Of a DNA stretch of 64,000 nt, positions 1 to 64,000 are shown in pieces. Positions within the stretch are counted from its first letter, which is position 1; the number at the start of each line of letters is the position of its first letter. Under the pieces are notes generated by a model, which ran no database searches, had not been told where the DNA came from, and was given only the letters and a program-made list of their open reading frames with translations. The stretch is taken from assembly GCA_023265595.1 (NCBI GenBank), contig JAHFSU010000003.1, forward strand, positions 6,178 to 70,177, read 5' to 3'. Source of the stretch: Deltaproteobacteria bacterium. GTDB taxonomy: Bacteria > UBA10199 > SPLOWO2-01-44-7. The translations under genes and the position numbers were made by a program.

Positions 1-53
1 TGACACCCCAGCCAATCTGGATTTTATACCCCTCTCAAAAAAGGAGGAAAAAT

Positions 54-1085
54 ATGACGACACTCACAAAAGGAAAATACGAAAATTGCATGAATCTGTG
101 TAATGCCAAAGGGGTTATTGCCGCGGCGGCAATGGATCAGAGGGGTTCTTTAAAAAAATCGATCGCTAAAGCGAAGGGGGTCGATCCGAAAGAGATCAGA
201 CATGCGCAGATGGCTGAGTTCAAAACGGCCGTTACTAAAATTTTGACTCCATATGCCACCGCCATTTTGCTTGATCCTGAATATGGACTCGAAGCGGCCA
301 AGCAGCGTGCGAAAGGAACGGGGCTTCTGTTGGCCTACGAATCTTCCGGCTATGACAATACATCGCCGGGTCGCATGCCTCTTTTATTAACTGACTGGAG
401 TGTCGCGAAACTCAAGGCTACGGGGGCCAACGCGGTCAAGATTCTTCTCTATTACAATCCTTTTGAAAAAACGGAAGTTAATGAGGCCAAGAAAAAATGG
501 GTCGAGAAAATCGGTGTGGAATGTGTCCAAAACGATATTCCCTATTTCCTCGAATTCGTCGGCTACGATATTGCCGGCGGCGAAGGGAAAAATTTTGAAT
601 ATGCCAAACAGAAGCCGGAGATTGTGATGGAGAGTATGAAAGAATTTTCAAAGGATCAATATCATGTCGATGTCCTGAAAGTTGAAATTCCGGTTAACAT
701 GCAATTTGTCTCGGAGACGCAATCCTTCAAAAAAGAGAATCGGGTCGCCTACAATAAAAAAGAGGCGTTGCAATGGTATCGCGATGCGGCGGCGGTGACC
801 GACAAACCATTTATCTATTTAAGCGCCGGTGTCAGCGACGATGAATTTCGCGAAAGTCTTGAATTGGCCTCAGAATCCGGTGTGAAATGGAACGGCGTCC
901 TCTGCGGCCGCGCCACTTGGAAAGAGGGGATTCCGGTTTATGCTAAATCGGGCGTAAAAGCTTTGGAAACTTGGCTTTCCGATCGGGGTGTTCAAAACAT
1001 TGAGGCCCTGAATAATATTTTGCAAAAAGGGGCCTCAGCTTGGTGGGACAAATTCGGCGGAAAAGAGAAAGTTAAGGTGCTTTAA
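54..1085 (+). CDS. Tagatose-1,6-bisphosphate aldolase, class I (LacD-like).
   Basis: 343 aa. Strong similarity by recall to LacD aldolases (AFDQRGxLKK, TPYAxAILLDPEYGL, GLLLAYE). AGGAGG ribosome-binding site 8 nt upstream of the ATG. Confidence 0.7.
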   Translation: MTTLTKGKYENCMNLCNAKGVIAAAAMDQRGSLKKSIAKAKGVDPKEIRHAQMAEFKTAVTKILTPYATAILLDPEYGLEAAKQRAKGTGLLLAYESSGYDNTSPGRMPLLLTDWSVAKLKATGANAVKILLYYNPFEKTEVNEAKKKWVEKIGVECVQNDIPYFLEFVGYDIAGGEGKNFEYAKQKPEIVMESMKEFSKDQYHVDVLKVEIPVNMQFVSETQSFKKENRVAYNKKEALQWYRDAAAVTDKPFIYLSAGVSDDEFRESLELASESGVKWNGVLCGRATWKEGIPVYAKSGVKALETWLSDRGVQNIEALNNILQKGASAWWDKFGGKEKVKVL

Positions 1086-1869
1086 GCGACGGGTCAAACG
1101 TGATCAGAAAACCTTCGTTGTAGGCCTCCCATTCCAATCGTGTTGTCGGGACCGGAAGTGGGGCGGCCCGCTGAATGGCGCGAAGACAAGAGGTATCAAA
1201 AGAGGGATTGCCGGAAGGTTCCTCCCACTCCGTTGAAATGATATTTCCTTCTTTGCTGATCTCGACAACAATACTCGCCTTCGGTTTGAGCGGCCCTTCG
1301 AGATATGTTTGCGGCAAAATCCATTCCTGAATAATTTTGGCCCTTACTTTGGCAACATAGGCCACATATTCGGGATCGCTCGGTGGTATGCGCAGCCCTT
1401 CTGTCCCGGTTCCATATTTAAAACCCTCCCCCTTTTCTTTCACCTGTGCCGCTTCCGGTGGGGCGGGCCGTTTTTTATTCAGGGCTTGGAGCGCCTTCTC
1501 GACAGCCGTCAATTTGCTAGGTTGTGGCTTTTTTTTCGGAACCGGTTCGGGCTGAATCGGCCTTAATTCCGGTTTTTTTGGCTTTTCTGGGGGTGTTACG
1601 AGCGGTTTTTCCTCTTTTTTCGGCGGTTCCTCTTCTTTTTGCCACTCTTTTTGTTCCTGAATTGTTGTTTTGGGGAGGGCCTCCGCTTCTTTCATCTTGA
1701 TTTCAACCTCTTCAGAAGCCCCTTTTGGCAAATCGACCCAGACGACTGTTACCTTCGGTTTCAAAATTTCCAATTTCGGAACAAAAAGAATCAAGAGCAA
1801 AAGGAGAAAATGACCCAAGGCGGAATAGAAAACTGGTTTTTTAAGGGAAAGCTTTTTTTCAAGCTCCAT
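1072..1869 (-). CDS. tonB: TonB-family energy transducer with a Pro/Lys-rich periplasmic spacer and a TonB C-terminal domain.
   Basis: N-terminal transmembrane helix, a long PEPxPK-type proline-rich region, and a conserved C-terminal TonB fold. Lies directly downstream of exbB-exbD. Confidence 0.65.
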   Translation of the reverse strand: MELEKKLSLKKPVFYSALGHFLLLLLILFVPKLEILKPKVTVVWVDLPKGASEEVEIKMKEAEALPKTTIQEQKEWQKEEEPPKKEEKPLVTPPEKPKKPELRPIQPEPVPKKKPQPSKLTAVEKALQALNKKRPAPPEAAQVKEKGEGFKYGTGTEGLRIPPSDPEYVAYVAKVRAKIIQEWILPQTYLEGPLKPKASIVVEISKEGNIISTEWEEPSGNPSFDTSCLRAIQRAAPLPVPTTRLEWEAYNEGFLITFDPSLKAP

Positions 1870-1874
1870 GATTT

Positions 1875-2294
1875 TTATTTTTCAGGGCGTGTGATCATTC
1901 CGATTCGTTCGACTCCGGCTTTTTGCGCCAATGACATGACTTGAATCACTTCACCGTAACGCAATTGTTGATCGGCCTTGATCAAAAGATCTTTGCTCTC
2001 TTTTCCCTGATAGACGGCGACCAGTTTGGCGGGGAGATCATCGGCCAATACCGGAGATCTCGAATCGCCCAGAAAAATGTGGCCCTTATCGTCGATGGTC
2101 AAAATCAGGTCTTGCGGTGTTCGTTTGATCTCCTGAGCCGCGGCTTTTGGGAGTTGCACCGGAAGACCCTGTTGCAATAACGGTGCGGTGATCATGAAGA
2201 TGATCAAAAGCACCAATACCACATCGACAAACGGTGTGATGTTGATTTCCGCCATCGAACGGTTGTGTGTTCCATTGGGTGGAGTAACCTTCAT
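1875..2294 (-). CDS. exbD: Biopolymer transport protein ExbD/TolR.
   Basis: 139 aa with a single N-terminal transmembrane helix and typical ExbD/TolR periplasmic domain motifs. Overlaps the upstream exbB stop. Confidence 0.8.
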   Translation of the reverse strand: MKVTPPNGTHNRSMAEINITPFVDVVLVLLIIFMITAPLLQQGLPVQLPKAAAQEIKRTPQDLILTIDDKGHIFLGDSRSPVLADDLPAKLVAVYQGKESKDLLIKADQQLRYGEVIQVMSLAQKAGVERIGMITRPEK

Positions 2295-3016
2295 GTACGG
2301 GCCCCAAAATATTCGTGATCGACACGGTCAATCAGGTCTTCCGTAAAATCGTCGAGTGTTTTGGTAAAGCGGCGGATTCTGTTGACAAAAATATTGTAAA
2401 AAATCACCGCTGGAATGGCCGCGGCGAGACCGATGGCGGTGGCAATCAATGCCTGAGCAATGTCAGGGCCGACAATAGCCAGAGACGAAGCGCCGCTCTG
2501 GCCGATTTTAAAAAAGGCGTTCAAAATGCCCCAAACGGTTCCGAAGAGGCCGATAAACGGGGCGGCTGAAGCGGTGGTGGCGAGAAAAGAGACGCCGTAT
2601 TCGATCTGCTCCACCTCATCTTCAAAGGCACGGCGGATATCCCTTTCCACCGGATCTTGCCGGTTTTTATATTCTTCCAAAGAATGCTGGGCCGCTTGGA
2701 AAATTTCAAATGCGGGACCTTTTCGTCCCCCTTTGCGGCTTGCGATTTCGTCTAGTTTTTTGGCATCCCAGAAAAATTGGTAAAAAGATTGCGTCCGTTG
2801 CTCACTTTTTTTGATCTGTCGGTGTTTCGCAATGATAATGGCCCAACTCACAACGGAGAAAATAATCAAAATAAAGAGGGTCAGCTTCACCATCGGATCG
2901 GCATGAGCGATAAGGGAAATGAGGTGTTGGTTCTCGGTTGCGGTTTGTTCTATCGGTGCCGCCGGGTTCATGGCCTGTAATAAAAGCGATAACATAGTTT
3001 CTCCTTTGTAACTCAA
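2291..3016 (-). CDS. exbB: MotA/TolQ/ExbB proton-channel protein.
   Basis: 241 aa with three transmembrane helices and the conserved TolQ/ExbB C-terminal helices (GPxAFxxVGxxGLxAAIP-like). Confidence 0.8.
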   Translation of the reverse strand: MSYKGETMLSLLLQAMNPAAPIEQTATENQHLISLIAHADPMVKLTLFILIIFSVVSWAIIIAKHRQIKKSEQRTQSFYQFFWDAKKLDEIASRKGGRKGPAFEIFQAAQHSLEEYKNRQDPVERDIRRAFEDEVEQIEYGVSFLATTASAAPFIGLFGTVWGILNAFFKIGQSGASSLAIVGPDIAQALIATAIGLAAAIPAVIFYNIFVNRIRRFTKTLDDFTEDLIDRVDHEYFGART

Positions 3017-3017
3017 C

Positions 3018-3053
3018 GATGTATTACCAGAAAGTTAAAATACCATAAATGAA
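3018..3053 (+). promoter_or_regulatory. Copy 1 of the 35-bp conserved motif ATGTATTACCAGAAAGTTAAAATACCATAAATGA, in the exbB-murI divergent intergenic region.
   Basis: Read directly. Matches the copy at 24306-24337 with about 5 mismatches and 1 indel. Confidence 0.4.
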
Positions 3054-3120
3054 ATAATGTCAATCGAGAGGTTTGAAATAGAGATTGCATTCACCGGGCA
3101 AAGGTTCTAGGAAGCGCCGC

Positions 3121-3921
3121 ATGTCTTCAAAACCGATCGGCATCTTTGATTCCGGCGTCGGTGGATTAACGGTATTAGCCGCTATCCGCCGTCTTTTGCC
3201 GCATGAATCGCTTATTTATTTAGGCGATACCGCACGTGTGCCATATGGAAATAAATCGGCTGAAACCATTTTGAGATATGCTGAAGAATGCTGCACTTTT
3301 TTGGCCAAAAAAGGGGTGAAGGCGATTGTGATTGCTTGCAATACCGCCTCTGCCCATGCCCTTCCTTATATACAGCATCGTTTTCATTTTCCGATCTTGG
3401 GGGTTGTGGAACCGGGGGTTGAAGAGGCGTTGCGTGTGAACCAAAGCCGCCACATCGGAGTGATTGGGACTTTTGCCACTATTCAAAGCGAAATTTATGC
3501 AAAAGAATTGAAAAAGAGAAATGCTTCGGTGAGAGTCTCTTCGGTCTCCTGTCCTCTTTTTGTTCCGCTTGTGGAAGAAGATTGGTGTGACAATGAAGTG
3601 ACTCTTGCGGTGGCGGAAAAATATCTAAAAAATTTGGGAAGGGATGGAATGGATGCGCTGATCTTGGGCTGTACTCATTATCCTCTTCTTAAAAAAGTGA
3701 TCGGTGAATGTTTGGGGCCCCAAATAGCGCTAATCGATTCGGCCGAAGCAGTGGCCATTTCTCTCCAAAAGTGTTTAGCACTTTCAGCACTGAAAGCGTC
3801 AGACACTTTCGAAGGGGCGGGCGTGGAATTATATGTGACCGATTTAACGCATCGGTTTGAAACGATTGCAAGACGATTTTTAGAGGGAGATATTCCAGAG
3901 GTCAAGCGGGTTACATTATAG
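3121..3921 (+). CDS. murI: Glutamate racemase.
   Basis: IGIFDSGVGGLTV N-terminal signature and CNTAS and GCTHYPLL motifs. The ORF-track start at 3085 is probably too far upstream; the ATG at 3121 is preferred. Confidence 0.85.
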   Translation: MSSKPIGIFDSGVGGLTVLAAIRRLLPHESLIYLGDTARVPYGNKSAETILRYAEECCTFLAKKGVKAIVIACNTASAHALPYIQHRFHFPILGVVEPGVEEALRVNQSRHIGVIGTFATIQSEIYAKELKKRNASVRVSSVSCPLFVPLVEEDWCDNEVTLAVAEKYLKNLGRDGMDALILGCTHYPLLKKVIGECLGPQIALIDSAEAVAISLQKCLALSALKASDTFEGAGVELYVTDLTHRFETIARRFLEGDIPEVKRVTL

Positions 3922-3963
3922 TTGTCATTTCGAAAACCATCTGATAGCCAAACGCATCAAAAT

Positions 3964-5811
3964 ATGGCCCAATCTGATTCCCAAACCGTTGCAACGCTGG
4001 AAGCCATTGCCAAACAGTTGCGCATCGATAGTTTGAGGGCAACGACGGCCGCCGGTTCCGGTCATCCGACTACTTGTCTTTCCGCCGCCGATCTTGTCGC
4101 GGCAATTTTTTTCCATACGATGCGTTTTGATCCGAAAAATCCCTCCGATCCCAACGCAGATCGTTTTGTTTTATCCAAGGGGCATGCGGCCCCGATCCTT
4201 TGGGCCGCTTGGGCAGCCGCCGGTTTTATCTCCCGCGATGATCTTTTGAATTTGCGTAAAATCGATTCCTTTTTGGAAGGCCATCCAACCCCTCGCATGC
4301 CGTGGGTCGATGTGGCGACCGGATCCTTGGGACAAGGGCTCTCTTGCGGTTTGGGGATGGCATTCAGTTTTAAAAAAATTGATAAGAATGATGCAAAGGT
4401 CTTTGTTTTAATTGGAGACGGAGAATGTGCGGAAGGAGCGGTTTGGGAAGCGGCTTCGTTGGCCGGTTATTATAAAATGAATAATCTGATTGCCGTTGTC
4501 GATGTGAACGCGTTGGGACAGAGTCAGGCGACTATGTATCACCACAATTTGGAACCGTACACGAAAAAATTTGAAGCTTGCGGATGGCGGACGATTGAAA
4601 TCGATGGGCACAATATGCAAGCCATTCTCGGTGCATTAGATCAAGCCGCCGCAGAAAAAGAGAGACCGATTGCCGTCATTGCAAAAACGATCAAGGGAAA
4701 AGGGGTCGCCTCTTGCGAAGGGAAAGAAGGATGGCACGGGAAGGCTCTGTCTCCGGCCGATTTGGAAAAGGCGATTCAGGAAATCGGGAAAGTCCCCGAT
4801 TTTGGCAAGATGGCCGTCCGAAAACCGGCCGGATCCATGACGCCGGTGGCTTCTATTCAAGAGGCATTACCTCCTCATTACAAATTGGGTGATGGGGTGG
4901 CAACCCGTGCGGCTTATGGCGAAGCGCTTGTAAAGTTGGGGGCCGCCAATCCGAACGTTGTGGCGCTCGACGGCGACACCAAAAATTCGACCTATTCCGA
5001 AAAATTCATGAAGGCGTATCCCGAAAGATTTTTTGAATGTTTCATTGCTGAGCAAAATATGGTCGGTGTGGCGTTGGGACTGGCCGCGCGCGGTAAAATC
5101 CCTTTTGTCTCGACCTTCGGCGCTTTTTTTGCGCGGGCCTATGATCAAATTCGTATGGCCGGCATTTCGCAAAAACCGTTCAAACTCTGCGGCTCTCATG
5201 CCGGCGTCTCGATCGGTGAAGATGGGCCATCGCAGATGGCGCTGGAAGATCTGTCAATGATGCGGGCGATTCCGAATATGGCGGTTTTGTATCCTTCCGA
5301 TGCGGTCTCTTGCGAACGTCTCGTTTTTGCAGCGGCACAATATCCGGGGATGGTTTTTATTCGCACCGCCCGTCCTGCAACGCCGGTGATTTATCCCAAC
5401 GAGACCTCTTTCCGCATTGGGGGCTGTAAGGTTCTCAAGAGTTCTGAGAAAGATCAGGCGACGATTATTGGCGCCGGTATTACGCTGTTTGAAGCGCTGA
5501 AGGCTTATGATATTCTCAAAAAAGAAGGGATTGCCGTCCGCGTGATCGATCTCTATTCGCTCAAGCCGGTCGACCAGGAGACATTACTCAAAGCCGGAAA
5601 AGAGACGGGCCATTTGATCACCGTTGAAGATCATTACCCGGAAGGAGGCTTGGGCGACGCGGTTTTGGGGGCGGTCTCGGAATTTGGAATGAAGGTTACG
5701 AAGCTGGCTGTCAACCAGATTCCTCGATCGGGCAAACCGCAGGAGTTGATTCAACTTTGTGGCATCAGTGCAGAAAAAATTGTGGAGACCGTTCACGCCA
5801 TTTGCCGCTGA
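3964..5811 (+). CDS. tkt: Transketolase, with N- and C-terminal halves fused (about 615 aa).
   Basis: Thiamine-diphosphate motif GDGECAEG and a transketolase pyrimidine-binding / C-terminal domain. The ORF-track start at 3922 is a TTG immediately after the murI stop; the ATG at 3964 is more likely. Confidence 0.8.
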   Translation: MAQSDSQTVATLEAIAKQLRIDSLRATTAAGSGHPTTCLSAADLVAAIFFHTMRFDPKNPSDPNADRFVLSKGHAAPILWAAWAAAGFISRDDLLNLRKIDSFLEGHPTPRMPWVDVATGSLGQGLSCGLGMAFSFKKIDKNDAKVFVLIGDGECAEGAVWEAASLAGYYKMNNLIAVVDVNALGQSQATMYHHNLEPYTKKFEACGWRTIEIDGHNMQAILGALDQAAAEKERPIAVIAKTIKGKGVASCEGKEGWHGKALSPADLEKAIQEIGKVPDFGKMAVRKPAGSMTPVASIQEALPPHYKLGDGVATRAAYGEALVKLGAANPNVVALDGDTKNSTYSEKFMKAYPERFFECFIAEQNMVGVALGLAARGKIPFVSTFGAFFARAYDQIRMAGISQKPFKLCGSHAGVSIGEDGPSQMALEDLSMMRAIPNMAVLYPSDAVSCERLVFAAAQYPGMVFIRTARPATPVIYPNETSFRIGGCKVLKSSEKDQATIIGAGITLFEALKAYDILKKEGIAVRVIDLYSLKPVDQETLLKAGKETGHLITVEDHYPEGGLGDAVLGAVSEFGMKVTKLAVNQIPRSGKPQELIQLCGISAEKIVETVHAICR

Positions 5812-5838
5812 TTTTGAATCGAAAGGTAAAAGGGGATT

Positions 5839-7110
5839 ATGAAAAAGGTTTTGATTCTTTTTTTGCTGATGGTTTCTCCCGCTTTTGCGCTGGATCAAAA
5901 AGGCTTTGAAACACTCAATGTCTTCACCAAAATTTTAAATTATGTCGAAAACGATTACGTAGAAAAAGTCGACGATCAAAGACTGCTTCGCGGGGCCATC
6001 CGGGGAATGCTGTCCACGCTCGATCCACACACCGTTTATCTTTCGCCGGAGGTTTATAAGGAGTTAAAGGCCGATACTTCCGGTATTTTTGGCGGGGTTG
6101 GCCTCGAAATCACGATTCGCGGCGGTTGGGTGACCATTGTCTCTGCTGTGGAAGGGACACCCGCTTTTCGCGCCGGTGTCCAACCGGGGGACCGAATCCT
6201 AAAAATCGACGGACAATCCACCAAAGAGATGGATTTGTCGGATGCGGTCAAAGCGATGCGTGGTAAAAAAGGCTCCAAAGTGACCCTAACCATTTCAAGG
6301 CTGGGGCAAAAACAACTGTTTAATATCGTTGTTGTTCGTGAAGTGGTGAAAGTGCCAAGTGTCCATGCGGAGCTGTTGGAACATAAATACCCCTACATAA
6401 AAATCAGCAGTTTTCAGGAAAGAACCAATAGCGATCTGAAGAAGGCGCTCAAGAAATATGAAAATGAGGTCAAAACGAATGGTCTCATTCTCGATTTGCG
6501 CAATAATCCGGGCGGCCTTTTGGAACAGGCCGTGCAAGTTTGCTCTGAATTTTTGGATAGCGGAGTCGTAGTCATCACCGAAAGCAGGAAAAAAGAGGTG
6601 GAGAAGAGAGCTATTATGCCGGAGCCCGATAGAATTCCGGTCGATTTTCCGCTAATTATTTTAGTCAACGGCGGTTCTGCTTCCGCTTCGGAAATTGTGG
6701 CAGGGGCGCTGCAAGATCACAAGCGGGCGGTCATTATGGGGACGCAGACTTTCGGCAAAGGTTCGGTGCAGTCGGTTGTCGAACTGGATGACGGTTCGGC
6801 TTTAAAAATTACAATCGCCCGCTATTACACGCCCGACAGGCACTCCATTCAGTCCGAGGGGGTGAAACCCGATGTCGTGGTGGCGCCGAGTCCTGAGGTG
6901 AAAACGGAAGGGACACTGATTCGGCTTCGTGAAGAACATCTCAAGGGACATTTAAAGGGGGCTTTTGAAGAAGAGAAGGAGAAAGAGCATGAAAAGGTGG
7001 TGGAATATGTTGCCCCACCGCCTATCGGCGCTTTTGATTATCAGCGAAAAGCTGCCCTCGATTATTTGAAAGACAAATCTCTTTTTGAAAAGGCAAAAAA
7101 GAAAAAATGA
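5839..7110 (+). CDS. ctpA: Carboxyl-terminal processing protease, peptidase family S41, with a PDZ domain.
   Basis: Signal peptide, PDZ domain, and S41 catalytic motifs (NPGG, GSASASEI). Confidence 0.85.
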   Translation: MKKVLILFLLMVSPAFALDQKGFETLNVFTKILNYVENDYVEKVDDQRLLRGAIRGMLSTLDPHTVYLSPEVYKELKADTSGIFGGVGLEITIRGGWVTIVSAVEGTPAFRAGVQPGDRILKIDGQSTKEMDLSDAVKAMRGKKGSKVTLTISRLGQKQLFNIVVVREVVKVPSVHAELLEHKYPYIKISSFQERTNSDLKKALKKYENEVKTNGLILDLRNNPGGLLEQAVQVCSEFLDSGVVVITESRKKEVEKRAIMPEPDRIPVDFPLIILVNGGSASASEIVAGALQDHKRAVIMGTQTFGKGSVQSVVELDDGSALKITIARYYTPDRHSIQSEGVKPDVVVAPSPEVKTEGTLIRLREEHLKGHLKGAFEEEKEKEHEKVVEYVAPPPIGAFDYQRKAALDYLKDKSLFEKAKKKK

Positions 7111-8150
7111 AAGCGGTTGCAAAGTTGAAAGCCCAGCCGGGGTTCGAGTTGATTGATGCGCCCGTTCCAAAACTGACCTCCCATCGTGTTTTGGTGAAGG
7201 TCAAAGCCGCATCCATTTGCGGTTCGGATGTTCATCTTTTCAAATGGGACGATTGGGCCAGCCATAACCTGACACCACCCAGAATCATCGGCCATGAAGG
7301 GGCGGGAGAAGTGATTGAAGTGGGCGAACAGGTGGAAGGAATCCAAATCGGGGATCGGGTCTCCTTTGAAAGTCATATCCCTTGTCTCCATTGCGCCCGT
7401 TGTCGCACCGGCGAAATGCATTTGTGTCGCGATTTAAAAACGATCGGTTTCGGAGCCGATGGTTGCTTTGCTGAATATATTGCTATGCCTGAAATCTGTT
7501 GCGTCAGAAATGACCGGTCGATGCCGTGGGAGATTGCCTCCATTCAAGAACCCCTTGGAAATTCGGTTTATGCCGTTTCCGAAAGTGATGTCGCCGGAAA
7601 AACCGTTGCCGTTTTTGGTGATGGGCCGACCGGATTATTTGCAGTGGCTGTGGCCCGTTCACTCGGCGCCACCACGATTTATGCGGTGGGGGCAAGTCCT
7701 TTTCGTCTAGGACTCATGAAAAAAATGAAACCGGATATTTTGATCGATGTTACAAAGGAAGAGGCGGCCGAAATCATTTTAGAAAAAACGCATGGCAATG
7801 GAGTGGATGTTGTTTTGGAGATGAGCGGCGCCGAAAAGGCCATTCATGACGGTTTCAAATCGATTCGAAATGGGGGGACATTCACCGCATTTGGAATTCC
7901 TAGCAAGCCGCTTCAAATAGATTTTGCAAAAGAGGTGATTTTAAAAGGGATCAAGTTGATCGCGATTCATGGCCGAAAAATGTTCGATACATGGAAGCAG
8001 ATGGGAGATCTCTTAAACAGCGGGCGTCTCGATGTGACGCCGGTTATTACCCACAAAATGCCGATGGCCAAAATTTCAGAGGCCTTTGCCCTGCTCACCA
8101 AAGATCCGATCGAAGCCGGTAAAATCGTCCTCTATCCTCCTACCTGGTAA
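7107..8150 (+). CDS. tdh: L-threonine 3-dehydrogenase (zinc-dependent medium-chain dehydrogenase).
   Basis: N-terminus MKAVAKLKAQPG...ICGSDVH closely resembles E. coli Tdh. GHEGAGEV zinc site and a Rossmann GDGPTG motif. Confidence 0.85.
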   Translation: MKAVAKLKAQPGFELIDAPVPKLTSHRVLVKVKAASICGSDVHLFKWDDWASHNLTPPRIIGHEGAGEVIEVGEQVEGIQIGDRVSFESHIPCLHCARCRTGEMHLCRDLKTIGFGADGCFAEYIAMPEICCVRNDRSMPWEIASIQEPLGNSVYAVSESDVAGKTVAVFGDGPTGLFAVAVARSLGATTIYAVGASPFRLGLMKKMKPDILIDVTKEEAAEIILEKTHGNGVDVVLEMSGAEKAIHDGFKSIRNGGTFTAFGIPSKPLQIDFAKEVILKGIKLIAIHGRKMFDTWKQMGDLLNSGRLDVTPVITHKMPMAKISEAFALLTKDPIEAGKIVLYPPTW

Positions 8151-8200
8151 GGGAAGGCTCCTCCCTACCTGGTAAGGAAACGTTAATTTCTACCAGGTAG
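8142..8200. promoter_or_regulatory. Three copies of the 9-bp palindrome TACCWGGTA with exact 25-bp centre-to-centre spacing (8142-8150, 8167-8175, 8192-8200). Candidate regulator/enhancer binding array.
   Basis: Read directly: cTACCTGGTAagg...ccTACCTGGTAagg...tcTACCAGGTAggg. The first copy overlaps the tdh stop codon. The same motif with the same 25-bp spacing recurs at 34177-34210. Confidence 0.5.
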
Positions 8201-8231
8201 GGGAATTGTCAAAATGATAACAAAAAGGGTG

Positions 8232-8255
8232 AAAATTGACACCTGCGTCAATTTT
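8232..8255. promoter_or_regulatory. Perfect palindrome AAAATTGAC-acctgc-GTCAATTTT, a candidate operator or activator site about 90-115 bp upstream of the sigma-54 promoter.
   Basis: 9-bp perfect arms. The TTGAC/GTCAA half-site resembles the palindromes at 41961-42070. Confidence 0.4.
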
Positions 8256-8323
8256 TTGACGTCCGTCTGATTTCTATCTAATTGAAATAACTAATTAAAA
8301 TATACGGGCGGATAATTTCTGAT

Positions 8324-8339
8324 TGGCACGGCACTTGCT
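8324..8339 (+). promoter_or_regulatory. Sigma-54 (RpoN) promoter TGGCACG-gcac-TTGCT.
   Basis: Exact match to the -24/-12 consensus TGGCACG-N4-TTGCW, located 27 bp upstream of the ATG at 8366. An AT-rich possible IHF region (8290-8312) and palindromes lie upstream. Confidence 0.65.
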
Positions 8340-8365
8340 CTCTAAACGCTGTCGTTGGAGGGCCT

Positions 8366-10036
8366 TTGCCAAATCGTATTAAAATAACGATCGGATTTTT
8401 TAGTCTTTTGATTTTTTCTCTTCAATGGGGTTGTGGCTCCAGCACCGGTAGTGGTGGCGCCTCTGCGCAGACGGTCAGCGGGACGGGAGGCAATGAAGCA
8501 AGCTCTCCGTCCGCCATGGCGGCAGGCGATGTGATGTATGTCGGTTTTAGTGGAATTTCCGCGAGTGTCAGTTTTAGTGGTGCGAGCGGCACCTATCAAT
8601 TGTTGCTTCAGTCGCAGGCAACCGATGCCGCCTCTAAATCAGTGACCGCTTCAGATACCAATGTTTCCAAATCGATTGGCCTTGGCGATCCCTTGGTTGA
8701 TGATGTCATGAAATCAGAGTCGGAATCGGTTCAGAATCAATTGGAGGCGATATTAAGAAATGAAGAACGGTTTTTATTGAATGTCCCTTGGAATGGAAGT
8801 GTTTCACAACCGGTCTCAACAAATGGAACTGTTTCCGCCGGCAAATCGGTTGGCGGCGGTTCGGGTGTTTCTCCCTCTTTGTCGGTCAATGACAGCGATA
8901 CATTTCGTGTCTTGAAATCTCTGAGTGATGTGACCCAATATCGTACCGTTACGGCAACGGTCAAGTGTGTCAACGATACGGTGGCGATTTATGTTGATGA
9001 TGAAATTTCCAGCACCAATCCTTCTGATTTGTCGCAGGCCAATATCAATACCTTGTGTTCCGAATTTAAAGACTCGCTCGCAACGACGTCCAGCGTTTTT
9101 GGATCGTATCCGGATATCAATAATGATGGTGTAGCTGTTGCGCTGATTACGCCGGCTGTCAATCGATTAGGGGCTTCGAGCGGTGGTATCGTGACCGGTT
9201 TTTTCTATTCGGGCGATCTTTTTGCAAGAAGCAGTTCGATTCCGGCTAGTAATTATCGCGAGATTGTCTATCTTGTCTCTCCCGATTCGGGCGGTGTTTA
9301 TGGCACCAAAATTACCAATGCCTTTGCGATGTCCAACTTTTTGCCTGCTGTTTTTCCGCACGAGATGCAGCATCTGATCAATTATTACCAGCATACTATT
9401 GTCCTTAGCGGCGATGCAGAAGAGGACTGGCTCAATGAGGCCTTGTCCCATTTCACGGAAGATTTGGTTGGCTATGGTCGCGAAAATTATTCGCGCTACG
9501 ATCTCTTTTTGGATTCTCCGCAAAGTTATGCCGTCGTGACCTCTGCAAGTCCCAGTTTGGCGCAAAGGGGAGGAGGGTATCTGTTTTTGAGATATCTTTA
9601 TGAACAGAGTGGGTCGAGTTCGACATTTTTGAAAAATCTGGTGCAGACGACCAATACCGGTATCAACAACTTGGTGGCTGCTTATCCTTCGAAACCGTCC
9701 GATTTTGATTCGTTCGGTGAATTTTTAAGACGCTGGGCGGTGGCCCTTGCCTATACCAATGCAGGATTAACTACTAATTCCAAGCTCACTTACAATGCCC
9801 GAACCTATAATAACAGTACAGGCAACTGGCAGGGAGTTTGTATGATCTGTTCGGCAGAAGATGGTCGTTCGACAGTGTTGAGCGGCCCTTCTTTCGGCAC
9901 TTACAGCGCCGGAACCAGCTACACCATCAAGGCTTCTGCAACGCGGTTTTTGAATCTTTCTTCGACCCCATCTTCCTTGAGTTTGACCGGCGCCAGTGGC
10001 AGTTCCCCCGCCGCCATCATTTTGAAAACGAAGTAA
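8366..10036 (+). CDS. Secreted putative lipoprotein, Ser/Gly/Thr-rich, with an HExxH zinc-metallopeptidase motif (HEMQH).
   Basis: Signal peptide with Cys (LQWGC). FPHEMQHLINYY contains HExxH. No closer family recognised. Confidence 0.5.
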   Translation: MPNRIKITIGFFSLLIFSLQWGCGSSTGSGGASAQTVSGTGGNEASSPSAMAAGDVMYVGFSGISASVSFSGASGTYQLLLQSQATDAASKSVTASDTNVSKSIGLGDPLVDDVMKSESESVQNQLEAILRNEERFLLNVPWNGSVSQPVSTNGTVSAGKSVGGGSGVSPSLSVNDSDTFRVLKSLSDVTQYRTVTATVKCVNDTVAIYVDDEISSTNPSDLSQANINTLCSEFKDSLATTSSVFGSYPDINNDGVAVALITPAVNRLGASSGGIVTGFFYSGDLFARSSSIPASNYREIVYLVSPDSGGVYGTKITNAFAMSNFLPAVFPHEMQHLINYYQHTIVLSGDAEEDWLNEALSHFTEDLVGYGRENYSRYDLFLDSPQSYAVVTSASPSLAQRGGGYLFLRYLYEQSGSSSTFLKNLVQTTNTGINNLVAAYPSKPSDFDSFGEFLRRWAVALAYTNAGLTTNSKLTYNARTYNNSTGNWQGVCMICSAEDGRSTVLSGPSFGTYSAGTSYTIKASATRFLNLSSTPSSLSLTGASGSSPAAIILKTK

Positions 10037-10091
10037 TGCTCGCAGTCCCATCGTTGACTTTCCACCCCTTCAACGTTAAAAATCAATACCG

Positions 10092-10895
10092 ATGTATCCC
10101 ATCTTATTTAAAATTCCGTTGTTTGGTCTTTTTGGTCGTGAGTTCATTCCGGTTCATGGCTACGGCGTTTTGGTGGCTTTAGGGTTTCTGGTCGGGAGCT
10201 GGTATGTTCAACGCGAGGCAAAAAGGGAAAGAGAGGACCCGGCCAAGGCTTTGGATCTTGTCTTCTACATTATCATTGCGGCCATTTTCGGATCCCGAAT
10301 TCTTTTTGTATTGGTGGCGGAACGGGATCTATTTTTTCAGAATCCGTTGCATCTTTTCAAAATTTGGCAGGGGGGGCTTGTTTTTTATGGAGGACTCGTT
10401 GCGAGTCTATTCGTTAGTTGGTGGTATCTGAAACGTCATCATCTGCCTCTTCTCAAATTTTGCGATTTTTTCGTACCGGCAGTGGCTTTAGGGCACGCGA
10501 TCGGCCGCTTGGGCTGTTTTTTTTCAGGATGTTGTTATGGGAGATCGCTGTTGCACGATGCATGGTATGCCCTCATTTTTCCGTCAGACATCAATTCTTT
10601 GGCGCCGCCGGGGATCCCCCTCTATCCGACGCAGTTAATGGAATCGGCCGCTGAGTTTCTGGTTTTTTTAGGGCTCAACTGGAAGTTGCACCGGAAGTCG
10701 TTTGATGGTCAAATTTTATCTCTCTATTTGATGAGCTATGCCGTTGTCCGTTTTGCGCTCGAATTTTTAAGAGGAGATCCGGAAAGAGGCTTCGTATTTG
10801 GCACCGATTTTTCGACATCGCAGTTGATCGCTTTTATTCTATTTGCAATCGGATTGGGATTGTATTTAAATAAGAAAAAATGCGAAAAACTATAA
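10092..10895 (+). CDS. lgt: Prolipoprotein diacylglyceryl transferase.
   Basis: Lgt N-terminus (IPLFGxFxxHxYGVLVALGF) and the GRLGCFFxGCCYG signature. Confidence 0.85.
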   Translation: MYPILFKIPLFGLFGREFIPVHGYGVLVALGFLVGSWYVQREAKREREDPAKALDLVFYIIIAAIFGSRILFVLVAERDLFFQNPLHLFKIWQGGLVFYGGLVASLFVSWWYLKRHHLPLLKFCDFFVPAVALGHAIGRLGCFFSGCCYGRSLLHDAWYALIFPSDINSLAPPGIPLYPTQLMESAAEFLVFLGLNWKLHRKSFDGQILSLYLMSYAVVRFALEFLRGDPERGFVFGTDFSTSQLIAFILFAIGLGLYLNKKKCEKL

Positions 10896-11353
10896 TACTC
10901 TTATTTTTCCTTCTCTTGTCCGTTGGCTGTAATAAAGTCTATCGGACAGCGAAACCGAGCCAGCCTCATCTATATAAACAGACTTTTTCCGCGACGCCGA
11001 ACGACATCTATTATGCGCTGCGATGGGCTTTGCGCGCCAATGGTTATCCGATTGCCGAAGAGGACCTTCAAAACGGGGTCATCAAAAGCCGCTTTGTGCC
11101 GGTCAAGGCGACCTCTCATTATTTAAATATTTTTGATCGTCAAGATTACGGGATCAACGGCGGTTATCATCAGTTGGAGGCAAAACTGATCCCTCAAAAT
11201 GGAAAAACAGAGGTGCAAATCGGTTCTCGCATTCAGAGCATTGTCAGCCGCCTCCGTTCCAACGGGAGTGAAGAGGAGTTGATTTTAGGCAAAATTGGTG
11301 ATTATTTAAGAAACCCAAATGTACAGTTGACCAACCTAGGTATTCAGGAATAA
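10880..11353 (+). CDS. Small hypothetical lipoprotein.
   Basis: Signal peptide with LSVGC lipobox-like cysteine. 157 aa with no recognised domain. Confidence 0.45.
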   Translation: MRKTIILLFFLLLSVGCNKVYRTAKPSQPHLYKQTFSATPNDIYYALRWALRANGYPIAEEDLQNGVIKSRFVPVKATSHYLNIFDRQDYGINGGYHQLEAKLIPQNGKTEVQIGSRIQSIVSRLRSNGSEEELILGKIGDYLRNPNVQLTNLGIQE

Positions 11354-11365
11354 AGCAGTTTTCCC

Positions 11366-14173
11366 ATGGCCATCGATTACAAAGCGACACTCAATTTGCC
11401 GCAAACCGAATTTCCGATGAAAGCCAATTTAGGGCAACGGGAACCTCAGTTTTTGAAAAATTGGGAGCATCAAAAAATCTACCAACAAATCATCAAGAAA
11501 AACGCAAAAAATGCGAAATATATTTTTCACGACGGACCCCCTTACGCCAACGGACATATTCATTATGGAACCATTCTCAACAAGACACTGAAAGATATTG
11601 TAGTGAAGTACAAAAATATGTCGGGCTTTTTGTGCGAATTTGTTCCCGGTTGGGATTGTCACGGATTGCCGATTGAGCTTCAGGTCGACAAGGATTTGGG
11701 GCCAAAAAAAACGTCGATGTCGTCGCTGCAAATCCGGAAACTCTGCAGAGAGCATGCGTCAAAATATATCGACATTCAAAGAGAGGAATTCAAACGATTG
11801 GGCGGGTTTGCCGATTGGGATCACCCCTATCTCACGATGTCGCCGCAATATGAAGCCACCATCGCAAGGGAATTCGGAAAGTTCGTGGCAAAAGATTTGG
11901 TTTACCGCGGAAAGAAACCGGTTTTTTGGTGTCCCTCCTGTCAAACCGCTTTAGCCGAGGCAGAGGTGGAATACAAAGACCATCATTCACCCTCCATTTA
12001 TGTCAAATTTAGACTCAAAGAGGAAAAGGAATTGCAGAAAAGATGGCGTCTGACCGAGGAACCGATCCATCTTGTCATCTGGACAACGACCCCATGGACG
12101 CTTCCCGCTAATTTGGCAGTGGCACTGCATCCCCAGTTTACCTATGTCGCCGCCCGCATCAATAAGGAAATATGGATTGTGGCCGATGGTTTGTTGCATT
12201 CTATTCTGGAAAAATTTGGCTCTCCCGAATGCGAAGTCTTGACCAAATTTTCCGGAAAAGAATTGGAAAATTTTCATTGTCAGCATCCCTTTTTGCCGCG
12301 TGAATCGCTCATTATTTTGGCTCCACACGTAACACTGGAGGCCGGAACCGGCTGTGTCCACACAGCGCCCGGCCACGGTTATGAAGATTATGAAATCGGG
12401 AAAAAATATGGTCTCGATTGTTTGGCCCCGATCGATGCTGCGGGAAAATTTACAAAAGAGGCCGGCGCAGATTGGCTGATCGGTCTTTATGTCGAAAAGG
12501 CAAACCGGCCGATTGTCGAACATTTGCAGAAGACAGGGGCTTTGGCCAAAGAAGAAACCCTTTCCCATTCGTACCCGCATTGCTGGCGTTGCCAGAACCC
12601 GATCGTTTTTCGCGCGACCGAACAGTGGTTTATTTCGATGGAAAAAGAGGATTTGCGCAAGAAGGCCCTGCTCGCAATCGACCATGTCGCGTGGATTCCG
12701 CCGTGGGGAAGAAACCGCATTTACGGAATGGTTCAAAATCGGCCGGACTGGTGTGTTTCAAGACAGCGGAGATGGGGAGTGCCGATCATTGCGGTGATCT
12801 GCACGGCTTGTAACAAGGCCATCACCACAAAAGAGATGGTCGATAAAGTGGCGGATATTTTTGAAAAGAAAGAAGGGGCGGATGCTTGGTTTGAATTGGA
12901 ACTCAAAGAGATTTTGCCGAAAAGTTTTGTCTGTCCCTCCTGCAAAAAAGCAAATTCTTTTTCAAAAGAGATGGACATTTTGGATGTCTGGTTCGACTCC
13001 GGAGCCTCTTATGCCGCGGTTTTGGAAGGGATGTTGAAAATCAAGGAGCCGGCCGATTTGTATCTGGAAGGGAGCGATCAACATCGGGGATGGTTTCATA
13101 CCTCCCTTTTGGAATCGATCGCAACGCGGGGGCGGGCCCCATTCAAGCGGGTGCTGACCCATGGCTTTGTCGTCGATGCCGATGGGAAAAAACTTTCCAA
13201 GTCAGCTAAAAATTTCATCCCTCCCGAAAATGTTTTAAAAAATCACGGCGCCGAAATGCTTCGCCTTTGGGTGGCGAACGAAGATTATCGGAACGACATC
13301 CGTTTTTCAGAGGAAATTCTGACACGACTCGTCGATTCCTACCGTAAAATCAGAAATACTTGTCGCTATCTTTTGGGAAACCTCTACGATTTCACCCCCG
13401 GCAAAGATGATGTGCCGTATGACAAACTGGCCCCTCTTGATCGTTGGGGTCTTCATATTTTGCAAAGAACGGTCACCGATGTTTTGAAGGGCTATGACGC
13501 CTTTGAATTTCACACGATCTCACACATTTTGAACAAGGTTTGTGCGGTTGAGTTTTCGTCGCTCTATTTCGATATTTTGAAAGACCGTCTCTACACCGAG
13601 GCCAAAAACGGTCTGAAAAGGCGCTCGGCCCAGACAGTTTTATTTGATATTCTCGACACTTTGGTTCGTCTGATGGCACCCATTTTTTCATTCACGGCCG
13701 AAGAGGTTTGGGCTTCTATGGCCCGGCGCAAAGGAGAACCCGATTCCGTTTTTTTGGCCTCCATGCCGAAAACAATTTCCCAATGGGACAATGGAGAGTT
13801 GGCCTCCCGATGGGAGCGGTTTTTTACGATGCGTTCTGTTGTAACCAAGGCGCTTGAGACGGCGCGCGCGGCAAAATTCATCGGTAATTCCTTGGAGGCC
13901 AAGGTTGTGATTGAAGCCAGTCACGATCAGGAAGAATTTTTGAAAACATTCCATCCCGACCTGCCGGATTTATTCATTGTTTCTGAAGTGGAATTTGGCA
14001 AGACCAAGGGGGAGTGGGTGCATGCTTCGGAAACCATTTTAGGATTCAAAGTCGGCATTGAAAAATCGGCCGGCAGCAAGTGCGGCCGTTGCTGGAAATT
14101 TCTTTCCTCAGTCGGCAAAAATCCGCAACATCCTGAAATTTGCGAACGGTGTGCAACCATTGTGGAAGGGTGA
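11366..14173 (+). CDS. ileS: Isoleucyl-tRNA synthetase.
   Basis: HIGH motif (PYANGHIHYGT), KMSKS motif (KLSKSAKN), C-terminal zinc-finger cysteines. 935 aa. Confidence 0.95.
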   Translation: MAIDYKATLNLPQTEFPMKANLGQREPQFLKNWEHQKIYQQIIKKNAKNAKYIFHDGPPYANGHIHYGTILNKTLKDIVVKYKNMSGFLCEFVPGWDCHGLPIELQVDKDLGPKKTSMSSLQIRKLCREHASKYIDIQREEFKRLGGFADWDHPYLTMSPQYEATIAREFGKFVAKDLVYRGKKPVFWCPSCQTALAEAEVEYKDHHSPSIYVKFRLKEEKELQKRWRLTEEPIHLVIWTTTPWTLPANLAVALHPQFTYVAARINKEIWIVADGLLHSILEKFGSPECEVLTKFSGKELENFHCQHPFLPRESLIILAPHVTLEAGTGCVHTAPGHGYEDYEIGKKYGLDCLAPIDAAGKFTKEAGADWLIGLYVEKANRPIVEHLQKTGALAKEETLSHSYPHCWRCQNPIVFRATEQWFISMEKEDLRKKALLAIDHVAWIPPWGRNRIYGMVQNRPDWCVSRQRRWGVPIIAVICTACNKAITTKEMVDKVADIFEKKEGADAWFELELKEILPKSFVCPSCKKANSFSKEMDILDVWFDSGASYAAVLEGMLKIKEPADLYLEGSDQHRGWFHTSLLESIATRGRAPFKRVLTHGFVVDADGKKLSKSAKNFIPPENVLKNHGAEMLRLWVANEDYRNDIRFSEEILTRLVDSYRKIRNTCRYLLGNLYDFTPGKDDVPYDKLAPLDRWGLHILQRTVTDVLKGYDAFEFHTISHILNKVCAVEFSSLYFDILKDRLYTEAKNGLKRRSAQTVLFDILDTLVRLMAPIFSFTAEEVWASMARRKGEPDSVFLASMPKTISQWDNGELASRWERFFTMRSVVTKALETARAAKFIGNSLEAKVVIEASHDQEEFLKTFHPDLPDLFIVSEVEFGKTKGEWVHASETILGFKVGIEKSAGSKCGRCWKFLSSVGKNPQHPEICERCATIVEG

Positions 14174-14667
14174 TGGCCTACAAATACAAAATATTACTAA
14201 CCCTTGCCCCTCTGATTCTTTTTCTGGACCAACTCACCAAATTTTTTATTCTCCAAACGGTGCCGATCGGAGATGTGATTTCCGTTCTCCCCGGTTATTT
14301 TGATATCGTTCATATCCGCAATACCGGCGCCGCTTTTGGCATGTTGGCTAATCTTGATGAGGTGGCACGGGTCCCTTTTTTTTACGGGGTTTCCGGCATC
14401 GCGATTTGCATTTTGATTTATGCCTTTTTACATCTGGATCCGAAAGATCATTATTATCCATGGCCGTTGAGCCTTATCGCGAGCGGCATTCTTGGAAATT
14501 TGATCGATCGTTTTCGTTTTGGCAATGTCGTCGATTTCATCTCTTTGCATATTCAGGAAAGCACTTTGGGTTCGATCAAGCTCGAGTGGCCGGCGTTTAA
14601 CGTGGCCGATTCCGCCATCACCGTTTCCATGATTTTACTTTTTGCGCATATTTTGCAAAAAAAGTAG
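14173..14667 (+). CDS. lspA: Lipoprotein signal peptidase II.
   Basis: About 165 aa with four transmembrane helices and conserved LspA motifs (NxGAAFG, FNVAD). The ATG overlaps the ileS stop (TGATG). Confidence 0.85.
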   Translation: MAYKYKILLTLAPLILFLDQLTKFFILQTVPIGDVISVLPGYFDIVHIRNTGAAFGMLANLDEVARVPFFYGVSGIAICILIYAFLHLDPKDHYYPWPLSLIASGILGNLIDRFRFGNVVDFISLHIQESTLGSIKLEWPAFNVADSAITVSMILLFAHILQKK

Positions 14668-14678
14668 AATGAGGGCAC

Positions 14679-15479
14679 ATGAAACCGATTCTTTTTAAAA
14701 TAGGTTCGCTGACGTTTCCCTCGTATACCTTCATGATCATGATCGGTGTTTTGGTGGCCACGTATGTCGGCATCAAAATTTGCCGTGAGCGGGGATTGTC
14801 GGTTGTTTACGGAATCGATTTGGCCATCCTCGGCATTATCAGCGGATTTTTGGGCGGGCGTATTGCCCACGTGTTTGTTGAAGCACCGGCCTATTATTGG
14901 GAGAGCCCGATCCGGTTTTTTTATTTTTGGCAGGGGGGGTTTGTTTCATGGGGGGCTTATGCCGTTGTTTTGATGTCGTGGTATTTTTATCTCCGGTGGC
15001 GCCGAGAACCGGTTTGGGCCTATTTTGATGCCGGTGCCGCCGTTTTTCCGCTCACGATGTTTTTTGGAAGAACCGGTTGCTTGCTTGCCGGTTGTTGTTT
15101 TGGCAAACCGACCGATTTTTTTCTCCATCTTGTTTTTAAGAATCCTGCCTCCACCGCCTACCAATTTTTTCCGAACACACCGCTCCATGCCACACAGATT
15201 TATCTCATGGCCAATGTTTTGTTGATCCAGATCGTCATTTGGTGGGTCTACAAAAAACATTGGCGTTTTCAAGGGCAACTGATTTCTCTGGAGTTTATGC
15301 TCTATGCGATCGGGCGGTTTTTCATCGAATTTTTGAGAGGGGATGTCGATCGGGGTGTCTATTTTGGCGGGACGATTTCTTCCGGCCAAATCACGATGAT
15401 TTTCTTTTTTGTTGTCGGTATTTTCGGATATTTGTCTCTCAAGCAACGGGGGATTCCTGTCCCTGAAAAAATCCGATGA
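14679..15479 (+). CDS. Second Lgt-family prolipoprotein diacylglyceryl transferase paralog.
   Basis: Same architecture as lgt at 10092 (FPSYxxMIxIGVLVA, GRTGCLLAGCCFGKP, FxxEFLRGD). Confidence 0.75.
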   Translation: MKPILFKIGSLTFPSYTFMIMIGVLVATYVGIKICRERGLSVVYGIDLAILGIISGFLGGRIAHVFVEAPAYYWESPIRFFYFWQGGFVSWGAYAVVLMSWYFYLRWRREPVWAYFDAGAAVFPLTMFFGRTGCLLAGCCFGKPTDFFLHLVFKNPASTAYQFFPNTPLHATQIYLMANVLLIQIVIWWVYKKHWRFQGQLISLEFMLYAIGRFFIEFLRGDVDRGVYFGGTISSGQITMIFFFVVGIFGYLSLKQRGIPVPEKIR

Positions 15480-16123
15480 AAAAACTTTTACTGGAATCCT
15501 TCGGCGTCACTTTTTCACTTCTGATCCTTTTGAAATTGGGTCAACTCTTTTTATCCCCAAAATGGGAAGGCCTTTTGGTGCCGACCCTTTTGCTTTATAT
15601 CCCCTTTTTGATTTTAAGCGTGCAAAGAAAACCGATCGATTTTATCGATCATTCTTTGCGCCAATTGGGAACGGGCTTGATGGTATTTGCGGTTTCTATT
15701 TTGATTGTCTTTCCACCGTACATGCTTGCCGCTCATTATTGGATGCTCCATGTTTTCCATTTTGATGCTTTTAAAATGGCGCCGATTCGGATCTTTTTCG
15801 ATCCGCTCCCTTATCAAATTTTGGCGGTAGCACTACCCGAAGAATTTTATTTTCGAGGGTTTCTGCAGCCGATGATGAATAAAATTTGGAAACCAAAGTG
15901 GCATCTGTTCGGCGTCAATTTGGGTTGGGGTTGGATTGTAACGGCCCTTGTTTTTGCCTTTGCGCATAGTGTGATTCAGCTCAAATGGTGGCATTTCTCG
16001 ATTTTTTTCCCCGCACTGATTTTTGGCTATTTAAAAGAAAGAACCGGCTCCATCACCGCCCCCGTTTTATTCCATGCCTTTTCTAACGCCTTCATGTCGT
16101 GGTTTGTGAGGAATTATTTTTAA
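15476..16123 (+). CDS. CPBP-family intramembrane metalloprotease (CAAX protease / Abi-like).
   Basis: EExxxR (EEFYFRGF), FxxxH (FAFAHS) and HxxxN (FHAFSN) motifs in transmembrane helices. Confidence 0.75.
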   Translation: MKKLLLESFGVTFSLLILLKLGQLFLSPKWEGLLVPTLLLYIPFLILSVQRKPIDFIDHSLRQLGTGLMVFAVSILIVFPPYMLAAHYWMLHVFHFDAFKMAPIRIFFDPLPYQILAVALPEEFYFRGFLQPMMNKIWKPKWHLFGVNLGWGWIVTALVFAFAHSVIQLKWWHFSIFFPALIFGYLKERTGSITAPVLFHAFSNAFMSWFVRNYF

Positions 16124-16283
16124 GACGTCGCACTGTTGCATTATGAATCCTGTTGATGGCTCTACCAATACAACACTTAATAAGCCTTTGTAGGTGTCGG
16201 ACCCTAGAGGGGGACCTTTGGCTAACAATTTGATTTTTTATAATATTTTTTACGCAGAAATTAAGATGAGGTTTAATAAACAG

Positions 16284-18680
16284 TTAAATTTTCTGATGTC
16301 GTTTTTCCAAATAGGCTAAAAAAGCAGGGAAGAAGACGACGGTTGAGAGGAGTGTAGCCAAAAGGCCTAAAATAGCTACTTTCCCAAGGGAGGCGAGTCC
16401 GCCGTGATTGGCGAAAATAAGTCCCAAAAATCCCAACGCATTGGTGGTTGAGGCGACTAAGGAGGCCAGTCCCGCCGTCTGAATGACGTTTGCAATCGAA
16501 CCGCTCCCCGTTTCTTTATATCGATGGTAAATATGGATGCAGTTGTCGATGCTCATCCCCATGATGGCAGGAACAATCACGATGCTATAAAAATCGAGTT
16601 TCAATCCGGTCAGAAACAACATCCCGATGAGCCAGATTTCACCAAGCAGAATGGGGAGCGTTACCAAGATTACTTTTTTGTAATTTCTAAGATCGAGCCA
16701 CAAAAGAATTAAAATCACGAGAATGGCAATGCCGATCGCCTTGGGGACATCGTGCATCATTGTTTTCAACACATTCGCAAAAATGAGGGGGTCACTGACG
16801 GCATGAAATATTTTGATCGGTGTTTTGATTTCGCCCACATCTTCCAAAAAACGGAGCGCATTGCGTCCGTCATCTAGGGAGAGCCCTTTTTTCGATTGGA
16901 TAAAAGCAAAGACCCCTTCCCCTTTTGCCCCTTTGAAAACTTTGATGACCTCTTCGGGGATTTCTTGCGGTTCAATGAAGGTCACTTCGCGCAGCGCCTT
17001 TTTGAATCGTTCCAAATCTTTTTTCTTTTCTTCAGGAACCAGCGTTAGCGTTTTATCCTCTAAAATTTTTTCGATCTCTTTTAAAACCGCCAGTTTCTGT
17101 TTTTGTTCCACTTGATAAAGATCATAATAAGAGAAAAAAGATTCAATCGTCGGGGTCTCTTGGTCATTTTTGATTTTATCGAGGACAGCCTTCTTTAGGG
17201 CCTGAGCCTCTTCGGGGCTCTGGATCAGCACGGTTCCGGGCCCGACCAGTTTATCGACGGTTTCGCGGTATTTAGCCTTGGCAACGGCTGATGCCGGAAT
17301 CCTCGGTTTCAGGCGGGAAAAATCGTATTCAAACAACTCCTTTCGAAAACCGATGAAAATGGAAAAAAGGGTCAAAACAAGGCTCGCCGTCAAAATCAAT
17401 TTTGGGGATACAAAAGATTTCAATTCTATTTTTGAAAAAAGCGGGGCTTTGGGCTGGTGTAATATTTTCAGTTTTTCGGCCAAGACAACAAACGGGACAA
17501 AAAAGAGGAGGTAGGCAAAATAGACGCACAAGAGCCCAACGCCGGCGATGAGTCCAAATTGGGAGAATCCTTTGAAGTCATTCAAAATCAGCGAAAGAAA
17601 AATGGCAGAGACCGCCGCCACGGAAAAACCGATCGAACGGCCCGTTTTTTCCATCACTTCAAAAAGGGCCGCTTTCATATTCAAACCGTGATGGCGTTCA
17701 TAATTATAGCGCGACAGAAAATGGATGCCGTTTTCAACCCCTAACCCCGACAAGACGCTGTAAAGAAATGAGGTGATAATGTTCAGTTTGTCGACCAGAT
17801 AAAAAGTGACGCCAAATGCGGCGACAAGGCCGATGGTCAAGGGGGCAAAAACCAGAAAAGGGGCGGAGAGACTTCGGAAATAGAAAACCAGCAGTAACAC
17901 AATGGCCGTGATCGAGATGACCCCCGCAATTTTCAAATCGCGAATCAATGTTCTGTATTCATCGACACGATTTTTGGCTTTGCCGGCAAAATAAATACCG
18001 TTCGGCCTCTCCCCTTTTAAAGAACCGAGCCATTTCAGGGCACAAGGTTCCACCGATTCATAAAAACGTTTGTTGAAGGCAATGCTGGTGTCGGTTCCCT
18101 GGGCGAGTACAAACAGGGAATAGAGCGTTTTCTCTTTATTCCGGAAATAGGGACTGGTGACACCGCCTTCTGTTTGTTCCCGATATTTGCTTTCCAGATC
18201 GCTGTATTGGAAGGATTCATCCTGACCTTCCCCCAGATCGATAAAAAGCCCCCCCAATTTTTTTCTCTGGATTTCACGATCGAGCCTCTCTTTGAGCGTT
18301 TGCAAATCGGGGAGTTCCAGAAACAGGAGTTTGTGATCATAAAAAAAATCGTAGCCGGTTTTTTTGAAATCGACTCGTTGGACCAAAGGACACGATTGCA
18401 AAGAACCGGCCAGATTTTTGAGCCATCCCTCCATTTTTTGTGGACTGCCTTCCAATGTGATCGAAAGGACGGTCGCGTCTTCCAGCTTGTTTCTGATTTT
18501 GTGGATTTCCTGAACGGCCGGGTAATGGTCGGGAAGAAGGCTGATCAGATCGGTGCTGATATTTTTATAAAGACGGACGGTTTTAGGGACGCTCCACCAA
18601 CAGACGAGTCCGCCCAGAATCAAAAAAAACCAAAAATAGCGGACGGAAAAATCGATCCATTTTTTAAAAAAAATTTGCAT
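16284..18680 (-). CDS. MMPL/RND-superfamily exporter (12 transmembrane helices, two large periplasmic loops).
   Basis: 798 aa with duplicated 6-helix + loop topology and MMPL-like conserved regions (e.g. GMSIDNxIH, MGMxVDAxI-like). Confidence 0.7.
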   Translation of the reverse strand: MQIFFKKWIDFSVRYFWFFLILGGLVCWWSVPKTVRLYKNISTDLISLLPDHYPAVQEIHKIRNKLEDATVLSITLEGSPQKMEGWLKNLAGSLQSCPLVQRVDFKKTGYDFFYDHKLLFLELPDLQTLKERLDREIQRKKLGGLFIDLGEGQDESFQYSDLESKYREQTEGGVTSPYFRNKEKTLYSLFVLAQGTDTSIAFNKRFYESVEPCALKWLGSLKGERPNGIYFAGKAKNRVDEYRTLIRDLKIAGVISITAIVLLLVFYFRSLSAPFLVFAPLTIGLVAAFGVTFYLVDKLNIITSFLYSVLSGLGVENGIHFLSRYNYERHHGLNMKAALFEVMEKTGRSIGFSVAAVSAIFLSLILNDFKGFSQFGLIAGVGLLCVYFAYLLFFVPFVVLAEKLKILHQPKAPLFSKIELKSFVSPKLILTASLVLTLFSIFIGFRKELFEYDFSRLKPRIPASAVAKAKYRETVDKLVGPGTVLIQSPEEAQALKKAVLDKIKNDQETPTIESFFSYYDLYQVEQKQKLAVLKEIEKILEDKTLTLVPEEKKKDLERFKKALREVTFIEPQEIPEEVIKVFKGAKGEGVFAFIQSKKGLSLDDGRNALRFLEDVGEIKTPIKIFHAVSDPLIFANVLKTMMHDVPKAIGIAILVILILLWLDLRNYKKVILVTLPILLGEIWLIGMLFLTGLKLDFYSIVIVPAIMGMSIDNCIHIYHRYKETGSGSIANVIQTAGLASLVASTTNALGFLGLIFANHGGLASLGKVAILGLLATLLSTVVFFPAFLAYLEKRHQKI

Positions 18681-18707
18681 GAAACGCTGTCTTGTAATTT
18701 GGTTTTT

Positions 18708-19346
18708 TTAAGGAGTCAACAGGCGTATTTTGGCCCAGTGATTGAGACGATAAAATTGACGCGCCGCACCCAGCAGTGCTTGCCACCTTTTCGCGCGCAG
18801 ATAGTGTGTCTCCAAATGATTGCAAAATCGGGCCGCCAAGGTGTTGGCTTTTTCATAGCGTTCTTTTTCCTCCGGAGTTAGCGCCTCATGCCATCGGAAA
18901 TTTTCAAAGAGCGCCGGAAACAAAAAAAGAGGGAGGGTGTGGTGCTGGTGGTAATACAAAAAACAGGTGAGCAGATATTTGTCGACTTCGGCTTGGACTT
19001 CCATTTCCAGTTGTGTGACCGGCAACTCTTTTTCAGCCCTTGAGAGAAAATAGAGAAAATGGCTGACCCCTTCTGTCGCCGTCAGAAAAGGTTCCAAATT
19101 GCTTGTGTTCAGACGGGTATAAGGATTGTCGGTTTTTAATTTTTGCAATAGTTTTGGATGGAAAAACAGACCCACTTCGACATCATTCCCATTTTGTCTG
19201 ATGAAGAGGGCCTCCTGTTGAAAACGACTTCCGATTTTCTGAGTCCCTTTCTGATGTCCGGTTTGGGTCAGGAAATTTTTTACATTTTGATCGAGTTGGA
19301 TAGCGTACAGTGTTTCAAGGTCTTTTTGGATTTTTTCTAAAATCAT
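18708..19346 (-). CDS. Hypothetical protein, co-oriented with the MMPL exporter.
   Basis: 212-aa ORF with no recognised motifs. Overlaps the upstream ORF stop by 4 bp, suggesting an operon. Confidence 0.4.
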   Translation of the reverse strand: MILEKIQKDLETLYAIQLDQNVKNFLTQTGHQKGTQKIGSRFQQEALFIRQNGNDVEVGLFFHPKLLQKLKTDNPYTRLNTSNLEPFLTATEGVSHFLYFLSRAEKELPVTQLEMEVQAEVDKYLLTCFLYYHQHHTLPLFLFPALFENFRWHEALTPEEKERYEKANTLAARFCNHLETHYLRAKRWQALLGAARQFYRLNHWAKIRLLTP

Positions 19347-19954
19347 TGTGGTTTATCGGTTTGGCCCCGATCGGGGATCGCAATGCCCGCCTTCTTCAGA
19401 AGATTTTCAAGGTGTTCATCACCGGTGGCCAACCATCGCTCATAAATTTTGAGCAGATTCTCATTGGTCTGGCTTTCGGAGGTAGAAGCCACCTCCGCTA
19501 AAACATCGACCAGATTCGGAAATAATTTTGCAAGTTCGAGATAAAGCTCTCCAAACGTCTTCTCATTTTGCAACATTGCCGCCAGAGAGGTGTAGGCGGA
19601 GCATCCCATTTTAATATAATAATCAATATCGATGATTTTGCGCCGAATCGATTCCCCGAAAAATCCGGCAGTGTAAAGGCTCACATCCCCCAATTTTTTA
19701 AGGCACCTTATTTTGGTGTGGATATTGGCCATGGCCGCTTCGGCCAAGATGAAGGCGAGCGGTTTTTGCGACATTTTATCCCCCTCTTTTTCAAAAAGGG
19801 TCTCCGTTTTTTTGAATTCCTGCAACAGATTGGCGAGATAAAATTCGGTGAAAACGCTTGCAGGGACACGTTGATGGACCAAAGCTTGGCCCACCCGTTC
19901 TTTAAAAAACTCAAGAAGGGGGACTTGTGCCAACAGTTTCTCTTTACCCCTCAT
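19343..19954 (-). CDS. Hypothetical protein, first gene of the putative MMPL operon.
   Basis: 203-aa ORF with no recognised motifs. Confidence 0.4.
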   Translation of the reverse strand: MRGKEKLLAQVPLLEFFKERVGQALVHQRVPASVFTEFYLANLLQEFKKTETLFEKEGDKMSQKPLAFILAEAAMANIHTKIRCLKKLGDVSLYTAGFFGESIRRKIIDIDYYIKMGCSAYTSLAAMLQNEKTFGELYLELAKLFPNLVDVLAEVASTSESQTNENLLKIYERWLATGDEHLENLLKKAGIAIPDRGQTDKPQ

Positions 19955-20018
19955 AATGCAGATTATACAAAATAGAGAATGAGTAAGACAGCAAAATTTT
20001 ATCTGTCCTGAAAGGCGT

Positions 20019-21044
20019 CTAAATAGGGAGGTTTTGACCGAGAGAGGTCGGAGGAGAATGGCTTTTAAGCGGGGGTTGGAAAAGATCTTTTGAAACTTTT
20101 TTAAGACAGATCATCCCGAAGAGGGCCTTTAAAAAATAATTGGCAAACATCCACAAAAGACTTGCCGTAAACAATAACTCAGCCGGTGTGATGACGCCGC
20201 GATCAAAGATAGGACCTTTGAGATACGGTTTCAGCAATTCCACCATGACCGCATTGGTTGTGCCAAGCCCTCCGGGCGTGATCGGGATCGTACCGGTCAA
20301 AATAACCAGAGGGATGTTGCCGAGCAACTGAATAAACGGGACAAAAACATCGAATGTCTTCAAAACAATGTACATCGAAACAATAAGCGAGATGTGGATG
20401 GGGATTCTCAAAAAGGCCAGTTTCAAATAATCTGAAATTTTAGCTTCTTTCAAAAGCCGAAAGATATCCTTTTTGCGGATCCAATGAATGGCTCTCCAGT
20501 TTTTCGACTCGATTTTTTTGTAGAGGGGCCCGCGCCAGAAAAGAAGATTGAGAATAAAAATGATGTAGGCAATGGCGGCCACAATCCAGACGAATTTTTT
20601 GAGTTCGATTCCCGCAATGTTGAAGTTGAGAAAAAAAGATCCGGCAAAGGCAAGCGTGATGACCCAATAGAGATCGATAAAGGCGATAAAGAAAAAAAGA
20701 CTAAAGGCTTCCCACAAAGGAATCCGATGCGTCCGTTTTAAATAATAGGCGAAGGCCGCCTGTCCCGCGGCATAATTGAGAATCATCAGGAGATAAGTGA
20801 CCCCCCTCGCGGCAACAAGGTCCTTGACATGAATCGCAAAGCCGAAGCGTTTCAGAAGACGGGTCAATGCGAAGGTGTCGGCAAAAAAAATCAGAAAAAA
20901 ATAACCGATCGCGAAAGGGATGAATGTGCTTAGGCGGACAAATTGGAGGCTCTCCCAGATTTTTTGAGGAGGATAAAGATGAAAAAGATAGGCAAAAATG
21001 GCAACGGCCATGGTCCAAGGCAAGACATTTTTGATTTTCGACAT
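20019..21044 (-). CDS. Polytopic membrane protein, flippase-like (UPF0104 / lysyl-PG synthase transmembrane-domain-like).
   Basis: 341 aa with about 8 transmembrane helices. Resembles the MprF N-terminal transmembrane domain family by recall. Immediately downstream of rlmE. Confidence 0.5.
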   Translation of the reverse strand: MSKIKNVLPWTMAVAIFAYLFHLYPPQKIWESLQFVRLSTFIPFAIGYFFLIFFADTFALTRLLKRFGFAIHVKDLVAARGVTYLLMILNYAAGQAAFAYYLKRTHRIPLWEAFSLFFFIAFIDLYWVITLAFAGSFFLNFNIAGIELKKFVWIVAAIAYIIFILNLLFWRGPLYKKIESKNWRAIHWIRKKDIFRLLKEAKISDYLKLAFLRIPIHISLIVSMYIVLKTFDVFVPFIQLLGNIPLVILTGTIPITPGGLGTTNAVMVELLKPYLKGPIFDRGVITPAELLFTASLLWMFANYFLKALFGMICLKKVSKDLFQPPLKSHSPPTSLGQNLPI

Positions 21045-21620
21045 TTATTGCCCCCTGAATCCGATCGCCACGAGATAAACTTCAGAAGATGTTTTTCGTG
21101 TGGCCTCCGGGATGAAAGTGACCAGTCGATCAAACGCCTTTTTCATCTCTTTTTTCAGTAATTCCATTTCTTCGCCCGGAAAAACCTTTATTACCAGATT
21201 TCCTTTTTTTTTCAAAAAGAGTTTTGCCAGTTCCCAAACCCGCACCGCCAATTCATAAGAACGATAGGTATCTCGAAAACGGATGCCGGAGAGGTCGGGA
21301 GAAAGATCGGACAAGATAGAGTCAAATTGTCGATCGAAAGTCAATGTGGGATCAAAAAGCTCCTTCTGGATGAAATCGACGTTTTGGGGCGGAGCGATTT
21401 TTAACGGAGAGCGATCGATGCCCGTAATGAAACCGTGAGGACCCACTTCTTGGGATAGAATTTGCAGCCAGCCGCCGGGGGCTGAACCCAAATCCAAAAT
21501 GGAGTTTCCCTTTTTCCAAATTTTGAATTTTTTCTCGATTTCCAAAATTTTATAGGCGGCACGGCTTGCCAATCCCTCTTTTTTGGCCTTTTTGTAGAAA
21601 TGATCTTTTCTTTCAAACAT
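21045..21620 (-). CDS. rlmE: 23S rRNA (uridine-2'-O)-methyltransferase RlmE/FtsJ.
   Basis: RSRAAYKL, DLGSAPGGWLQ and K-D-K-E motifs. The ORF-track start at 21701 is too far upstream; the Met at 21620 (MFERKDHFYKKAKKEG) fits the family N-terminus. Confidence 0.85.
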   Translation of the reverse strand: MFERKDHFYKKAKKEGLASRAAYKILEIEKKFKIWKKGNSILDLGSAPGGWLQILSQEVGPHGFITGIDRSPLKIAPPQNVDFIQKELFDPTLTFDRQFDSILSDLSPDLSGIRFRDTYRSYELAVRVWELAKLFLKKKGNLVIKVFPGEEMELLKKEMKKAFDRLVTFIPEATRKTSSEVYLVAIGFRGQ

Positions 21621-21621
21621 A

Positions 21622-21652
21622 AGCAACTTTTTTTGAAACCTGCCGATAATAG
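21622..21652 (+). promoter_or_regulatory. Copy a of the conserved promoter-like motif aaGCAACTTTTTTTGAAAcctGCCGATAAtag (CAAC-N14-GCCGATAA).
   Basis: Read directly. GCCGATAA matches the sigma-28/FliA-class -10 element. Divergent from the rlmE start. Confidence 0.5.
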
Positions 21653-21704
21653 TATTAGAGAGAAGAGGAGTCACTATTTCTTTGGGGTATAAAGTCGCCA
21701 AAAC

Positions 21705-21723
21705 AGGGGAAAATCCCCTTTTT
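21705..21723 (+). terminator. Short stem-loop AGGGGA-aaa-TCCCCT followed by TTTTT, about 50 nt downstream of motif copy a. Terminator or attenuator-like.
   Basis: Read directly. The 6-bp stem is weak. Confidence 0.3.
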
Positions 21724-21836
21724 GGGGGAGCGGCATTTGATAATTATATAGTAATTTCAATTACTTATAATTTATCCTGAGCGATTCAGTTTTGGCAACG
21801 GTTTTGCAAAGTTAAAGGGGAGCAAAAGGGGTATAT

Positions 21837-22196
21837 ATGTCTGCTATCGGCTCCGTTGGTTTGAAAAATTATGATGCCTTGCTGAAGGCGCTTTCCAGCT
21901 ATCGTCCGACTCTAAGCGGAGTCAAGGCGCTTGAGGAAGCCGCTTCCAAAGTCGACATCAATCTGAATCAGGCATTTGCAGAGGCCGGTTTGGGAAAATT
22001 CAAATCGGCTCTAAGAGGTATTAACCCGAGTCTATTCGGTTCAAAAGCGCCCGCCCTTTATCCCGGTCAAGCAGAGGTTGTTGCCGCTCTTTTTATGAAA
22101 ATTGAGAAACAAAATCCTGCCTTGGCGGGAGAACTGGCCGCAGAATGGTTTCATACCGTCGCAAAGGAGGTCCCCATTTATGGCAAGCAAAACTAA
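21837..22196 (+). CDS. Small hypothetical protein (119 aa, Ala-rich, helical).
   Basis: ORF with a GGAG-type ribosome-binding site. No known motifs. Confidence 0.45.
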   Translation: MSAIGSVGLKNYDALLKALSSYRPTLSGVKALEEAASKVDINLNQAFAEAGLGKFKSALRGINPSLFGSKAPALYPGQAEVVAALFMKIEKQNPALAGELAAEWFHTVAKEVPIYGKQN

Positions 22197-22500
22197 AAAA
22201 TGGACAAGAACCGAGGCGGTCCGTGTTTTTGAAATTTTGATGGAAAGGGGGAGCACCCTTTTTTCAAACCCCCATTTTCGCAAGCATTTAAATCGCGATG
22301 AAAACCTGTTGGCTAACCAATTTACCCGCGAGGCCAATGGGAATATCGCCTATCGTTCTGTCGATTTCAAAATTGAGGAAGAGATGACCGATAACGATTT
22401 TTGGAGCCGCATTGAAACAACACCGTATAATGATTTGATCGAAGAGAATGCCGCCATCGCTATTGTTAAAATGGCCGAAAAGCTGAAATTGGTGTCGTAA
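22181..22500 (+). CDS. Small hypothetical protein (about 106 aa).
   Basis: Starts at MASKTKKW, overlapping the previous stop by 16 nt. No known motifs. Confidence 0.4.
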
Positions 22501-22531
22501 CAATTTTTTTTTGGATTTTTTGAAAATAATT

Positions 22532-22562
22532 AGCAACTTTTTTTGAAAGTTGCCGATAACAG
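22532..22562 (+). promoter_or_regulatory. Copy b of the conserved promoter-like motif taGCAACTTTTTTTGAAAgttGCCGATAAcag.
   Basis: Read directly. Followed 30 nt later by a strong terminator. Confidence 0.5.
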
Positions 22563-22565
22563 TAG

Positions 22566-22620
22566 TGAGAGGTTTGAAAATCAAATAGACGGGGGAGCCA
22601 GAAGCTCCCCCTTTTTTATT
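22566..22620 (+). ncRNA. Candidate small RNA of about 55-60 nt, running from motif copy b to an intrinsic terminator.
   Basis: A promoter-like motif precedes it directly. The sequence is AGUAGUGAGAGG... and ends in the hairpin GGGGGAGC-cagaa-GCUCCCCC + UUUUUUAUU. It has a 5' end similar to the unit after copy a. The terminator could instead belong to the upstream ORF. Confidence 0.3.
22591..22620 (+). terminator. Rho-independent terminator GGGGGAGC-cagaa-GCTCCCCC-TTTTTTATT.
   Basis: 8-bp GC-rich perfect stem followed by a T-tract. Confidence 0.8.
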
Positions 22621-22736
22621 GGTTACGGGGCTTTTATTAGGAAAAGAGGGTTGGGGGAATCAAAAAAGTAGTATTCGCGAACAATTTTGGGGCTTTGGGG
22701 CGTTCTTTGAAACGAAAGGCACTTTTATGCGCCTTG

Positions 22737-22809
<73 letters not shown>

Positions 22810-23053
22810 TTTATACGAAAAGGTGTTGGGTAAACAAAACAGAGAGAGGTGTCAAGGAAAGGCGAAGAATAAAAAAATAAAAATTTTTTTAAAAAAAATT
22901 TTAAAAAAGAAGTAGATTGAAAAATTAGAAATTTGAGCTCGATCTTAAAGTAAAGGTTGAGCAAAAAATAGGCAACGCAGCGCCCAATTGTTTGACGCTG
23001 GTTGGCCGGCTGTGATATACAGCAAGCAATTCAAAAAAAGGAGGGGTATTCCG

Positions 23054-23587
23054 ATGCCAAAAGGTTCACCGATGAATAGGGAGTTCAAAGTAGGGGATAT
23101 GGCTGTTTATCCGGCGCATGGGGTCGGTCAGGTTATGAGTATCGAAAACAGGGAGATTGCGGGGGCCAAAGCCCAGTTTTATATCTTGAAAATCATGGAT
23201 AGTGGGATGACGATCATGGTCCCGACCAGTAACGTTCGCAACGTCGGTTTAAGAGAGGTTATCAACGAAGATGAAGTGGAATCGGTTTATCATATTTTGC
23301 GTGAGAATGGGGAGTATGCGATCACGGAACAGACGTGGAACCGTCGTTATCGCGAATATATGGACAAAATCAAGACCGGTTCCATTTATGAAATAGCTGA
23401 GGTTTTGCGCGATCTCTCCATGCTCCGTTTTGACAAAGAGCTCTCCTTTGGTGAACGCAAGATGCTGGATACCGCCAGAAATCTCATTATCAAAGAGTTG
23501 GCTATCGCGCAGGAAGAGGAAGAGGAAGAGGTGGCAAGGGAAATTGATGGGATTTTTACCGCCAATGCCAAACCGGCCAAGTCATGA
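23054..23587 (+). CDS. carD: CarD/CdnL-family RNA-polymerase-binding transcription regulator.
   Basis: N-terminal RNAP-interacting domain signature (FKVGDxxVYPxHGVGxV...AxxxFYILKI). AGGAGG ribosome-binding site before the ATG at 23054. Confidence 0.8.
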   Translation: MPKGSPMNREFKVGDMAVYPAHGVGQVMSIENREIAGAKAQFYILKIMDSGMTIMVPTSNVRNVGLREVINEDEVESVYHILRENGEYAITEQTWNRRYREYMDKIKTGSIYEIAEVLRDLSMLRFDKELSFGERKMLDTARNLIIKELAIAQEEEEEEVAREIDGIFTANAKPAKS

Positions 23588-24249
23588 AAAAATCGGGTGT
23601 TGTGATTGTTGCCGCCGGCAGAGGAGAGCGGCTTAAATCCGATATTCCGAAAGCCTTCATCCAATTGCTTGGAAAACCGCTTTACAAATATAGCCTCGAA
23701 GTTTTCCTGAACCATCCCGATATCGATGAGGTCGTGTTGGTTGTCCCTTCCGAAAAAGTCGGGGGTGTGCCTAAAAACAGGTGTCAAGTGGTTGGAGGGG
23801 GTGCCACGCGCCAAGAATCGGTCATAAATGGGTTGGCGGCGCTCAGCCCCAAATGTGAATCGGTTTTGGTCCACGATGCCGCAAGGCCTTTTGTCACCGA
23901 TGCATTGATCGACAGACTGCTGGCAACACTCGCCGAAGGAAAATCGGGGATTGTCGCTTGGCCGGTTCCCGATACGCTTAAAAGGGCCAAGGGGGATATT
24001 ATTTTAGAGACAGTCGACCGAAGTCATTTTTGGGCCGCCCAAACCCCCCAAGCCTTTCCGGTTGCTATTTTGAAAGAGGCGCTCCAAAAGGCCAAAGAAG
24101 AAAATTTTGTTGGCACCGATGAGGCATCGGTGGTAGAGCGCTTGGGACTCGAGGTTTGTTTGGTCTTGGGCGATGCCAGAAATATCAAGATCACAACCCA
24201 ATACGATTTGACACTTGCCCAAGCCCTTTTAAAGTATTTCAACATTTGA
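23584..24249 (+). CDS. ispD: 2-C-methyl-D-erythritol 4-phosphate cytidylyltransferase.
   Basis: VIVAAGxGxRL N-terminal motif and conserved IspD regions. Confidence 0.85.
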   Translation: MKKSGVVIVAAGRGERLKSDIPKAFIQLLGKPLYKYSLEVFLNHPDIDEVVLVVPSEKVGGVPKNRCQVVGGGATRQESVINGLAALSPKCESVLVHDAARPFVTDALIDRLLATLAEGKSGIVAWPVPDTLKRAKGDIILETVDRSHFWAAQTPQAFPVAILKEALQKAKEENFVGTDEASVVERLGLEVCLVLGDARNIKITTQYDLTLAQALLKYFNI

Positions 24250-24305
24250 GACGTACCGAAGGTGCGGATCAAATGTTAGAAATACTTATGGTTTTTAACT
24301 CACCA

Positions 24306-24337
24306 ATGTATTACAGAAAAGTTAAAATATCATAAAA
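24306..24337 (+). promoter_or_regulatory. Copy 2 of a 35-bp conserved motif ATGTATTAC(c)AGAAA(a)GTTAAAATAyCATAAA, ending 9 nt upstream of the ispF ATG.
   Basis: Near-identical to 3018-3053 upstream of murI, in the same orientation. Confidence 0.4.
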
Positions 24338-24345
24338 GAGACGCT

Positions 24346-24813
24346 ATGAGAATCGGCACCGGCTACGACATCCATCGCCTAGAAAAAGGGGAGCCCCTTC
24401 TTTTGGGCGGTGTCAAAATCCCTTCCGAAAAAGGTTCCGTTGCCCATTCTGACGGGGATGCCTTGTTGCATGCCATTACCGACGCCCTTTTGGGGGCGGC
24501 CGCGCTGGGAGATATCGGCCAGCATTTTCCCGACACCGACCCGCAATACAAAGGAAAGGATAGCCGGTATTTTTTAAAAGAGGTTTGCGCGTTAATCCGT
24601 GAAAAAAAATACGAAATAAAAAATGTCGATGCAACCGTCATTCTACAATCGCCGAAACTGGCAGAACATATTCCAGCCATTCGGAGAACGATCGCTTTGT
24701 GCATGGAACTGGATGTCGACCAAGTCAGTGTGAAGGCCAAAACAAACGAGAAATTGGATGCAACCGGTTTAGGCGAAGGGGTGATGGTGCAGGCGGTGGT
24801 ATTATTGTCGTGA
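24346..24813 (+). CDS. ispF: 2-C-methyl-D-erythritol 2,4-cyclodiphosphate synthase.
   Basis: MRIGxGYDxHRL...HSDGDxxxHAxxDAxLGA signature. Confidence 0.9.
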   Translation: MRIGTGYDIHRLEKGEPLLLGGVKIPSEKGSVAHSDGDALLHAITDALLGAAALGDIGQHFPDTDPQYKGKDSRYFLKEVCALIREKKYEIKNVDATVILQSPKLAEHIPAIRRTIALCMELDVDQVSVKAKTNEKLDATGLGEGVMVQAVVLLS

Positions 24814-24822
24814 AAGATCCCC

Positions 24823-26295
24823 ATGTTGAAAGTTTACAATTCATTAACCCAAAAAAAAGAGAAATTTGTTCCGCTCACCGACAAAAAAGTTCGAATGTAT
24901 GTCTGCGGGATCACCGCTTATGATTCCTGCCATTTGGGCCACGCCCGCGCGGCGATTGCTTTTGATGTTGTCTACCGTTATCTAAAATTTTTGGGTTTTC
25001 AGGTCGATTATATCCGCAATTACACCGACATCGATGATAAAATCATCAACCGTTCCAAAGAATCGGGAATGCCTTGGAAAGAATTGACGGGGCGCTACAT
25101 TAAAGAATATCAGGAAGACATGCAATCCTTGAATGTTTTGCCTCCCACCAGGGAACCGCGCGCGACGGAACATATCCCGCACATGACCAAAGCCATTCAA
25201 AAACTGATTGAAAACAAGATGGCCTATGCATCGCAAACGGGTGTCTATTATTCTGTCCGCAGTTTTAAAGATTACGGAAAATTGTCCCACAAAAAAATAG
25301 AGGAATTGGAATCGGGGGCCCGTATTGAAATTGACGAGACGAAAAAAGACCCGCTCGATTTTGCGCTTTGGAAAAAGGCGAAGCCCGGAGAGCCGGAATG
25401 GGAAAGCCCTTGGGGAAAGGGGCGCCCCGGATGGCATATCGAATGCTCCGCGATGAGCACCGAATATCTGGGACAGCCGTTTGATATTCACGGCGGCGGA
25501 AGAGACCTCATTTTTCCACATCATGAAAATGAGATTGCTCAAGCCGAGGGGGCCTGCGCCAAATCGTTTTGCAAATATTTTTTGCATAACGGTTTTGTCA
25601 ATATCGATGCGGAAAAGATGAGCAAATCAAAGAAAAACTTCAAAACCATAAAAGAGGTGATTGCCGAACGCGATGCCGAAGTGGTCCGTTATTTTCTCAT
25701 CTCGGCCCACTACGGATCCCCAATCGATTTTACCGATAGAAATATGAAAGATGCACGTGCCGCTCTCGATCGCTATTATCTGTTGCAGCAGAGATTATCG
25801 GCACTTCCCGATTTCAAATCGTCGAAGGTGGCAAAGGCGGAAAGCGGCGTCGAAAAAGAACTGGCCGATTCGCTTAAAAATTTACCAAAACGGTTTCAAG
25901 AGGCGATGGACGAAGATTTCAATACGGCCGGCGCCTTGGGGGGGCTTTTTGAAACGATCCGATTGTTCAATAAATATCTGGATAGCCTTCAGGGAAAAAA
26001 TCCCCCGTTTGCCTCGTGGGCCAAAAGCGAATGGGAAAAACATCAAAAGGTATTTCAGGATGTTTTGGGTGTTTTTGTCTCGAAGCCTGAAACTTATTTT
26101 GAACGGTTGAAAAAAATCCACGCCAAGGTACATCGCGTTGATGTTGCGTTGATTGAAAAAAAGATTGAAGAACGGCGTCAAGCGAGACATGCAAAAGATT
26201 TCAAATTGGGAGATGAAATTCGGAACGAACTTTTGAAAATGGGTGTTGAAATCAAGGACAAACCGGATGGAACCACCGAATGGCATTTGAGGTAA
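24823..26295 (+). CDS. cysS: Cysteinyl-tRNA synthetase.
   Basis: HIGH motif (HLGHAR), zinc-binding cysteines, KMSKS motif. Confidence 0.9.
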   Translation: MLKVYNSLTQKKEKFVPLTDKKVRMYVCGITAYDSCHLGHARAAIAFDVVYRYLKFLGFQVDYIRNYTDIDDKIINRSKESGMPWKELTGRYIKEYQEDMQSLNVLPPTREPRATEHIPHMTKAIQKLIENKMAYASQTGVYYSVRSFKDYGKLSHKKIEELESGARIEIDETKKDPLDFALWKKAKPGEPEWESPWGKGRPGWHIECSAMSTEYLGQPFDIHGGGRDLIFPHHENEIAQAEGACAKSFCKYFLHNGFVNIDAEKMSKSKKNFKTIKEVIAERDAEVVRYFLISAHYGSPIDFTDRNMKDARAALDRYYLLQQRLSALPDFKSSKVAKAESGVEKELADSLKNLPKRFQEAMDEDFNTAGALGGLFETIRLFNKYLDSLQGKNPPFASWAKSEWEKHQKVFQDVLGVFVSKPETYFERLKKIHAKVHRVDVALIEKKIEERRQARHAKDFKLGDEIRNELLKMGVEIKDKPDGTTEWHLR

Positions 26296-26302
26296 TTTTA
26301 AG

Positions 26303-26902
26303 GTGATTATGAACGAAGCCGCAAACATTATTCATTTGTTGAAACGGGGGGATGTCGAACAGAAAGAAGAGGCGGTCAAAGCGGCGAGCCTTTATGTCTA
26401 CGACCGCTCTTATTTTCCCGAAGCCTTTTCCCTTCTAATCGAACTTTTGGAACAGGAAATCACCCCCAAAATGGCGGAGGAGGCGGCTTGGGCCTTATGG
26501 AAATTCAAAGATGCAAAAGCGATTCCGGTTTTGCTCAAAAAAGCCAAAGAGGCAAAAACAATCGGTGTCCGAGAAAAATCGATTCGCGCTTTGGGATTGT
26601 TGGAGTCGATGGAGGCGCTTCCTCTTTTAAGGGAGTTGGCCTTGGGGGGATTGAAGGCGCCGGCTTCTCTTCGGGTTGCGGCCATTGCCGCGTTAGGGCA
26701 TTATAGAGACGCCGATTTGATCTCTCTTTTGTCGACCCGTTTGAAAGATAAAAATGAGGGGGTATGCAAAGAGGCCTTGGCTTCATTAAACCGGTTTTTA
26801 AGAAGAGATCCAAAAAATTTCCCTTTAAAAATTTTGAAAAAAATGCAACGGTTTGAATCGAAAAAAAGTTTCTGGAGGTTTTTATGGCCAATGAAGCCGT
26901 GA
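26303..26902 (+). CDS. HEAT-repeat (PBS-lyase-like) protein.
   Basis: Repeated helical AxxALGxxxxxxAxxxL units. 199 aa. Confidence 0.5.
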   Translation: MIMNEAANIIHLLKRGDVEQKEEAVKAASLYVYDRSYFPEAFSLLIELLEQEITPKMAEEAAWALWKFKDAKAIPVLLKKAKEAKTIGVREKSIRALGLLESMEALPLLRELALGGLKAPASLRVAAIAALGHYRDADLISLLSTRLKDKNEGVCKEALASLNRFLRRDPKNFPLKILKKMQRFESKKSFWRFLWPMKP

Positions 26903-28044
26903 TTGTCGCCGCCGTCCGCTCACCCATGGGACGCGCCAATAAGGGGCAGTTTGTGCATACCCGCATTGATGATTTGGCGGCTGAAGTCATCAAAGCCGCC
27001 TTTGCGAAAGTTCCGCAACTCAAACCGGAAATGGTGGAGGATGTTTTGATCGGCTGTGCCATGCCCGAAGGGGAGCAGGGTTTGAATGTTGCCCGTAACA
27101 TCAGTTTTTTGGCGGGGATTCCCTTTAGCTCCGGCGCGGCAACGGTCAACCGTTTTTGCGCTTCGTCTCTCACCACGATCAACATGGCGGCCGATGCTGT
27201 TCGCGACGGTTCATGCGATGTCTGTGTCACGGGCGGTATCGAGTCGATGAGTCATGTTCCGATGGGCGGATTCAATCCAAGTCTGAATCCAAAACTATTT
27301 GGTGAAGGGAAACCCGCGGCTTATATCGGCATGGGGGAGACCGCCGAAATGTTGGCGGAAAAATATAATATCAGCCGCGAAGAGCAGGATAAATTCGCAC
27401 TGGGCTCTCATCAAAAAGCGATTCGTGCACAAAAAGAGGGGAAACTAAAAAATGAAATTGTGCCGTGCCACGCAGTACAATCGGATGGTTCACTAAAAGT
27501 GGTGACGGTGGATGAAGGCCCGCGCGAAGATTCCACCTACGAAAAATTAGCGGCGTTGAAACCTTCGTTCAAAAAAGAGGGGAGCGTAACTGCCGGCAAT
27601 TCTTCGCCGCTGACGGATGGGGCGGCCTGTGTGATCGTGATGTCGTCTGCAAAAGCAAAATTGCTCGGCATCAAACCGATTGCGAAAATTTTAGGCCATG
27701 CGGTGGCGGGTGTCGATCCGGCCGCGATGGGGATTGGCCCTGTCTTTGCCGTGCCGAAGGCATTGGCTAGAGCTGACCTAAAACTCTCTGACATCGATTT
27801 GCTGGAATTGAATGAGGCCTTCGCAGTGCAGGTCCTCTCGGTTTGCAAAGAGCTGAAGATCGATATGAATAAACTCAACGTGCACGGAGGCGCGATTGCT
27901 TTAGGCCATCCTTTGGGTTGCAGCGGCGCCCGCATCATGTCGACATTGTTGAACGCCTTGGCCCTCTACAACAAATCGCTTGGTCTTGAAACCATGTGCG
28001 TCGGCGGCGGGCAGGGTGTTGCCACGATTGTCGAGCGAATATAA
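26884..28044 (+). CDS. Acetyl-CoA C-acyltransferase / 3-ketoacyl-CoA thiolase.
   Basis: Thiolase active-site Cys region (RFCASSL), and NEAFA and GHPLGCSGAR motifs. Confidence 0.85.
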   Translation: MANEAVIVAAVRSPMGRANKGQFVHTRIDDLAAEVIKAAFAKVPQLKPEMVEDVLIGCAMPEGEQGLNVARNISFLAGIPFSSGAATVNRFCASSLTTINMAADAVRDGSCDVCVTGGIESMSHVPMGGFNPSLNPKLFGEGKPAAYIGMGETAEMLAEKYNISREEQDKFALGSHQKAIRAQKEGKLKNEIVPCHAVQSDGSLKVVTVDEGPREDSTYEKLAALKPSFKKEGSVTAGNSSPLTDGAACVIVMSSAKAKLLGIKPIAKILGHAVAGVDPAAMGIGPVFAVPKALARADLKLSDIDLLELNEAFAVQVLSVCKELKIDMNKLNVHGGAIALGHPLGCSGARIMSTLLNALALYNKSLGLETMCVGGGQGVATIVERI

Positions 28045-28100
28045 TGCGATTGTCATTGCGAGGCCGAGTTTATCGAGGCCAAAGCAATCCATATTTTAAG

Positions 28101-28126
28101 CAACTTTTTTGAAGCCCTGCCGATAA
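28101..28126 (+). promoter_or_regulatory. Copy c of the CAAC-N14-GCCGATAA motif (aaGCAACTTTTTTGAAGccctGCCGATAAcaa).
   Basis: Read directly. Immediately upstream of the HTH gene. Confidence 0.5.
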
Positions 28127-28133
28127 CAATGCC

Positions 28134-29108
28134 GTGAGCATTATTTCGCAAAATGTCTCGTTGCTTCCTTATCTTTTGCAAGGGGCTGGGAATTTTTTAA
28201 CGGCTGCCGGCAGCTCTATTTTATCTACTCTACCTTCTGATTTTTTTGTTTTATCGGGCGATATGGGGCGGCAATTATTAGCTGTGGTCCCCCCACTTGC
28301 CTTTGGAATGAGTCGTTTTCGAACCGCGATCGCTTTGAATATATCCCTTAGAGTGGACCCATTGAACGAAGAGGAGTTAATGCGACAAATTATGGCAGGG
28401 GATGTGAGTCAGGTTCCGGTGGAAAAAAGGGATGTTCTTTGGCGTTTGCAAGTTTATGTAGGTGACTTGATAAGACAACACCGTGAAGAGAGGGAGATGA
28501 CTCTCAAAAAATTAGCGTCTCAAGTCGAGGAACTTGGCTCTGCAGATTTAAGCTGCATGGAGAACGCACGAATGTGGGGAACAAAATATTATCCGGGTCT
28601 TGAAAAGGTATTTGATCTTGAACCCGGATTTTTTATGAACGTGATCAAGGCAGGAGAAGGGGAAGCCATCCGTGAGGAAAAAATGGAGAGGGCTGTAGAA
28701 ATGATCATTGGGAATGAGCTGAAGAGATTAAGGATGGAAAAAAATTGGTCTCGGCAACAATTGGCAGAAAAATCAGGCTGTACGGAGTGGAATATAGAAT
28801 ATGCCGAGCAGGGCCACTATTTTTCCAAAGAGACTAAAAAGTGGTATCGTGATTTTGCAAAAGCCTTGGATCTAAGATCGGAATATTTTGAAGAACTCGT
28901 TGAACAACATTTGGCGAGACTCTCCAAATCGGCACCGTCTGAACGGGGGAAAGATTGGAACCCGATGTTACGAGATATTGAAGAGCGCATAGGAGAACCG
29001 ATTCAGGCTATTCACCCAACGGAAAATAAAAGTATATGGACCATAGTCACAGAAACCGGCAAAGCCTTTCGTGTAGAAATTGCTATTTCTGAATTAGTCA
29101 AAGAATAA
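28134..29108 (+). CDS. Hypothetical regulator with two XRE/Cro-type helix-turn-helix regions.
   Basis: ELKRLRMEKNWSRQQLAEKSGCTEWNIEYAEQG is a classic HTH_XRE. An earlier weaker HTH-like region is present. The start codon is uncertain (GTG at 28134 or the internal ATG at 28263). Confidence 0.5.
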   Translation: MSIISQNVSLLPYLLQGAGNFLTAAGSSILSTLPSDFFVLSGDMGRQLLAVVPPLAFGMSRFRTAIALNISLRVDPLNEEELMRQIMAGDVSQVPVEKRDVLWRLQVYVGDLIRQHREEREMTLKKLASQVEELGSADLSCMENARMWGTKYYPGLEKVFDLEPGFFMNVIKAGEGEAIREEKMERAVEMIIGNELKRLRMEKNWSRQQLAEKSGCTEWNIEYAEQGHYFSKETKKWYRDFAKALDLRSEYFEELVEQHLARLSKSAPSERGKDWNPMLRDIEERIGEPIQAIHPTENKSIWTIVTETGKAFRVEIAISELVKE

Positions 29109-29159
29109 CGAACTCTCCCGTTGCGATTTTAGTTTGTTCATAATAGGTGAGTCTCGCCT

Positions 29160-31469
29160 ATGCATTCCATCAAAAAAGTCGCGGTGATTGGGTCGGGTGT
29201 TATGGGCTCCGGCATTGCGGCTCATTTGGCCAATTGCGGGATTCCCTCTTATCTTCTTGATGTGGTGCCGCCGGACTTGGGAAAAATCCTCAAGGCAAAA
29301 CCGGCCCACCTTTATGACGCCGACGACATCAAACTCATTACCCCGGGCCTGCTCGATCAAAATTTGGAGAAATTGAAAGAGTGCGATTGGGTTATCGAGG
29401 CAATCCCCGAAAGACTCGATCTCAAAAAAGAGCTCTACAAAAAAATCACGCCGTATTTAAGAAACGACGCATGGGTCTCTTCCAACACCTCCGGCCTGCC
29501 TTTTCATGAACTCAAATTCCGCGACAAATTTTGCATCACCCATTTTTTCAATCCCCCCCGCTATCTCAAGCTGGTTGAAATGGTTGGTGACGCGCCGGAG
29601 CTGGCGGCATTTATCCGGGAAAAATTGGGGAAAGGTGTTGTGCGTGCTAAAGACACGCCGAATTTTATCGCCAACCGAATCGGCGTTTTTCATGTCTATG
29701 ATTGTCTGCATAAAGCGGCGGAAAACGGGTGGCCGGTCGAGGTGATCGACAAGGTGATGGGGCCCGCAACACTCCATCCCAAGAGCGCCGCTTTCCGAAC
29801 GTGTGACATTGTCGGTCTCGACACATTAAGTCTTGTCGCCAAAACCTGTTATGACGGCTGTCCCCAAGATGAATGCCGCGCTACTTTCAAAAATCCGGAG
29901 TTCTTGGACAAGATGATTGAAAAAAAATGGCTCGGCGAAAAAACGAAATCGGGATTTTACAAGGTGGTCCTTCGACCCTTCGACCCTTCGACAAGCTCAG
30001 GACTCAGGGTGAGCGGGGCTCAGGATGAGCGGGGTGCCAAGGAAATTTTATCGATTAATTTGCAGACATTGGAATATGGGTCGCAACAAAAATTCCGCGC
30101 TGATTCCTTGGGGAAAGTAAGGGAGATCACCGATCCGGCTGAAAAAATAAGGACCGTTGTCTTTGCCGATGACGAAGCCGGAAAGATCGCATGGTCGCTG
30201 ATGTCGAATATGCTTCTCTATGCCGCCAATCGGGTCCCTGAAATTTCGGATTCCATTCAAGATGTCGATCACGCTATGCGCTGGGGCTTTAATTGGGAGA
30301 TGGGCCCTTTTGAAATGTGGGATGCGCTCGGTGTGGCAACGGTTGCCGAGCGTTTGCAAAAAGAGGGGCGTGTCGTTCCGGCACTTGTTCAAGACATTCT
30401 CAAAAAAGACGGAAAGTTTTACCCCAAGCCGTCGCTCACCTTTTTAAAATCGCGCAAAGAGAGCGGCGGCGTTGTTGAAACGAATGCCGGCGGATCGGTG
30501 GTCGATCTGGGCGACGGCGTTTTTTGCGCCGAGTTTCATTCCAAAATGAATGCAATCGACGGCGATGTGCTGGAGATTATCAATAAAGGTTTGGCGCGGG
30601 CTGAAAAAGAGGGCCAAGGCTTGGTCATCACAAACGAAGGAGAAAATTTTTCGGTCGGTGCCAATTTGATGCTGATCTTGCTAACCGCCCAGCAGAAAGA
30701 TTGGAATCAGCTCGATTTCATCGTACGCGAATTTCAAAAAACGATGCAGGCGATCCGCTTTAGCAAAAAACCGGTTGTGGCGGCCCCTTTTAATTTGGCG
30801 CTCGGCGGCGGTTGCGAAACCTGTCTCTCCGCCGCGCACATTGCGGCCGCGGCGGAAACCTATGTCGGTTTGGTTGAAGTAGGCGTTGGGCTTTTGCCCG
30901 CCGGCGGCGGTTGCAAAAATATGCTCCTTCGGTGGGAAGAGAGAATGAGGGAAAATCATAATCCGAAAGATAAAATCTGGTTTTCTCCCGCTGATGGCGG
31001 CCCTTTTCCAAAAGTGCAAAAGGCCTTTGAATTGATTGCGATGGCCAAGGTGGCGACTTCGGCCAAAGAGGCTAAAAAATTTGGATTTTTAAGAAAAAAT
31101 GATTCGGTTGTTTTGGATCGGGAGAATCTGACCGAGGCCGCCAAACAAAAAGTGTTGGAGCTCTCCAAAAATTATGCACCGCCGTTGCCGTCCGAAAAAA
31201 TTCAACTTCCCGGACTGGGCGGCGAGATGGCGTTGACCAATGCCGTTCACGGATTTTTGATTAAAGGGGAGATCAGTGAATACGATGCCTTCATCGGCAA
31301 AACCATCGCCCATGTTCTTTGCGGCGGAGACAAACCGTCGACCCATTATACCGATGAACAGCATCTTCTCGATTTGGAACGGGAAGCGTTTTTAAAACTT
31401 TGCGGTGAAGAGAAGACACAAGCTCGCATGCAGAATATGCTGATGACCGGCAAACCGCTCCGCAATTAA
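29160..31469 (+). CDS. Bifunctional 3-hydroxyacyl-CoA dehydrogenase / enoyl-CoA hydratase, with FadN-type domain order (dehydrogenase N-terminal, crotonase C-terminal).
   Basis: N-terminal NAD-binding VAVIGSGVMGSGIA. A C-terminal crotonase-fold region. 769 aa. Confidence 0.75.
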   Translation: MHSIKKVAVIGSGVMGSGIAAHLANCGIPSYLLDVVPPDLGKILKAKPAHLYDADDIKLITPGLLDQNLEKLKECDWVIEAIPERLDLKKELYKKITPYLRNDAWVSSNTSGLPFHELKFRDKFCITHFFNPPRYLKLVEMVGDAPELAAFIREKLGKGVVRAKDTPNFIANRIGVFHVYDCLHKAAENGWPVEVIDKVMGPATLHPKSAAFRTCDIVGLDTLSLVAKTCYDGCPQDECRATFKNPEFLDKMIEKKWLGEKTKSGFYKVVLRPFDPSTSSGLRVSGAQDERGAKEILSINLQTLEYGSQQKFRADSLGKVREITDPAEKIRTVVFADDEAGKIAWSLMSNMLLYAANRVPEISDSIQDVDHAMRWGFNWEMGPFEMWDALGVATVAERLQKEGRVVPALVQDILKKDGKFYPKPSLTFLKSRKESGGVVETNAGGSVVDLGDGVFCAEFHSKMNAIDGDVLEIINKGLARAEKEGQGLVITNEGENFSVGANLMLILLTAQQKDWNQLDFIVREFQKTMQAIRFSKKPVVAAPFNLALGGGCETCLSAAHIAAAAETYVGLVEVGVGLLPAGGGCKNMLLRWEERMRENHNPKDKIWFSPADGGPFPKVQKAFELIAMAKVATSAKEAKKFGFLRKNDSVVLDRENLTEAAKQKVLELSKNYAPPLPSEKIQLPGLGGEMALTNAVHGFLIKGEISEYDAFIGKTIAHVLCGGDKPSTHYTDEQHLLDLEREAFLKLCGEEKTQARMQNMLMTGKPLRN

Positions 31470-31813
31470 ACCGTTTTTGCCAATTGTGTGTTTTTTTTCT
31501 GAAAAGTTTCGAGACGCGTCAAATAGGCATCCAGACGGCCGATACGGGCATTCAACGTTTTGGCTTTCAGATACCATTTCTTTCCGTCGATATTTTTAAG
31601 CCTTTTGACCAATTCGGTTTTCTCTTTGGCGACTCTCTCTTTATCCTTTTTGATCTGGACTTCGCGGTTTTTCAAAAAATCTTTGGCAAATTCTTTGAAA
31701 GCGGCTTTGAACGCCTTTTCTCCTTCGGGTGAAGTTCTCTTGATCTTTTTCTTTTTAAACTCGGGATTTTTCTTCAAAAACTGACCCCAAGTAAAGTGAT
31801 TTGATAATGACAT
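31466..31813 (-). CDS. Small basic Lys-rich hypothetical protein.
   Basis: 115-aa ORF, highly basic, no recognised domain. Confidence 0.35.
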   Translation of the reverse strand: MSLSNHFTWGQFLKKNPEFKKKKIKRTSPEGEKAFKAAFKEFAKDFLKNREVQIKKDKERVAKEKTELVKRLKNIDGKKWYLKAKTLNARIGRLDAYLTRLETFQKKNTQLAKTV

Positions 31814-31879
31814 AAAACCTCCAAGATTTGCGGATTGCCCTCTCTACGGTGATTTGATAAGGGATGTCAAGGAGGATTT

Positions 31880-32260
31880 ATGACCTATCCCAACATTAAA
31901 CCTAGAGAGGCCTATCAAAAAATGCAGGAAGGTTTTACCTATCTCGATGTCCGCACAACGGAAGAATTCAAAAAAGGGCATCCCAAAGGGGCGGTGAACA
32001 TCCCCGTTTTTATTGTCGGGCCGGCCGGACGAGAATTGAATCCCAATTTTTTGGAGATTGTTAAAGAACAGTTTGACAAAAATTCCAAACTGGTTGTCGG
32101 TTGTCAGTCGGGCGGACGTTCTGCCAAGGCTTGTGAGTTTCTTACGGAGGAAGGTTATCTACAGGTTATGAATTGCAAGGGGAGTTTCGGCGGCGGCCCC
32201 GACCCCGAGACCGGTGAAATGGTTAAAGGCTGGAAAGAGGAAGGACTTCCTTGTGAGTAA
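31880..32260 (+). CDS. Rhodanese-domain sulfurtransferase.
   Basis: Single rhodanese domain with active-site loop CQSGGRS. Confidence 0.75.
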   Translation: MTYPNIKPREAYQKMQEGFTYLDVRTTEEFKKGHPKGAVNIPVFIVGPAGRELNPNFLEIVKEQFDKNSKLVVGCQSGGRSAKACEFLTEEGYLQVMNCKGSFGGGPDPETGEMVKGWKEEGLPCE

Positions 32261-32263
32261 TAT

Positions 32264-33031
32264 ATGCTTCTAGCGATGGATGTCGGAAATACAAATGTAA
32301 CACTCGGTTTTTTTGCAGAGGGGAAGCTGCAGCACGATTGGCGTGTGGATACCGCACACGTTCGTACTGCCGATGAGATGGGGATCATGTTCAAAGCCCT
32401 TTTCAGTCTGGCGGGGATGGATTTTGAATCGATTAAGGCGATTGCCGTCTCCAATGTTGTTCCGCCCCTTCAGCATATTTTATTGACGACCTGCCAGCGC
32501 TATTTTGAAAAAGAACCTCTCTGGGTGACTCATGAAACGGCCAAAATAAAATATCGTGTCGATCGGCCTGAAGAAGTCGGCGCCGATCGTTTGTGCAATG
32601 CCATTGCGGCTTGGGAAAAATTCAAAACCGCAACAATCGTTGTCGATTTCGGGACGGCCACCACTTTTGATATTGTGACAGCCAAAGGAGAATATGGAGG
32701 TGGGGCTATTGCGCCGGGGATAGGCATTGCGAATCGAGCCTTAGCCGAAGCTGCCGCCAAACTGCCGCGCGTGGAAATTGCCAAACCGAAACATGTTGTG
32801 GGGCGTAACACCGTGGAATGTATTCAAGGAGGGATCTATTACGGCTACGTCGGTCTCGTCGATCATCTGGTGAGTTTGAGTATTCGGGAAGAGGGGGTAC
32901 CGATGAGAGTTGTAGCCACCGGCGGTTTGGCTTCTTTGATTGCACAAGAATCAAGGACGATTGAAAGTGTCGAACGGTTTTTAACGCTTGAGGGGATTCA
33001 TCATATCTGGAAACGGTGTCATGCCCACTAA
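32264..33031 (+). CDS. coaX: Type III pantothenate kinase.
   Basis: MLLAMDVGNTN N-terminus and conserved CoaX/Bvg-accessory-factor motifs (GTATTFD, GGxA). Confidence 0.85.
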   Translation: MLLAMDVGNTNVTLGFFAEGKLQHDWRVDTAHVRTADEMGIMFKALFSLAGMDFESIKAIAVSNVVPPLQHILLTTCQRYFEKEPLWVTHETAKIKYRVDRPEEVGADRLCNAIAAWEKFKTATIVVDFGTATTFDIVTAKGEYGGGAIAPGIGIANRALAEAAAKLPRVEIAKPKHVVGRNTVECIQGGIYYGYVGLVDHLVSLSIREEGVPMRVVATGGLASLIAQESRTIESVERFLTLEGIHHIWKRCHAH

Positions 33032-34119
33032 ATCCACTGTGGAAATAATTTTTGAATAATCGGGTGAACGGCTTTTCCATTTTGTGTCTGTAAACCCAAT
33101 CGGAGTGTGGCATCGGACTCCAATGCCTTGTGTATACCTAAATTGGCGAGATTCAAGACATAGGGAAATGTTGCTGTGGTGAGAGCTTCGGTCGATGTGC
33201 GCGGTGTGAGCGCCGGCATGTTGGTGACGCAGTAATGGATGACGCCGCGCTCTTTGTAAGTCGGTTCCGCGTGGGTGGTGGGGTGGGAGGTTTCAATGCA
33301 TCCCCCCTGATCGATGGCCACATCGACAATCACCGAGCCCTCTTCCATGCTCCCCACGGTCTCTTTTTTGACAACGGTCGGGGCCTTGTCTCCCGACACC
33401 AGAACAGCACCGACAAGCAGATCGGCTTTGACAACCCATTCGAGAATGGATTGTGGGGTGGAGCGAATCGCTTTGACGCGGCCATGAAATTTTTCTTCGA
33501 TCCGTTTGAGTTTGTGATCTTTTACATCGAGCATCACCACTTCGGCGCCGAGACCGGCCGCTACTTCCGCGGCATTCATGCCGACATGCCCTGCACCGAT
33601 CACAACCACGAGTCCCTTATCGGTGCCGGTCACGCCACCGAGCAGGACCCCTTTTCCACCGTGATTGGTATGTAACAGATAAGTGCCAATTTGTGTGGCG
33701 ATTCGGCCGGCCACTTCGCTCATCGGAGTCAATAGCGGCAATTCGCCGCTCGATAATGCGACCGTTTCATATCCTATTCCGGTCACTCTGTTTTGGCAGA
33801 GGGCATCCATTAATGGAAGCATGCTTGCCAAATGGAGATAGGTGAATAGTGTAAGGTTCGGCCGCAAATAACGATATTCACTTTCGACAGGCTCTTTCAC
33901 TTTCACAATCAATTCCGATTTGGCCCAAACCTCATCGGCATTAGGGCAAAGAGTAGCGCCGGCTTTTGCATATTCTTCATCGGTAAAACCGCTTGCAAAG
34001 CCGGCCTTTTGCTGGACCAAAACAGAATGACCTCCCTGAAGCAGTCTTTGAACCCCTTTGGGAGTCACCGAAACGCGGGTCTCTTTGGTTTTAATCTCTT
34101 TTGGAATGCCGATTTGCAT
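33028..34119 (-). CDS. ald: L-alanine dehydrogenase.
   Basis: MxIGIPKExKxxExRV N-terminus and Rossmann GAGxVG motif. 363 aa. Confidence 0.85.
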   Translation of the reverse strand: MQIGIPKEIKTKETRVSVTPKGVQRLLQGGHSVLVQQKAGFASGFTDEEYAKAGATLCPNADEVWAKSELIVKVKEPVESEYRYLRPNLTLFTYLHLASMLPLMDALCQNRVTGIGYETVALSSGELPLLTPMSEVAGRIATQIGTYLLHTNHGGKGVLLGGVTGTDKGLVVVIGAGHVGMNAAEVAAGLGAEVVMLDVKDHKLKRIEEKFHGRVKAIRSTPQSILEWVVKADLLVGAVLVSGDKAPTVVKKETVGSMEEGSVIVDVAIDQGGCIETSHPTTHAEPTYKERGVIHYCVTNMPALTPRTSTEALTTATFPYVLNLANLGIHKALESDATLRLGLQTQNGKAVHPIIQKLFPQWI

Positions 34120-34176
34120 GATCGCCGAACTGCCTATCCGATATCCTGATTGAAGTCAAATCTCCGCAATCTCCGC

Positions 34177-34210
34177 TACCTGGTAGAAAAGAGGCTTTCC
34201 CTACCAGGTA
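34177..34210. promoter_or_regulatory. Two TACCWGGTA palindromes (34177-34185, 34202-34210) spaced 25 bp, the same motif and phasing as at 8142-8200.
   Basis: Read directly: cgcTACCTGGTAgaa ... cccTACCAGGTAgaa. They lie about 30-80 bp upstream of motif copy f. Confidence 0.5.
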
Positions 34211-34238
34211 GAAATGACGCTTTGTGTCATTCGGCAGG

Positions 34239-34264
34239 CAACCTTCTTGAAGGAGTGCCGATAA
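34239..34264 (+). promoter_or_regulatory. Copy f of the CAAC-N14-GCCGATAA motif (gCAACcttcttgaaggagtGCCGATAAgaag).
   Basis: Read directly. It ends 8 nt before the ATG at 34273, which implies a leaderless or near-leaderless mRNA. Confidence 0.45.
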
Positions 34265-34272
34265 GAAGTCAG

Positions 34273-37200
34273 ATGCGCAACTGTTTTCTTACATTGGCTT
34301 TGGCCCTTGCCTCGATTTGTTTTTTCTCCTGTTCCGACGGCAAACTCGGTGTCAGCGGCGGTATTACGCCCGATCTGGTCGGTACGCCGGATACTTCGCT
34401 TAGCGTTCATGAGGCTTCGCAGTTGATTGGTGGGCCGGCCGCGCAAGGACGTTTAGGCGATATTCTTCTTTCCAATTCCAAAATCCGCGTCCTTTTTCAG
34501 AAGGCCTCCAAAGATGCCGGCATCGGATCTTTCGGCGGTAATATTTTGGATGCCGATCGTGTGCGGCCCTCCGGCTCGCTCGGTCAGGATCGTTGGCGCG
34601 AACTTTTTCCGCTCGTCAATGTGGAATGGACGGTCAACACCGTCGATTTTATCGTCTTGTCCGATGGAAAAGAGGGCGGCCCTCAAGTTTTAAGAACCGT
34701 CGGCATGCTCGATGTCTACGATTATCTCGATCTCGACTGGATTGCCGACGCCGCCTCTGCGGTATTGGGGCAGCAGATCAATTTCGCCGATCGTTTTGAT
34801 GATCGCCGCGATCCGTTCAATGTCGATCCCTCGCTCAAAAATTTGTACCCGCAAGTGATTACCGACTACACGCTCGAACCGAATACCAACTATGTCAAGA
34901 TGGTAACCACCTTCACGAACCCCTCCAAAAATCCGATTGCGATGCCGGTCGGCGATTTTCTAGTCGGCGGCGGCGAGTTGCAAGTACTGGTGCCGGGCCA
35001 AGGTTTTGCACCGCCCGTCATGACACAGGTGGCACAAACAACTCCCGCCGTGATTTTTGCCGGTTTTCCGGGCGTCGATGTTTCATACGGTTATTTTTAT
35101 GAGTTAGCCGATTTCAAAAAACCGAAAATCAAGGAAGAGGATCCCGATGAGCTCTACACGACCACGGCTCTTAGCTATTCCGGCGTCACCGGCGTTTTGC
35201 TCGGAGAAGAATTTTTGAAAATCCTGCCGATCGGAATGCATGCAGCGCCTGAAATACATTTTGTGATTCCGCCGGAAAGTGAACGGAGCATCACCCGTTA
35301 TTTTGTCATTGGTGACGGATCGGCCGGTTCCGTGCTTGATACCGGACTCGTGATTTTGAAAGTCCCCACATCGACATTGTCAGGACAAGTGGTGGCCGGC
35401 AGCGGGGCCCCCGTTTCGGGAGCGACCGTTGCAGTGAAAAAATTGGGAGGTCCGACCGTGGTGACCTATACAACCGATGTGACAGGTCATTTTCACGGAA
35501 AGTTGCCGAAAGGTTCCGATCTGGTCGGAAAAACATTTGGTGATGGGCAATACGAAGTTTGGGTTAACAAAGAAGGGTATCATCAAAATACAACCGGCCG
35601 GGCGGGGACTTGTTCTCCCGCAAAAATTGATGTGACGCAAATGGCGGGTGTGCAGATTTCTTGTACATTAGGCGAAGTCGGATTTGTGCAATTAAGTGGT
35701 ATAACGGATGCCTCAACAGGGACGAATATTGCGTCACGATTGACCATTGTCGGCATTGACCCCTCGCCGGAAACGGAAGGCGCCGGCACTTTTTCAGACA
35801 CAAGCGTTTTTACGAGGCCCTTCGGTATTATTGATGCGAAAATTATCAATGTCAGAGGAGGGATCGGTTTGAGCGCCAAAAACATTTTTGAGCTGGAACC
35901 GGGAAACTACAAATTTGTTTTCTCACATGGGCCCGAATATTCCATTTTTGAAAAGGATGTTGTTGTGGGAGCCAGCGCCACAACGGTTATTCCCCCGGTT
36001 GTCCTCAAAAAAGTCATCTCTACACTCGGTTTTATCTCCGCCGATTTTCATGTCCATGCTCTGAACAGCCCCGACAGCGCTTTTAGCGTAGAGCGTCGGG
36101 CTTTAACGGCTGTTGCCGACGGTTTGGATGTGCTCCACAGCTCTGATCACGATTTTTTGACCGACTATGCCCCCGTGGTGGGCGAGTTGGTACAAGAGGG
36201 CTGGCTTACATCGGGGAGTGTGCAAACGATTGTCGGAGATGAAATTACACCGAATCAATATGGCCATCTGCATGCCTTTCCGTTAACGATCGATCCGGAA
36301 GATGTCGATCATGGTGCGCTCGACTGGTCGATGCATCCGTTGGATGAGGTCTCCACCGCTCCGGATTATGCACTTTCACCGCGTGAAATTGGGAACGAAG
36401 TCTTTCAAGATCCGGGTGAAGAGGTGTTTCAGGTCAACCATATTTCAGATAACCCAACCGGTTTGCCGGTGGCTACCGGTTGGCTGACAACCCCCATTTA
36501 CCGGAAAAAATTCGGCGTGCCGGCTTTCGTTTCTTACGCGGATCCGATTGAAAGGCGGCTCACCGCCCCAACCAACCGTCCGCCTGTCCCTCCTTATACG
36601 ATGTCGGAATCGGAGTTGATTTTTGACAATTTTACCGCAGTGGAATTGGTGATCGGCGCCAATCTCAAAACGAATCAACTTTGGGAATCGGCGCTTCCCA
36701 CATGGTTTAATCTTCTAAATTTGGGGCTCATGCCGACCGCGACCGGCGACTCCGACAGCCATCATGAAATTTCGGTGCCGCTGGGACTCCCGAGAAATTA
36801 TATTGCGATGCCTGTCGATCCGAGGGACGGGCTCGGAGAGAGTTTTGATGACATCAACGAAGAGGTTTATGCCCACAGCATTAATGAGCATCATGTCGTG
36901 GTTTCTGCGGGGCCGTTTATTACCGTCACGGCAAAAAATGAAAAAGGGAAATCGGCGGGTGTGGGTGATGTGATCCGCGGCCATTCGATAAAATTTGATA
37001 TTAAAGCGGAGGCCCCCGATTGGGCATGGTTTGATACGATCGAAATTTACGCCAATACCGAACCGTTGCCGGCGGAAGACAGCGGGCGTTTTGCCATGCG
37101 TGGCGAGGCCGAAACGCCATCCGGTTTTGCGGCGCCTTACCATATTCCTCGTTATACTTATGATGCGATTCAAAAATACAAATTGTCTGACGGGTCGCTG

Positions 37201-37563
37201 AAAAATTTCAAAAAGAAAGACGGCAAAATTACAGCCGAGGTGGAAGTGACGATGAACGTCAACGAAGATACGTGGATGGTGGTTGCCGTCAAGGGAACTC
37301 CGGGGACGGAAGGGTATCGGTCCTTATATCCGATGGTTCCTGACGCCTTCAAAGACGGGAAGAAAAAACCGGAAAATATGGATCCGCTTGATTTGGAGGC
37401 ATTATACAAAGACGAAAATCTCGGCGCTGCCGCTTGGGCTTTTACCAATCCGATTTTTATCGATGTCGATGGGGATGCCGACGGGGATGGCTTTCCTTTC
37501 GAGGCCAAATGGGTTCGTGAAGGATACTCCAAACTTAAGCCCTTTAAACAATTTGTGAAATAG
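34273..37563 (+). CDS. Large secreted lipoprotein (about 1096 aa) with a carboxypeptidase-regulatory-like beta-sandwich and a PHP-type (polymerase/histidinol phosphatase) metal-dependent phosphoesterase-like domain.
   Basis: Signal peptide with Cys (ICFFSCS). PHP-like motifs DFHVHAxNSPDS, SSDHD, GDSDSHH. The ORF-track start at 34150 is rejected because that region carries regulatory motifs. Confidence 0.5.
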   Translation: MRNCFLTLALALASICFFSCSDGKLGVSGGITPDLVGTPDTSLSVHEASQLIGGPAAQGRLGDILLSNSKIRVLFQKASKDAGIGSFGGNILDADRVRPSGSLGQDRWRELFPLVNVEWTVNTVDFIVLSDGKEGGPQVLRTVGMLDVYDYLDLDWIADAASAVLGQQINFADRFDDRRDPFNVDPSLKNLYPQVITDYTLEPNTNYVKMVTTFTNPSKNPIAMPVGDFLVGGGELQVLVPGQGFAPPVMTQVAQTTPAVIFAGFPGVDVSYGYFYELADFKKPKIKEEDPDELYTTTALSYSGVTGVLLGEEFLKILPIGMHAAPEIHFVIPPESERSITRYFVIGDGSAGSVLDTGLVILKVPTSTLSGQVVAGSGAPVSGATVAVKKLGGPTVVTYTTDVTGHFHGKLPKGSDLVGKTFGDGQYEVWVNKEGYHQNTTGRAGTCSPAKIDVTQMAGVQISCTLGEVGFVQLSGITDASTGTNIASRLTIVGIDPSPETEGAGTFSDTSVFTRPFGIIDAKIINVRGGIGLSAKNIFELEPGNYKFVFSHGPEYSIFEKDVVVGASATTVIPPVVLKKVISTLGFISADFHVHALNSPDSAFSVERRALTAVADGLDVLHSSDHDFLTDYAPVVGELVQEGWLTSGSVQTIVGDEITPNQYGHLHAFPLTIDPEDVDHGALDWSMHPLDEVSTAPDYALSPREIGNEVFQDPGEEVFQVNHISDNPTGLPVATGWLTTPIYRKKFGVPAFVSYADPIERRLTAPTNRPPVPPYTMSESELIFDNFTAVELVIGANLKTNQLWESALPTWFNLLNLGLMPTATGDSDSHHEISVPLGLPRNYIAMPVDPRDGLGESFDDINEEVYAHSINEHHVVVSAGPFITVTAKNEKGKSAGVGDVIRGHSIKFDIKAEAPDWAWFDTIEIYANTEPLPAEDSGRFAMRGEAETPSGFAAPYHIPRYTYDAIQKYKLSDGSLKNFKKKDGKITAEVEVTMNVNEDTWMVVAVKGTPGTEGYRSLYPMVPDAFKDGKKKPENMDPLDLEALYKDENLGAAAWAFTNPIFIDVDGDADGDGFPFEAKWVREGYSKLKPFKQFVK

Positions 37564-37590
37564 TCATAAATTTGCTATTTTGCCCCCCAA

Positions 37591-40587
37591 ATGCGCAAAA
37601 TCTTTTTTGGGGTTTTTTTTCTCTTTTCCGGTTTTTTATTTATTCCTCAAACCGTTTCAGCGGGTCTTTTTTATCCTTTTTACGGTTGGCGCACCATAAA
37701 CACCCAACATTTTTCAATCCATTATCATCAGGATTCCGAGGCGGTTGCCAAAAAAGCGGCCGGTTATTTTGAAGAGGTCTATGAAAAACTGACACCGCAA
37801 TTTCATTGGAAACCCTGGGGAAAAACGGAAGTCATTTTGACTGATAATAATGATGAATCCAACGGTCTGGCCAGCACGCTCCCCTACAACTGGCTTTTGT
37901 TACGCATTGTCCCTCCCGAACCGGAAAGCTCTCTTTCTACTTATGATGACTGGTTGAAATTACTCATTACACATGAATTTACACACATCCTGCATCTCGA
38001 TGCCTACGGCGGTTTTTGGAAACCGTGGCATTATCTCTTCGGAAAATTGATTGCCCCGGCCGGCTTGACGCCGAATTGGGTCAAAGAAGGGATGGCCACG
38101 TTAGAAGAAACGGAGGAGACCGAAGGAGGACGCGGTCGTGCGGCATACAGTGAAATGCTGGTCCGAACCGCCATTTTACAAAACCAGTTTCCTTCCATCG
38201 ATCGAGCCGATGGTTTGCAGTGGAAATGGCCTGCGGCACAGACCCAATACATTTTCGGCGTCAAATTTTTGCAATATCTTGAAAAACGTTTTGGAAAAGA
38301 AAAATTGATGGAATTCAACCGGGTCACCCAGCATTCCGTGCTGGTCAGCGCAGTTAACCACGCCGCAAAAAAGGCCTTTGGAGAAAGTTTCTACAAATTG
38401 TGGAGAGAGTGGCAGGAAGATTTGCGCAAGGAATATGCGGCTTGGGAAGAGACTGTCAAAAAAGAGGGGATCACCGAAACGGAAAAATTTATTGAAGGAA
38501 AAAAATACGACTCTTTTTATCTCCCGACTTTTTCAAAGGACGGAAAATGGCTTGCTTTCGTAGTGACCAACCCGAAACGGGCGCCGGTTTTATGGCTGAA
38601 AGATGTGGAGACCGGAAAAAAAAAGAAAGTTTCGGCGCAAATTCCCAGCCAAATTTCTTTTGCACCCGATGGAGAATCCCTGATCTTTTCATCCGTCTCC
38701 ACCTATAAAAGCCGCTATCGCTATTATGATCTTTACCGCTACGATATCAAAAACGAAAAATTGAAAAGGCTGACACACGGCGCCCGCGCGAAAGATCCCG
38801 ATTTTACGGCCGATGGTAAGAAAATCCTTTTTTCGGCAAGCAAGAATGGAACAGACACTCTTAAACTGTATGATGTGGAAACCAAGGAAATTACCGATCT
38901 GGTTTTGCCCCCCGAACCGTTTACGCAATTTGCAAACATGCGCTATTCGCCGGATGGCTCTCATTTTGCCGTGGTTCGCTTTAAAAATCAGGTCGGGTGG
39001 GAATTGGCGGCCTACAATAGCGATGGTTCCTTTAACCGCCGGATTACAAAAACCGGCCTTCCTGTCGAATCGAGGCCGACGTGGACAGCCGATGGACGGT
39101 TTATCATTTATAGTTCGGATGAGGATGGGGTGAATAATTTTTATCTTTATGACTGGCAGACACAAACGAGAAAGCGTTTGACCCGAGTGACAACCGGTGT
39201 TTTTGAACCGACCCTCGGTGAAGAAGGCAAAACGTTGCTAGCGCGTTATTACAATGGCGAGGGGTATGCTATTCGAAAAATCCCCATGGGACCATGGACC
39301 ATGGACCCCGCCACACTGCGGACGGGCAGGCAGAGACCAGAGACCAAAAAACAAAAAAAAGAATCCGTTGATAAAGATGAAACAGATGACTCCGGTCATG
39401 GTGAGCCTGTCGAACCATCCACGATCCACGATCCACGAAAATACAGTCCCTTCGGCAAATCTCTTTTTCTGCCGCGATTTGTTCTCCCCGGTTTCGCCTT
39501 TTTGGATGACGGTGTTTTGGCAACCGCAGCGACCGGTGGCAACGATCCTTTACGTTATCATAACTGGAATGGGGGAATCAGCTATCGAAGCGGCGCCGGC
39601 TATCTCGGTTATTTTGGGCGTTATGCTTATGCCCATTATCTTCCCATTTTGGGGGTGGGGATCAATGCGAGCGCCGTCGATTATGGAACATTAAGATTTT
39701 CAACCGGAAATTCGTATCATTTTTATGAAGAGCGGCGCAATACAAATGGATTTATTTCTCTCCCGATCGGGACGAGACAAGCCGTGGGGGCCGCCTATTT
39801 TTTTGAAAATCGTTCCCCCATTACGAATATTTTGTCGAATGAAGCGGCGGCCCTAAATTTGGGACACTACGCCGGCTTTGGCGCCACCTATGTTTTTGGG
39901 GAGACGGAGGCTTATCCCGCCTCGATCAGCCGGCCCGAAAAAGGGACGAAACTTCGTTTGAGTCTTATTGCCTCAGATGCCCGTCTCGGTTCTGCGGAAA
40001 AAAATGAACAGCGCGTTTACATGGGGGACATGCGCGAATATCTCCCGTTAGGTAATAATCATGTCATTGCGCTGCGTGCGGCCGGTGGTTTTGCGCAGGG
40101 GGATCGCTTTGTTCCGGGGACCTTCACTTTGGGGGGTGATTTGGGAGAAGGGACGCTGACCGCTCCACCCGGCGGGAGCTACTTTAGTTTAAGGGGTTTG
40201 CCTGTGGCGGCGTTCAGCGGAGATCGTGCGATGGTTTTGTCGGGTGAATATCGTCTCCCGATTATCTCTCCGCAACACGGCCCCGGCACATGGCCCTTTT
40301 TTGTGGAGAATCTTCACATCGGTTTTTTTGCCGATTATGGCGACACATGGAGTAAAACACAAAACGATCACAATAGCTGGGGGAATTTTTTTGATAAATT
40401 TATGCTGGGTGTTGGAACGGAATTGCGCGGGGATTTTATCGTCGGACACGGATTGCCCATTACCGGGCGTTTTGGTTATGCGATTATTGTGAACAACCGG
40501 AATCGCTTGGCCGGCCTGCTGGATCCGATTACGGGATCGGGCATCCGTAATGGTATCTTTATTTTGCAATTTGGGACGCCGTTTTAA
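37591..40587 (+). CDS. Outer-membrane-type protein (998 aa) with an N-terminal HExxH zincin-like region (HEFTHILH), TolB-like beta-propeller repeats, and a C-terminal beta-barrel-like domain ending in Phe.
   Basis: SPase I signal (VSA-GL). WD40-like 'DGKxLxF' repeats. A C-terminal alternating hydrophobic pattern with terminal F. Confidence 0.5.
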   Translation: MRKIFFGVFFLFSGFLFIPQTVSAGLFYPFYGWRTINTQHFSIHYHQDSEAVAKKAAGYFEEVYEKLTPQFHWKPWGKTEVILTDNNDESNGLASTLPYNWLLLRIVPPEPESSLSTYDDWLKLLITHEFTHILHLDAYGGFWKPWHYLFGKLIAPAGLTPNWVKEGMATLEETEETEGGRGRAAYSEMLVRTAILQNQFPSIDRADGLQWKWPAAQTQYIFGVKFLQYLEKRFGKEKLMEFNRVTQHSVLVSAVNHAAKKAFGESFYKLWREWQEDLRKEYAAWEETVKKEGITETEKFIEGKKYDSFYLPTFSKDGKWLAFVVTNPKRAPVLWLKDVETGKKKKVSAQIPSQISFAPDGESLIFSSVSTYKSRYRYYDLYRYDIKNEKLKRLTHGARAKDPDFTADGKKILFSASKNGTDTLKLYDVETKEITDLVLPPEPFTQFANMRYSPDGSHFAVVRFKNQVGWELAAYNSDGSFNRRITKTGLPVESRPTWTADGRFIIYSSDEDGVNNFYLYDWQTQTRKRLTRVTTGVFEPTLGEEGKTLLARYYNGEGYAIRKIPMGPWTMDPATLRTGRQRPETKKQKKESVDKDETDDSGHGEPVEPSTIHDPRKYSPFGKSLFLPRFVLPGFAFLDDGVLATAATGGNDPLRYHNWNGGISYRSGAGYLGYFGRYAYAHYLPILGVGINASAVDYGTLRFSTGNSYHFYEERRNTNGFISLPIGTRQAVGAAYFFENRSPITNILSNEAAALNLGHYAGFGATYVFGETEAYPASISRPEKGTKLRLSLIASDARLGSAEKNEQRVYMGDMREYLPLGNNHVIALRAAGGFAQGDRFVPGTFTLGGDLGEGTLTAPPGGSYFSLRGLPVAAFSGDRAMVLSGEYRLPIISPQHGPGTWPFFVENLHIGFFADYGDTWSKTQNDHNSWGNFFDKFMLGVGTELRGDFIVGHGLPITGRFGYAIIVNNRNRLAGLLDPITGSGIRNGIFILQFGTPF

Positions 40588-40703
40588 CTATGGATAATAA
40601 ATCACGGTGTCATTGCGCCTGTCCGCCGGGTGTTTGGCGGAAGCCCCGAAGGGCCGAAACAATCCAGAGGAAATTCGCGAGAGATTGCTTCGTCCTCCTC
40701 ACT

Positions 40704-41984
40704 ATGCTCGGAGTCCTCGCAATGACAACCCTTCCGGCTTTTGCCAACACGCTTCCCCCCAATCTTGCGATTTTGGAAAAAGAGCCGGCCGATTTAAAAA
40801 TAATCGAAAAATTGGTTGACTATCGGTGGTTTGATCAAGCGTTAAAGGCTTTAATAAATTATCCGGATACGGATGAAAAGGCCCTCTTTTTAAAAGCCCG
40901 ATGTTGGATGGGGCTTAAAAGTTACAAAGAGGCCCTCGAATTATTTCACCAACTTGCAGAATCGTCTTCCTCTTTTGAAATGCGTCGCGAGGCCCTTTTG
41001 AAAGAGGCGATGATTTTTGTTCGACTCAAAAAATACGAGGCCGCGTTGGATATCTACAATCGTCTGCTTGAAGAAAATCGCGGGAAAAAAAGAGGGATCA
41101 GAGAAATTGCGAAGCGGGCTTTTAAAACGGCGTTGGAAGCGAAAAAATATGATGAAGGCCTGCTGTTTTTGGGACACTTCAGCGGAGATGAAGCCCGTTG
41201 GTGGCGCGGTTGGTGCCATTTTCGAAAAGAGGAATATGATGCCGCATTAACCTATTGGGATAAAATTTCCAAACGGAGTGATTTTTACCCGCAGACCCTT
41301 TTTTGGAAATCCCAAATTTTCAAAAAAATCAAAAATCCGGAGAAGAGTGATTCTTGTTTTCAGACACTTCTTCAGGAATATCCCTTCCATTATTATAGTT
41401 TTTTGGCTCTTTTTGAAAAAATTCCAAGGAAAAAGGATCGACTCGATCTGATTTCTACCCATTGGTCTGGTGACAGGGATAAATCGAAATGGATGGAGCG
41501 CTATCCACGAACATTTGAAATCGAAGTCAAAAAAGCAGCAAAAAAAAGAGACCTCGATTCCTATTTTGTTTTTGCCGTGATTTGGCAGGAATCCCATTTT
41601 CGCGAATGGGTGGTTTCTCCAAGTGGCGCGATCGGTTTAATGCAGCTGATGCCGCAAACGGCTTTGACATTGGCCCATGCGATTCAATTAAGACATTTTG
41701 ATCTTGTCCAAATTTTGAAACCGGAAATGAACATCAAGCTCGGTTCCCTTTACCTCTCTTTTTTGAAAAAACTTTTTTCCGGCCATCTTCCGCTGGCCGT
41801 TGCCGCCTATAATGCCGGGGAAGAAGCGGTTAGCCGGTGGTTGAGCCTTCGCAAAAAGGATTCTCTCCCGCTGATTATCGAAGAAATCCCTTACGACGAA
41901 ACCCAAAAATATACTAAAAAGGTGCTTTTGGCCCATTGGATTTACCATTGGCTCTACAGAGGGGACGTTCCACCCGTTTTTTGA
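40704..41984 (+). CDS. Lytic murein transglycosylase (SLT domain) with N-terminal TPR-like repeats.
   Basis: SLT catalytic motif (ES...GLMQLMP, AYNAG). Signal peptide from the Met at 40704. The ORF-track start at 40590 was rejected. Confidence 0.75.
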   Translation: MLGVLAMTTLPAFANTLPPNLAILEKEPADLKIIEKLVDYRWFDQALKALINYPDTDEKALFLKARCWMGLKSYKEALELFHQLAESSSSFEMRREALLKEAMIFVRLKKYEAALDIYNRLLEENRGKKRGIREIAKRAFKTALEAKKYDEGLLFLGHFSGDEARWWRGWCHFRKEEYDAALTYWDKISKRSDFYPQTLFWKSQIFKKIKNPEKSDSCFQTLLQEYPFHYYSFLALFEKIPRKKDRLDLISTHWSGDRDKSKWMERYPRTFEIEVKKAAKKRDLDSYFVFAVIWQESHFREWVVSPSGAIGLMQLMPQTALTLAHAIQLRHFDLVQILKPEMNIKLGSLYLSFLKKLFSGHLPLAVAAYNAGEEAVSRWLSLRKKDSLPLIIEEIPYDETQKYTKKVLLAHWIYHWLYRGDVPPVF

Positions 41985-42070
41985 CGCTTTTTGGCACCAC
42001 CGTCAAAAAAATAGGGGGACGTTCCACCAATTTTTTGACGCTTTTTGATGCCACCGTCAAAAAAATGACG
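41961..42070. repeat. Two tandem 53-bp direct repeats, each containing the palindrome TTTTTTGACG-N14-CGTCAAAAAA. Candidate enhancer/activator binding sites upstream of a sigma-54 promoter.
   Basis: Read directly. Repeat 1 overlaps the last 8 codons of the slt gene. Confidence 0.5.
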
Positions 42071-42089
42071 GTTCCGATAGGATCAAAAT

Positions 42090-42105
42090 TGGCATCGATA
42101 TTGCT
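42090..42105 (+). promoter_or_regulatory. Sigma-54 promoter TGGCATC-gata-TTGCT.
   Basis: Matches TGGCACG-N4-TTGCW at 15 of 16 positions, about 45 bp upstream of the ATG at 42149. Confidence 0.55.
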
Positions 42106-42148
42106 AGATAAACGGTGTGGTCTCAATTTTCAAAAAAAGGATAAAATT

Positions 42149-44719
42149 ATGAAAAAAATATTGTTTTTATTGCCTATTTTTATTTTTTTCATGGCCTGTT
42201 CGGAGAAGAGTTCGCAACAGCCTCAGGGGAATGGAGGAGGGGGGAATGGTGGTGCCGAGGGTGGTCCTGTCGTACCGCCACCCGCCGATGGTGGTGGAGA
42301 TCTTCTCCCTCCCGGACCGACTGGGGGAGGTGATGTCGCCATTCTTCCACCGGGGCCGATCGTTGTTATTGAGGAAGATTGTGAAGATAATTTGGATAAC
42401 AATGCCGATGGGGCCACTGATTGCGCCGATGTCCGGTGCGCCCAAAAAGAGGTTTGCCAAGCACCTGCCGGTGGTGGTGGGGGCGGTGGCGGAGCAGGTG
42501 GAATAAACCAGTTGAGTGGTACTGTCACTATGGGTGGTTTGCCGACAGGAATGGGTGGCTTGTCCGGTCAGCTTGGTAACCTTGCACAGCAGTTTTCTGT
42601 TCGAATCGGAGGAGGAGGTGGTGGTGCTCTCCCTCCCGGTGTTATAGTGCCGCCGATACCTCCCATGGGTGGGGCTGGAGGTGGAGCGGGTGGAGGTGGT
42701 GTAGAACCTCCGGTTGCTACAACAGCCTCTTCGAACTGCCCGGAAGATGGAATCTTGGATGTTAAAACAGATATTGAAGTGATGCGTGGCAATGTCAGCA
42801 ATCTAGTGGCCCATAATGAACATGCCGTTATAGAAGGGAGTCTGGTTTTGGAGATTAAACTCATTCCGTGGGTTGCCGGCATCAAAGCCCCGCGCGATCG
42901 TCGTTACAACTACTCTTGGAGATGGTTGACCGACGAAGGTCGTGACTCGGGAGATGCGGCGGACGGTATTATCTCCCCCTCTTTTACTTTCAGAAATGCC
43001 GGCACGAAACATGTCAAGTTGGTTGTGGAAGATACCGAGTGTCAGCATAATGGGAGCAATATTGTCGGTAAGGGACTTGTCGATATTATTGTGAACCATC
43101 CACCAATCACTGCAAACCCTTCCCAAATTATTGTAGTAGGTCCTGCCGGAGAGAATTGTGAACAGCCGGTACAGTCCGTTGAAATTAGTCCTGTTTTGAT
43201 TTCCGGCCAGGCAAGAGTCTCTCCACAACTGGTAGAAGGGTTGCATGCTCCGTATCAGATTCGTTTTGAGGCAAAAGTGAATGGGGCCCTCTCTACGCAC
43301 CCGGGTTATACCTATAATTGGATGGTTGATGATGCCCCGATGCTCAATGCCGTTGCCGGAAATAGAAACAATATTTCAAACACATTTAACGATTTGGGTT
43401 TTCATCAAGTCAATGTGACCGTGACCGACAACTGTGGCAATTCGGCCTATGATCCGATCCGGATTGTCCCCGGAGAAGCGCCTCCCCCTGCAGCTCAAGC
43501 GGCATGTACAGACTGCAAACCGGAGTGGGAGAAATTTGATATAGGTTCTGGTATTCACCAGTTGACCGTGGCCAGCGGCGACAATATTGCCGTGATGGTT
43601 GCTGTGACACCACTTCGTAAAAATGTCTTCTATCTCCTTTTTGATTTGCAGAATCGGCGTTTTGTTTCCGATTGGAAACCGTTTGAAAAATTATCTCAAG
43701 TGACCTGCGATGCAAACACACCGGTTCAGTTTGATAAACCCTCCGTGGCCGTCACAAAAAATGGCAACAAATTTATTGTCACGATGGAAAAAGAATGTGG
43801 CAACGACAGGAACAACGTTTTTTATGAGAAATTTACAAAACAGGCCGATGGTACTTACCGAGAGGGGGATCCCGATTACATGGGCCAGCGCGGCAATAAA
43901 TGGACGCCGGTTGCAATGGTCAATGATAACAACGATTTTGCCATCAGCTGGCTTTTTGAGGAGATTAATGAGCCAAAGCTACTTCAAAATACCCGATTTA
44001 ATTATAAAGTCCAAAAAGCCTATTTTAAAATTCTCAAATCAAATGGAGGTCAAATCGGTCCCTCCCGTTTTGTCACAACATGGTGGCAGGGGGGATGGCA
44101 TGAGCCCGATTTTGAAAACCGTAATGTGGTTAACGAAGAGCTGGAAAGAAGGCTCAAAGGGACGGCGTCCGGGAACAGTTTTTGCGCTAGTTTCAGAAGA
44201 ATTTTGAAAAATAATTACGGCACTTCCGTTCTTTCCGATAAAAGTGAATTGGTCTGCGTGAATGCAAATGGAGACCTCAATATGCGGGATACAAACAGTT
44301 TTCGTCTGGATACCCCCGCATTGGCCTCTGCAAAATTCGCGGCAGGAAACATGCTCGTTGCTGTTGGGATCCAAAGCGACGGCAGATTGAAATTTGATAC
44401 ATGGCTCGGCAATGAAAAGAAAGCTTATTACACAGTAAGCCAAAATTGGCCCGATACGGTTGGTAATATCACGGCCCTCAATTCTTACGGATTGCTTCAA
44501 GTCATCTTGAGTAATCCGTCGGGGAACACCGTTATGGTTTTTCATCCGGGAGCTGTTGGTTCCGATAATGCCAATACAATGATTCCCGGCCACGCCTTTA
44601 GTGTTCCTGGCGCCAATCTAAGCAATACTGTCTATTCCGCCGATCAAAACCGCCACGCCATCAGTGTTTGGGTGCAAAACAACGTTGCTTGGGGGATCAC
44701 CGGTTCGGTTGAGCCATAA
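42149..44719 (+). CDS. Large lipoprotein with Gly/Pro-rich low-complexity linkers and PKD-like domains.
   Basis: Lipobox-like FMAC. Poly-Gly tracts. PKD-like strands (FTFRNAGTKHVKLVVEDTECQ, HQVNVTVTDNCGN). Confidence 0.5.
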   Translation: MKKILFLLPIFIFFMACSEKSSQQPQGNGGGGNGGAEGGPVVPPPADGGGDLLPPGPTGGGDVAILPPGPIVVIEEDCEDNLDNNADGATDCADVRCAQKEVCQAPAGGGGGGGGAGGINQLSGTVTMGGLPTGMGGLSGQLGNLAQQFSVRIGGGGGGALPPGVIVPPIPPMGGAGGGAGGGGVEPPVATTASSNCPEDGILDVKTDIEVMRGNVSNLVAHNEHAVIEGSLVLEIKLIPWVAGIKAPRDRRYNYSWRWLTDEGRDSGDAADGIISPSFTFRNAGTKHVKLVVEDTECQHNGSNIVGKGLVDIIVNHPPITANPSQIIVVGPAGENCEQPVQSVEISPVLISGQARVSPQLVEGLHAPYQIRFEAKVNGALSTHPGYTYNWMVDDAPMLNAVAGNRNNISNTFNDLGFHQVNVTVTDNCGNSAYDPIRIVPGEAPPPAAQAACTDCKPEWEKFDIGSGIHQLTVASGDNIAVMVAVTPLRKNVFYLLFDLQNRRFVSDWKPFEKLSQVTCDANTPVQFDKPSVAVTKNGNKFIVTMEKECGNDRNNVFYEKFTKQADGTYREGDPDYMGQRGNKWTPVAMVNDNNDFAISWLFEEINEPKLLQNTRFNYKVQKAYFKILKSNGGQIGPSRFVTTWWQGGWHEPDFENRNVVNEELERRLKGTASGNSFCASFRRILKNNYGTSVLSDKSELVCVNANGDLNMRDTNSFRLDTPALASAKFAAGNMLVAVGIQSDGRLKFDTWLGNEKKAYYTVSQNWPDTVGNITALNSYGLLQVILSNPSGNTVMVFHPGAVGSDNANTMIPGHAFSVPGANLSNTVYSADQNRHAISVWVQNNVAWGITGSVEP

Positions 44720-44770
44720 TTTTTCTCTTTTCTTGACACTCCTGTGTGAGGCTGGTACCTGCGCCTCGAA

Positions 44771-45388
44771 ATGTTATTTCCAAAGGGAAAAGAGTTTTTC
44801 GAGAGAATCGATCTCATCGCCCAAAATGTTTTGGAGTCGGCGAAGGCCCTTCAGGATTTTATTGCCAACTCCCCCACCTCGGCAGCCAAACTCAAAGTTT
44901 TAGAAGACAAGGAACATGAAGGGGATCGTTTGACCCACGATGTGATTGAGCTTCTCAATAAAACTTTCATCACGCCGCTCGACCGCGAAGATATTCACGA
45001 GCTCGTCAGCGCCATGGATGATATTCTCGATTATATTTTCGGGAGCGCGGACAGGATGGTTTTGTATAAAATTCCCTACATTAGCGACGAGTTTAAAGCC
45101 CTGTCGCGCGTGCTCGTGCGCACGGCAGAAGAGGTTGCCAAGGCGGCCCTCCGGCTCAAAGATTTGAAAAATTCCCAAATGATTTTGGCCCAGTGCATTG
45201 AAATCAACCGCATGGAGAATGAGGCTGATGAAGCGCATCGCCATGCGGTGGCCATGTTGTTCGAAAAAGAAAAAGACCCCGTCAACATTATCAAGATCAA
45301 GGAAATTTTGGATCACATGGAGACGGCCACCGATCGTTGTGAAGATGTGGCCAATGTGATCGAATCGATCGTCCTTAAAAATGCCTGA
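44771..45388 (+). CDS. DUF47/PhoU-like phosphate-transport regulator (YkaA-type).
   Basis: 205-aa helical protein with characteristic pairing to the PiT gene. N-terminus MLFPKGKEFFERID is typical of the TIGR00153 family by recall. Confidence 0.65.
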   Translation: MLFPKGKEFFERIDLIAQNVLESAKALQDFIANSPTSAAKLKVLEDKEHEGDRLTHDVIELLNKTFITPLDREDIHELVSAMDDILDYIFGSADRMVLYKIPYISDEFKALSRVLVRTAEEVAKAALRLKDLKNSQMILAQCIEINRMENEADEAHRHAVAMLFEKEKDPVNIIKIKEILDHMETATDRCEDVANVIESIVLKNA

Positions 45389-46385
45389 GACCTCTCTCAT
45401 CATTTTGGCCGGGTTCATTTCGATAGCGCTCGCTTTCGATTTTATAAACGGCTTTCACGATGCCGCAAACTCTATCGCCACCGTTGTTTCTACGCGTGTG
45501 TTAAGTCCGCGCATGGCGGTTGTCTGGGCCGCTTTTTTTAATTTTGCGGCGGCGTTTGCTTTTGGCACGGCCGTCGCCAAAATGATTGCGAAGGGAATCG
45601 TGGTGCCGGAATTTATCACGGTCAACGTGGTGGTCTGCGCATTGGTTGGTGCCATCGTCTGGGACTTGATCACCTGGTGGCGGGGGCTGCCGACCAGTTC
45701 TTCGCACGCGCTGATCGGCGCCTTTGCGGGGGCGGCGGTTGCGCAATCCGGTTTTCAGGCGATTGAATTTTCCGGCCTCAACAAAGTGATGGCCGCCATT
45801 TTGCTCTCCCCTGCAATCGGGATGTTTTTCGGGTTTTTGCTGATGTGGATAATCAGTTGGCTTTGCCACCGCATGGCACCGGGTTTGGTCGATCAATGGT
45901 TTCGACGATTACAGCTCGTCTCCTCCGCTATTTTTTCTTTTTCGCACGGCTCCAACGATGCTCAAAAAACGATGGGGATCATCGTGGCTCTGCTTATCGC
46001 CACCGGCCATTTACCGAAAAATTCCGGCATTCCGATGTGGGTTATTTTTTCCTGTTATGCGGCTATTGCTTTGGGGACTTATTTTGGCGGATGGAAAATT
46101 GTGAAGACGATGGGAATGAAAATTGTAAAACTCCGTCCCGTCGATGGTTTTTGCGCCGAGACCGGTGGCGGCGTGATTATTTTATTGATGTCTTATTTAG
46201 GAATTCCTGTTTCGACAACTCACACCATCACCGGCGCCATTGTTGGTGTCGGAGCAACACGGCGTCTGAGCGCTGTGCGCTGGGGGGTAGCCGGCCGCAT
46301 CGTATGGGCATGGGTTTTCACCATTCCGGCCGCGGCACTCCTTGCCGCGTTTGCAATGACCCTTTTTCAGTTTGTCGGTATTTGA
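45381..46385 (+). CDS. pitA: Inorganic phosphate transporter, PiT family.
   Basis: GFHDAANSIAT and GSNDAQKTMG duplicated motifs. 334 aa. Confidence 0.85.
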   Translation: MPETSLIILAGFISIALAFDFINGFHDAANSIATVVSTRVLSPRMAVVWAAFFNFAAAFAFGTAVAKMIAKGIVVPEFITVNVVVCALVGAIVWDLITWWRGLPTSSSHALIGAFAGAAVAQSGFQAIEFSGLNKVMAAILLSPAIGMFFGFLLMWIISWLCHRMAPGLVDQWFRRLQLVSSAIFSFSHGSNDAQKTMGIIVALLIATGHLPKNSGIPMWVIFSCYAAIALGTYFGGWKIVKTMGMKIVKLRPVDGFCAETGGGVIILLMSYLGIPVSTTHTITGAIVGVGATRRLSAVRWGVAGRIVWAWVFTIPAAALLAAFAMTLFQFVGI

Positions 46386-46389
46386 TAAT

Positions 46390-47310
46390 CTAAGGCAGCA
46401 GTTTTTCAATCCCCTCAAAAACCGCGATCAAATGGCGGACATTCGAGACAAAATCGATTTTGGCGACATCGATGCTCAACACCGGACCTCGGTACCATTT
46501 CGTCTCTTGCACCACATTCATGAAAAGATGGTAGCGATGGTCCAGGGCTTTAACGAGACGGACCAGTCCATCCGGCAATTCCGGACAGGGTGAGCCAGTC
46601 GAACCATGAACCTTTGCCTTATCCAATTCTTCAGCCCTCTGCCGTTCCCGAATATTACCGAGCAGCGCTTCACTGGAGCCATGCAGAAAAACCATCAAGT
46701 CGGGTCTGGGGAGATTTTCAAAATCTCTTTTGAGGCGGATTTCGATCTCCTCCAACCCCGCGGCGCTTAAAAAAGGAACTTCCATGTCATGATGCAAAAC
46801 TTCGCAAAAAGCGTAACGATCGGCTAATGGCGATCCATCGATGCAGGAAGAGCCCTTCAGATGGGTCACCGCCTGCAACTGCATTTTACGCAGATCGAGA
46901 TAGGCATGCTGGATATCGAGAGCCCCTTTTTCTAGCGATTTTTTGGCGCTCATCCACTGCGGGCTCTCGACCGGATGCGCCTTGTGGATTTCGAGAAAAT
47001 GGTTGATGGCGCCATAATAGGCGCCGAGCGTTCTCTTGGCCGTCTCTTTAGAAGTGGTCAAAAGGTTATGGACCGCATCGTTACCGGGAAGATAATCCTC
47101 AAAACCTTCGTCGGGGAGTTCGAAGAGGGCATTCATCGATGTGTTAAATGCGAGATATTTGACAAGAGAACTTTTGCCGGTGCCGATATTGCCGACACAG
47201 GCGATCAATACTTTATTTTGCGCAAAACGTTCCGTGAGGCGGCGCTCCACGGAAGTCAACCGGTTGGCCAGTTTGTGTTTCGGGATCGTTTCATCGGCAA
47301 CAAGGTTCAT
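46390..47310 (-). CDS. Deoxynucleoside-kinase-family P-loop kinase (paralog 1), with an approximately 30-aa N-terminal extension.
   Basis: Walker A GNIGTGKSS resembling the dNK EGNIxxGKST motif, a DRY motif, and a RERQRAEE lid-like motif. Confidence 0.5.
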   Translation of the reverse strand: MNLVADETIPKHKLANRLTSVERRLTERFAQNKVLIACVGNIGTGKSSLVKYLAFNTSMNALFELPDEGFEDYLPGNDAVHNLLTTSKETAKRTLGAYYGAINHFLEIHKAHPVESPQWMSAKKSLEKGALDIQHAYLDLRKMQLQAVTHLKGSSCIDGSPLADRYAFCEVLHHDMEVPFLSAAGLEEIEIRLKRDFENLPRPDLMVFLHGSSEALLGNIRERQRAEELDKAKVHGSTGSPCPELPDGLVRLVKALDHRYHLFMNVVQETKWYRGPVLSIDVAKIDFVSNVRHLIAVFEGIEKLLP

Positions 47311-48077
47311 AAATTGTTTATCCGGGCGGCAACGATGCGCCTTACTTTTTCACGAATCGTTCCTGCCACCACATGGACATAATCGGGGTGCTCTTCCATA
47401 TCGATTTCGGCCGGCAAGATAATCAGATCGATATCGGAAGGGACGATTGCCATCTCCATATATCGCAGCAAAACTTTTTTCCAGTTGGTAACTAATTGTT
47501 CGTAGCAGTCGTGAATTTCTTTAAGATAGCCCGATGCAATGGAGGCGGCATAACTATCTCCGTCGGCGGCCCTTTTTTCACGCCGCTTCTCGAGCAAGTC
47601 AGGTTCGGAGCGAAGATAGACCATCAGATCGGGCATCCGAATATGTTCATTTTGCAAAATCTGTTTTAAAAGTGTTCGGTAAAGCTTGGCGTGTGCTGAA
47701 GGCATCTCGCCGGACTGGATCATCCGCTGTACGAAAACTTCCGGCCCATCGATGAAAGGGCGATCTTCAATCACAATCACACCGCGGCCATTTTCGCGCG
47801 TCATCAAATGTCTGATTTCCCGTTGTTGTAGAGTGCGCATGTGCAAGAAGGAGATTTCGGTCGGGAAAATATTGGCCACGCGATCGTGATAAAAAAGTTT
47901 GAGACATTCATCGGCCAGCGAACCCTTTTCAACCCTTTCCGAAAAGGCGTGGAGATCGGCATTATCCAAAATCATCGAGAGAGAACTTTTGTAGGGGTCT
48001 TGAGAGAGGGCGTTCATGAGGGTTGTCTTGCCCGAAAACAGATTTCCCATAATGCCGATGTGAAAATTGCGTGTCAT
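47307..48077 (-). CDS. Deoxynucleoside-kinase-family P-loop kinase (paralog 2).
   Basis: Walker A GNLFSGKTT, and DRPF and RSEPDLLEKRREKR lid-like motifs. The ORF extends to 48314 but overlaps the divergent gene and its promoter motif, so the internal Met at 48077 is preferred; start uncertain. Confidence 0.45.
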   Translation of the reverse strand: MTRNFHIGIMGNLFSGKTTLMNALSQDPYKSSLSMILDNADLHAFSERVEKGSLADECLKLFYHDRVANIFPTEISFLHMRTLQQREIRHLMTRENGRGVIVIEDRPFIDGPEVFVQRMIQSGEMPSAHAKLYRTLLKQILQNEHIRMPDLMVYLRSEPDLLEKRREKRAADGDSYAASIASGYLKEIHDCYEQLVTNWKKVLLRYMEMAIVPSDIDLIILPAEIDMEEHPDYVHVVAGTIREKVRRIVAARINNL

Positions 48078-48148
48078 AAGGAGGGCGTTTCGCTTCTCTA
48101 TCAAACAGCTGGACAATTTGTCCACTCTGTTTTCACCTTGATTGGAAG

Positions 48149-48174
48149 CAACTTTTTTGAAAGATTGCCGATAA
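48149..48174 (+). promoter_or_regulatory. Copy d of the CAAC-N14-GCCGATAA motif (aaGCAACTTTTTTGAAAgattGCCGATAAcag).
   Basis: Read directly. 24 nt upstream of the ATG at 48199, with an AAGGGA ribosome-binding site in between. Confidence 0.5.
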
Positions 48175-48198
48175 CAGTTAAGAAGGGATGATAAAACT

Positions 48199-49662
48199 AT
48201 GCCACCCGTCGATGGGAATATTGCTTTGGGAATACAAGCAGTTGGGGTGTCTAATTTCACCCTCAGCACCAATCCAACAGCCACTTCCTTATTAACAGAT
48301 GCAATAAATTCCACTGCAGGGTTTCAAAATGTAACTTCTTCATTTGAAACTGTCCCCGATATTCATCAAGCCCAACCCCCTCCTGCTACAAGTTCGGGAT
48401 TGCGATTTTCTGCCACCCATCCCCTAACACAGAATGGGGATTTTTTGGATGAAGAGACTCCATCTCATTTTAACTCTCTGGTTCGCCGAATGGTTTTTGG
48501 GGCGCTCAGTTTTGCTTCGGAACTGGAAAATCTTGTTCTGTTTCTTATCGATCGTTCTCCTCTCACCGCTATCGGATTTTTTGGGCCTCGTTCCGAGAGG
48601 GGGATACCTTGCTCACGCAGAGGAGTTTTTTCTTATCTCGCACAACTCAATCTGTCGAAATACGATTTCAGCGGGAAAATGGTGTTGGATGTGGGAAGTG
48701 GCAGAAGCCGTTTTGCGCAGATCATTGATGTCACTTACAGAGATTCGGGTACGCGTGCCATTCCGGTGGATCTGCTTGTTCAGCCCAAATCGGCTATCGG
48801 AATGAAGGCAGATGCCGTTTCCCTGCCGTTTGGAAGGGGTATGTTTGGTTTAGTAACTAACAACTGGGTTCTTCAACATTTCCTTTTTACCGCAACCGGC
48901 GATTCTATGTTGGAAGAGATGCTCCGCGTCTGCAAGTCGGGAGGGGAAATCCGAGTTTCTTTTCAGAGAGATGAACCATTGGACAAACTGATAGCTTATC
49001 TAGAAAGTCATCCTGCCGTGGAAAGGGTTGTCCAACATTCCAGAGGCATGCTGACCAAATCTATTGAAATTCACCTTCGCAAAGAACCTCCTTCAAAAGA
49101 AAGGCTCGCGGCTTTTTATGAAGATTTGGAAAGAAATGGAATGATTTATGTCCCATGGAGATTAGATGTTTTGGCCCATCGCTCTTCAAGAGCAAGGGTG
49201 ATTGAATTAAGAAGGGGTGGGTTATCGGATCGGTTGGATTATATTGCCGATGTCAGGAGGTTTCTCAATCACGATCCCAGTGATCCTTTTGTTATCGATC
49301 CGGAATATCCAACCGTTTTGGCATCATGGTTTGCTGACTCCCGCGATCATTTTGAATTGAGGAAAAGTATTGTCAGTTTATTTATGGAGTGGGCAGCGTT
49401 GTATCCCCATTTTCAAGAGGCTTGGGATTTGCTGTCCGATTTGGAAAAAAATAGTCTGATGGAATATTGGCTGTTAACGCCTGTTTATAGAGAGTTGCTG
49501 AGGAGATCCCCTGAAAATTATTTTGAGATTTCCGGTGTCTATTCGCCAACCGTTACAGCACTTAGGGACAAGTTAAGTCAAGAGATCAAAACAGCAGCGG
49601 CAATTAGAGAGATAGAATTAGAAGCAAAAGAGCGTTTTGCCGATCCTATGTTTATACGCTAA
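48199..49662 (+). CDS. Hypothetical 487-aa protein with a class I SAM-dependent methyltransferase-like core.
   Basis: Motif I-like VLDVGSGRSRFA and a post-I acidic residue. The remainder is unrecognised. Confidence 0.45.
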   Translation: MPPVDGNIALGIQAVGVSNFTLSTNPTATSLLTDAINSTAGFQNVTSSFETVPDIHQAQPPPATSSGLRFSATHPLTQNGDFLDEETPSHFNSLVRRMVFGALSFASELENLVLFLIDRSPLTAIGFFGPRSERGIPCSRRGVFSYLAQLNLSKYDFSGKMVLDVGSGRSRFAQIIDVTYRDSGTRAIPVDLLVQPKSAIGMKADAVSLPFGRGMFGLVTNNWVLQHFLFTATGDSMLEEMLRVCKSGGEIRVSFQRDEPLDKLIAYLESHPAVERVVQHSRGMLTKSIEIHLRKEPPSKERLAAFYEDLERNGMIYVPWRLDVLAHRSSRARVIELRRGGLSDRLDYIADVRRFLNHDPSDPFVIDPEYPTVLASWFADSRDHFELRKSIVSLFMEWAALYPHFQEAWDLLSDLEKNSLMEYWLLTPVYRELLRRSPENYFEISGVYSPTVTALRDKLSQEIKTAAAIREIELEAKERFADPMFIR

Positions 49663-50822
49663 ACTCTCTCTTCCAAATCAAACAGCTTTTTGTGTTCCTG
49701 CAGGGCGAAGCGGTCGGTCATGCCGGCGATGTAGTCGCAGATATGTCGCTTGGTTTCTTTGCTTCCCCTGACCCGCGTGTAGAATTCTTCCGGCAAAATT
49801 CTTGGATTGGCGATATAGGCCTGAAAAAGATCGGTAATCGTCCGCTTTGCTTTTTCTGCCATGCGAACCACCCGCCAGTGGAGGTACATATTTTCATACA
49901 GAAATTTTTTGAGTTCCGCCGTCTTTTTTTGCATGGCAGGGTTTAAAGAGACGATTTTTTTCCCGTGAGTCCGCACATCTTCGAGCGTCTTTATTTTTTC
50001 CTCCGAGATATTTTTTAGGGTTTCGGTTTGCAAATCATCGACCAACTTGTGGATCAGACGGCTGATGGTGCGAAAGCGCTTCACTTTGTCGGGGGCGTTG
50101 GGAATCGATTTTTGGATGTCGGCAAAGGTTTCGTTCCAAAGTCGGACCTCTTTCAATGACTCAAAAGTGAGCATCCCATATTGAAGGCCGTCATCCAGAT
50201 CGTGATTCATGTAGGCGATCTCGTCGGCAAAGTTGACCGCTTGAGCCTCCAGTGTCGGAAAGCCCACCCTTTGAAAATCGGCATCTTCCAGAGGTTTGTC
50301 ATATTCCGTCTGGTGTTTCAAAATCCCTTCGAGGACTTCAAAAGATAAATTTAGGCCCGGAAAGTTGGGATAGCGCTCTTCGAGTTGCGTCACCACACGA
50401 TAACTCTGTTTGTTGTGCTCAAACCCGCCGACATCTTCCATGAGCGTGTGCATCGCCGCCTCTCCCGCATGGCCAAAGGGTGTGTGGCCCAAGTCATGTG
50501 CGAGGGCAATCGTTTGCGCCAAGTCTTCATTGAGCCTCAGCATTCGTGAAATGCCGCGCGAAATTTGGCTCACCTCCAGAGAATGTGTGAGGCGTGTCCG
50601 GTAATAATCGCCCTCGTGATTGATGAAGACTTGCGTTTTATATTCAAGCCGCCGAAAGGCGGTGGAATGGACGATGCGGTCGAGATCGCGCTGAAAACAG
50701 GGACGAAAGATACATTCTTCTTCTTTGTGTTTTCTGCCGAGGCTCGCCGAAGAGAGTTGGGCGTAGGGGGCCAAGAGTTCTTTCTCTTTTTCTTCATACG
50801 CCTCGCGGTGGAGCATGGGCAA
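49659..50822 (-). CDS. dgt: dGTP triphosphohydrolase-like HD-domain protein.
   Basis: HD-domain motifs (HSLEV, DLGHxPFGH) and typical Dgt N-terminus. Confidence 0.8.
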   Translation of the reverse strand: MPMLHREAYEEKEKELLAPYAQLSSASLGRKHKEEECIFRPCFQRDLDRIVHSTAFRRLEYKTQVFINHEGDYYRTRLTHSLEVSQISRGISRMLRLNEDLAQTIALAHDLGHTPFGHAGEAAMHTLMEDVGGFEHNKQSYRVVTQLEERYPNFPGLNLSFEVLEGILKHQTEYDKPLEDADFQRVGFPTLEAQAVNFADEIAYMNHDLDDGLQYGMLTFESLKEVRLWNETFADIQKSIPNAPDKVKRFRTISRLIHKLVDDLQTETLKNISEEKIKTLEDVRTHGKKIVSLNPAMQKKTAELKKFLYENMYLHWRVVRMAEKAKRTITDLFQAYIANPRILPEEFYTRVRGSKETKRHICDYIAGMTDRFALQEHKKLFDLEERV

Positions 50823-50852
50823 GGGCTACTACACCTTCTTATTAAGATCAAG

Positions 50853-50990
50853 CCCATGGGAATATAGGTAGTGGGTCAGTTTGTTGATGTCATCCCCGCG
50901 AAAGCGGGGATCCATGGATTCCTGCTGGAGTTTACCCCCGCGTGTTGTAAGCGGGGGCAGGAATGACAAACTGACCCACTATTGAAATAT
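50853..50990. repeat. Nested perfect-palindrome element: 16-bp outer arms (TAGTGGGTCAGTTTGT / ACAAACTGACCCACTA) enclosing CCCCGC-GAAA-GCGGGG, ATCCATGGAT, and TCCTGC[...CCCCCGC-N9-GCGGGGG]GCAGGA. Candidate MITE/REP-like or structured RNA element.
   Basis: Read directly. GC-rich stems in the dgt / 51064 divergent intergenic region. Confidence 0.45.
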
Positions 50991-51063
50991 AAAAGTTGAA
51001 AAAAATATGGTTGCTAGGGGGACTTTCCTTTTGATATGTCAGCCGAAGACCAAGGAGGTATTT

Positions 51064-51651
51064 ATGTTTGCGGCAACGCCTATTTTATTCATCGGGACAG
51101 TGGGAAACCAACTCTTGGCATCTCCGGACGGGCTTGAGGTCCTTTTATCTCAACCCGATTTTGATCCCATCAGTTCCATGAGAGAGGTCGATACCGTTGT
51201 TGCCCAAGTTTATCGGAAACTGGGAAAGGAAGGAGATAAGATCAAAGAGGCATTAAAGATAGTTTCACATTTTTCGCTAATTCCTGATGCCTCTGCATCC
51301 GACGCACGCACGGCCTTAGAGAGTTTAGCGTGTTCTTTAAGGAAGATAGATAAAACTAATTTTGAAAAAGCCGCCTCCATGGCCATGCAAACATGCCACA
51401 TGGCTTTTTTGTGGGCTTCTCTCGGCGTTGTCAGGCAAGAGGTGGCAGCCGTTCTTCGTGCTGGCGGAGGAGATCCCGCGGACGACTCTTCCTTGGAAGG
51501 AATCGTGCGGCGCGCAAAAGCCCATCTAGAAAGAGAAGTCATCGAGCGTATTTTGTCAGAAACCGGCGGGAATGTTACGCATGCTGCCCGAAGGCTGGGC
51601 CTTAGCCGACGTGGGTTCCAGGCAAAAATGAAAGAATTTGGATTGCGTTAA
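51064..51651 (+). CDS. Small protein with a C-terminal Fis/NtrC-type helix-turn-helix (HTH_8) but no AAA+ domain.
   Basis: C-terminal ...ERILSETGGNVTHAARRLGLSRRGFQAKMKEFGL matches NtrC-family DNA-binding helices. AGGAGG ribosome-binding site before the ATG at 51064. Confidence 0.55.
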   Translation: MFAATPILFIGTVGNQLLASPDGLEVLLSQPDFDPISSMREVDTVVAQVYRKLGKEGDKIKEALKIVSHFSLIPDASASDARTALESLACSLRKIDKTNFEKAASMAMQTCHMAFLWASLGVVRQEVAAVLRAGGGDPADDSSLEGIVRRAKAHLEREVIERILSETGGNVTHAARRLGLSRRGFQAKMKEFGLR

Positions 51652-52214
51652 TCCACCGGTCTCACTTTCATTGTCGCCTGTTTTATTTCGGCGAGTTCTT
51701 TTGTAAACCGTTTCATGACCTCTTCCCCCAGTTTTTTCGGTTCCATCTTATAATCTTGCAACCCCTTTGTCAGAACCGGCGTGTTTTTTCTGGAGATGTT
51801 GATGCCGGTGTGTATCAGACACGAAATGGGAGAAGAGGTGGCAATCGAGACCGAAAGTTTGCAATCGCCATCATAGAGATCATCGCCGTCGCGAATGATT
51901 TTGAAGCATTGCGGAAATTGCAGCAAGGTTTCGTGGAGGATGGCAATCAACATCCTTTGGCGCAAAACCATTTTTTCGAGATCCTTATCAAAAATTTCAC
52001 AGATAAAATGGAGCATCGACTCGCTAAAGATCGGCGCATTGCGGGCGACATCTTCCAGATCGACCATATGTTCGATCGGCACGTCGGCAGGGCCGATAAA
52101 CCCAACGATGGCATCCCCTTTAAGAGCGCTAACTTCTTGAATCCACTCGGATTTTAATTGAGTCCCGTCATAGGTTGTGGTGGCTGAAAGCCAACCCATT
52201 TTCAAAACCGACAT
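51648..52214 (-). CDS. Conserved hypothetical protein.
   Basis: 188-aa ORF. The start is uncertain because it overlaps the divergent ORF. Confidence 0.35.
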   Translation of the reverse strand: MSVLKMGWLSATTTYDGTQLKSEWIQEVSALKGDAIVGFIGPADVPIEHMVDLEDVARNAPIFSESMLHFICEIFDKDLEKMVLRQRMLIAILHETLLQFPQCFKIIRDGDDLYDGDCKLSVSIATSSPISCLIHTGINISRKNTPVLTKGLQDYKMEPKKLGEEVMKRFTKELAEIKQATMKVRPVD

Positions 52215-52231
52215 ATGTTAACAGGTACCAT

Positions 52232-53185
52232 ATGCAAGTTTTGAGGCAACTTTTTTCTGGTTTTGACGAACACAATTCTGAAAGGCATAAACAACGCATG
52301 ACACCCCTTGTTAGTTTGACCTCATTGGATATCTATTCGGGCGCCCTTTTGGTGGGGCCTTCGGGTCTTATGGAGGCCTGCCGCAATTTAGGTCCGATCG
52401 GATACGACGACCACCGGATGCTGGTTCGCCTTCTTCCGGCCCTTTCGGAGGCCCTTTCCGATGAAGGAATCCCCACCTCTGCATGGTCAATTCCCGTCAG
52501 GGAATATGTCCGCACAAAAGAACTTGGAAAAGAATCCCAAGCAAAACTTCGGCAAATTGCCTCCGGTTTAAGGGGTATCTCGCTCGAAGCGGAATCGAGC
52601 TATCAAAGGGCCGTGGATCGGGCGACGGCTTTTTTAATGAAGAAAAAAGAAGCTCTTTTTTTTCCTGTGGAAAAAATGGAAGCACTGCAAAATATCGTTT
52701 ATGCCAATCCCGTTGGCCATGCCTTAGCCGCATGGGTGGACCGTTTTTTTGGAGATTATCGCGATGCGGCCGAAGATTTTGGACAGATGGCCGATGGTTA
52801 CCGGATTCGCGGGGATGTGGTGCGGGCGAGACGATTTTACTTTTTAGAAGCGGAAAATTATTTCCGCAGCGCCATGAAATTTTCCGATCGTTCCCAAAAA
52901 GGGGAGCTCGTCGTTGCCGCGCTACATTTTAAAAAATCAGCCTTGGCCTATTTGGCCGCCGATAACGAATTGCGGGCGAAAGAGGCGGGTCAAAGAAAAA
53001 GAGAGATGGAAGAAAAGGCGCTGGAGGCGTCGGAAGAGGGCCCTTCATCTCCCCGGTTTCTGGATCGGCTCTTCAGAGGCCTGTCGGCTTTTTTCGAATA
53101 TGCAGAACCGGTGGTGGGGCGTGACGCCGGCAGAACGGTGGGGGACGGAAAAAGTGGGCGTCATCTGCGACTCGTCAAAAAATAG
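52232..53185 (+). CDS. Hypothetical protein.
   Basis: ORF of about 318 aa from the ATG at 52232. No recognised motifs. Confidence 0.35.
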   Translation: MQVLRQLFSGFDEHNSERHKQRMTPLVSLTSLDIYSGALLVGPSGLMEACRNLGPIGYDDHRMLVRLLPALSEALSDEGIPTSAWSIPVREYVRTKELGKESQAKLRQIASGLRGISLEAESSYQRAVDRATAFLMKKKEALFFPVEKMEALQNIVYANPVGHALAAWVDRFFGDYRDAAEDFGQMADGYRIRGDVVRARRFYFLEAENYFRSAMKFSDRSQKGELVVAALHFKKSALAYLAADNELRAKEAGQRKREMEEKALEASEEGPSSPRFLDRLFRGLSAFFEYAEPVVGRDAGRTVGDGKSGRHLRLVKK

Positions 53186-53873
53186 AAAACCGATACCGTA
53201 TTTTTTCCGACAATTCGTTTTCTTGAAAAGCCGCGAGGGTGCGGGCGCATGATTCGCAGGTGCCGCACATCTTTTTACCCCCCAAATAACAGCTCCAGAA
53301 ATTATCGAACGAGAGATCGCGTTCGATAATTTTTTGCACCATCTCTTTTTTGTTCATCTCCTGAACATAGCTTTTGACCTTGGGTGGAAAAAGGAGAGTC
53401 GATAACTCCAATGCGCGATTGGTGCGATGGACAAAATCCGAAGAATTGTCAGGAAAGGTAGAGGCCTCTTCCCTGTTAAAGCCGGTAATAATCCATGAGG
53501 CCCCGAGACTTTCGGCAAAGGCCGCGGCGATATTGATAAAAATGCCGTTGCGATTGGGGACCCAAACCGCTTCAGCCGATTTTTCGGTTGCCTTTTTCTC
53601 TTTCAATTTTTCGGGGTCATGAAATTTGGGGAGGAGTCTGGTGGATGAAGTGAGAGCCGATTCTCCTAGATTTTTCAGCCAAGGCAGTTCGACAACTTGA
53701 TGCCGCATATGCCATTGTTGCGCCATTTTACGGGCGGCCTGAATTTCTTTTAGGGCCGCTTTTTGGCCGTAATCAAAGGTGAGACTCAAAATAATTTCGT
53801 GGTGATCGCGCGCAAGGAGACACGAAAGAGTCGAATCTAAACCGCCGGATAATAAAACGACCGCCCTATCCAT
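53175..53873 (-). CDS. queC: 7-cyano-7-deazaguanine synthase.
   Basis: SGGxDST PP-loop and a C-terminal CxxC...C zinc motif. Confidence 0.85.
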   Translation of the reverse strand: MDRAVVLLSGGLDSTLSCLLARDHHEIILSLTFDYGQKAALKEIQAARKMAQQWHMRHQVVELPWLKNLGESALTSSTRLLPKFHDPEKLKEKKATEKSAEAVWVPNRNGIFINIAAAFAESLGASWIITGFNREEASTFPDNSSDFVHRTNRALELSTLLFPPKVKSYVQEMNKKEMVQKIIERDLSFDNFWSCYLGGKKMCGTCESCARTLAAFQENELSEKIRYRFSIF

Positions 53874-53875
53874 AG

Positions 53876-54319
53876 TTATGGTCTAGGCGATGGACGCAAA
53901 GTTTTCAAGCGCTTTTCGAGCTGACTCAAACGGCTGTTGAGCTTTGCCACCTCTTTTTTTGTCGGGAAATTGAGAAGATTTAAAAATTCATTTCCTTTGT
54001 GGGTCGCTAAATTGATCGCTTTAGAGGCCACATCGCTCTTTTGAATTTTTTTGACAAAACCCTCCAGATTCCGTTTTGCCTCGCGAAGGAGTTTGTTTTT
54101 GTTGGGCAAAAGATCGGCATGGGTCAAGGTGTGCACAATGCCATCGGCGTAATATTTTACTTCTTTTGAAATCTGGGTTCGTTTTTTGATCGCCAGACGG
54201 ACAATCTCTTTGCTGTCCAACTGGTTCCATTTTTTATAGGCAAACGCGGCTTGTTTTTCTAAGGATTGCAGCGCGTGATTTAGAAAACCGCCGTTACCTC
54301 TTTTTGTCTTCTTCTTCAT
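53876..54319 (-). CDS. Coiled-coil hypothetical protein (phasin-like?).
   Basis: 147 aa, helical and basic. Weak resemblance to PHA granule-associated proteins. Confidence 0.3.
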   Translation of the reverse strand: MKKKTKRGNGGFLNHALQSLEKQAAFAYKKWNQLDSKEIVRLAIKKRTQISKEVKYYADGIVHTLTHADLLPNKNKLLREAKRNLEGFVKKIQKSDVASKAINLATHKGNEFLNLLNFPTKKEVAKLNSRLSQLEKRLKTLRPSPRP

Positions 54320-54368
54320 AATAATTGCCTCCTTTTGAGGAACATCCTAACCTTAATAACGCATCGTG

Positions 54369-56078
54369 TCAACACTTTAAATCCTTAATTTTTAACTGAA
54401 TTACGCGCATCTCCTGATAGGTATTCCATTGGGGGATAAAGACCAAATCTCCCCTCTCTTTTGCCAAAGGGTGCCTATTTCCCATATTAAAGGCGATCGC
54501 TTCAAGCTGATTTTGATCATCTGCCACTTTTAATTTGAGATGTTTTTCGGCTACGACTTTGGCCTCTTTCAAAGAGAGCGCGCGCCCCAAAAAAACCGGC
54601 TCCGGATTTTTGATGCCGAAGGGTTGCAATGTCTGCAGTTCTGTTAAAAATCGCTCACTAATTTCCGCCAATTTTAATTCATAATCGACTTTGATGCTGG
54701 GGGTATAAAGTTCTTGAGATGCTTTCTGGCTTAAAAGTGTTTCAAAGCGTTCTTCAAATTCCGGAATTTTTTCTGTACGCAGGGTTAGGCCGGCCGCGGC
54801 GGTGTGCCCTCCAAACTGTTCCAACAGATCTTTGCACCCCTCCAAAATTTCGACAATGTGAATGCCGGAAATACTCCGTCCGGAACCGCGTGCCCATTCT
54901 CCTTCGATGCTCAGCGCAATAGACGGGCGATAAAAATTCTCCGTCAATTTGGAGGCGACGAGCCCCACAATTCCCGGATGCCAATCTTTTGAGGCAACCA
55001 CAAAACTAAATCGGGTCTCCTTTTGCGACGCCATCTCAAGCGCTTGACGAAGATGTCTCTCTTGCATTCCTTGTCGGTCTTGGTTGCATTGCTCGAGAAT
55101 GGTTGCCAGTTTTCGGGCTCGTTCCAGATCGTCGCAACACAAAAGATCCAATCCCAGTTGCGCCTGCGAGATGCGCCCTCCGGCATTAATTCTGGGGGCC
55201 AGCTTAAAACCGATATCGGAAGGGACCAAGGTTTTTCCCTCTTTTAATTTGGCCGCTTCTTTCAAAGCGATGATTCCCGGTTTTTTGCTTTGCGCCAATT
55301 CCTTGAGACCAAACGAAACCAGAATGCGATTGATGCCGGTCAAGGGTGCCATGTCGCCGATGGTCCCCATGGCGACGAGGTCGAGATGTTGTTTCAAATT
55401 GGGTTCGAGAGTTTTGAAAAGATTTTGTTCCCGAAGTTTTTGGCGCAGCGCCAACAGCAAAAAGAAAGCGACGCCGACGCCGGCCAACTCTTGTCCCAAA
55501 CTTCCTTTGGAAAGGAGTTGCGGGTTGACAAAGGCAAAGGCCGGCGATGCTTGAGCATCCAGCTCATGATGATCGGTCACAATCACATCCAGCCCAATCT
55601 CTCCGGCCCGTTTTATGGCGTCATGCGATTTGGTGCCGCAATCAGCGGTGATCACCAAAGAGGTCCCTCTTTTTTTCAAATTTTCGAGAGCCGCCGCTTG
55701 CAAACCATAACCTTCCTTGATGCGGTCCGGAATGTAGACAAGAGGGGTAATCCCCATCTCTTTGAAAAAAAGATTCAAAAGGGCGGCTGAGGTCAAACCA
55801 TCCACATCATAATCACCATAAATGGCGATTGTTTCATTTCGTTTGATGGCCTCGACAATTCGTTCAACCCCCTTTTCCATGTTGGGAAGAAAAAAAGGGT
55901 TCGGGAGATTTTTTAGAGAAGGGCTCAAAAAAAATTGGGCTGTTTCAACGGAATCGATCCCGCGATTAATCAAAATTTGCGCAATCACGGGAGAAATATT
56001 TAAACTTTCGGACAATTTTTTTTGCAAATCGGGTTGTTTGGGATACAGCCACCACGATTTTTGATGGGGTTCACTCAT
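54369..56078 (-). CDS. recJ: Single-stranded-DNA-specific exonuclease RecJ.
   Basis: DHH motifs (IAIYGDYDVDG, DHH) and a DHHA1 domain. Confidence 0.85.
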   Translation of the reverse strand: MSEPHQKSWWLYPKQPDLQKKLSESLNISPVIAQILINRGIDSVETAQFFLSPSLKNLPNPFFLPNMEKGVERIVEAIKRNETIAIYGDYDVDGLTSAALLNLFFKEMGITPLVYIPDRIKEGYGLQAAALENLKKRGTSLVITADCGTKSHDAIKRAGEIGLDVIVTDHHELDAQASPAFAFVNPQLLSKGSLGQELAGVGVAFFLLLALRQKLREQNLFKTLEPNLKQHLDLVAMGTIGDMAPLTGINRILVSFGLKELAQSKKPGIIALKEAAKLKEGKTLVPSDIGFKLAPRINAGGRISQAQLGLDLLCCDDLERARKLATILEQCNQDRQGMQERHLRQALEMASQKETRFSFVVASKDWHPGIVGLVASKLTENFYRPSIALSIEGEWARGSGRSISGIHIVEILEGCKDLLEQFGGHTAAAGLTLRTEKIPEFEERFETLLSQKASQELYTPSIKVDYELKLAEISERFLTELQTLQPFGIKNPEPVFLGRALSLKEAKVVAEKHLKLKVADDQNQLEAIAFNMGNRHPLAKERGDLVFIPQWNTYQEMRVIQLKIKDLKC

Positions 56079-56980
56079 GCAGAGCGTTTATCCGCTTTAT
56101 ACAGGCTGATGTAGATGGGGCAAGCGATGGAGAAGGTGGAATAAGTACCGGTGACAACGCCGATCATGAACGCAAAAGCGAAATCTTTGATTGTGGCTCC
56201 GCCGAAAAGATATAGAACCAAAACAACCAGAAAAACAGTCAGTGACGTGATGACCGTTCTGGAGAGTGTTTCATTGATACTCTTGTTGACGATTTCATCG
56301 ATCGAATCGCGATCGATCAACTTGGCATGCTCCCGAATCCGGTCAAAAACAATGATCGTGTCGTTGATGGAATAGCCGACGATGGTCAGAATGGCCGCTA
56401 AAATGGTGAGATTGAATTCCAGTTGCAAAAGGGCAAAGGCCCCGAGGGCCAAGAGGACATCGTGAAAAAGGGCGATCAAGGCGCCGGGGGCAAAATGAAA
56501 ATCGAAACGAAAACCGATGTAAATCAGCATGCAGGCCAATGACACCAAAACGGCGAGCAGACCTTTTTTGCGGAGCTCTTCGCCCACTTTGGGGCCGACC
56601 GTCTCTTCCTGTTCTAATGTAACCGTTTGTCCTTCAAAAGATTTTTCAAAAGCCGGCGTCAGTTTTGACGACAAAGTCAAATTCTCCTGTGTCGGTTTGG
56701 CAAGCCGTATCACAAAGCGATTTTCCTTTGGTTCCCCATAACGGATGACGGAGGCCTCTTTCAAATCAAGGCCGGTCAATATTTTTCTAATTGTATCTTC
56801 CGTGGTCGGTTTGCCGAATTGATATTGGAGTTTGACGCCACCGGTAAAATCGGTGCCGTAATTCAAGCCTTTGGTGGCCAGCAGGACAATGCTGACAACT
56901 ATAATGAGGCCGGAAAGGGCCAAAAAGAGAAAACGGTTTTTGACAAAGGGGAAGTTGGGCGTCTGTTTAAAAAGTTTCAT
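56075..56980 (-). CDS. secF: Protein translocase subunit SecF.
   Basis: Six transmembrane helices plus a periplasmic loop. SecF motifs. Confidence 0.85.
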   Translation of the reverse strand: MKLFKQTPNFPFVKNRFLFLALSGLIIVVSIVLLATKGLNYGTDFTGGVKLQYQFGKPTTEDTIRKILTGLDLKEASVIRYGEPKENRFVIRLAKPTQENLTLSSKLTPAFEKSFEGQTVTLEQEETVGPKVGEELRKKGLLAVLVSLACMLIYIGFRFDFHFAPGALIALFHDVLLALGAFALLQLEFNLTILAAILTIVGYSINDTIIVFDRIREHAKLIDRDSIDEIVNKSINETLSRTVITSLTVFLVVLVLYLFGGATIKDFAFAFMIGVVTGTYSTFSIACPIYISLYKADKRSA

Positions 56981-56987
56981 AGAAATC

Positions 56988-58685
56988 CTATATGCTGATT
57001 TTTTGCACTTTACGCACGGTCAAAAAATAATCGTAAACAGTGCGAGTCATCATAACAGCGGTAAAAATGTTACAGACGAGGCCGATCATCAAGGTAACCG
57101 CAAAGCCGCGAATGGGGCCCGTTCCGTATTGATATAAAATGATGCCGGAAATAATCGTAGTCAAATTCGAATCGATGATGGCGCGCAGGGCATTCGAATA
57201 GCCGGCTCCGACGGCGGCCCTCGGTTGTTGTCCCGCGGCCAATTCCTCCCGGATTCTTTCAAATATAAGAATATTCGCATCGACCGCCATACCGATTGTC
57301 AATGCAATGCCGGCCATACCGGGGAGTGTGAGCGTTGCCTGAAACATGGCGAGCAGTGCAAAAAGAAAAAGGGTGTTTAAGATCACCGCGAAATCGGCCA
57401 AAAGTCCCGACCATTTATAATAGAGGACCATAAACAAAATGACGAGGATTGTGCCGACATAAATCGCCTTCAGGCTTCGGTTGATCGAATCTTCACCGAG
57501 GGTTGGGCCAATCACCGTTTTGGTTGCCTCTTTGAGGCGAGCCGGCAGAGCCCCTTCTTGCAAAACAAACGTCAAATCTTTGGCCTCTTTGAGCTGTGCG
57601 TCGCGATCGAGGTTGCCGCCCAGTTCAATTTTACATTGGCCGTTCAAAATCGGCTCGCGGATTTGCGGCGCCGAGGCGACATTCCCGTCGAGCATGATAG
57701 CCAACAATTCCTTGACATGGGCTTTCGTTAAATCTCCAAAATTTTTGGCGCCGATCGGGTTGAAGGCAAGGCTGACGTAAGGTTCCGAACTTTGCGGATC
57801 GATCTGTACCTGTGCGGTTTTGAGCATATCCCCGGTTACATAAGCAGTTTTGTCGAGTAGATAAGGTACCGCTTGTGTCACCTCTCCGTTTGACGGATCC
57901 CGTGTGATTTCAAAAGCGACTTCAGTTCCTTCGGGAAGTTTTGGTTTCAAGGCTTCATTCAATTTTTGGATATCTTCCGCAGAATAGCCGATGGTCAGAT
58001 TTTTTTGCTTTTTGGCCTCCGCAATCCAGTTGCCGAGTTCGGTTTTGTTGGCTTTGCCGTTAACCAGTTTGAACTCCAGTTTGCCGGCCTGCTGGATAAT
58101 TTTGATGGCCCTTTCCGGGTCTTTCACGCCGGGAAGTTCCACAACAATCCGGTTTTCCCCCATTTTCTGTACGGTCGGTTCGGCCAAACCGTAACGATCG
58201 ACACGGTTTCGAACCGCCTGCACGGCCTGAGAGACAATATCTTTGCGGATCTGTTTTTCATATTCCGGTGTCAAAAGAAATCGGATCGATGGCTTATTTC
58301 CCGGTGTGACGGGTCCTTTTGTGAGGGCCCCTTTGTAATTTTTTGCGGCGACTCCGACAGCGTTTTGCAAATCGGCCTCGTTATTAAAAGTAAACGTGAC
58401 AAAAAGGGCCTTGTCATCGCGGGTCCATTGGACCGGTTCGATATTGCGGCTTTTTAAATCTCTCACAAGGTCTTGGGCCAAAATGTCGAGTTTGGTGACG
58501 AGCCCCTCTTGAACCTGCACATCGAGCTCAATGTAGATACCGCCGCGGAGGTCGAGACCTAAATTGAGACCTTTTTCAGGCAAAAAACTGAGATGAGAAG
58601 GAAAAAAAGTGGGGATCAATGCATAAACCGCCAAAAGAATGACAGCCCCCATCCCCCAAAATTTCCCTTTCAGTCCGGAATCCAT
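56988..58685 (-). CDS. secD: Protein translocase subunit SecD.
   Basis: 565 aa with a large periplasmic domain and C-terminal 6 transmembrane helices with SecD motifs. Confidence 0.85.
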   Translation of the reverse strand: MDSGLKGKFWGMGAVILLAVYALIPTFFPSHLSFLPEKGLNLGLDLRGGIYIELDVQVQEGLVTKLDILAQDLVRDLKSRNIEPVQWTRDDKALFVTFTFNNEADLQNAVGVAAKNYKGALTKGPVTPGNKPSIRFLLTPEYEKQIRKDIVSQAVQAVRNRVDRYGLAEPTVQKMGENRIVVELPGVKDPERAIKIIQQAGKLEFKLVNGKANKTELGNWIAEAKKQKNLTIGYSAEDIQKLNEALKPKLPEGTEVAFEITRDPSNGEVTQAVPYLLDKTAYVTGDMLKTAQVQIDPQSSEPYVSLAFNPIGAKNFGDLTKAHVKELLAIMLDGNVASAPQIREPILNGQCKIELGGNLDRDAQLKEAKDLTFVLQEGALPARLKEATKTVIGPTLGEDSINRSLKAIYVGTILVILFMVLYYKWSGLLADFAVILNTLFLFALLAMFQATLTLPGMAGIALTIGMAVDANILIFERIREELAAGQQPRAAVGAGYSNALRAIIDSNLTTIISGIILYQYGTGPIRGFAVTLMIGLVCNIFTAVMMTRTVYDYFLTVRKVQKISI

Positions 58686-58688
58686 AAT

Positions 58689-60172
<1,484 letters not shown>

Positions 60173-61186
60173 TTATAAGAGCAGCATGCAATCGCCGTAA
60201 CTAAACAGCCGATAGCGCTCCGATATCGCCTCTTGATACGATTGCAAGAGAAATTCTCGCCCTGCAAAGGCCGCAACCATTAGGATCAGCGTGGAACCGG
60301 GCTGATGAAAGTTGGTCAGGATCCCATCCACCATTTTGAAGGGAGTACCCGGGTATATATAATGATAAGTGACCGGTTGGCTCCAATCGCTCTCGAGTGC
60401 GCGGACAACGGTTGTCCCGATTGCAATCACCCGGCCGCCGTTTTGTTTTGTCCGGGCGATTTTTTCTTTTGTTTCATCGGGGATGTGAAAACGTTCGCCG
60501 TGCATTTTGTGTTTTTGGATATCGGCTTCACGGATCGGCAAAAAAGTGTCGCGCGAGACATGCAGCGTGATTGTTGCTGTCTCAATCCCTTTGTTTTTGA
60601 TGGCTTCGAGCATTTTTTGGCTGAAGTGAAAGCTGGCGGTGGGAGCGGCGGCGGAACCTTTGTGGCGCGCAAAGATCGACTGATAGCGAACGCGGTCTTC
60701 TTTTGTGTAGTCGGCCGCTGATTTGCGCCGGATATAAGGAGGAAGCGGCGGCAGACCGATTTTTTCAATCTCTTCTTCAAAATTTTTGGATTCAAATTGA
60801 ATCCGCAAAACATCTTCTCTATTTTGGATGATGGTCCCTTTTAAATTTTCTGAAAAAATAAGTTGCAGCCCTTCGCCCAATTTTTTGAGCGGCTTGCCGA
60901 GACATTTCCATGTTTCGTCAGGGCCGCATTTTTCAAGAAGCAGAATCTCCATTTTTCCGGAAAGAAGGCGAGCCGGAAAAACTTTGGTATCATTGAAGAC
61001 CAAAAGGTCTCCTTTTTGCAAATAAGCCGGCAAATTTTTGACCCACTCATTGCATATGGTACCTGTTAACATATGCTCGTCTGTTGGGCGCTGGAGGACC
61101 ATCATCCGGCTTGAATCCCTTTTCGGCAGCGGGTGCTGGGCGATGAGCTCTTGCGGATAATCGTATTGGAAAAGGCTCAAATCCAT
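60173..61186 (-). CDS. queA: S-adenosylmethionine:tRNA ribosyltransferase-isomerase.
   Basis: QueA N-terminus (FxYxxPxELIAQxP) and C-terminal motifs. The ORF-track start at 61381 is rejected; the Met at 61186 matches family length. Confidence 0.85.
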   Translation of the reverse strand: MDLSLFQYDYPQELIAQHPLPKRDSSRMMVLQRPTDEHMLTGTICNEWVKNLPAYLQKGDLLVFNDTKVFPARLLSGKMEILLLEKCGPDETWKCLGKPLKKLGEGLQLIFSENLKGTIIQNREDVLRIQFESKNFEEEIEKIGLPPLPPYIRRKSAADYTKEDRVRYQSIFARHKGSAAAPTASFHFSQKMLEAIKNKGIETATITLHVSRDTFLPIREADIQKHKMHGERFHIPDETKEKIARTKQNGGRVIAIGTTVVRALESDWSQPVTYHYIYPGTPFKMVDGILTNFHQPGSTLILMVAAFAGREFLLQSYQEAISERYRLFSYGDCMLLL

Positions 61187-61224
61187 AAAAATGTTACACC
61201 TAGTGCCTGGCACTATATGATACG

Positions 61225-62361
61225 TCAATAGAGCTTTCGGAGGGTTGCTTTCGGATAATAAAATTTGAGGATTTCCTGATAGGTTTTGCCCGATTCGGCC
61301 ATTGTTTTGGCCCCCCATTGGCAAAGACCCACGCCATGGCCATATCCGGTGCCGGTGAAGACGATTTCGCGCGGTGACCAATCGATATCAAACCATGTGC
61401 TCTTTAACTCTTTGTATCCCAAAATCCGGCGTAAATCGGTGGCCCCGATGAAAAGTGTCGCCACATTGGTTTCGACAATCACCATTACGTTTCGGGGCCC
61501 CTCTTCATAGCGCTCCAACGAAATATTTTTAATCCGCGAACCTTCCAATCCGTGGCTTTTGAGCTGATTTAAAAAATCGCGCTGGCTAAGACGGAGCTGC
61601 CATTTGCGCTGTGGAGAATTTTCGCAAAAAGGATCGATTACCGAATAAGACGATTCTTTTTTCCCCCAAACCCGGCTTGCTAATTCGGTTTGTCCTCCGC
61701 AACAACTGTGAAAATAGGCGGGATACAATCCGTTTCTCCAGAGGACCTCTCCTTTTGTCGCCGCGACGATTTCTTGAACGATTCGGTCTTTGGGATCATC
61801 CATCATGCCGGCATAAACCTGATCGGCGATGTCGGATTCCAAATCGTAATCGGAAGAATTAAGAGATGCTTTTTGCTGTTGGCGCTTCAATGCATACGTT
61901 CGAGCGGCGACAGCCTGTGCTTTGAGCGCCTCCGGATGCCAAAGGGCTGATATTTCACCGTGGATGAGACCGATAAGATAGTCCTCCAACGGCAGTTCAT
62001 TTAAAACCAGTAATTTTCCGTTCGGTGTTTTTCGGATTTCAATTTTTCCATCCACTTTTTTTCCATCCACATCGATCAATTCTTTTTCGGCGCCGATTTG
62101 GATAAAAGGATAATCAAAATTTTCGCTATTGATGGCAAACCCGTCATCGGTGGCTGTGATATGCGCCGGGTCGTCGATATGATAACCGATCGGTCTTGGC
62201 TCCGGCGTTTTGACGTACAATTGATAACCTTGTACGGTCACTTGGGGGACCTCTTTAAAAAGGGCAACCCGAATTAGAGGCATCAATAAAAGAGGTAAAA
62301 ACAGGCTAAAGAGGCGATTTTGCATCATTTTCATTCCTAGCATAATTGTTTGATATGACAA
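61225..62361 (-). CDS. SpoIID/LytB-domain protein.
   Basis: HSCCGGQTE signature. Signal peptide. Confidence 0.75.
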   Translation of the reverse strand: MSYQTIMLGMKMMQNRLFSLFLPLLLMPLIRVALFKEVPQVTVQGYQLYVKTPEPRPIGYHIDDPAHITATDDGFAINSENFDYPFIQIGAEKELIDVDGKKVDGKIEIRKTPNGKLLVLNELPLEDYLIGLIHGEISALWHPEALKAQAVAARTYALKRQQQKASLNSSDYDLESDIADQVYAGMMDDPKDRIVQEIVAATKGEVLWRNGLYPAYFHSCCGGQTELASRVWGKKESSYSVIDPFCENSPQRKWQLRLSQRDFLNQLKSHGLEGSRIKNISLERYEEGPRNVMVIVETNVATLFIGATDLRRILGYKELKSTWFDIDWSPREIVFTGTGYGHGVGLCQWGAKTMAESGKTYQEILKFYYPKATLRKLY

Positions 62362-62379
62362 AGGTATTTTGGTTATAAT
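62350..62379 (+). promoter_or_regulatory. Sigma-70-like promoter TTGATA-N18-TATAAT upstream of motif copy e.
   Basis: Read directly. Confidence 0.4.
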
Positions 62380-62388
62380 TTAAAGACA

Positions 62389-62414
62389 CAACTTTTTGGA
62401 AAGGCTGCCGATAA
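62389..62414 (+). promoter_or_regulatory. Copy e of the CAAC-N14-GCCGATAA motif (acaCAACTTTTTGGAAAggctGCCGATAAagg).
   Basis: Read directly. It ends 9 nt before the ATG at 62424, which implies a leaderless or near-leaderless mRNA. Confidence 0.45.
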
Positions 62415-62423
62415 AGGGTTCAA

Positions 62424-63938
62424 ATGATTCGTATCTCAATTCCGATCAAAGTTTTGGTGGTAGCGGGCTTAAGCTATGTGGGGGCCCTCTTTTTTACAAG
62501 CTGGTTGACCCTTTTTTTTCATGTGGCGCCCGGTACGCCGGTTTTTGGGTTTCCGATCGAATATCTCTTCAATATTTTTCATCTTTTTTTTGTTGTTTTG
62601 ATGGCCGCCCTCGCGACGTATCTTTTGTTAGATCGGCCTTTAAATAAATTGACGCAGGCGATGACCAAAGCGGGTGAAGGAGATTTTTTGATCCGCGCCG
62701 AAATTGATAAAAAAGATGAACTGGGCCACTTGGCCGATAATTTCAACCAGATGCTGGCCCGCATTACCGATCTGTCGGCCAAGAAGATCGAGAGCGAACA
62801 TGACCTGACTGTGATGCAAGAAGAACTCAAGTTTAAAAAGGAGCTCGAAGAAAAAAACCGTCAGATTGAAAAAACAAATTTCAAATTGGAAAATCTGGTT
62901 AAAGATCTCTCGCTACTTTATGAAATCGGGCAGGGGGTCAATCAAACCATCGATTCGAGCCAGCTCTATGCCGTTATCACCGATGTGCTCAAAGGACATT
63001 TGACCCTTGAAAATTTTTCACTCATGGTTTGGGACGAAAAAGCGCAGGTCTTGCGGGTCAAGGCCTTTTTTGGATTTGAGTCCATTCCGCAAGTGTCGCA
63101 AATGGTGCTCAAAATGGGAGAAGGCATTGCAGGTGAAGTATTAAAAAACGGGAAAACCATTTGTGTTGGCGATTTGAAAGAGGATCCTAATTTTGTTTTC
63201 AAAGGTTTTCAACTGCGCGGTTCCCTTTTGTCAATCCCGCTGATTTATAAAAATGAGCGCTTGGGCGTGATCAATTTTGGGCGTCGGGGGACTTTTGCCT
63301 TCAGCCCTCACGATGTTAAAATGTTGACTCTTGTTGCCAATCAAGTGGCGTTGGCCATGGCCAACTCTCGGCTCTACACACAAACACGCGAACTCTCCGT
63401 GACGGATGAACTGACCGGTGTTTTCAATCGCCGCCAATTTGGACAGGTGCTCCACATGGAATGGAAACGGGCAATTCGTTTTCAGCGCGATCTTTCTTTA
63501 TTGATGTGCGACGTCGATCATTTCAAGAATTACAACGATACATATGGTCACCCGAAGGGAGATGAAATTTTGCGCGGTCTAGGGCAATTGCTCACCGCTA
63601 ATCTGCGCGAAGTTGACACCGTAGCCCGGTTTGGCGGCGAGGAGTTTGTGATTCTACTTCCGGACACCGATAAAAACGGTGCGTTGGCGGTTGCCGAAAA
63701 ATTGCGCCACTTGGTGCAAGAAAAAATGGGTGGTGTGACCATCAGCATTGGTATTGCCCATTTTCCGGAGGATGTCGCAGAAATGGATGATCTGATCGAT
63801 CATGCCGATATCGCGCTTTATGATGCGAAAGATGCCGGCCGCAACAAGGTCTTTACCTACAAAGGCTCCAAGCCAATGCCCTCTGTCACCGAAGAGGGGG
63901 CTCCCAAACCGCCGCCCAAACCGCGGATGGTGCATTAA
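62424..63938 (+). CDS. GAF-domain diguanylate cyclase (GGDEF).
   Basis: N-terminal transmembrane helices, a coiled-coil, a GAF domain, and a GGDEF domain with RxGGEEF active site. Confidence 0.85.
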   Translation: MIRISIPIKVLVVAGLSYVGALFFTSWLTLFFHVAPGTPVFGFPIEYLFNIFHLFFVVLMAALATYLLLDRPLNKLTQAMTKAGEGDFLIRAEIDKKDELGHLADNFNQMLARITDLSAKKIESEHDLTVMQEELKFKKELEEKNRQIEKTNFKLENLVKDLSLLYEIGQGVNQTIDSSQLYAVITDVLKGHLTLENFSLMVWDEKAQVLRVKAFFGFESIPQVSQMVLKMGEGIAGEVLKNGKTICVGDLKEDPNFVFKGFQLRGSLLSIPLIYKNERLGVINFGRRGTFAFSPHDVKMLTLVANQVALAMANSRLYTQTRELSVTDELTGVFNRRQFGQVLHMEWKRAIRFQRDLSLLMCDVDHFKNYNDTYGHPKGDEILRGLGQLLTANLREVDTVARFGGEEFVILLPDTDKNGALAVAEKLRHLVQEKMGGVTISIGIAHFPEDVAEMDDLIDHADIALYDAKDAGRNKVFTYKGSKPMPSVTEEGAPKPPPKPRMVH

Positions 63939-63946
63939 TTTCATCA

Positions 63947-63983
63947 ATGCAAATTTACAACTTATTGTAAAATTGCATTTTCA
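63947..63983 (+). terminator. Hairpin ATGCAAATTTACAA-ctta-TTGTAAAATTGCAT followed by TTT, a possible terminator after the GGDEF gene.
   Basis: Read directly. The AT-rich stem and short U-tract make this a weak candidate. Confidence 0.3.
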
Positions 63984-64000
63984 TGCAGGCCCCTTCAAAA

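Follow-up and report, generated by a model that had tools for sequence, protein, structure and literature searches.

Upstream of a gene for a Gly-rich lipoprotein with a PKD domain, the 64-kb window analysed here (the whole stretch of DNA, 64,000 nucleotides) carries a tandem repeat in which each copy contains a palindrome, followed by a sigma-54-type promoter match that we call P2. This arrangement raises the question of whether the repeats and their palindromes belong to a regulatory region that acts on a sigma-54 promoter, or whether they are a by-product of a duplication at the 3' end of the preceding gene, slt. We examined the promoter, the repeat, and the palindromes in turn, using the other exact sigma-54 site of the window, P1 (8324-8339), and 868 kb of DNA from the same lineage for comparison. 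The features are collected in Table 1.

Table 1. Features of the region between slt and the PKD lipoprotein gene, with the comparison site at P1.
Feature	Position	Strand	Basis or remark
slt (TPR repeats and SLT lytic transglycosylase domain)	40590..41984	+	Pfam SLT 4.8e-27
Tandem repeat copy 1	41961..42014 (aligned block 41961-42012)		Repeat search and Tandem Repeats Finder; 41961-41984 is slt coding sequence
Tandem repeat copy 2	42015..42068 (aligned block 42015-42066)		Repeat search and Tandem Repeats Finder
Palindrome 1, TTTTTTGACG-N14-CGTCAAAAAA	41977..42010 (arms 41977-41986/42001-42010)		Two outward-facing CGTCA-W half-sites
Palindrome 2, arms identical to palindrome 1	42031..42064 (arms 42031-42040/42055-42064)		Sequence search
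Complete lineage box at P2, CCGTCA-AAAAAA-TGACGG	42054..42071 (core 42056-42069)		Right arm of palindrome 2 and start of the partial third unit
Sigma-54 type -24/-12 promoter P2 (probable), TGGCATCGATATTGCT	42090..42105	+	GG 42091-42092, GC 42103-42104; exact consensus match
Ribosome-binding site AAGGA	42137..42141	+	7 nt before ATG at 42149; read from sequence
Gly-rich lipoprotein with PKD domain, 856 aa	42149..44719	+	Pfam; signal peptide MKKILFLLPIFIFFMAC, lipobox Cys at residue 17
P1 box GTCA-N6-TGAC, GTCAATTTTTTGAC	8247..8260		Comparison site; 77 nt before the TGG of P1

Results

A probable sigma-54 promoter precedes the PKD lipoprotein gene

Exactly two sequences in the 64-kb window match TGGCAY-N5-TTGC, one at 8324 and one at 42090, where 0.31 would be expected, and both are intergenic, on the + strand, and close to the start codon of a lipoprotein gene (42 nt and 59 nt away, respectively). 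The original prediction had credited P2 with 15 of 16 consensus positions; the core consensus is indeed exact, but that count included unspecified positions, and against TGGCACG-N4-TTGCW the site matches 10 of the 12 positions that are specified. From the usual -12 spacing, the transcription start is predicted near 42116. No sigma-70-like promoter was found on the + strand between 41241 and 42363.

The lineage itself appears to use sigma-54, because 32 of 41 orthologous loci retain the sister promoter P1, some of them with a protein identity as low as ~35%. The 868 kb of lineage DNA hold 63 exact sigma-54 consensus sites, 49 of them non-redundant, where ~1.7 would be expected by chance according to our own estimate. 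Neither a gene for an enhancer-binding protein (EBP) nor rpoN was detected in the window by Pfam on 30 of the ~50 major ORFs and a six-frame motif scan, and the latter, which also took in the lineage loci, yielded a single EBP. Its gene, which encodes Sigma54_activat (1.9e-70), FHA, and HTH_8 domains, adjoins the P1 ortholog of locus L135. With an exact TGGCAY-N5-TTGCW on the same strand as the gene, a plausible distance, no rival sigma-70 site, and a lineage in which sigma-54 seems to be in use, the prediction of a sigma-54 promoter before the PKD gene was borne out, and P2 is a probable promoter of this surface lipoprotein gene.

A local duplication of slt 3' and downstream DNA accounts for the tandem repeat

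The duplication described in the original prediction as two near-identical 53-bp direct repeats is real, with a period of 54 instead of 53. A repeat search aligned 41961-42012 with 42015-42066 at 90% identity and a start-to-start spacing of 54, while Tandem Repeats Finder reported an array at 41961-42066 (period 54, 2.0 copies, score 177), the top-scoring tandem array of the window. Copy 2 is identical to copy 1 at 47 of 52 positions, differing by CG>AA at 42029-42030 and GCA>ATG at 42048-42050, which leaves the palindrome arms untouched. Only two mutational events separate the copies, so the identity of the arms is uninformative on selection. A partial third unit, GACGGTTCC, directly follows copy 2 at 42067-42075.

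The slt protein ends in ...WLYRGDVPPVF*, and its last 7 codons and the stop codon fall within repeat 1, whose first 24 nt are coding sequence (GDVPPVF*); the stop codon itself (41982-41984) sits in the left arm of palindrome 1. In the database the protein is 420 aa long with a start near 40722 (P0001, 100% identical), and its homologues have comparable G-x-x-P-x-x-F tails, so the tail is native-like. Since repeat 1 starts inside slt with these 24 nt of the slt tail, the array is a recent duplication, made locally, of the 3' end of slt together with the DNA that follows it. Within the unit, the 24 nt and the 5' module GGGGACGTTCCACC stem from slt coding sequence, and the remainder is downstream DNA.

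Both copies are seen in Logan contigs of SRR14366766, where L001 stops and L008 begins inside copy 2, and the intergenic length in the ENA assembly is likewise 164 nt; these assemblies may derive from the same reads as the window. Tandem Repeats Finder also placed a duplication containing a stop codon at 8139-8199, upstream of P1, and such duplications seem to occur in this genome.

The unit was not found again, either in the window (nothing above chance level at <=3 mismatches) or in the 868 kb of lineage DNA, and two unit-specific patterns had no match in viral contigs, on which grounds a dispersed intergenic repeat (REP/MITE-like) or the end of a mobile element was rejected. In the nearest slt relative (L002) the contig ends within slt; in more distant relatives slt is directly followed by pstSCAB-phoU or a helicase gene, with no PKD gene and no repeat. 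Synteny marks the PKD gene as lineage-specific and missing between slt and the phosphate genes in relatives, and the protein database holds only one other homologue, on a 5'-truncated 2.2-kb contig. The gene is nearly an orphan, and P2 has no orthologous region with which it could be compared.

The palindrome arms correspond to a recurrent half-site, and the palindrome itself does not recur in 868 kb of lineage DNA

As predicted, both copies carry a palindrome with 10-bp arms, TTTTTTGACG-N14-CGTCAAAAAA, and its core pattern TTTTGACG-N8-22-CGTCAAAA has 2 matches in the window against 0.00 in 100 shuffles. A search for the palindrome elsewhere, which had been proposed as a check, gave 0 further copies in the 868 kb of lineage DNA. 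Scanning a genome collection for TTTTTGACG-N12-16-CGTCAAAAA returned at least 119 unrelated matches from diverse taxa, and the source genome was absent among the 80 loci listed. The GGGGACGTTCC module was also considered as a site and rejected: it is not recurrent in lineage DNA, and its 6/8 match to GGGT-N8-ACCC, with a G+C-rich centre, is at chance level.

The arms, judged by their sequence, are a recurrent half-site of sigma-54 promoters in this lineage, nearly all of which belong to the P1 family. CGTCA followed by five A/T bases (CGTCA-W5) was counted 17 times among 48 regions upstream of other sigma-54 sites, compared with a mean of 1.3 for letter permutations of CGTCA, and the regions that bear it are nearly all of P1-family genes. 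P2 has the densest cluster, with five half-sites in 90 bp (41982, 42001, 42036, 42055, and 42066), the last two of which make up the complete box.

The exact box, GTCA-N6-TGAC, is present only twice in the window, upstream of P1 and of P2. Of its 25 copies in 868 kb, 11 fall within the 260 nt before a sigma-54 site, regions that add up to 11.8 kb and in which 2000 dinucleotide shuffles averaged 0.07 copies, with never more than 2; gaps of 2-12 other than 6 gave 0-1 copies upstream of sigma-54 sites. The ten other box-bearing promoters are all of one gene family (P1), and therefore the association with sigma-54 may represent one regulon plus P2.

At P2, the box extends from about -60 to -47 relative to the predicted start (centre ~-53), at -34 from the TGG and ~20 bp upstream of the -24 element, and the two palindromes are centred at ~-122 and ~-68. 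Enhancer sites of EBPs are inverted repeats ~70-200 bp upstream, usually at least two, and the centres at ~-122 and ~-68, with the box at ~-53, agree with such a placement. The originally proposed TTTTTTGACG-N14-CGTCAAAAAA palindrome is not supported as a recurrent enhancer unit, having 0 recurrences in lineage DNA; with its inward-facing TGAC...GTCA, the N14 arrangement would not be bindable by one dimer as the box would be.

P1 and P2 have a common box within different surroundings

The P1 family (8207-8339 in the window, and its orthologues) and P2 are alike in the sigma-54 promoter, the downstream lipoprotein gene, the GTCA-N6-TGAC box, and the CGTCA-W half-sites. In contrast to P2, P1 has GGGT-N8-ACCC at a fixed position, ~100 nt before the TGG, and TATCA-N3-TGATA at ~-132, both absent at P2, and it is without the 54-bp duplication; the lipoproteins encoded downstream of the two promoters are unrelated, with no homology between them. 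The position of the box varies among P1 orthologues (-77, -107, -129, and ~-190), and in L133 and L135, two loci without GGGT-N8-ACCC, it lies a little farther upstream (-107 and -129) than the -100 at which that element usually sits.

Because GGGT-N8-ACCC has the fixed position typical of an activator site at P1 and is absent at P2, the protein that would bind the box may be an accessory regulator or a repressor and not an EBP. The idea that the same activator family controls both lipoproteins is supported in a modified form, with the arms as half-sites common to P1 and P2; the identity of the binder as an EBP is not supported. The TTGAC/GTCAA palindrome at 8232-8255, previously named as the common element, is replaced by the 14-bp GTCA-N6-TGAC; that palindrome merely overlaps GGGT-N8-ACCC and the left half of the true box.

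Discussion

The best explanation of this locus, which we consider reasonably probable, is that P2 is a genuine sigma-54 promoter, that the 130 bp upstream form a regulator-binding region with half-sites and a box, and that the repeat is a recent duplication. P2 would drive the PKD lipoprotein gene from its predicted start. A regulator with a dimeric helix-turn-helix domain, with an EBP of the Fis-type HTH as the leading candidate, would nucleate on the complete box, spread or oligomerise over the weaker half-sites of both repeat copies, and activate the sigma-54 holoenzyme at close range. The 54-bp repeat arose when the slt 3' end and the downstream half-site pair were duplicated, probably through the flanking GACG(G)TTCC microhomology, which would have doubled the upstream half-sites and left the promoter-proximal box intact. 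What the sequences show directly is the repeat with its palindromes, the consensus match of the promoter, an enrichment of box and half-sites across the lineage, and the coding origin of the 5' module; the binding, the kind of regulator, activation as opposed to repression, and whatever function the duplication may have are inferred.

A different assignment of the binder is possible, although we doubt it: the box and half-sites would be the target of a repressor, or of an accessory regulator outside the EBP class, and the true activator site of P2 would lie elsewhere or be absent, for example with an activator working from solution. Such a role is suggested by the P1 orthologues, in which GGGT-N8-ACCC is the fixed palindrome and the box shifts, and by the P2 box abutting the promoter in a typical occlusion position. 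Against this, FleQ, a known EBP that can likewise bind close to sigma-54 promoters, has a recognition site with which the box agrees (PMC6120874), and in the two loci without GGGT-N8-ACCC the box takes up positions somewhat upstream of where that element usually is. Somewhat less probable to us is that the repeat is a neutral product of recent slippage, with function confined to the promoter and, at most, the one box near it, and with no role for the palindromes as a pair. Half of the 5' part of the unit is coding DNA copied into noncoding space, starting with the native-like slt tail in the first 24 nt of copy 1; the microhomology flanks the unit, only two clustered changes separate the copies, the N14 palindrome is found nowhere else in the related DNA, and the duplication upstream of P1 likewise contains a stop codon. 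However, the arms have precisely the sequence of the half-site that is enriched at the lineage's sigma-54 promoters, a single-copy ancestor would already have had three half-sites, and two copies are too few to demonstrate neutrality.

It is quite improbable that the palindromes work as RNA instead of as DNA bound by a protein, forming hairpins that would terminate or stabilise the slt transcript at its 3' end. On both strands the region does fold better than its shuffled counterparts (z = -2.9 and -3.3), with the first hairpin beginning at the slt stop codon, but such a fold is expected of any palindromic DNA site, and the enrichment of the arms before sigma-54 promoters is seen in places other than gene ends. 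There was no Rfam match. The terminator scan was empty over 41611-43000, and no U-tract follows either stem, as the T and A runs pair mutually; the stems are A/T-rich (4/10 G/C pairs) and continue into AATAGG or ATGACG, not T runs, so that an intrinsic (Rho-independent) terminator was rejected. With no terminator between slt and the PKD gene, co-transcription is possible, and the promoter match could be due to chance, the PKD gene being transcribed from the slt operon. We give this very little credence: an exact TGGCAY-N5-TTGCW on the right strand of a given 165-nt spacer has a probability of ~1.6e-4 by our own estimate, just two matches exist in the window, both at promoter positions, and 20 bp upstream there is a box that is specific to the lineage and found with its sigma-54 promoters.

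Returning to the regulator-binding region that we prefer, a bolder extension, which we regard as unlikely, is a lineage-wide code in which the FleQ-box-like CGTCA-N6-TGACG and its half-sites tie sigma-54 promoters of surface or secreted lipoproteins to one regulator; P2 would then be the birth of a multi-site enhancer, in an uncultured groundwater lineage, by a tandem duplication that took in the end of the adjacent coding gene and doubled the half-sites before a newly acquired orphan gene. The number of copies might vary in the population, given the break of the Logan assembly within the repeat. If the explanation that we prefer is correct, the sigma-54 promoter, GTCA-N6-TGAC, the CGTCA-W half-sites, and a separate GGGT-N8-ACCC would make up a cis-regulatory vocabulary for an uncultured lineage, usable to predict surface-lipoprotein regulons from metagenomes, and the P2 region would be a small example of how a cluster of regulatory sites grows through local duplication.

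Comparison with known systems

Comparing the half-sites with those of known EBPs, a check proposed at the outset, gives a FleQ-like box, to be read as a lead and not as membership. The FleQ consensus is GTCaNTAAAtTGAC in P. aeruginosa and GTCAaAAAAtTGAC in P. putida (PMC6120874, PMC8125075). The P2 box, GTCAAAAAAATGAC (42056-42069), agrees with the P. putida consensus at 13/14 positions, in a host unrelated to Pseudomonas, and the reverse complement of the P1 box, GTCAAAAAATTGAC, agrees at 14/14 with the P. putida consensus as quoted in PMC6120874. FleQ can act when its sites are close to a sigma-54 promoter, and its motif has been reported to be unreliable genome-wide in P. fluorescens (PMC6120874). 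The boxes are alike in being palindromic over 14 bp, with six A/T-rich nucleotides between GTCA and TGAC arms, and FleQ is an EBP that binds close to sigma-54 promoters, often at two sites per promoter. They are unlike in their setting, as the host here belongs to an unrelated uncultured lineage labelled 'Deltaproteobacteria', and FleQ targets flagellar or exopolysaccharide genes whereas the targets of P1 and P2 are lipoproteins. Only eight bases are specified, so the likeness could be convergent or coincidental.

Sigma-54 promoters with upstream sites for an EBP include glnAp2, activated by NtrC, and Pu, activated by XylR. P2 differs from them in that its activator is still a candidate, in that its strongest site is unusually near the promoter (centre ~-53), nearer than classical enhancers, and in that its outer sites are tail-to-tail half-sites instead of full dimer sites; the short P2 spacer shows no evident IHF-like site. 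P2 resembles promoters of this type in the GG and GC exactly 10 nt apart, in the inverted-repeat sites ~50-125 bp upstream, in having several sites that differ in strength, one complete and several partial, and in the candidate dimer positions ~30 bp apart, centre-to-centre. The P2 region is an ordinary kind of regulatory region and reveals no new kind of mechanism.

Results

P2, the candidate promoter of the PKD lipoprotein gene, matches the sigma-54 core TGGCAY-N5-TTGC exactly. This core occurs twice in the window, at P2 and at P1 (the other sigma-54-type promoter), as compared with 0.31 occurrences expected, and both matches are on the plus strand, intergenic, and ahead of lipoprotein genes. 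If the GC at 42103-42104 is taken as -13/-12 according to the usual geometry, transcription from P2 is predicted to start near 42116. The spacer between slt, the upstream gene, and the PKD gene yielded no sigma-70-like promoter, terminator-like site, or match to an Rfam family. The PKD protein is Gly-rich, has 856 aa and a PKD domain, and has a single other homologue in a collection of 5.8 billion proteins, on a 5'-truncated contig.

The product of the P1 gene is an HExxH lipoprotein of 556 aa for which many homologues exist, and the gene was compared across 78 related metagenome loci and one ENA locus. TGGCAC-N5-TTGCT was found 25-140 nt before the estimated start in 32 of the 41 loci with enough upstream sequence, including loci whose proteins are merely 35-40% identical to the P1 lipoprotein of the window. 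In 868 kb of related loci (lineage DNA), there are 63 exact sigma-54 consensus sites, 49 of them non-redundant, while we estimate that ~1.7 would be expected by chance. Judged from these sequences, sigma-54 promoters are real and common in the lineage. The original prediction of a sigma-54 promoter at P2 is supported by the exact core match and by this common use, and by our own estimate the assignment is highly probable.

At one locus, the P1 orthologue adjoins a gene whose product combines FHA, Sigma54_activat (1.9e-70), and HTH_8 domains. This enhancer-binding protein (EBP) gene (L135, 2509-3906, minus strand) is convergent with the P1-family gene and is the sole EBP gene found in the 868 kb sampled around P1 orthologues. 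Elsewhere in the window, TGGCAACGGTTTTGCA differs from the sigma-54 core at one position and is separated by 28 nt from the ATG of a downstream 119-aa ORF with a good ribosome-binding site; it has no GTCA-N6-TGAC box upstream and may be a third sigma-54 promoter of the window. A relative (L128) carries two more exact consensus sites (18446-18461 and 5348-5362), one located 53 nt before a 129-aa ORF. The other lies where an IS200-like Y1 transposase gene begins and is preceded, 54-64 nt upstream, by a CGTCA-N5-TGACG palindrome.

Features of the P1 and P2 regions and other sites in the window
Feature	Position	Sequence	Remark
TACCWGGTA array 1	8141-8199	TACCWGGTA	5' of P1 region
P1-family fixed layout	8207-8242		
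GGGT-N8-ACAC	8227-8242		
Predicted palindrome at P1	8232-8255	TTGAC-N6-GTCAA	
Box near P1	8247-8260	GTCAATTTTTTGAC	77 nt before P1
P1	8324-8339		sigma-54 core match
Possible third sigma-54 promoter	21793-21808	TGGCAACGGTTTTGCA	
119-aa ORF	21837-22196		
TACCWGGTA array 2	34177-34210	TACCWGGTA	5' of CarboxypepD_reg protein / Tricorn-like protein / slt gene row
Repeat array	41961-42066		period 54
Repeat copy 1	41961-42012		52 nt
Palindrome 1	41977-42010		arm pair in copy 1
slt stop	41982-41984	TGA	within palindrome 1 left arm
Repeat copy 2	42015-42066		52 nt
Palindrome 2	42031-42064		arm pair in copy 2
Box near P2	42056-42069	GTCAAAAAAATGAC	34 nt before P2
P2 (candidate sigma-54 promoter)	42090-42105	TGGCATCGATATTGCT	exact core match
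PKD lipoprotein gene	start 42149	signal peptide MKKILFLLPIFIFFMAC	AAGGA ribosome-binding site 7 nt upstream

The tandem palindromic repeats predicted upstream of P2 were confirmed by a repeat search of the window (two copies, 54-nt spacing, 90% identity) and by Tandem Repeats Finder, in which the array (2.0 copies, score 177) is the top one of the window. TTTTTTGACG-N14-CGTCAAAAAA is present in both copies, which contain the only two matches to a relaxed form of this pattern in the window; 100 shuffles gave none. A partial third unit, GACGGTTCC, directly follows copy 2. Five positions differ between the copies, in two clusters (CG>AA and GCA>ATG) that leave the arms unaffected. They reflect just two mutational events, which is too few to serve as statistical evidence that the arms are under selection. 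Both copies are reproduced by Logan contigs of SRR14366766, and an ENA assembly has an identical 164-nt spacer, the reads in both cases being possibly those behind the window. The N14 palindrome has no further copy in the 868 kb of lineage DNA, and the GGGGACGTTCC module of the repeat, which is of coding origin, is not recurrent. The Logan assembly is interrupted in the start of copy 2 (contig L001 ends at window position 42028, L008 starts at 42017), although the copies share no 31-mer; the break might be due to low coverage or to different copy numbers within the population.

The slt product is a TPR/SLT lytic transglycosylase. Repeat 1 opens with the last seven codons of the gene (GDVPPVF, 21 nt), giving 24 nt of slt coding sequence with the stop. 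Homologues of slt end in comparable tails (EGKLPLLF, RGQFPKDLF, and RNAPPPKIF), so the GDVPPVF tail is native, and in copy 2 slt coding sequence is therefore present as a noncoding duplicate. By sequence comparison, the array derives from a local duplication that took in the 3' end of slt and ~30 nt of DNA downstream of it, and GACG(G)TTCC microhomology flanking the duplicated unit suggests how it arose.

The source is an uncultured bacterium labelled 'Deltaproteobacteria'; its DNA (a contig of 73,432 nt) has a G+C content of 47%, and the closest slt homologues share only 46-56% identity. The gene order in relatives is CarboxypepD_reg protein, Tricorn-like protein, slt, and then directly pstSCAB-phoU and two deoxynucleoside kinase genes, while in other relatives slt directly precedes other genes; the PKD gene is thus specific to the branch of this organism, together with its promoter and the repeats. 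Compared with other members of the lineage, the PKD gene and promoter form an insertion separating slt from the phosphate-uptake genes (window 41985-44770 versus 9273-9386 in locus L003), and the window carries PhoU_div and a PHO4 transporter where relatives have pstSCAB-phoU after slt.

GTCA-N6-TGAC (the box) is highly non-random: it has 25 copies in the 868 kb, and the 11.8 kb located up to 260 nt upstream of the non-redundant sigma-54 sites account for 11 of them. In these upstream regions, gaps of 2-12 other than 6 gave 0 or 1 copies, and 2000 dinucleotide shuffles gave a mean of 0.07 boxes (maximum 2). The window contains exactly two boxes; the one near P2 joins the right arm of palindrome 2 to the TGAC of the partial third unit, and its extended form is a perfect CCGTCA-A6-TGACGG. 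The 48 upstream regions other than that of P2 contain 17 instances of CGTCA with five A/T bases directly behind it, as compared with a mean of 1.3 (maximum 6) for the 59 other orderings of the same letters. In both P2 palindromes, each arm is an exact instance of this CGTCA-W5 half-site, and the five half-sites within 90 bp at P2 are the densest cluster seen. Half-site enrichment argues for the predicted role of the arms as putative regulator half-sites common to P1, but the conserved unit is the box and not the TTGAC/GTCAA palindrome. The latter overlaps GGGT-N8-ACAC and the left half of the box at P1, and the half-sites of the N14 palindrome are 20 bp apart, in opposite relative orientation to those of the box.

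P1-family upstream regions were aligned on the promoter and then scanned, which gave three elements: GGGT-N8-ACCC at a near-fixed position (-97 to -104 from TGG), TATCA-N3-TGATA (~-132), and the box, a 14-bp palindrome with an A/T-rich centre (~-190 in one group, ~-80 in the closest relatives of the window). Two loci without GGGT-N8-ACCC have the box at -107 or -129. GGGT-N8-ACCC is the best candidate for a P1-specific activator site.

These promoters also have an A/T-rich IHF-like stretch ~-50 from TGG, and the fixed layout (loci L128-L197) is kept down to ~35% protein identity. In two P1 orthologues, short tandem repeats directly 5' of the -24 element (CGATTCG, about four copies, L147 ~3120-3167; CACCGAT, about three, L139 ~9850-9887) may be variable spacers between upstream sites and promoter. 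For the 9-bp palindrome TACCWGGTA, five exact copies were counted versus 0.05 expected; they form two arrays of 25-bp period that are probably operators, and the first copy of array 1 overlaps the TAA stop of an alcohol dehydrogenase gene.

Discussion

On balance, we favor a sigma-54 promoter at P2 with a regulator on the box and half-sites, the latter extended by duplication. A dimeric helix-turn-helix regulator would bind the complete box (42054-42071) and, cooperatively, weaker half-sites further upstream, with candidate dimer centres near 41978, 42008, 42032, and 42062 (spacing 30, 24, and 30 bp), and would thereby control open-complex formation. The duplication added two half-sites with the proximal box intact, and may strengthen oligomer assembly or simply be neutral. 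Least certain in this picture are the role of the regulator, as activator or accessory factor, and any contribution of copy 1.

A chance match at P2 is very unlikely, given the number and conservation of sigma-54 sites in the lineage. The palindromes could instead act as RNA hairpins or terminators, and their folding z-scores (-2.9 and -3.3) point in this direction, but the stems are not followed by a U-tract, and enrichment of the arm motif is seen at promoters rather than gene ends, which makes such a role improbable. A neutral duplication is compatible with the coding origin and youth of the repeat, and we regard it as doubtful though clearly conceivable. Binding by a regulator other than an EBP is a tentative possibility that differs from our preferred explanation only in the identity of the protein; the two overlap, and the likelihoods given here need not add up to certainty.

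For a putative EBP at the box, likeness to the FleQ consensus, GTCaNTAAAtTGAC in P. aeruginosa and GTCAaAAAAtTGAC in P. putida (PMC6120874, PMC8125075), would speak in favor: the P1 box matches the P. putida consensus at 14/14 positions and the P2 box at 13/14. FleQ, itself an EBP, is able to act from positions near sigma-54 promoters (PMC6120874). Against an EBP, the fixed-position palindrome of P1 is different and the P2 box abuts the promoter. The FleQ motif is reported to be an unreliable genome-wide predictor (PMC6120874, for P. fluorescens; PMC8125075), and we treat the resemblance as a lead, not as membership. The P2 array is a tidy example of site multiplication via local duplication, of modest interest. 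The P2 region itself belongs to a known class of regulatory region, in which putative regulator sites precede a sigma-54 promoter, and the new element is the lineage-specific motif set.

Follow-up and report, generated by a model that had tools for sequence, protein, structure and literature searches.

The 64-kb stretch of DNA analysed here (the window) contains a nested palindrome between dgt, which encodes a dGTP triphosphohydrolase, and a divergent gene for a protein with a C-terminal Fis-type HTH domain (Table 1). An initial annotation had placed this palindrome at 50853-50990; the two flanking genes are as it stated, and all the features that it described are present in the sequence: (i) a pair of perfect 16-nt arms, (ii) a hairpin closed by a GAAA loop, (iii) a palindrome of ten bases made by the junction of two interior modules, and (iv) a composite hairpin that encloses a second one. 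Both arms exist, although the coordinates given for the left one (50868-50883) were off by one position. The window holds 37 inverted-repeat pairs within 300 nt, and the other perfect ones among the 25 longest have arms of 13 nt only.

The multi-branch topology proposed in the initial annotation was recovered in the predicted folds of both strands. For a 141-nt stretch spanning the palindrome, the predicted free energies were -62.7 kcal/mol for the minus strand (z = -9.0) and -68.6 kcal/mol for the plus strand (z = -7.9), and none of 200 shuffles was as stable. When the terminal repeats were removed, the interior alone still gave a z of -3.9.

Table 1. Features of the palindromic element, its flanks and other repeats, in positions of the window
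Feature	Position	Strand	Remarks
dgt (dGTP triphosphohydrolase)	49659-50816	-	Pfam HD + HD_assoc; ATG 50 nt from the end of the MITE
Ancestral junction motif GTAGTAGCC	50823-50834		retained just upstream of dgt
Lineage-specific block, ~816 bp	50835-51650		between DUF366 and dgt; carries the Fis-HTH gene (+) and the MITE
Left target-site duplication copy GGAATATA	50859-50866		read directly
MITE, whole element	50867-50983		117 bp, non-coding
Left terminal inverted repeat GGTAGTGGGTCAGTTTGT	50867-50884		first 17 nt identical to family consensus GGTAGTGGGTCAGTTTG
Left 16-nt arm TAGTGGGTCAGTTTGT	50869-50884		perfect match to right arm
Hairpin-rich interior	50885-50965		two inverted modules
Interior module 1, TGTCAT-CCCCGC-GAAA-GCGGGG-ATCC	hairpin 50892-50911		hairpin ATCCCCGC-GAAA-GCGGGGAT, read directly
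Palindrome ATCCATGGAT	50910-50919		made by the junction of interior modules 1 and 2
Interior module 2, GGATTCCTGC[...]GCAGGAATGACA	hairpin 50918-50964		composite hairpin ATTCCTGC...GCAGGAAT; encloses nested CCCCCGC/GCGGGGG (50935-50957)
Right terminal inverted repeat ACAAACTGACCCACTATT	50966-50983		outermost bases TT, consensus CC
Right 16-nt arm ACAAACTGACCCACTA	50966-50981		reverse complement of left arm
Right target-site duplication copy GAAATATA	50984-50991		read directly; 7/8 match to left copy
195-aa protein, C-terminal Fis-type HTH_8 (Pfam)	51064-51651	+	stop codon overlaps the opposite-strand DUF366 stop, within TTAA
~37-nt motif AGCAACTTTTTTGAAAnnnTGCCGATAACAGT, six copies	21617-21653, 22527-22563, 28094-28130, 34232-34268, 48142-48178, 52240-52276	+	
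Tandem 54-bp repeat	41961-42066		90% identical
52-nt inverted repeat	52212-52263 and 61024-61075		77% complementary, 8.8 kb apart

Terminal repeats, target duplication and copies in other genomes

The outer arms belong to terminal inverted repeats of 18 nt (GGTAGTGGGTCAGTTTGT ... ACAAACTGACCCACTAtt), which pair at 16 of their 18 positions, the inner 16 perfectly. Outside them, the initial annotation had noted a weak extension of the arms by AATATAGG. The match between the flanks is real, but it consists of the GG of the terminal repeat plus an 8-bp target-site duplication, which had gone unrecognised. The element thus delimited is short and non-coding, the sole ORF across it being a 46-aa TTG frame.

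We scanned the GTDB representatives, one genome per species, for the 11-nt arm cores GTGGGTCAGTT and AACTGACCCAC lying 72-102 nt apart. At least 119 genome loci were found, versus about two expected by chance in 596 Gb according to our own calculation; one or two of the listed loci look like chance matches (L034 and, within a coding region of a Faecousia MAG, L047). MAGs of Acidobacteriota contribute most of the listed loci; others belong to MAGs of Planctomycetota, Verrucomicrobiota (Opitutaceae, Pedosphaera), Chloroflexota, Omnitrophota, Binatia and Acetobacteraceae. Among the matches listed several genomes carry multiple loci, for example four in MAG JASHQE01 and three in JAEUHC01. The copy-number check proposed in the initial annotation hence confirmed a repeat family with copies in other genomes, the 64-kb window itself holding a single one.

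Among the copies listed, which are 99-132 bp long, the consensus ends GGTAGTGGGTCAGTTTG ... CAAACTGACCCACTACC extend past the searched cores: a GGTA tip is present in 67 of 121 copies and a TACC tip in 69, both lying outside the cores used in the scan. The 8-bp flanks immediately outside the GG/CC tips are identical in 43 of the 121 listed copies (for example, gtcatttg in L008 and tggaagtc in L036) and differ by at most one mismatch in 66, compared with 0.7% in a control in which left and right flanks from different copies were paired (shuffled partners). The exact direct repeats measure 8 bp in 43 listed copies, 9 bp in five and 6 bp in one, and the duplicated target sites display a loosely symmetric preference, S-A-A-N-N-T/Y-Y-S. 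The window element has the same geometry, GGAATATA / GGTAGTGGG ... CCCACTATT / GAAATATA.

We also considered a Correia-like element with a TA duplication and discarded it, as the aligned copies show that the TA is part of the conserved GGTA...TACC and that the 8-bp repeat lies outside. Separately, variant-terminus MITEs with the ends GGGTACTGGGGTCATTTG, GGTAGTGGTGCAGTTT and GGTAGTGTTTCAGTTTG were observed (L023, 507-760; L070, 3657-3900; L010, 4963), in which a change on one arm has its counterpart on the other; given their existence, the family is broader than exact-match scans show. In the searchable literature, on topics that included the IS1 family and Acidobacteria MITEs and with ISfinder not covered, we found no description of this MITE family, and literature matches to the arm sequences were unrelated primers only.

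Transposase-bearing relatives

A second scan, of IMG/VR contigs with the query GTAGTGGGTCAGTTTG, returned at least 120 loci. Among the matches listed, the terminus is mostly solitary or forms inverted pairs with spacings of 0.26-4.8 kb, and an ORF of ~282 aa is present in 36 of the 120 listed loci, always inside the termini or beside a solo terminus (for example, L135:3981-4826 and L163:3689-4546). The 3' end of this ORF often lies within tens of bases of one terminus. Identical ends bound elements of 1.9-4.8 kb that encode a transposase together with passenger genes. The ~282-aa protein carries an N-terminal HTH and matches the Pfam profile PF03400 (DDE_Tnp_IS1) with 30.2 and 34.8 bits, above the cut-off of 24.1; in NCBIfam its best family is IS1, but the 70 and 60 bits obtained there do not reach the curated cut-off of 100. 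Since it matches IS1 profiles but stays under the NCBIfam cut-off, the transposase is, to judge from these profile scores, a distant member of the IS1 family. IS1595, considered as a potential parent family, was rejected on a score of 28 bits versus 70 for IS1.

Perfect 8-bp duplications flank the transposase-bearing elements at L133, L140, L146, L165, L167, L185, L208 and L217, and imperfect ones those at L218 (one mismatch) and L223 (three mismatches). Shorter elements of 260-1140 bp, either non-coding or with cargo only, also have 8-bp duplications. In plasmids of cultured bacteria, tblastn detected genes 56-60% identical to the transposase, to which PGAP gives the name 'IS1 family transposase'. 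Three of them lie in complete elements with perfect duplications: (i) a 3370-bp element in Mesorhizobium loti 582 p_1, with the terminus GGTAGTGGGTCAGTTTGAAAT and the duplication cgctggtg, (ii) a 2634-bp element in an Acidiphilium multivorum plasmid, with the terminus GGTAGTGTCTCAGTTTG and the duplication aagccgag, and (iii) a 4224-bp element in a Hoeflea sp. plasmid, again with GGTAGTGTCTCAGTTTG and with the duplication gatgattg. The IS1-like transposase was found neither in the 64-kb window nor in the 119 listed genome MITE loci, as expected for non-autonomous copies.

In ISfinder, the ends of IS1-family elements are described as GGnnnTG, and direct repeats of 8-9 bp are a hallmark of the family; the right end of IS1 is GGTAATGACTCC. 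The left end of E. coli IS1A, which we checked (GGTGATGCTGCC... / GGTGATGCTGCCAACTT), begins with GGTGATG and the ends of the parent elements with GGTAGTG, so that the pattern GGT..TG is common to both. The parent elements accordingly share with the IS1 family a DDE transposase profile match, ends of the GGnnnTG type mentioned above, duplications of 8 and occasionally 9 bp and, in many cases, passenger genes. They differ from it in that a single ORF of ~282 aa encodes the transposase, which has an N-terminal HTH and is only distantly related to E. coli InsAB', and in that their termini, GGTAGTGGGTCAGTTTGAAAT, are distinct and very strongly conserved. The window element departs further from the IS1 family, as it is only 117 bp long and has no transposase.

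As summarised in PMC7986276, insertion sequences with passenger genes are a recognised category, 'tIS', within the IS1/IS1595 superfamily (Siguier et al. 2009). Two passengers recur in the elements analysed here, a protein of ~380 aa that is annotated as XRE/HTH-domain on plasmids and one of 340-420 aa with a faint match to a proteasome subunit. The other passengers are small unknown ORFs, and many of the IS1-type parents lie on IMG/VR 'viral' contigs (passenger-gene loci: L135, 2191-3836; L163, 2354-3493 and 4452-5468; L140, 2630-3901; L243-L245). It is possible that these passengers represent defence or addiction cargo.

The dgt locus in related genomes and the origin of the palindrome

The position of the element, 50-166 nt upstream of the dgt ATG, and its very stable multi-branch fold on both strands, including a GNRA loop, are what would be expected of a cis-regulatory structured RNA. 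The initial annotation had raised this for dgt, and a riboswitch-like leader for the divergent Fis-HTH gene can be imagined in the same way. We compared the locus with its relatives. A 100%-identical record of the dgt protein exists, as do many orthologues, and in four close ones (80-89% identity) the upstream gene abuts dgt, the two either overlapping or being no more than 27 bp apart, and no MITE is present. In L121 (89% identical) 12 bp separate the upstream ORF from dgt; on the contigs of P0003 (86%) and P0004 (83%) a DUF366 gene is followed by dgt after 27 and 26 bp, respectively; and in L122 (80%) DUF366 overlaps dgt. In a further relative, L001 (81%), a 428-bp gap holds two nested palindromes, both different from the one in the window.

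Beyond this locus, neither dgt nor the Fis-HTH protein was found at any of the ~240 other listed terminus-carrying loci. Rfam yielded no match at the gathering threshold other than tRNAs in the window and 18 other loci, and for the element itself, at E <= 10, only sub-threshold matches that look like chance. In addition, the target duplication and the transposase-bearing relatives account for the element without an RNA role. The absence of the MITE at the orthologous dgt genes examined, the lack of dgt near the other listed copies and the Rfam results leave the RNA-leader reading unsupported, and we give it next to no probability.

Conservation of the junction upstream of dgt helps to place the insertion. 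The ancestral junction motif survives in the window and in the relatives DUF366 lies directly before dgt, which indicates that the ~816 bp between them are a lineage-specific insertion comprising both the Fis-HTH gene and the MITE. When compared with 5.8 billion clusters, the Fis-HTH protein matched only itself and, weakly, the C-terminus of one NtrC-type protein. Because the relatives lack the whole 816-bp block and the adjacent Fis-HTH gene is an orphan, a precise empty site for the MITE was not found among them.

The two palindromes in the DUF366-dgt gap of L001 (9581-9730 and 9781-9952) have arms of 24-29 nt. The second has a further copy at a contig end (17708-17876), with compensatory changes in the arms (GTGGTGGCG/CGCCACCAC versus GTGTTGGCT/AGCCAACAC). 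They look like further MITE-like families, and the DUF366-dgt gap looks like an insertion hotspot.

We conclude that the palindrome in the window is very probably a 117-bp non-autonomous miniature inverted-repeat element (MITE), and that its family would depend for movement on a distant DDE transposase of the IS1 family acting in trans. It is short and non-coding, it has terminal inverted repeats and a target-site duplication of fixed length, and its termini are common to transposase-encoding elements. The case is carried by these repeats and this duplication, by the family of copies, by the transposase-bearing parents and by the absence of the element from orthologous sites. The DNA-level, MITE-like element that the initial annotation preferred over an RNA is borne out by the family copies, the target duplications and the transposase-bearing parents. 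In the mechanism that we propose, the transposase would recognise the terminal repeats of ~17-21 bp (GGTAGTGGGTCAGTTTG...) and insert the element at a staggered cut, whose repair would generate the 8-bp target duplication, here GGAATATA/GAAATATA. The window copy would have landed in intergenic DNA between dgt and the orphan Fis-HTH gene, and its inner hairpins would be normal cargo of the MITE family rather than a dgt-specific structure.

The right tip of the window copy and its duplication have accumulated three G:C-to-A:T changes. With CC replaced by TT at the tip and one mismatch in the duplication, the copy looks old and is probably immobile, the degenerate tip suggesting that the transposase would no longer cut it. 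In contrast, all 39 stem pairs are intact, whereas mismatches affect three of the 12 pairs in the tips and the duplication (Fisher p ~0.01, own calculation), which hints that pairing may be under some constraint, unlike in a purely decaying fossil.

This contrast is among the observations that could speak for an exapted MITE, one whose sequence would have come to provide promoter parts, an insulator or RNA-stabilising hairpins for dgt or the Fis-HTH gene after the 816-bp insertion split the DUF366 operon. Indeed, dgt is separated from its ancestral upstream operon context, the interior hairpins of the family are kept through compensatory changes, and a weak sigma-70-like sequence facing the Fis-HTH gene (TTGAAA-18-TATGGT, 9/12) starts at 50982, at the junction of MITE and duplication. 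However, such a promoter match is no better than those in shuffled sequences (one found versus 0.7 expected) and none faces dgt; a consensus scan found no terminator-like tail after the hairpins in either direction; and the family insertion sites at the listed loci have no neighbour gene in common. On balance, we regard exaptation as improbable, and infer that the window copy is a neutral relic, with no host function indicated.

The MITE reading has consequences for annotation. The window element is best recorded as a repeat or mobile element, since it would be a transposon relic and would add no new regulator to dGTP metabolism; its identity is an ordinary one, a MITE derived from transposons distantly placed in the IS1 family. 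Such MITEs, like their IS1-type parents with passenger genes, are very widespread in soil and freshwater phyla and are not flagged by current RNA and repeat libraries, and scans will keep bringing them up as 'structured RNA candidates'. A simple search key for the family is offered by the termini GGTAGTGGGTCAGTTTG.

Hairpin-rich interiors, known short elements and other repeats of the window

Among the copies listed, the ends are near-invariant and the interiors wholly different between lineages. Clustering sorted the interiors of the 121 listed copies into 44 unrelated types; the largest cluster (n = 26) comes entirely from Acidobacteriaceae. Without their terminal repeats, the listed interiors have a median fold z of -3.8, and 74% of them are below -2. 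In the largest cluster, 96% of the cells in three stems are paired versus 25-41% with slid partners, and in the first interior hairpin six of the eight pairs have changed on both sides and pairing stands at 98.5%.

No interior closely related to that of the window element was seen. Among the listed copies, L036, from an Omnitrophota MAG, comes nearest; it has a frame in common with the window element (TGTCATCCCCG...CGGGGATCC...GGATTCCYGC...GCRGGAATGACA), and each of its two hairpins differs from the counterpart there by compensatory changes (CCCCGA/TCGGGG and ATTCCCGC/GCGGGAAT). A metagenome scan for the arm plus TGTCATCCCCG gave one locus, L246, with its own flanking duplication and a different interior.

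Hairpin formation seems, from these comparisons, to be maintained whatever the sequence, and it is possible that extruded hairpins might serve the transposase by drawing the termini of a ~100-bp element close to each other. A more far-reaching reading would place the window copy in a superfamily of IS1-derived MITEs that spans phyla and is as yet undescribed, with only the ~17-nt ends fixed and almost any strongly hairpin-forming interior accepted; we consider this rather unlikely. If it were true, hairpin or cruciform formation would itself be selected, for end pairing or as an exapted RNA or DNA structure, and the structure in the window could help to express dgt after the operon was broken. 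In any event, hairpin-rich interiors with compensatory changes pose a small mechanistic question on how very short elements are mobilised.

The hairpins also bring to mind REP/REPIN elements, for whose movement a Y1 transposase of the RAYT/IS200-like kind is needed, or recombination sites, integron attC among them; a REP-like element and a recombination site had both been listed in the initial annotation. The interior of the window element is a head-to-head doublet of GTCATYCC...GGRATCC hairpins, similar to REP doublets; GC-rich hairpin doublets are found in other interiors of the family, and those of other copies resemble lineage-typical REP hairpins. Elements of this kind, however, do not generate the 8-bp target duplications seen in this copy and across its family, and REPINs, tied to RAYT, lack such terminal repeats, whereas the window family has DDE-type ends. 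Moreover, the unit conserved across phyla is the outer terminal repeat, common to DDE (IS1-type) elements, and not the hairpins, and a crude regex scan of the loci examined did not find the hairpins of the largest interior type outside MITE copies. The duplications and the transposase-bearing parents are at odds with a REP-like element or a recombination site, a reading that we deem extremely improbable.

As a MITE, the window element has closer counterparts in Correia/NEMIS elements of Neisseria, ERIC and MITEAba12 of Acinetobacter (PMC6382973). These are also non-coding, intergenic sequences of ~100-150 bp with terminal inverted repeats and a target duplication, able to form long hairpins. 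They occur in many copies per genome, as members of the window family do at several loci of some other genomes, and depend on an IS transposase acting in trans, as proposed here. Correia elements, however, duplicate TA and are restricted to Neisseria, whereas in the window family the duplication is 8 bp long and the ends are of IS1 type. In contrast to these elements, the family has ends that are near-invariant across at least six phyla and interiors unrelated between lineages.

Other repeats were observed in the window (Table 1). The ~37-nt motif occurs six times on the plus strand and in at least two copies ends ~20 nt before a start codon, as in the copy ending at 48178, which precedes an ATG at 48199. 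GCCGATAA is the sigma-28 (FliA) -10 consensus, and such promoters have been reported for Bdellovibrio-like 'Deltaproteobacteria'; the motif may be a lineage-typical promoter. The 52-nt inverted repeat holds the palindrome CATATGTTAACAGGTACCATATG beside this promoter-like motif, and may represent either an operator common to two promoters or the two ends of some larger unit. Finally, the tandem 54-bp repeat contains GGGGACGTTCCACC and the inverted repeats TTTTTTGACG...CGTCAAAAAAA.
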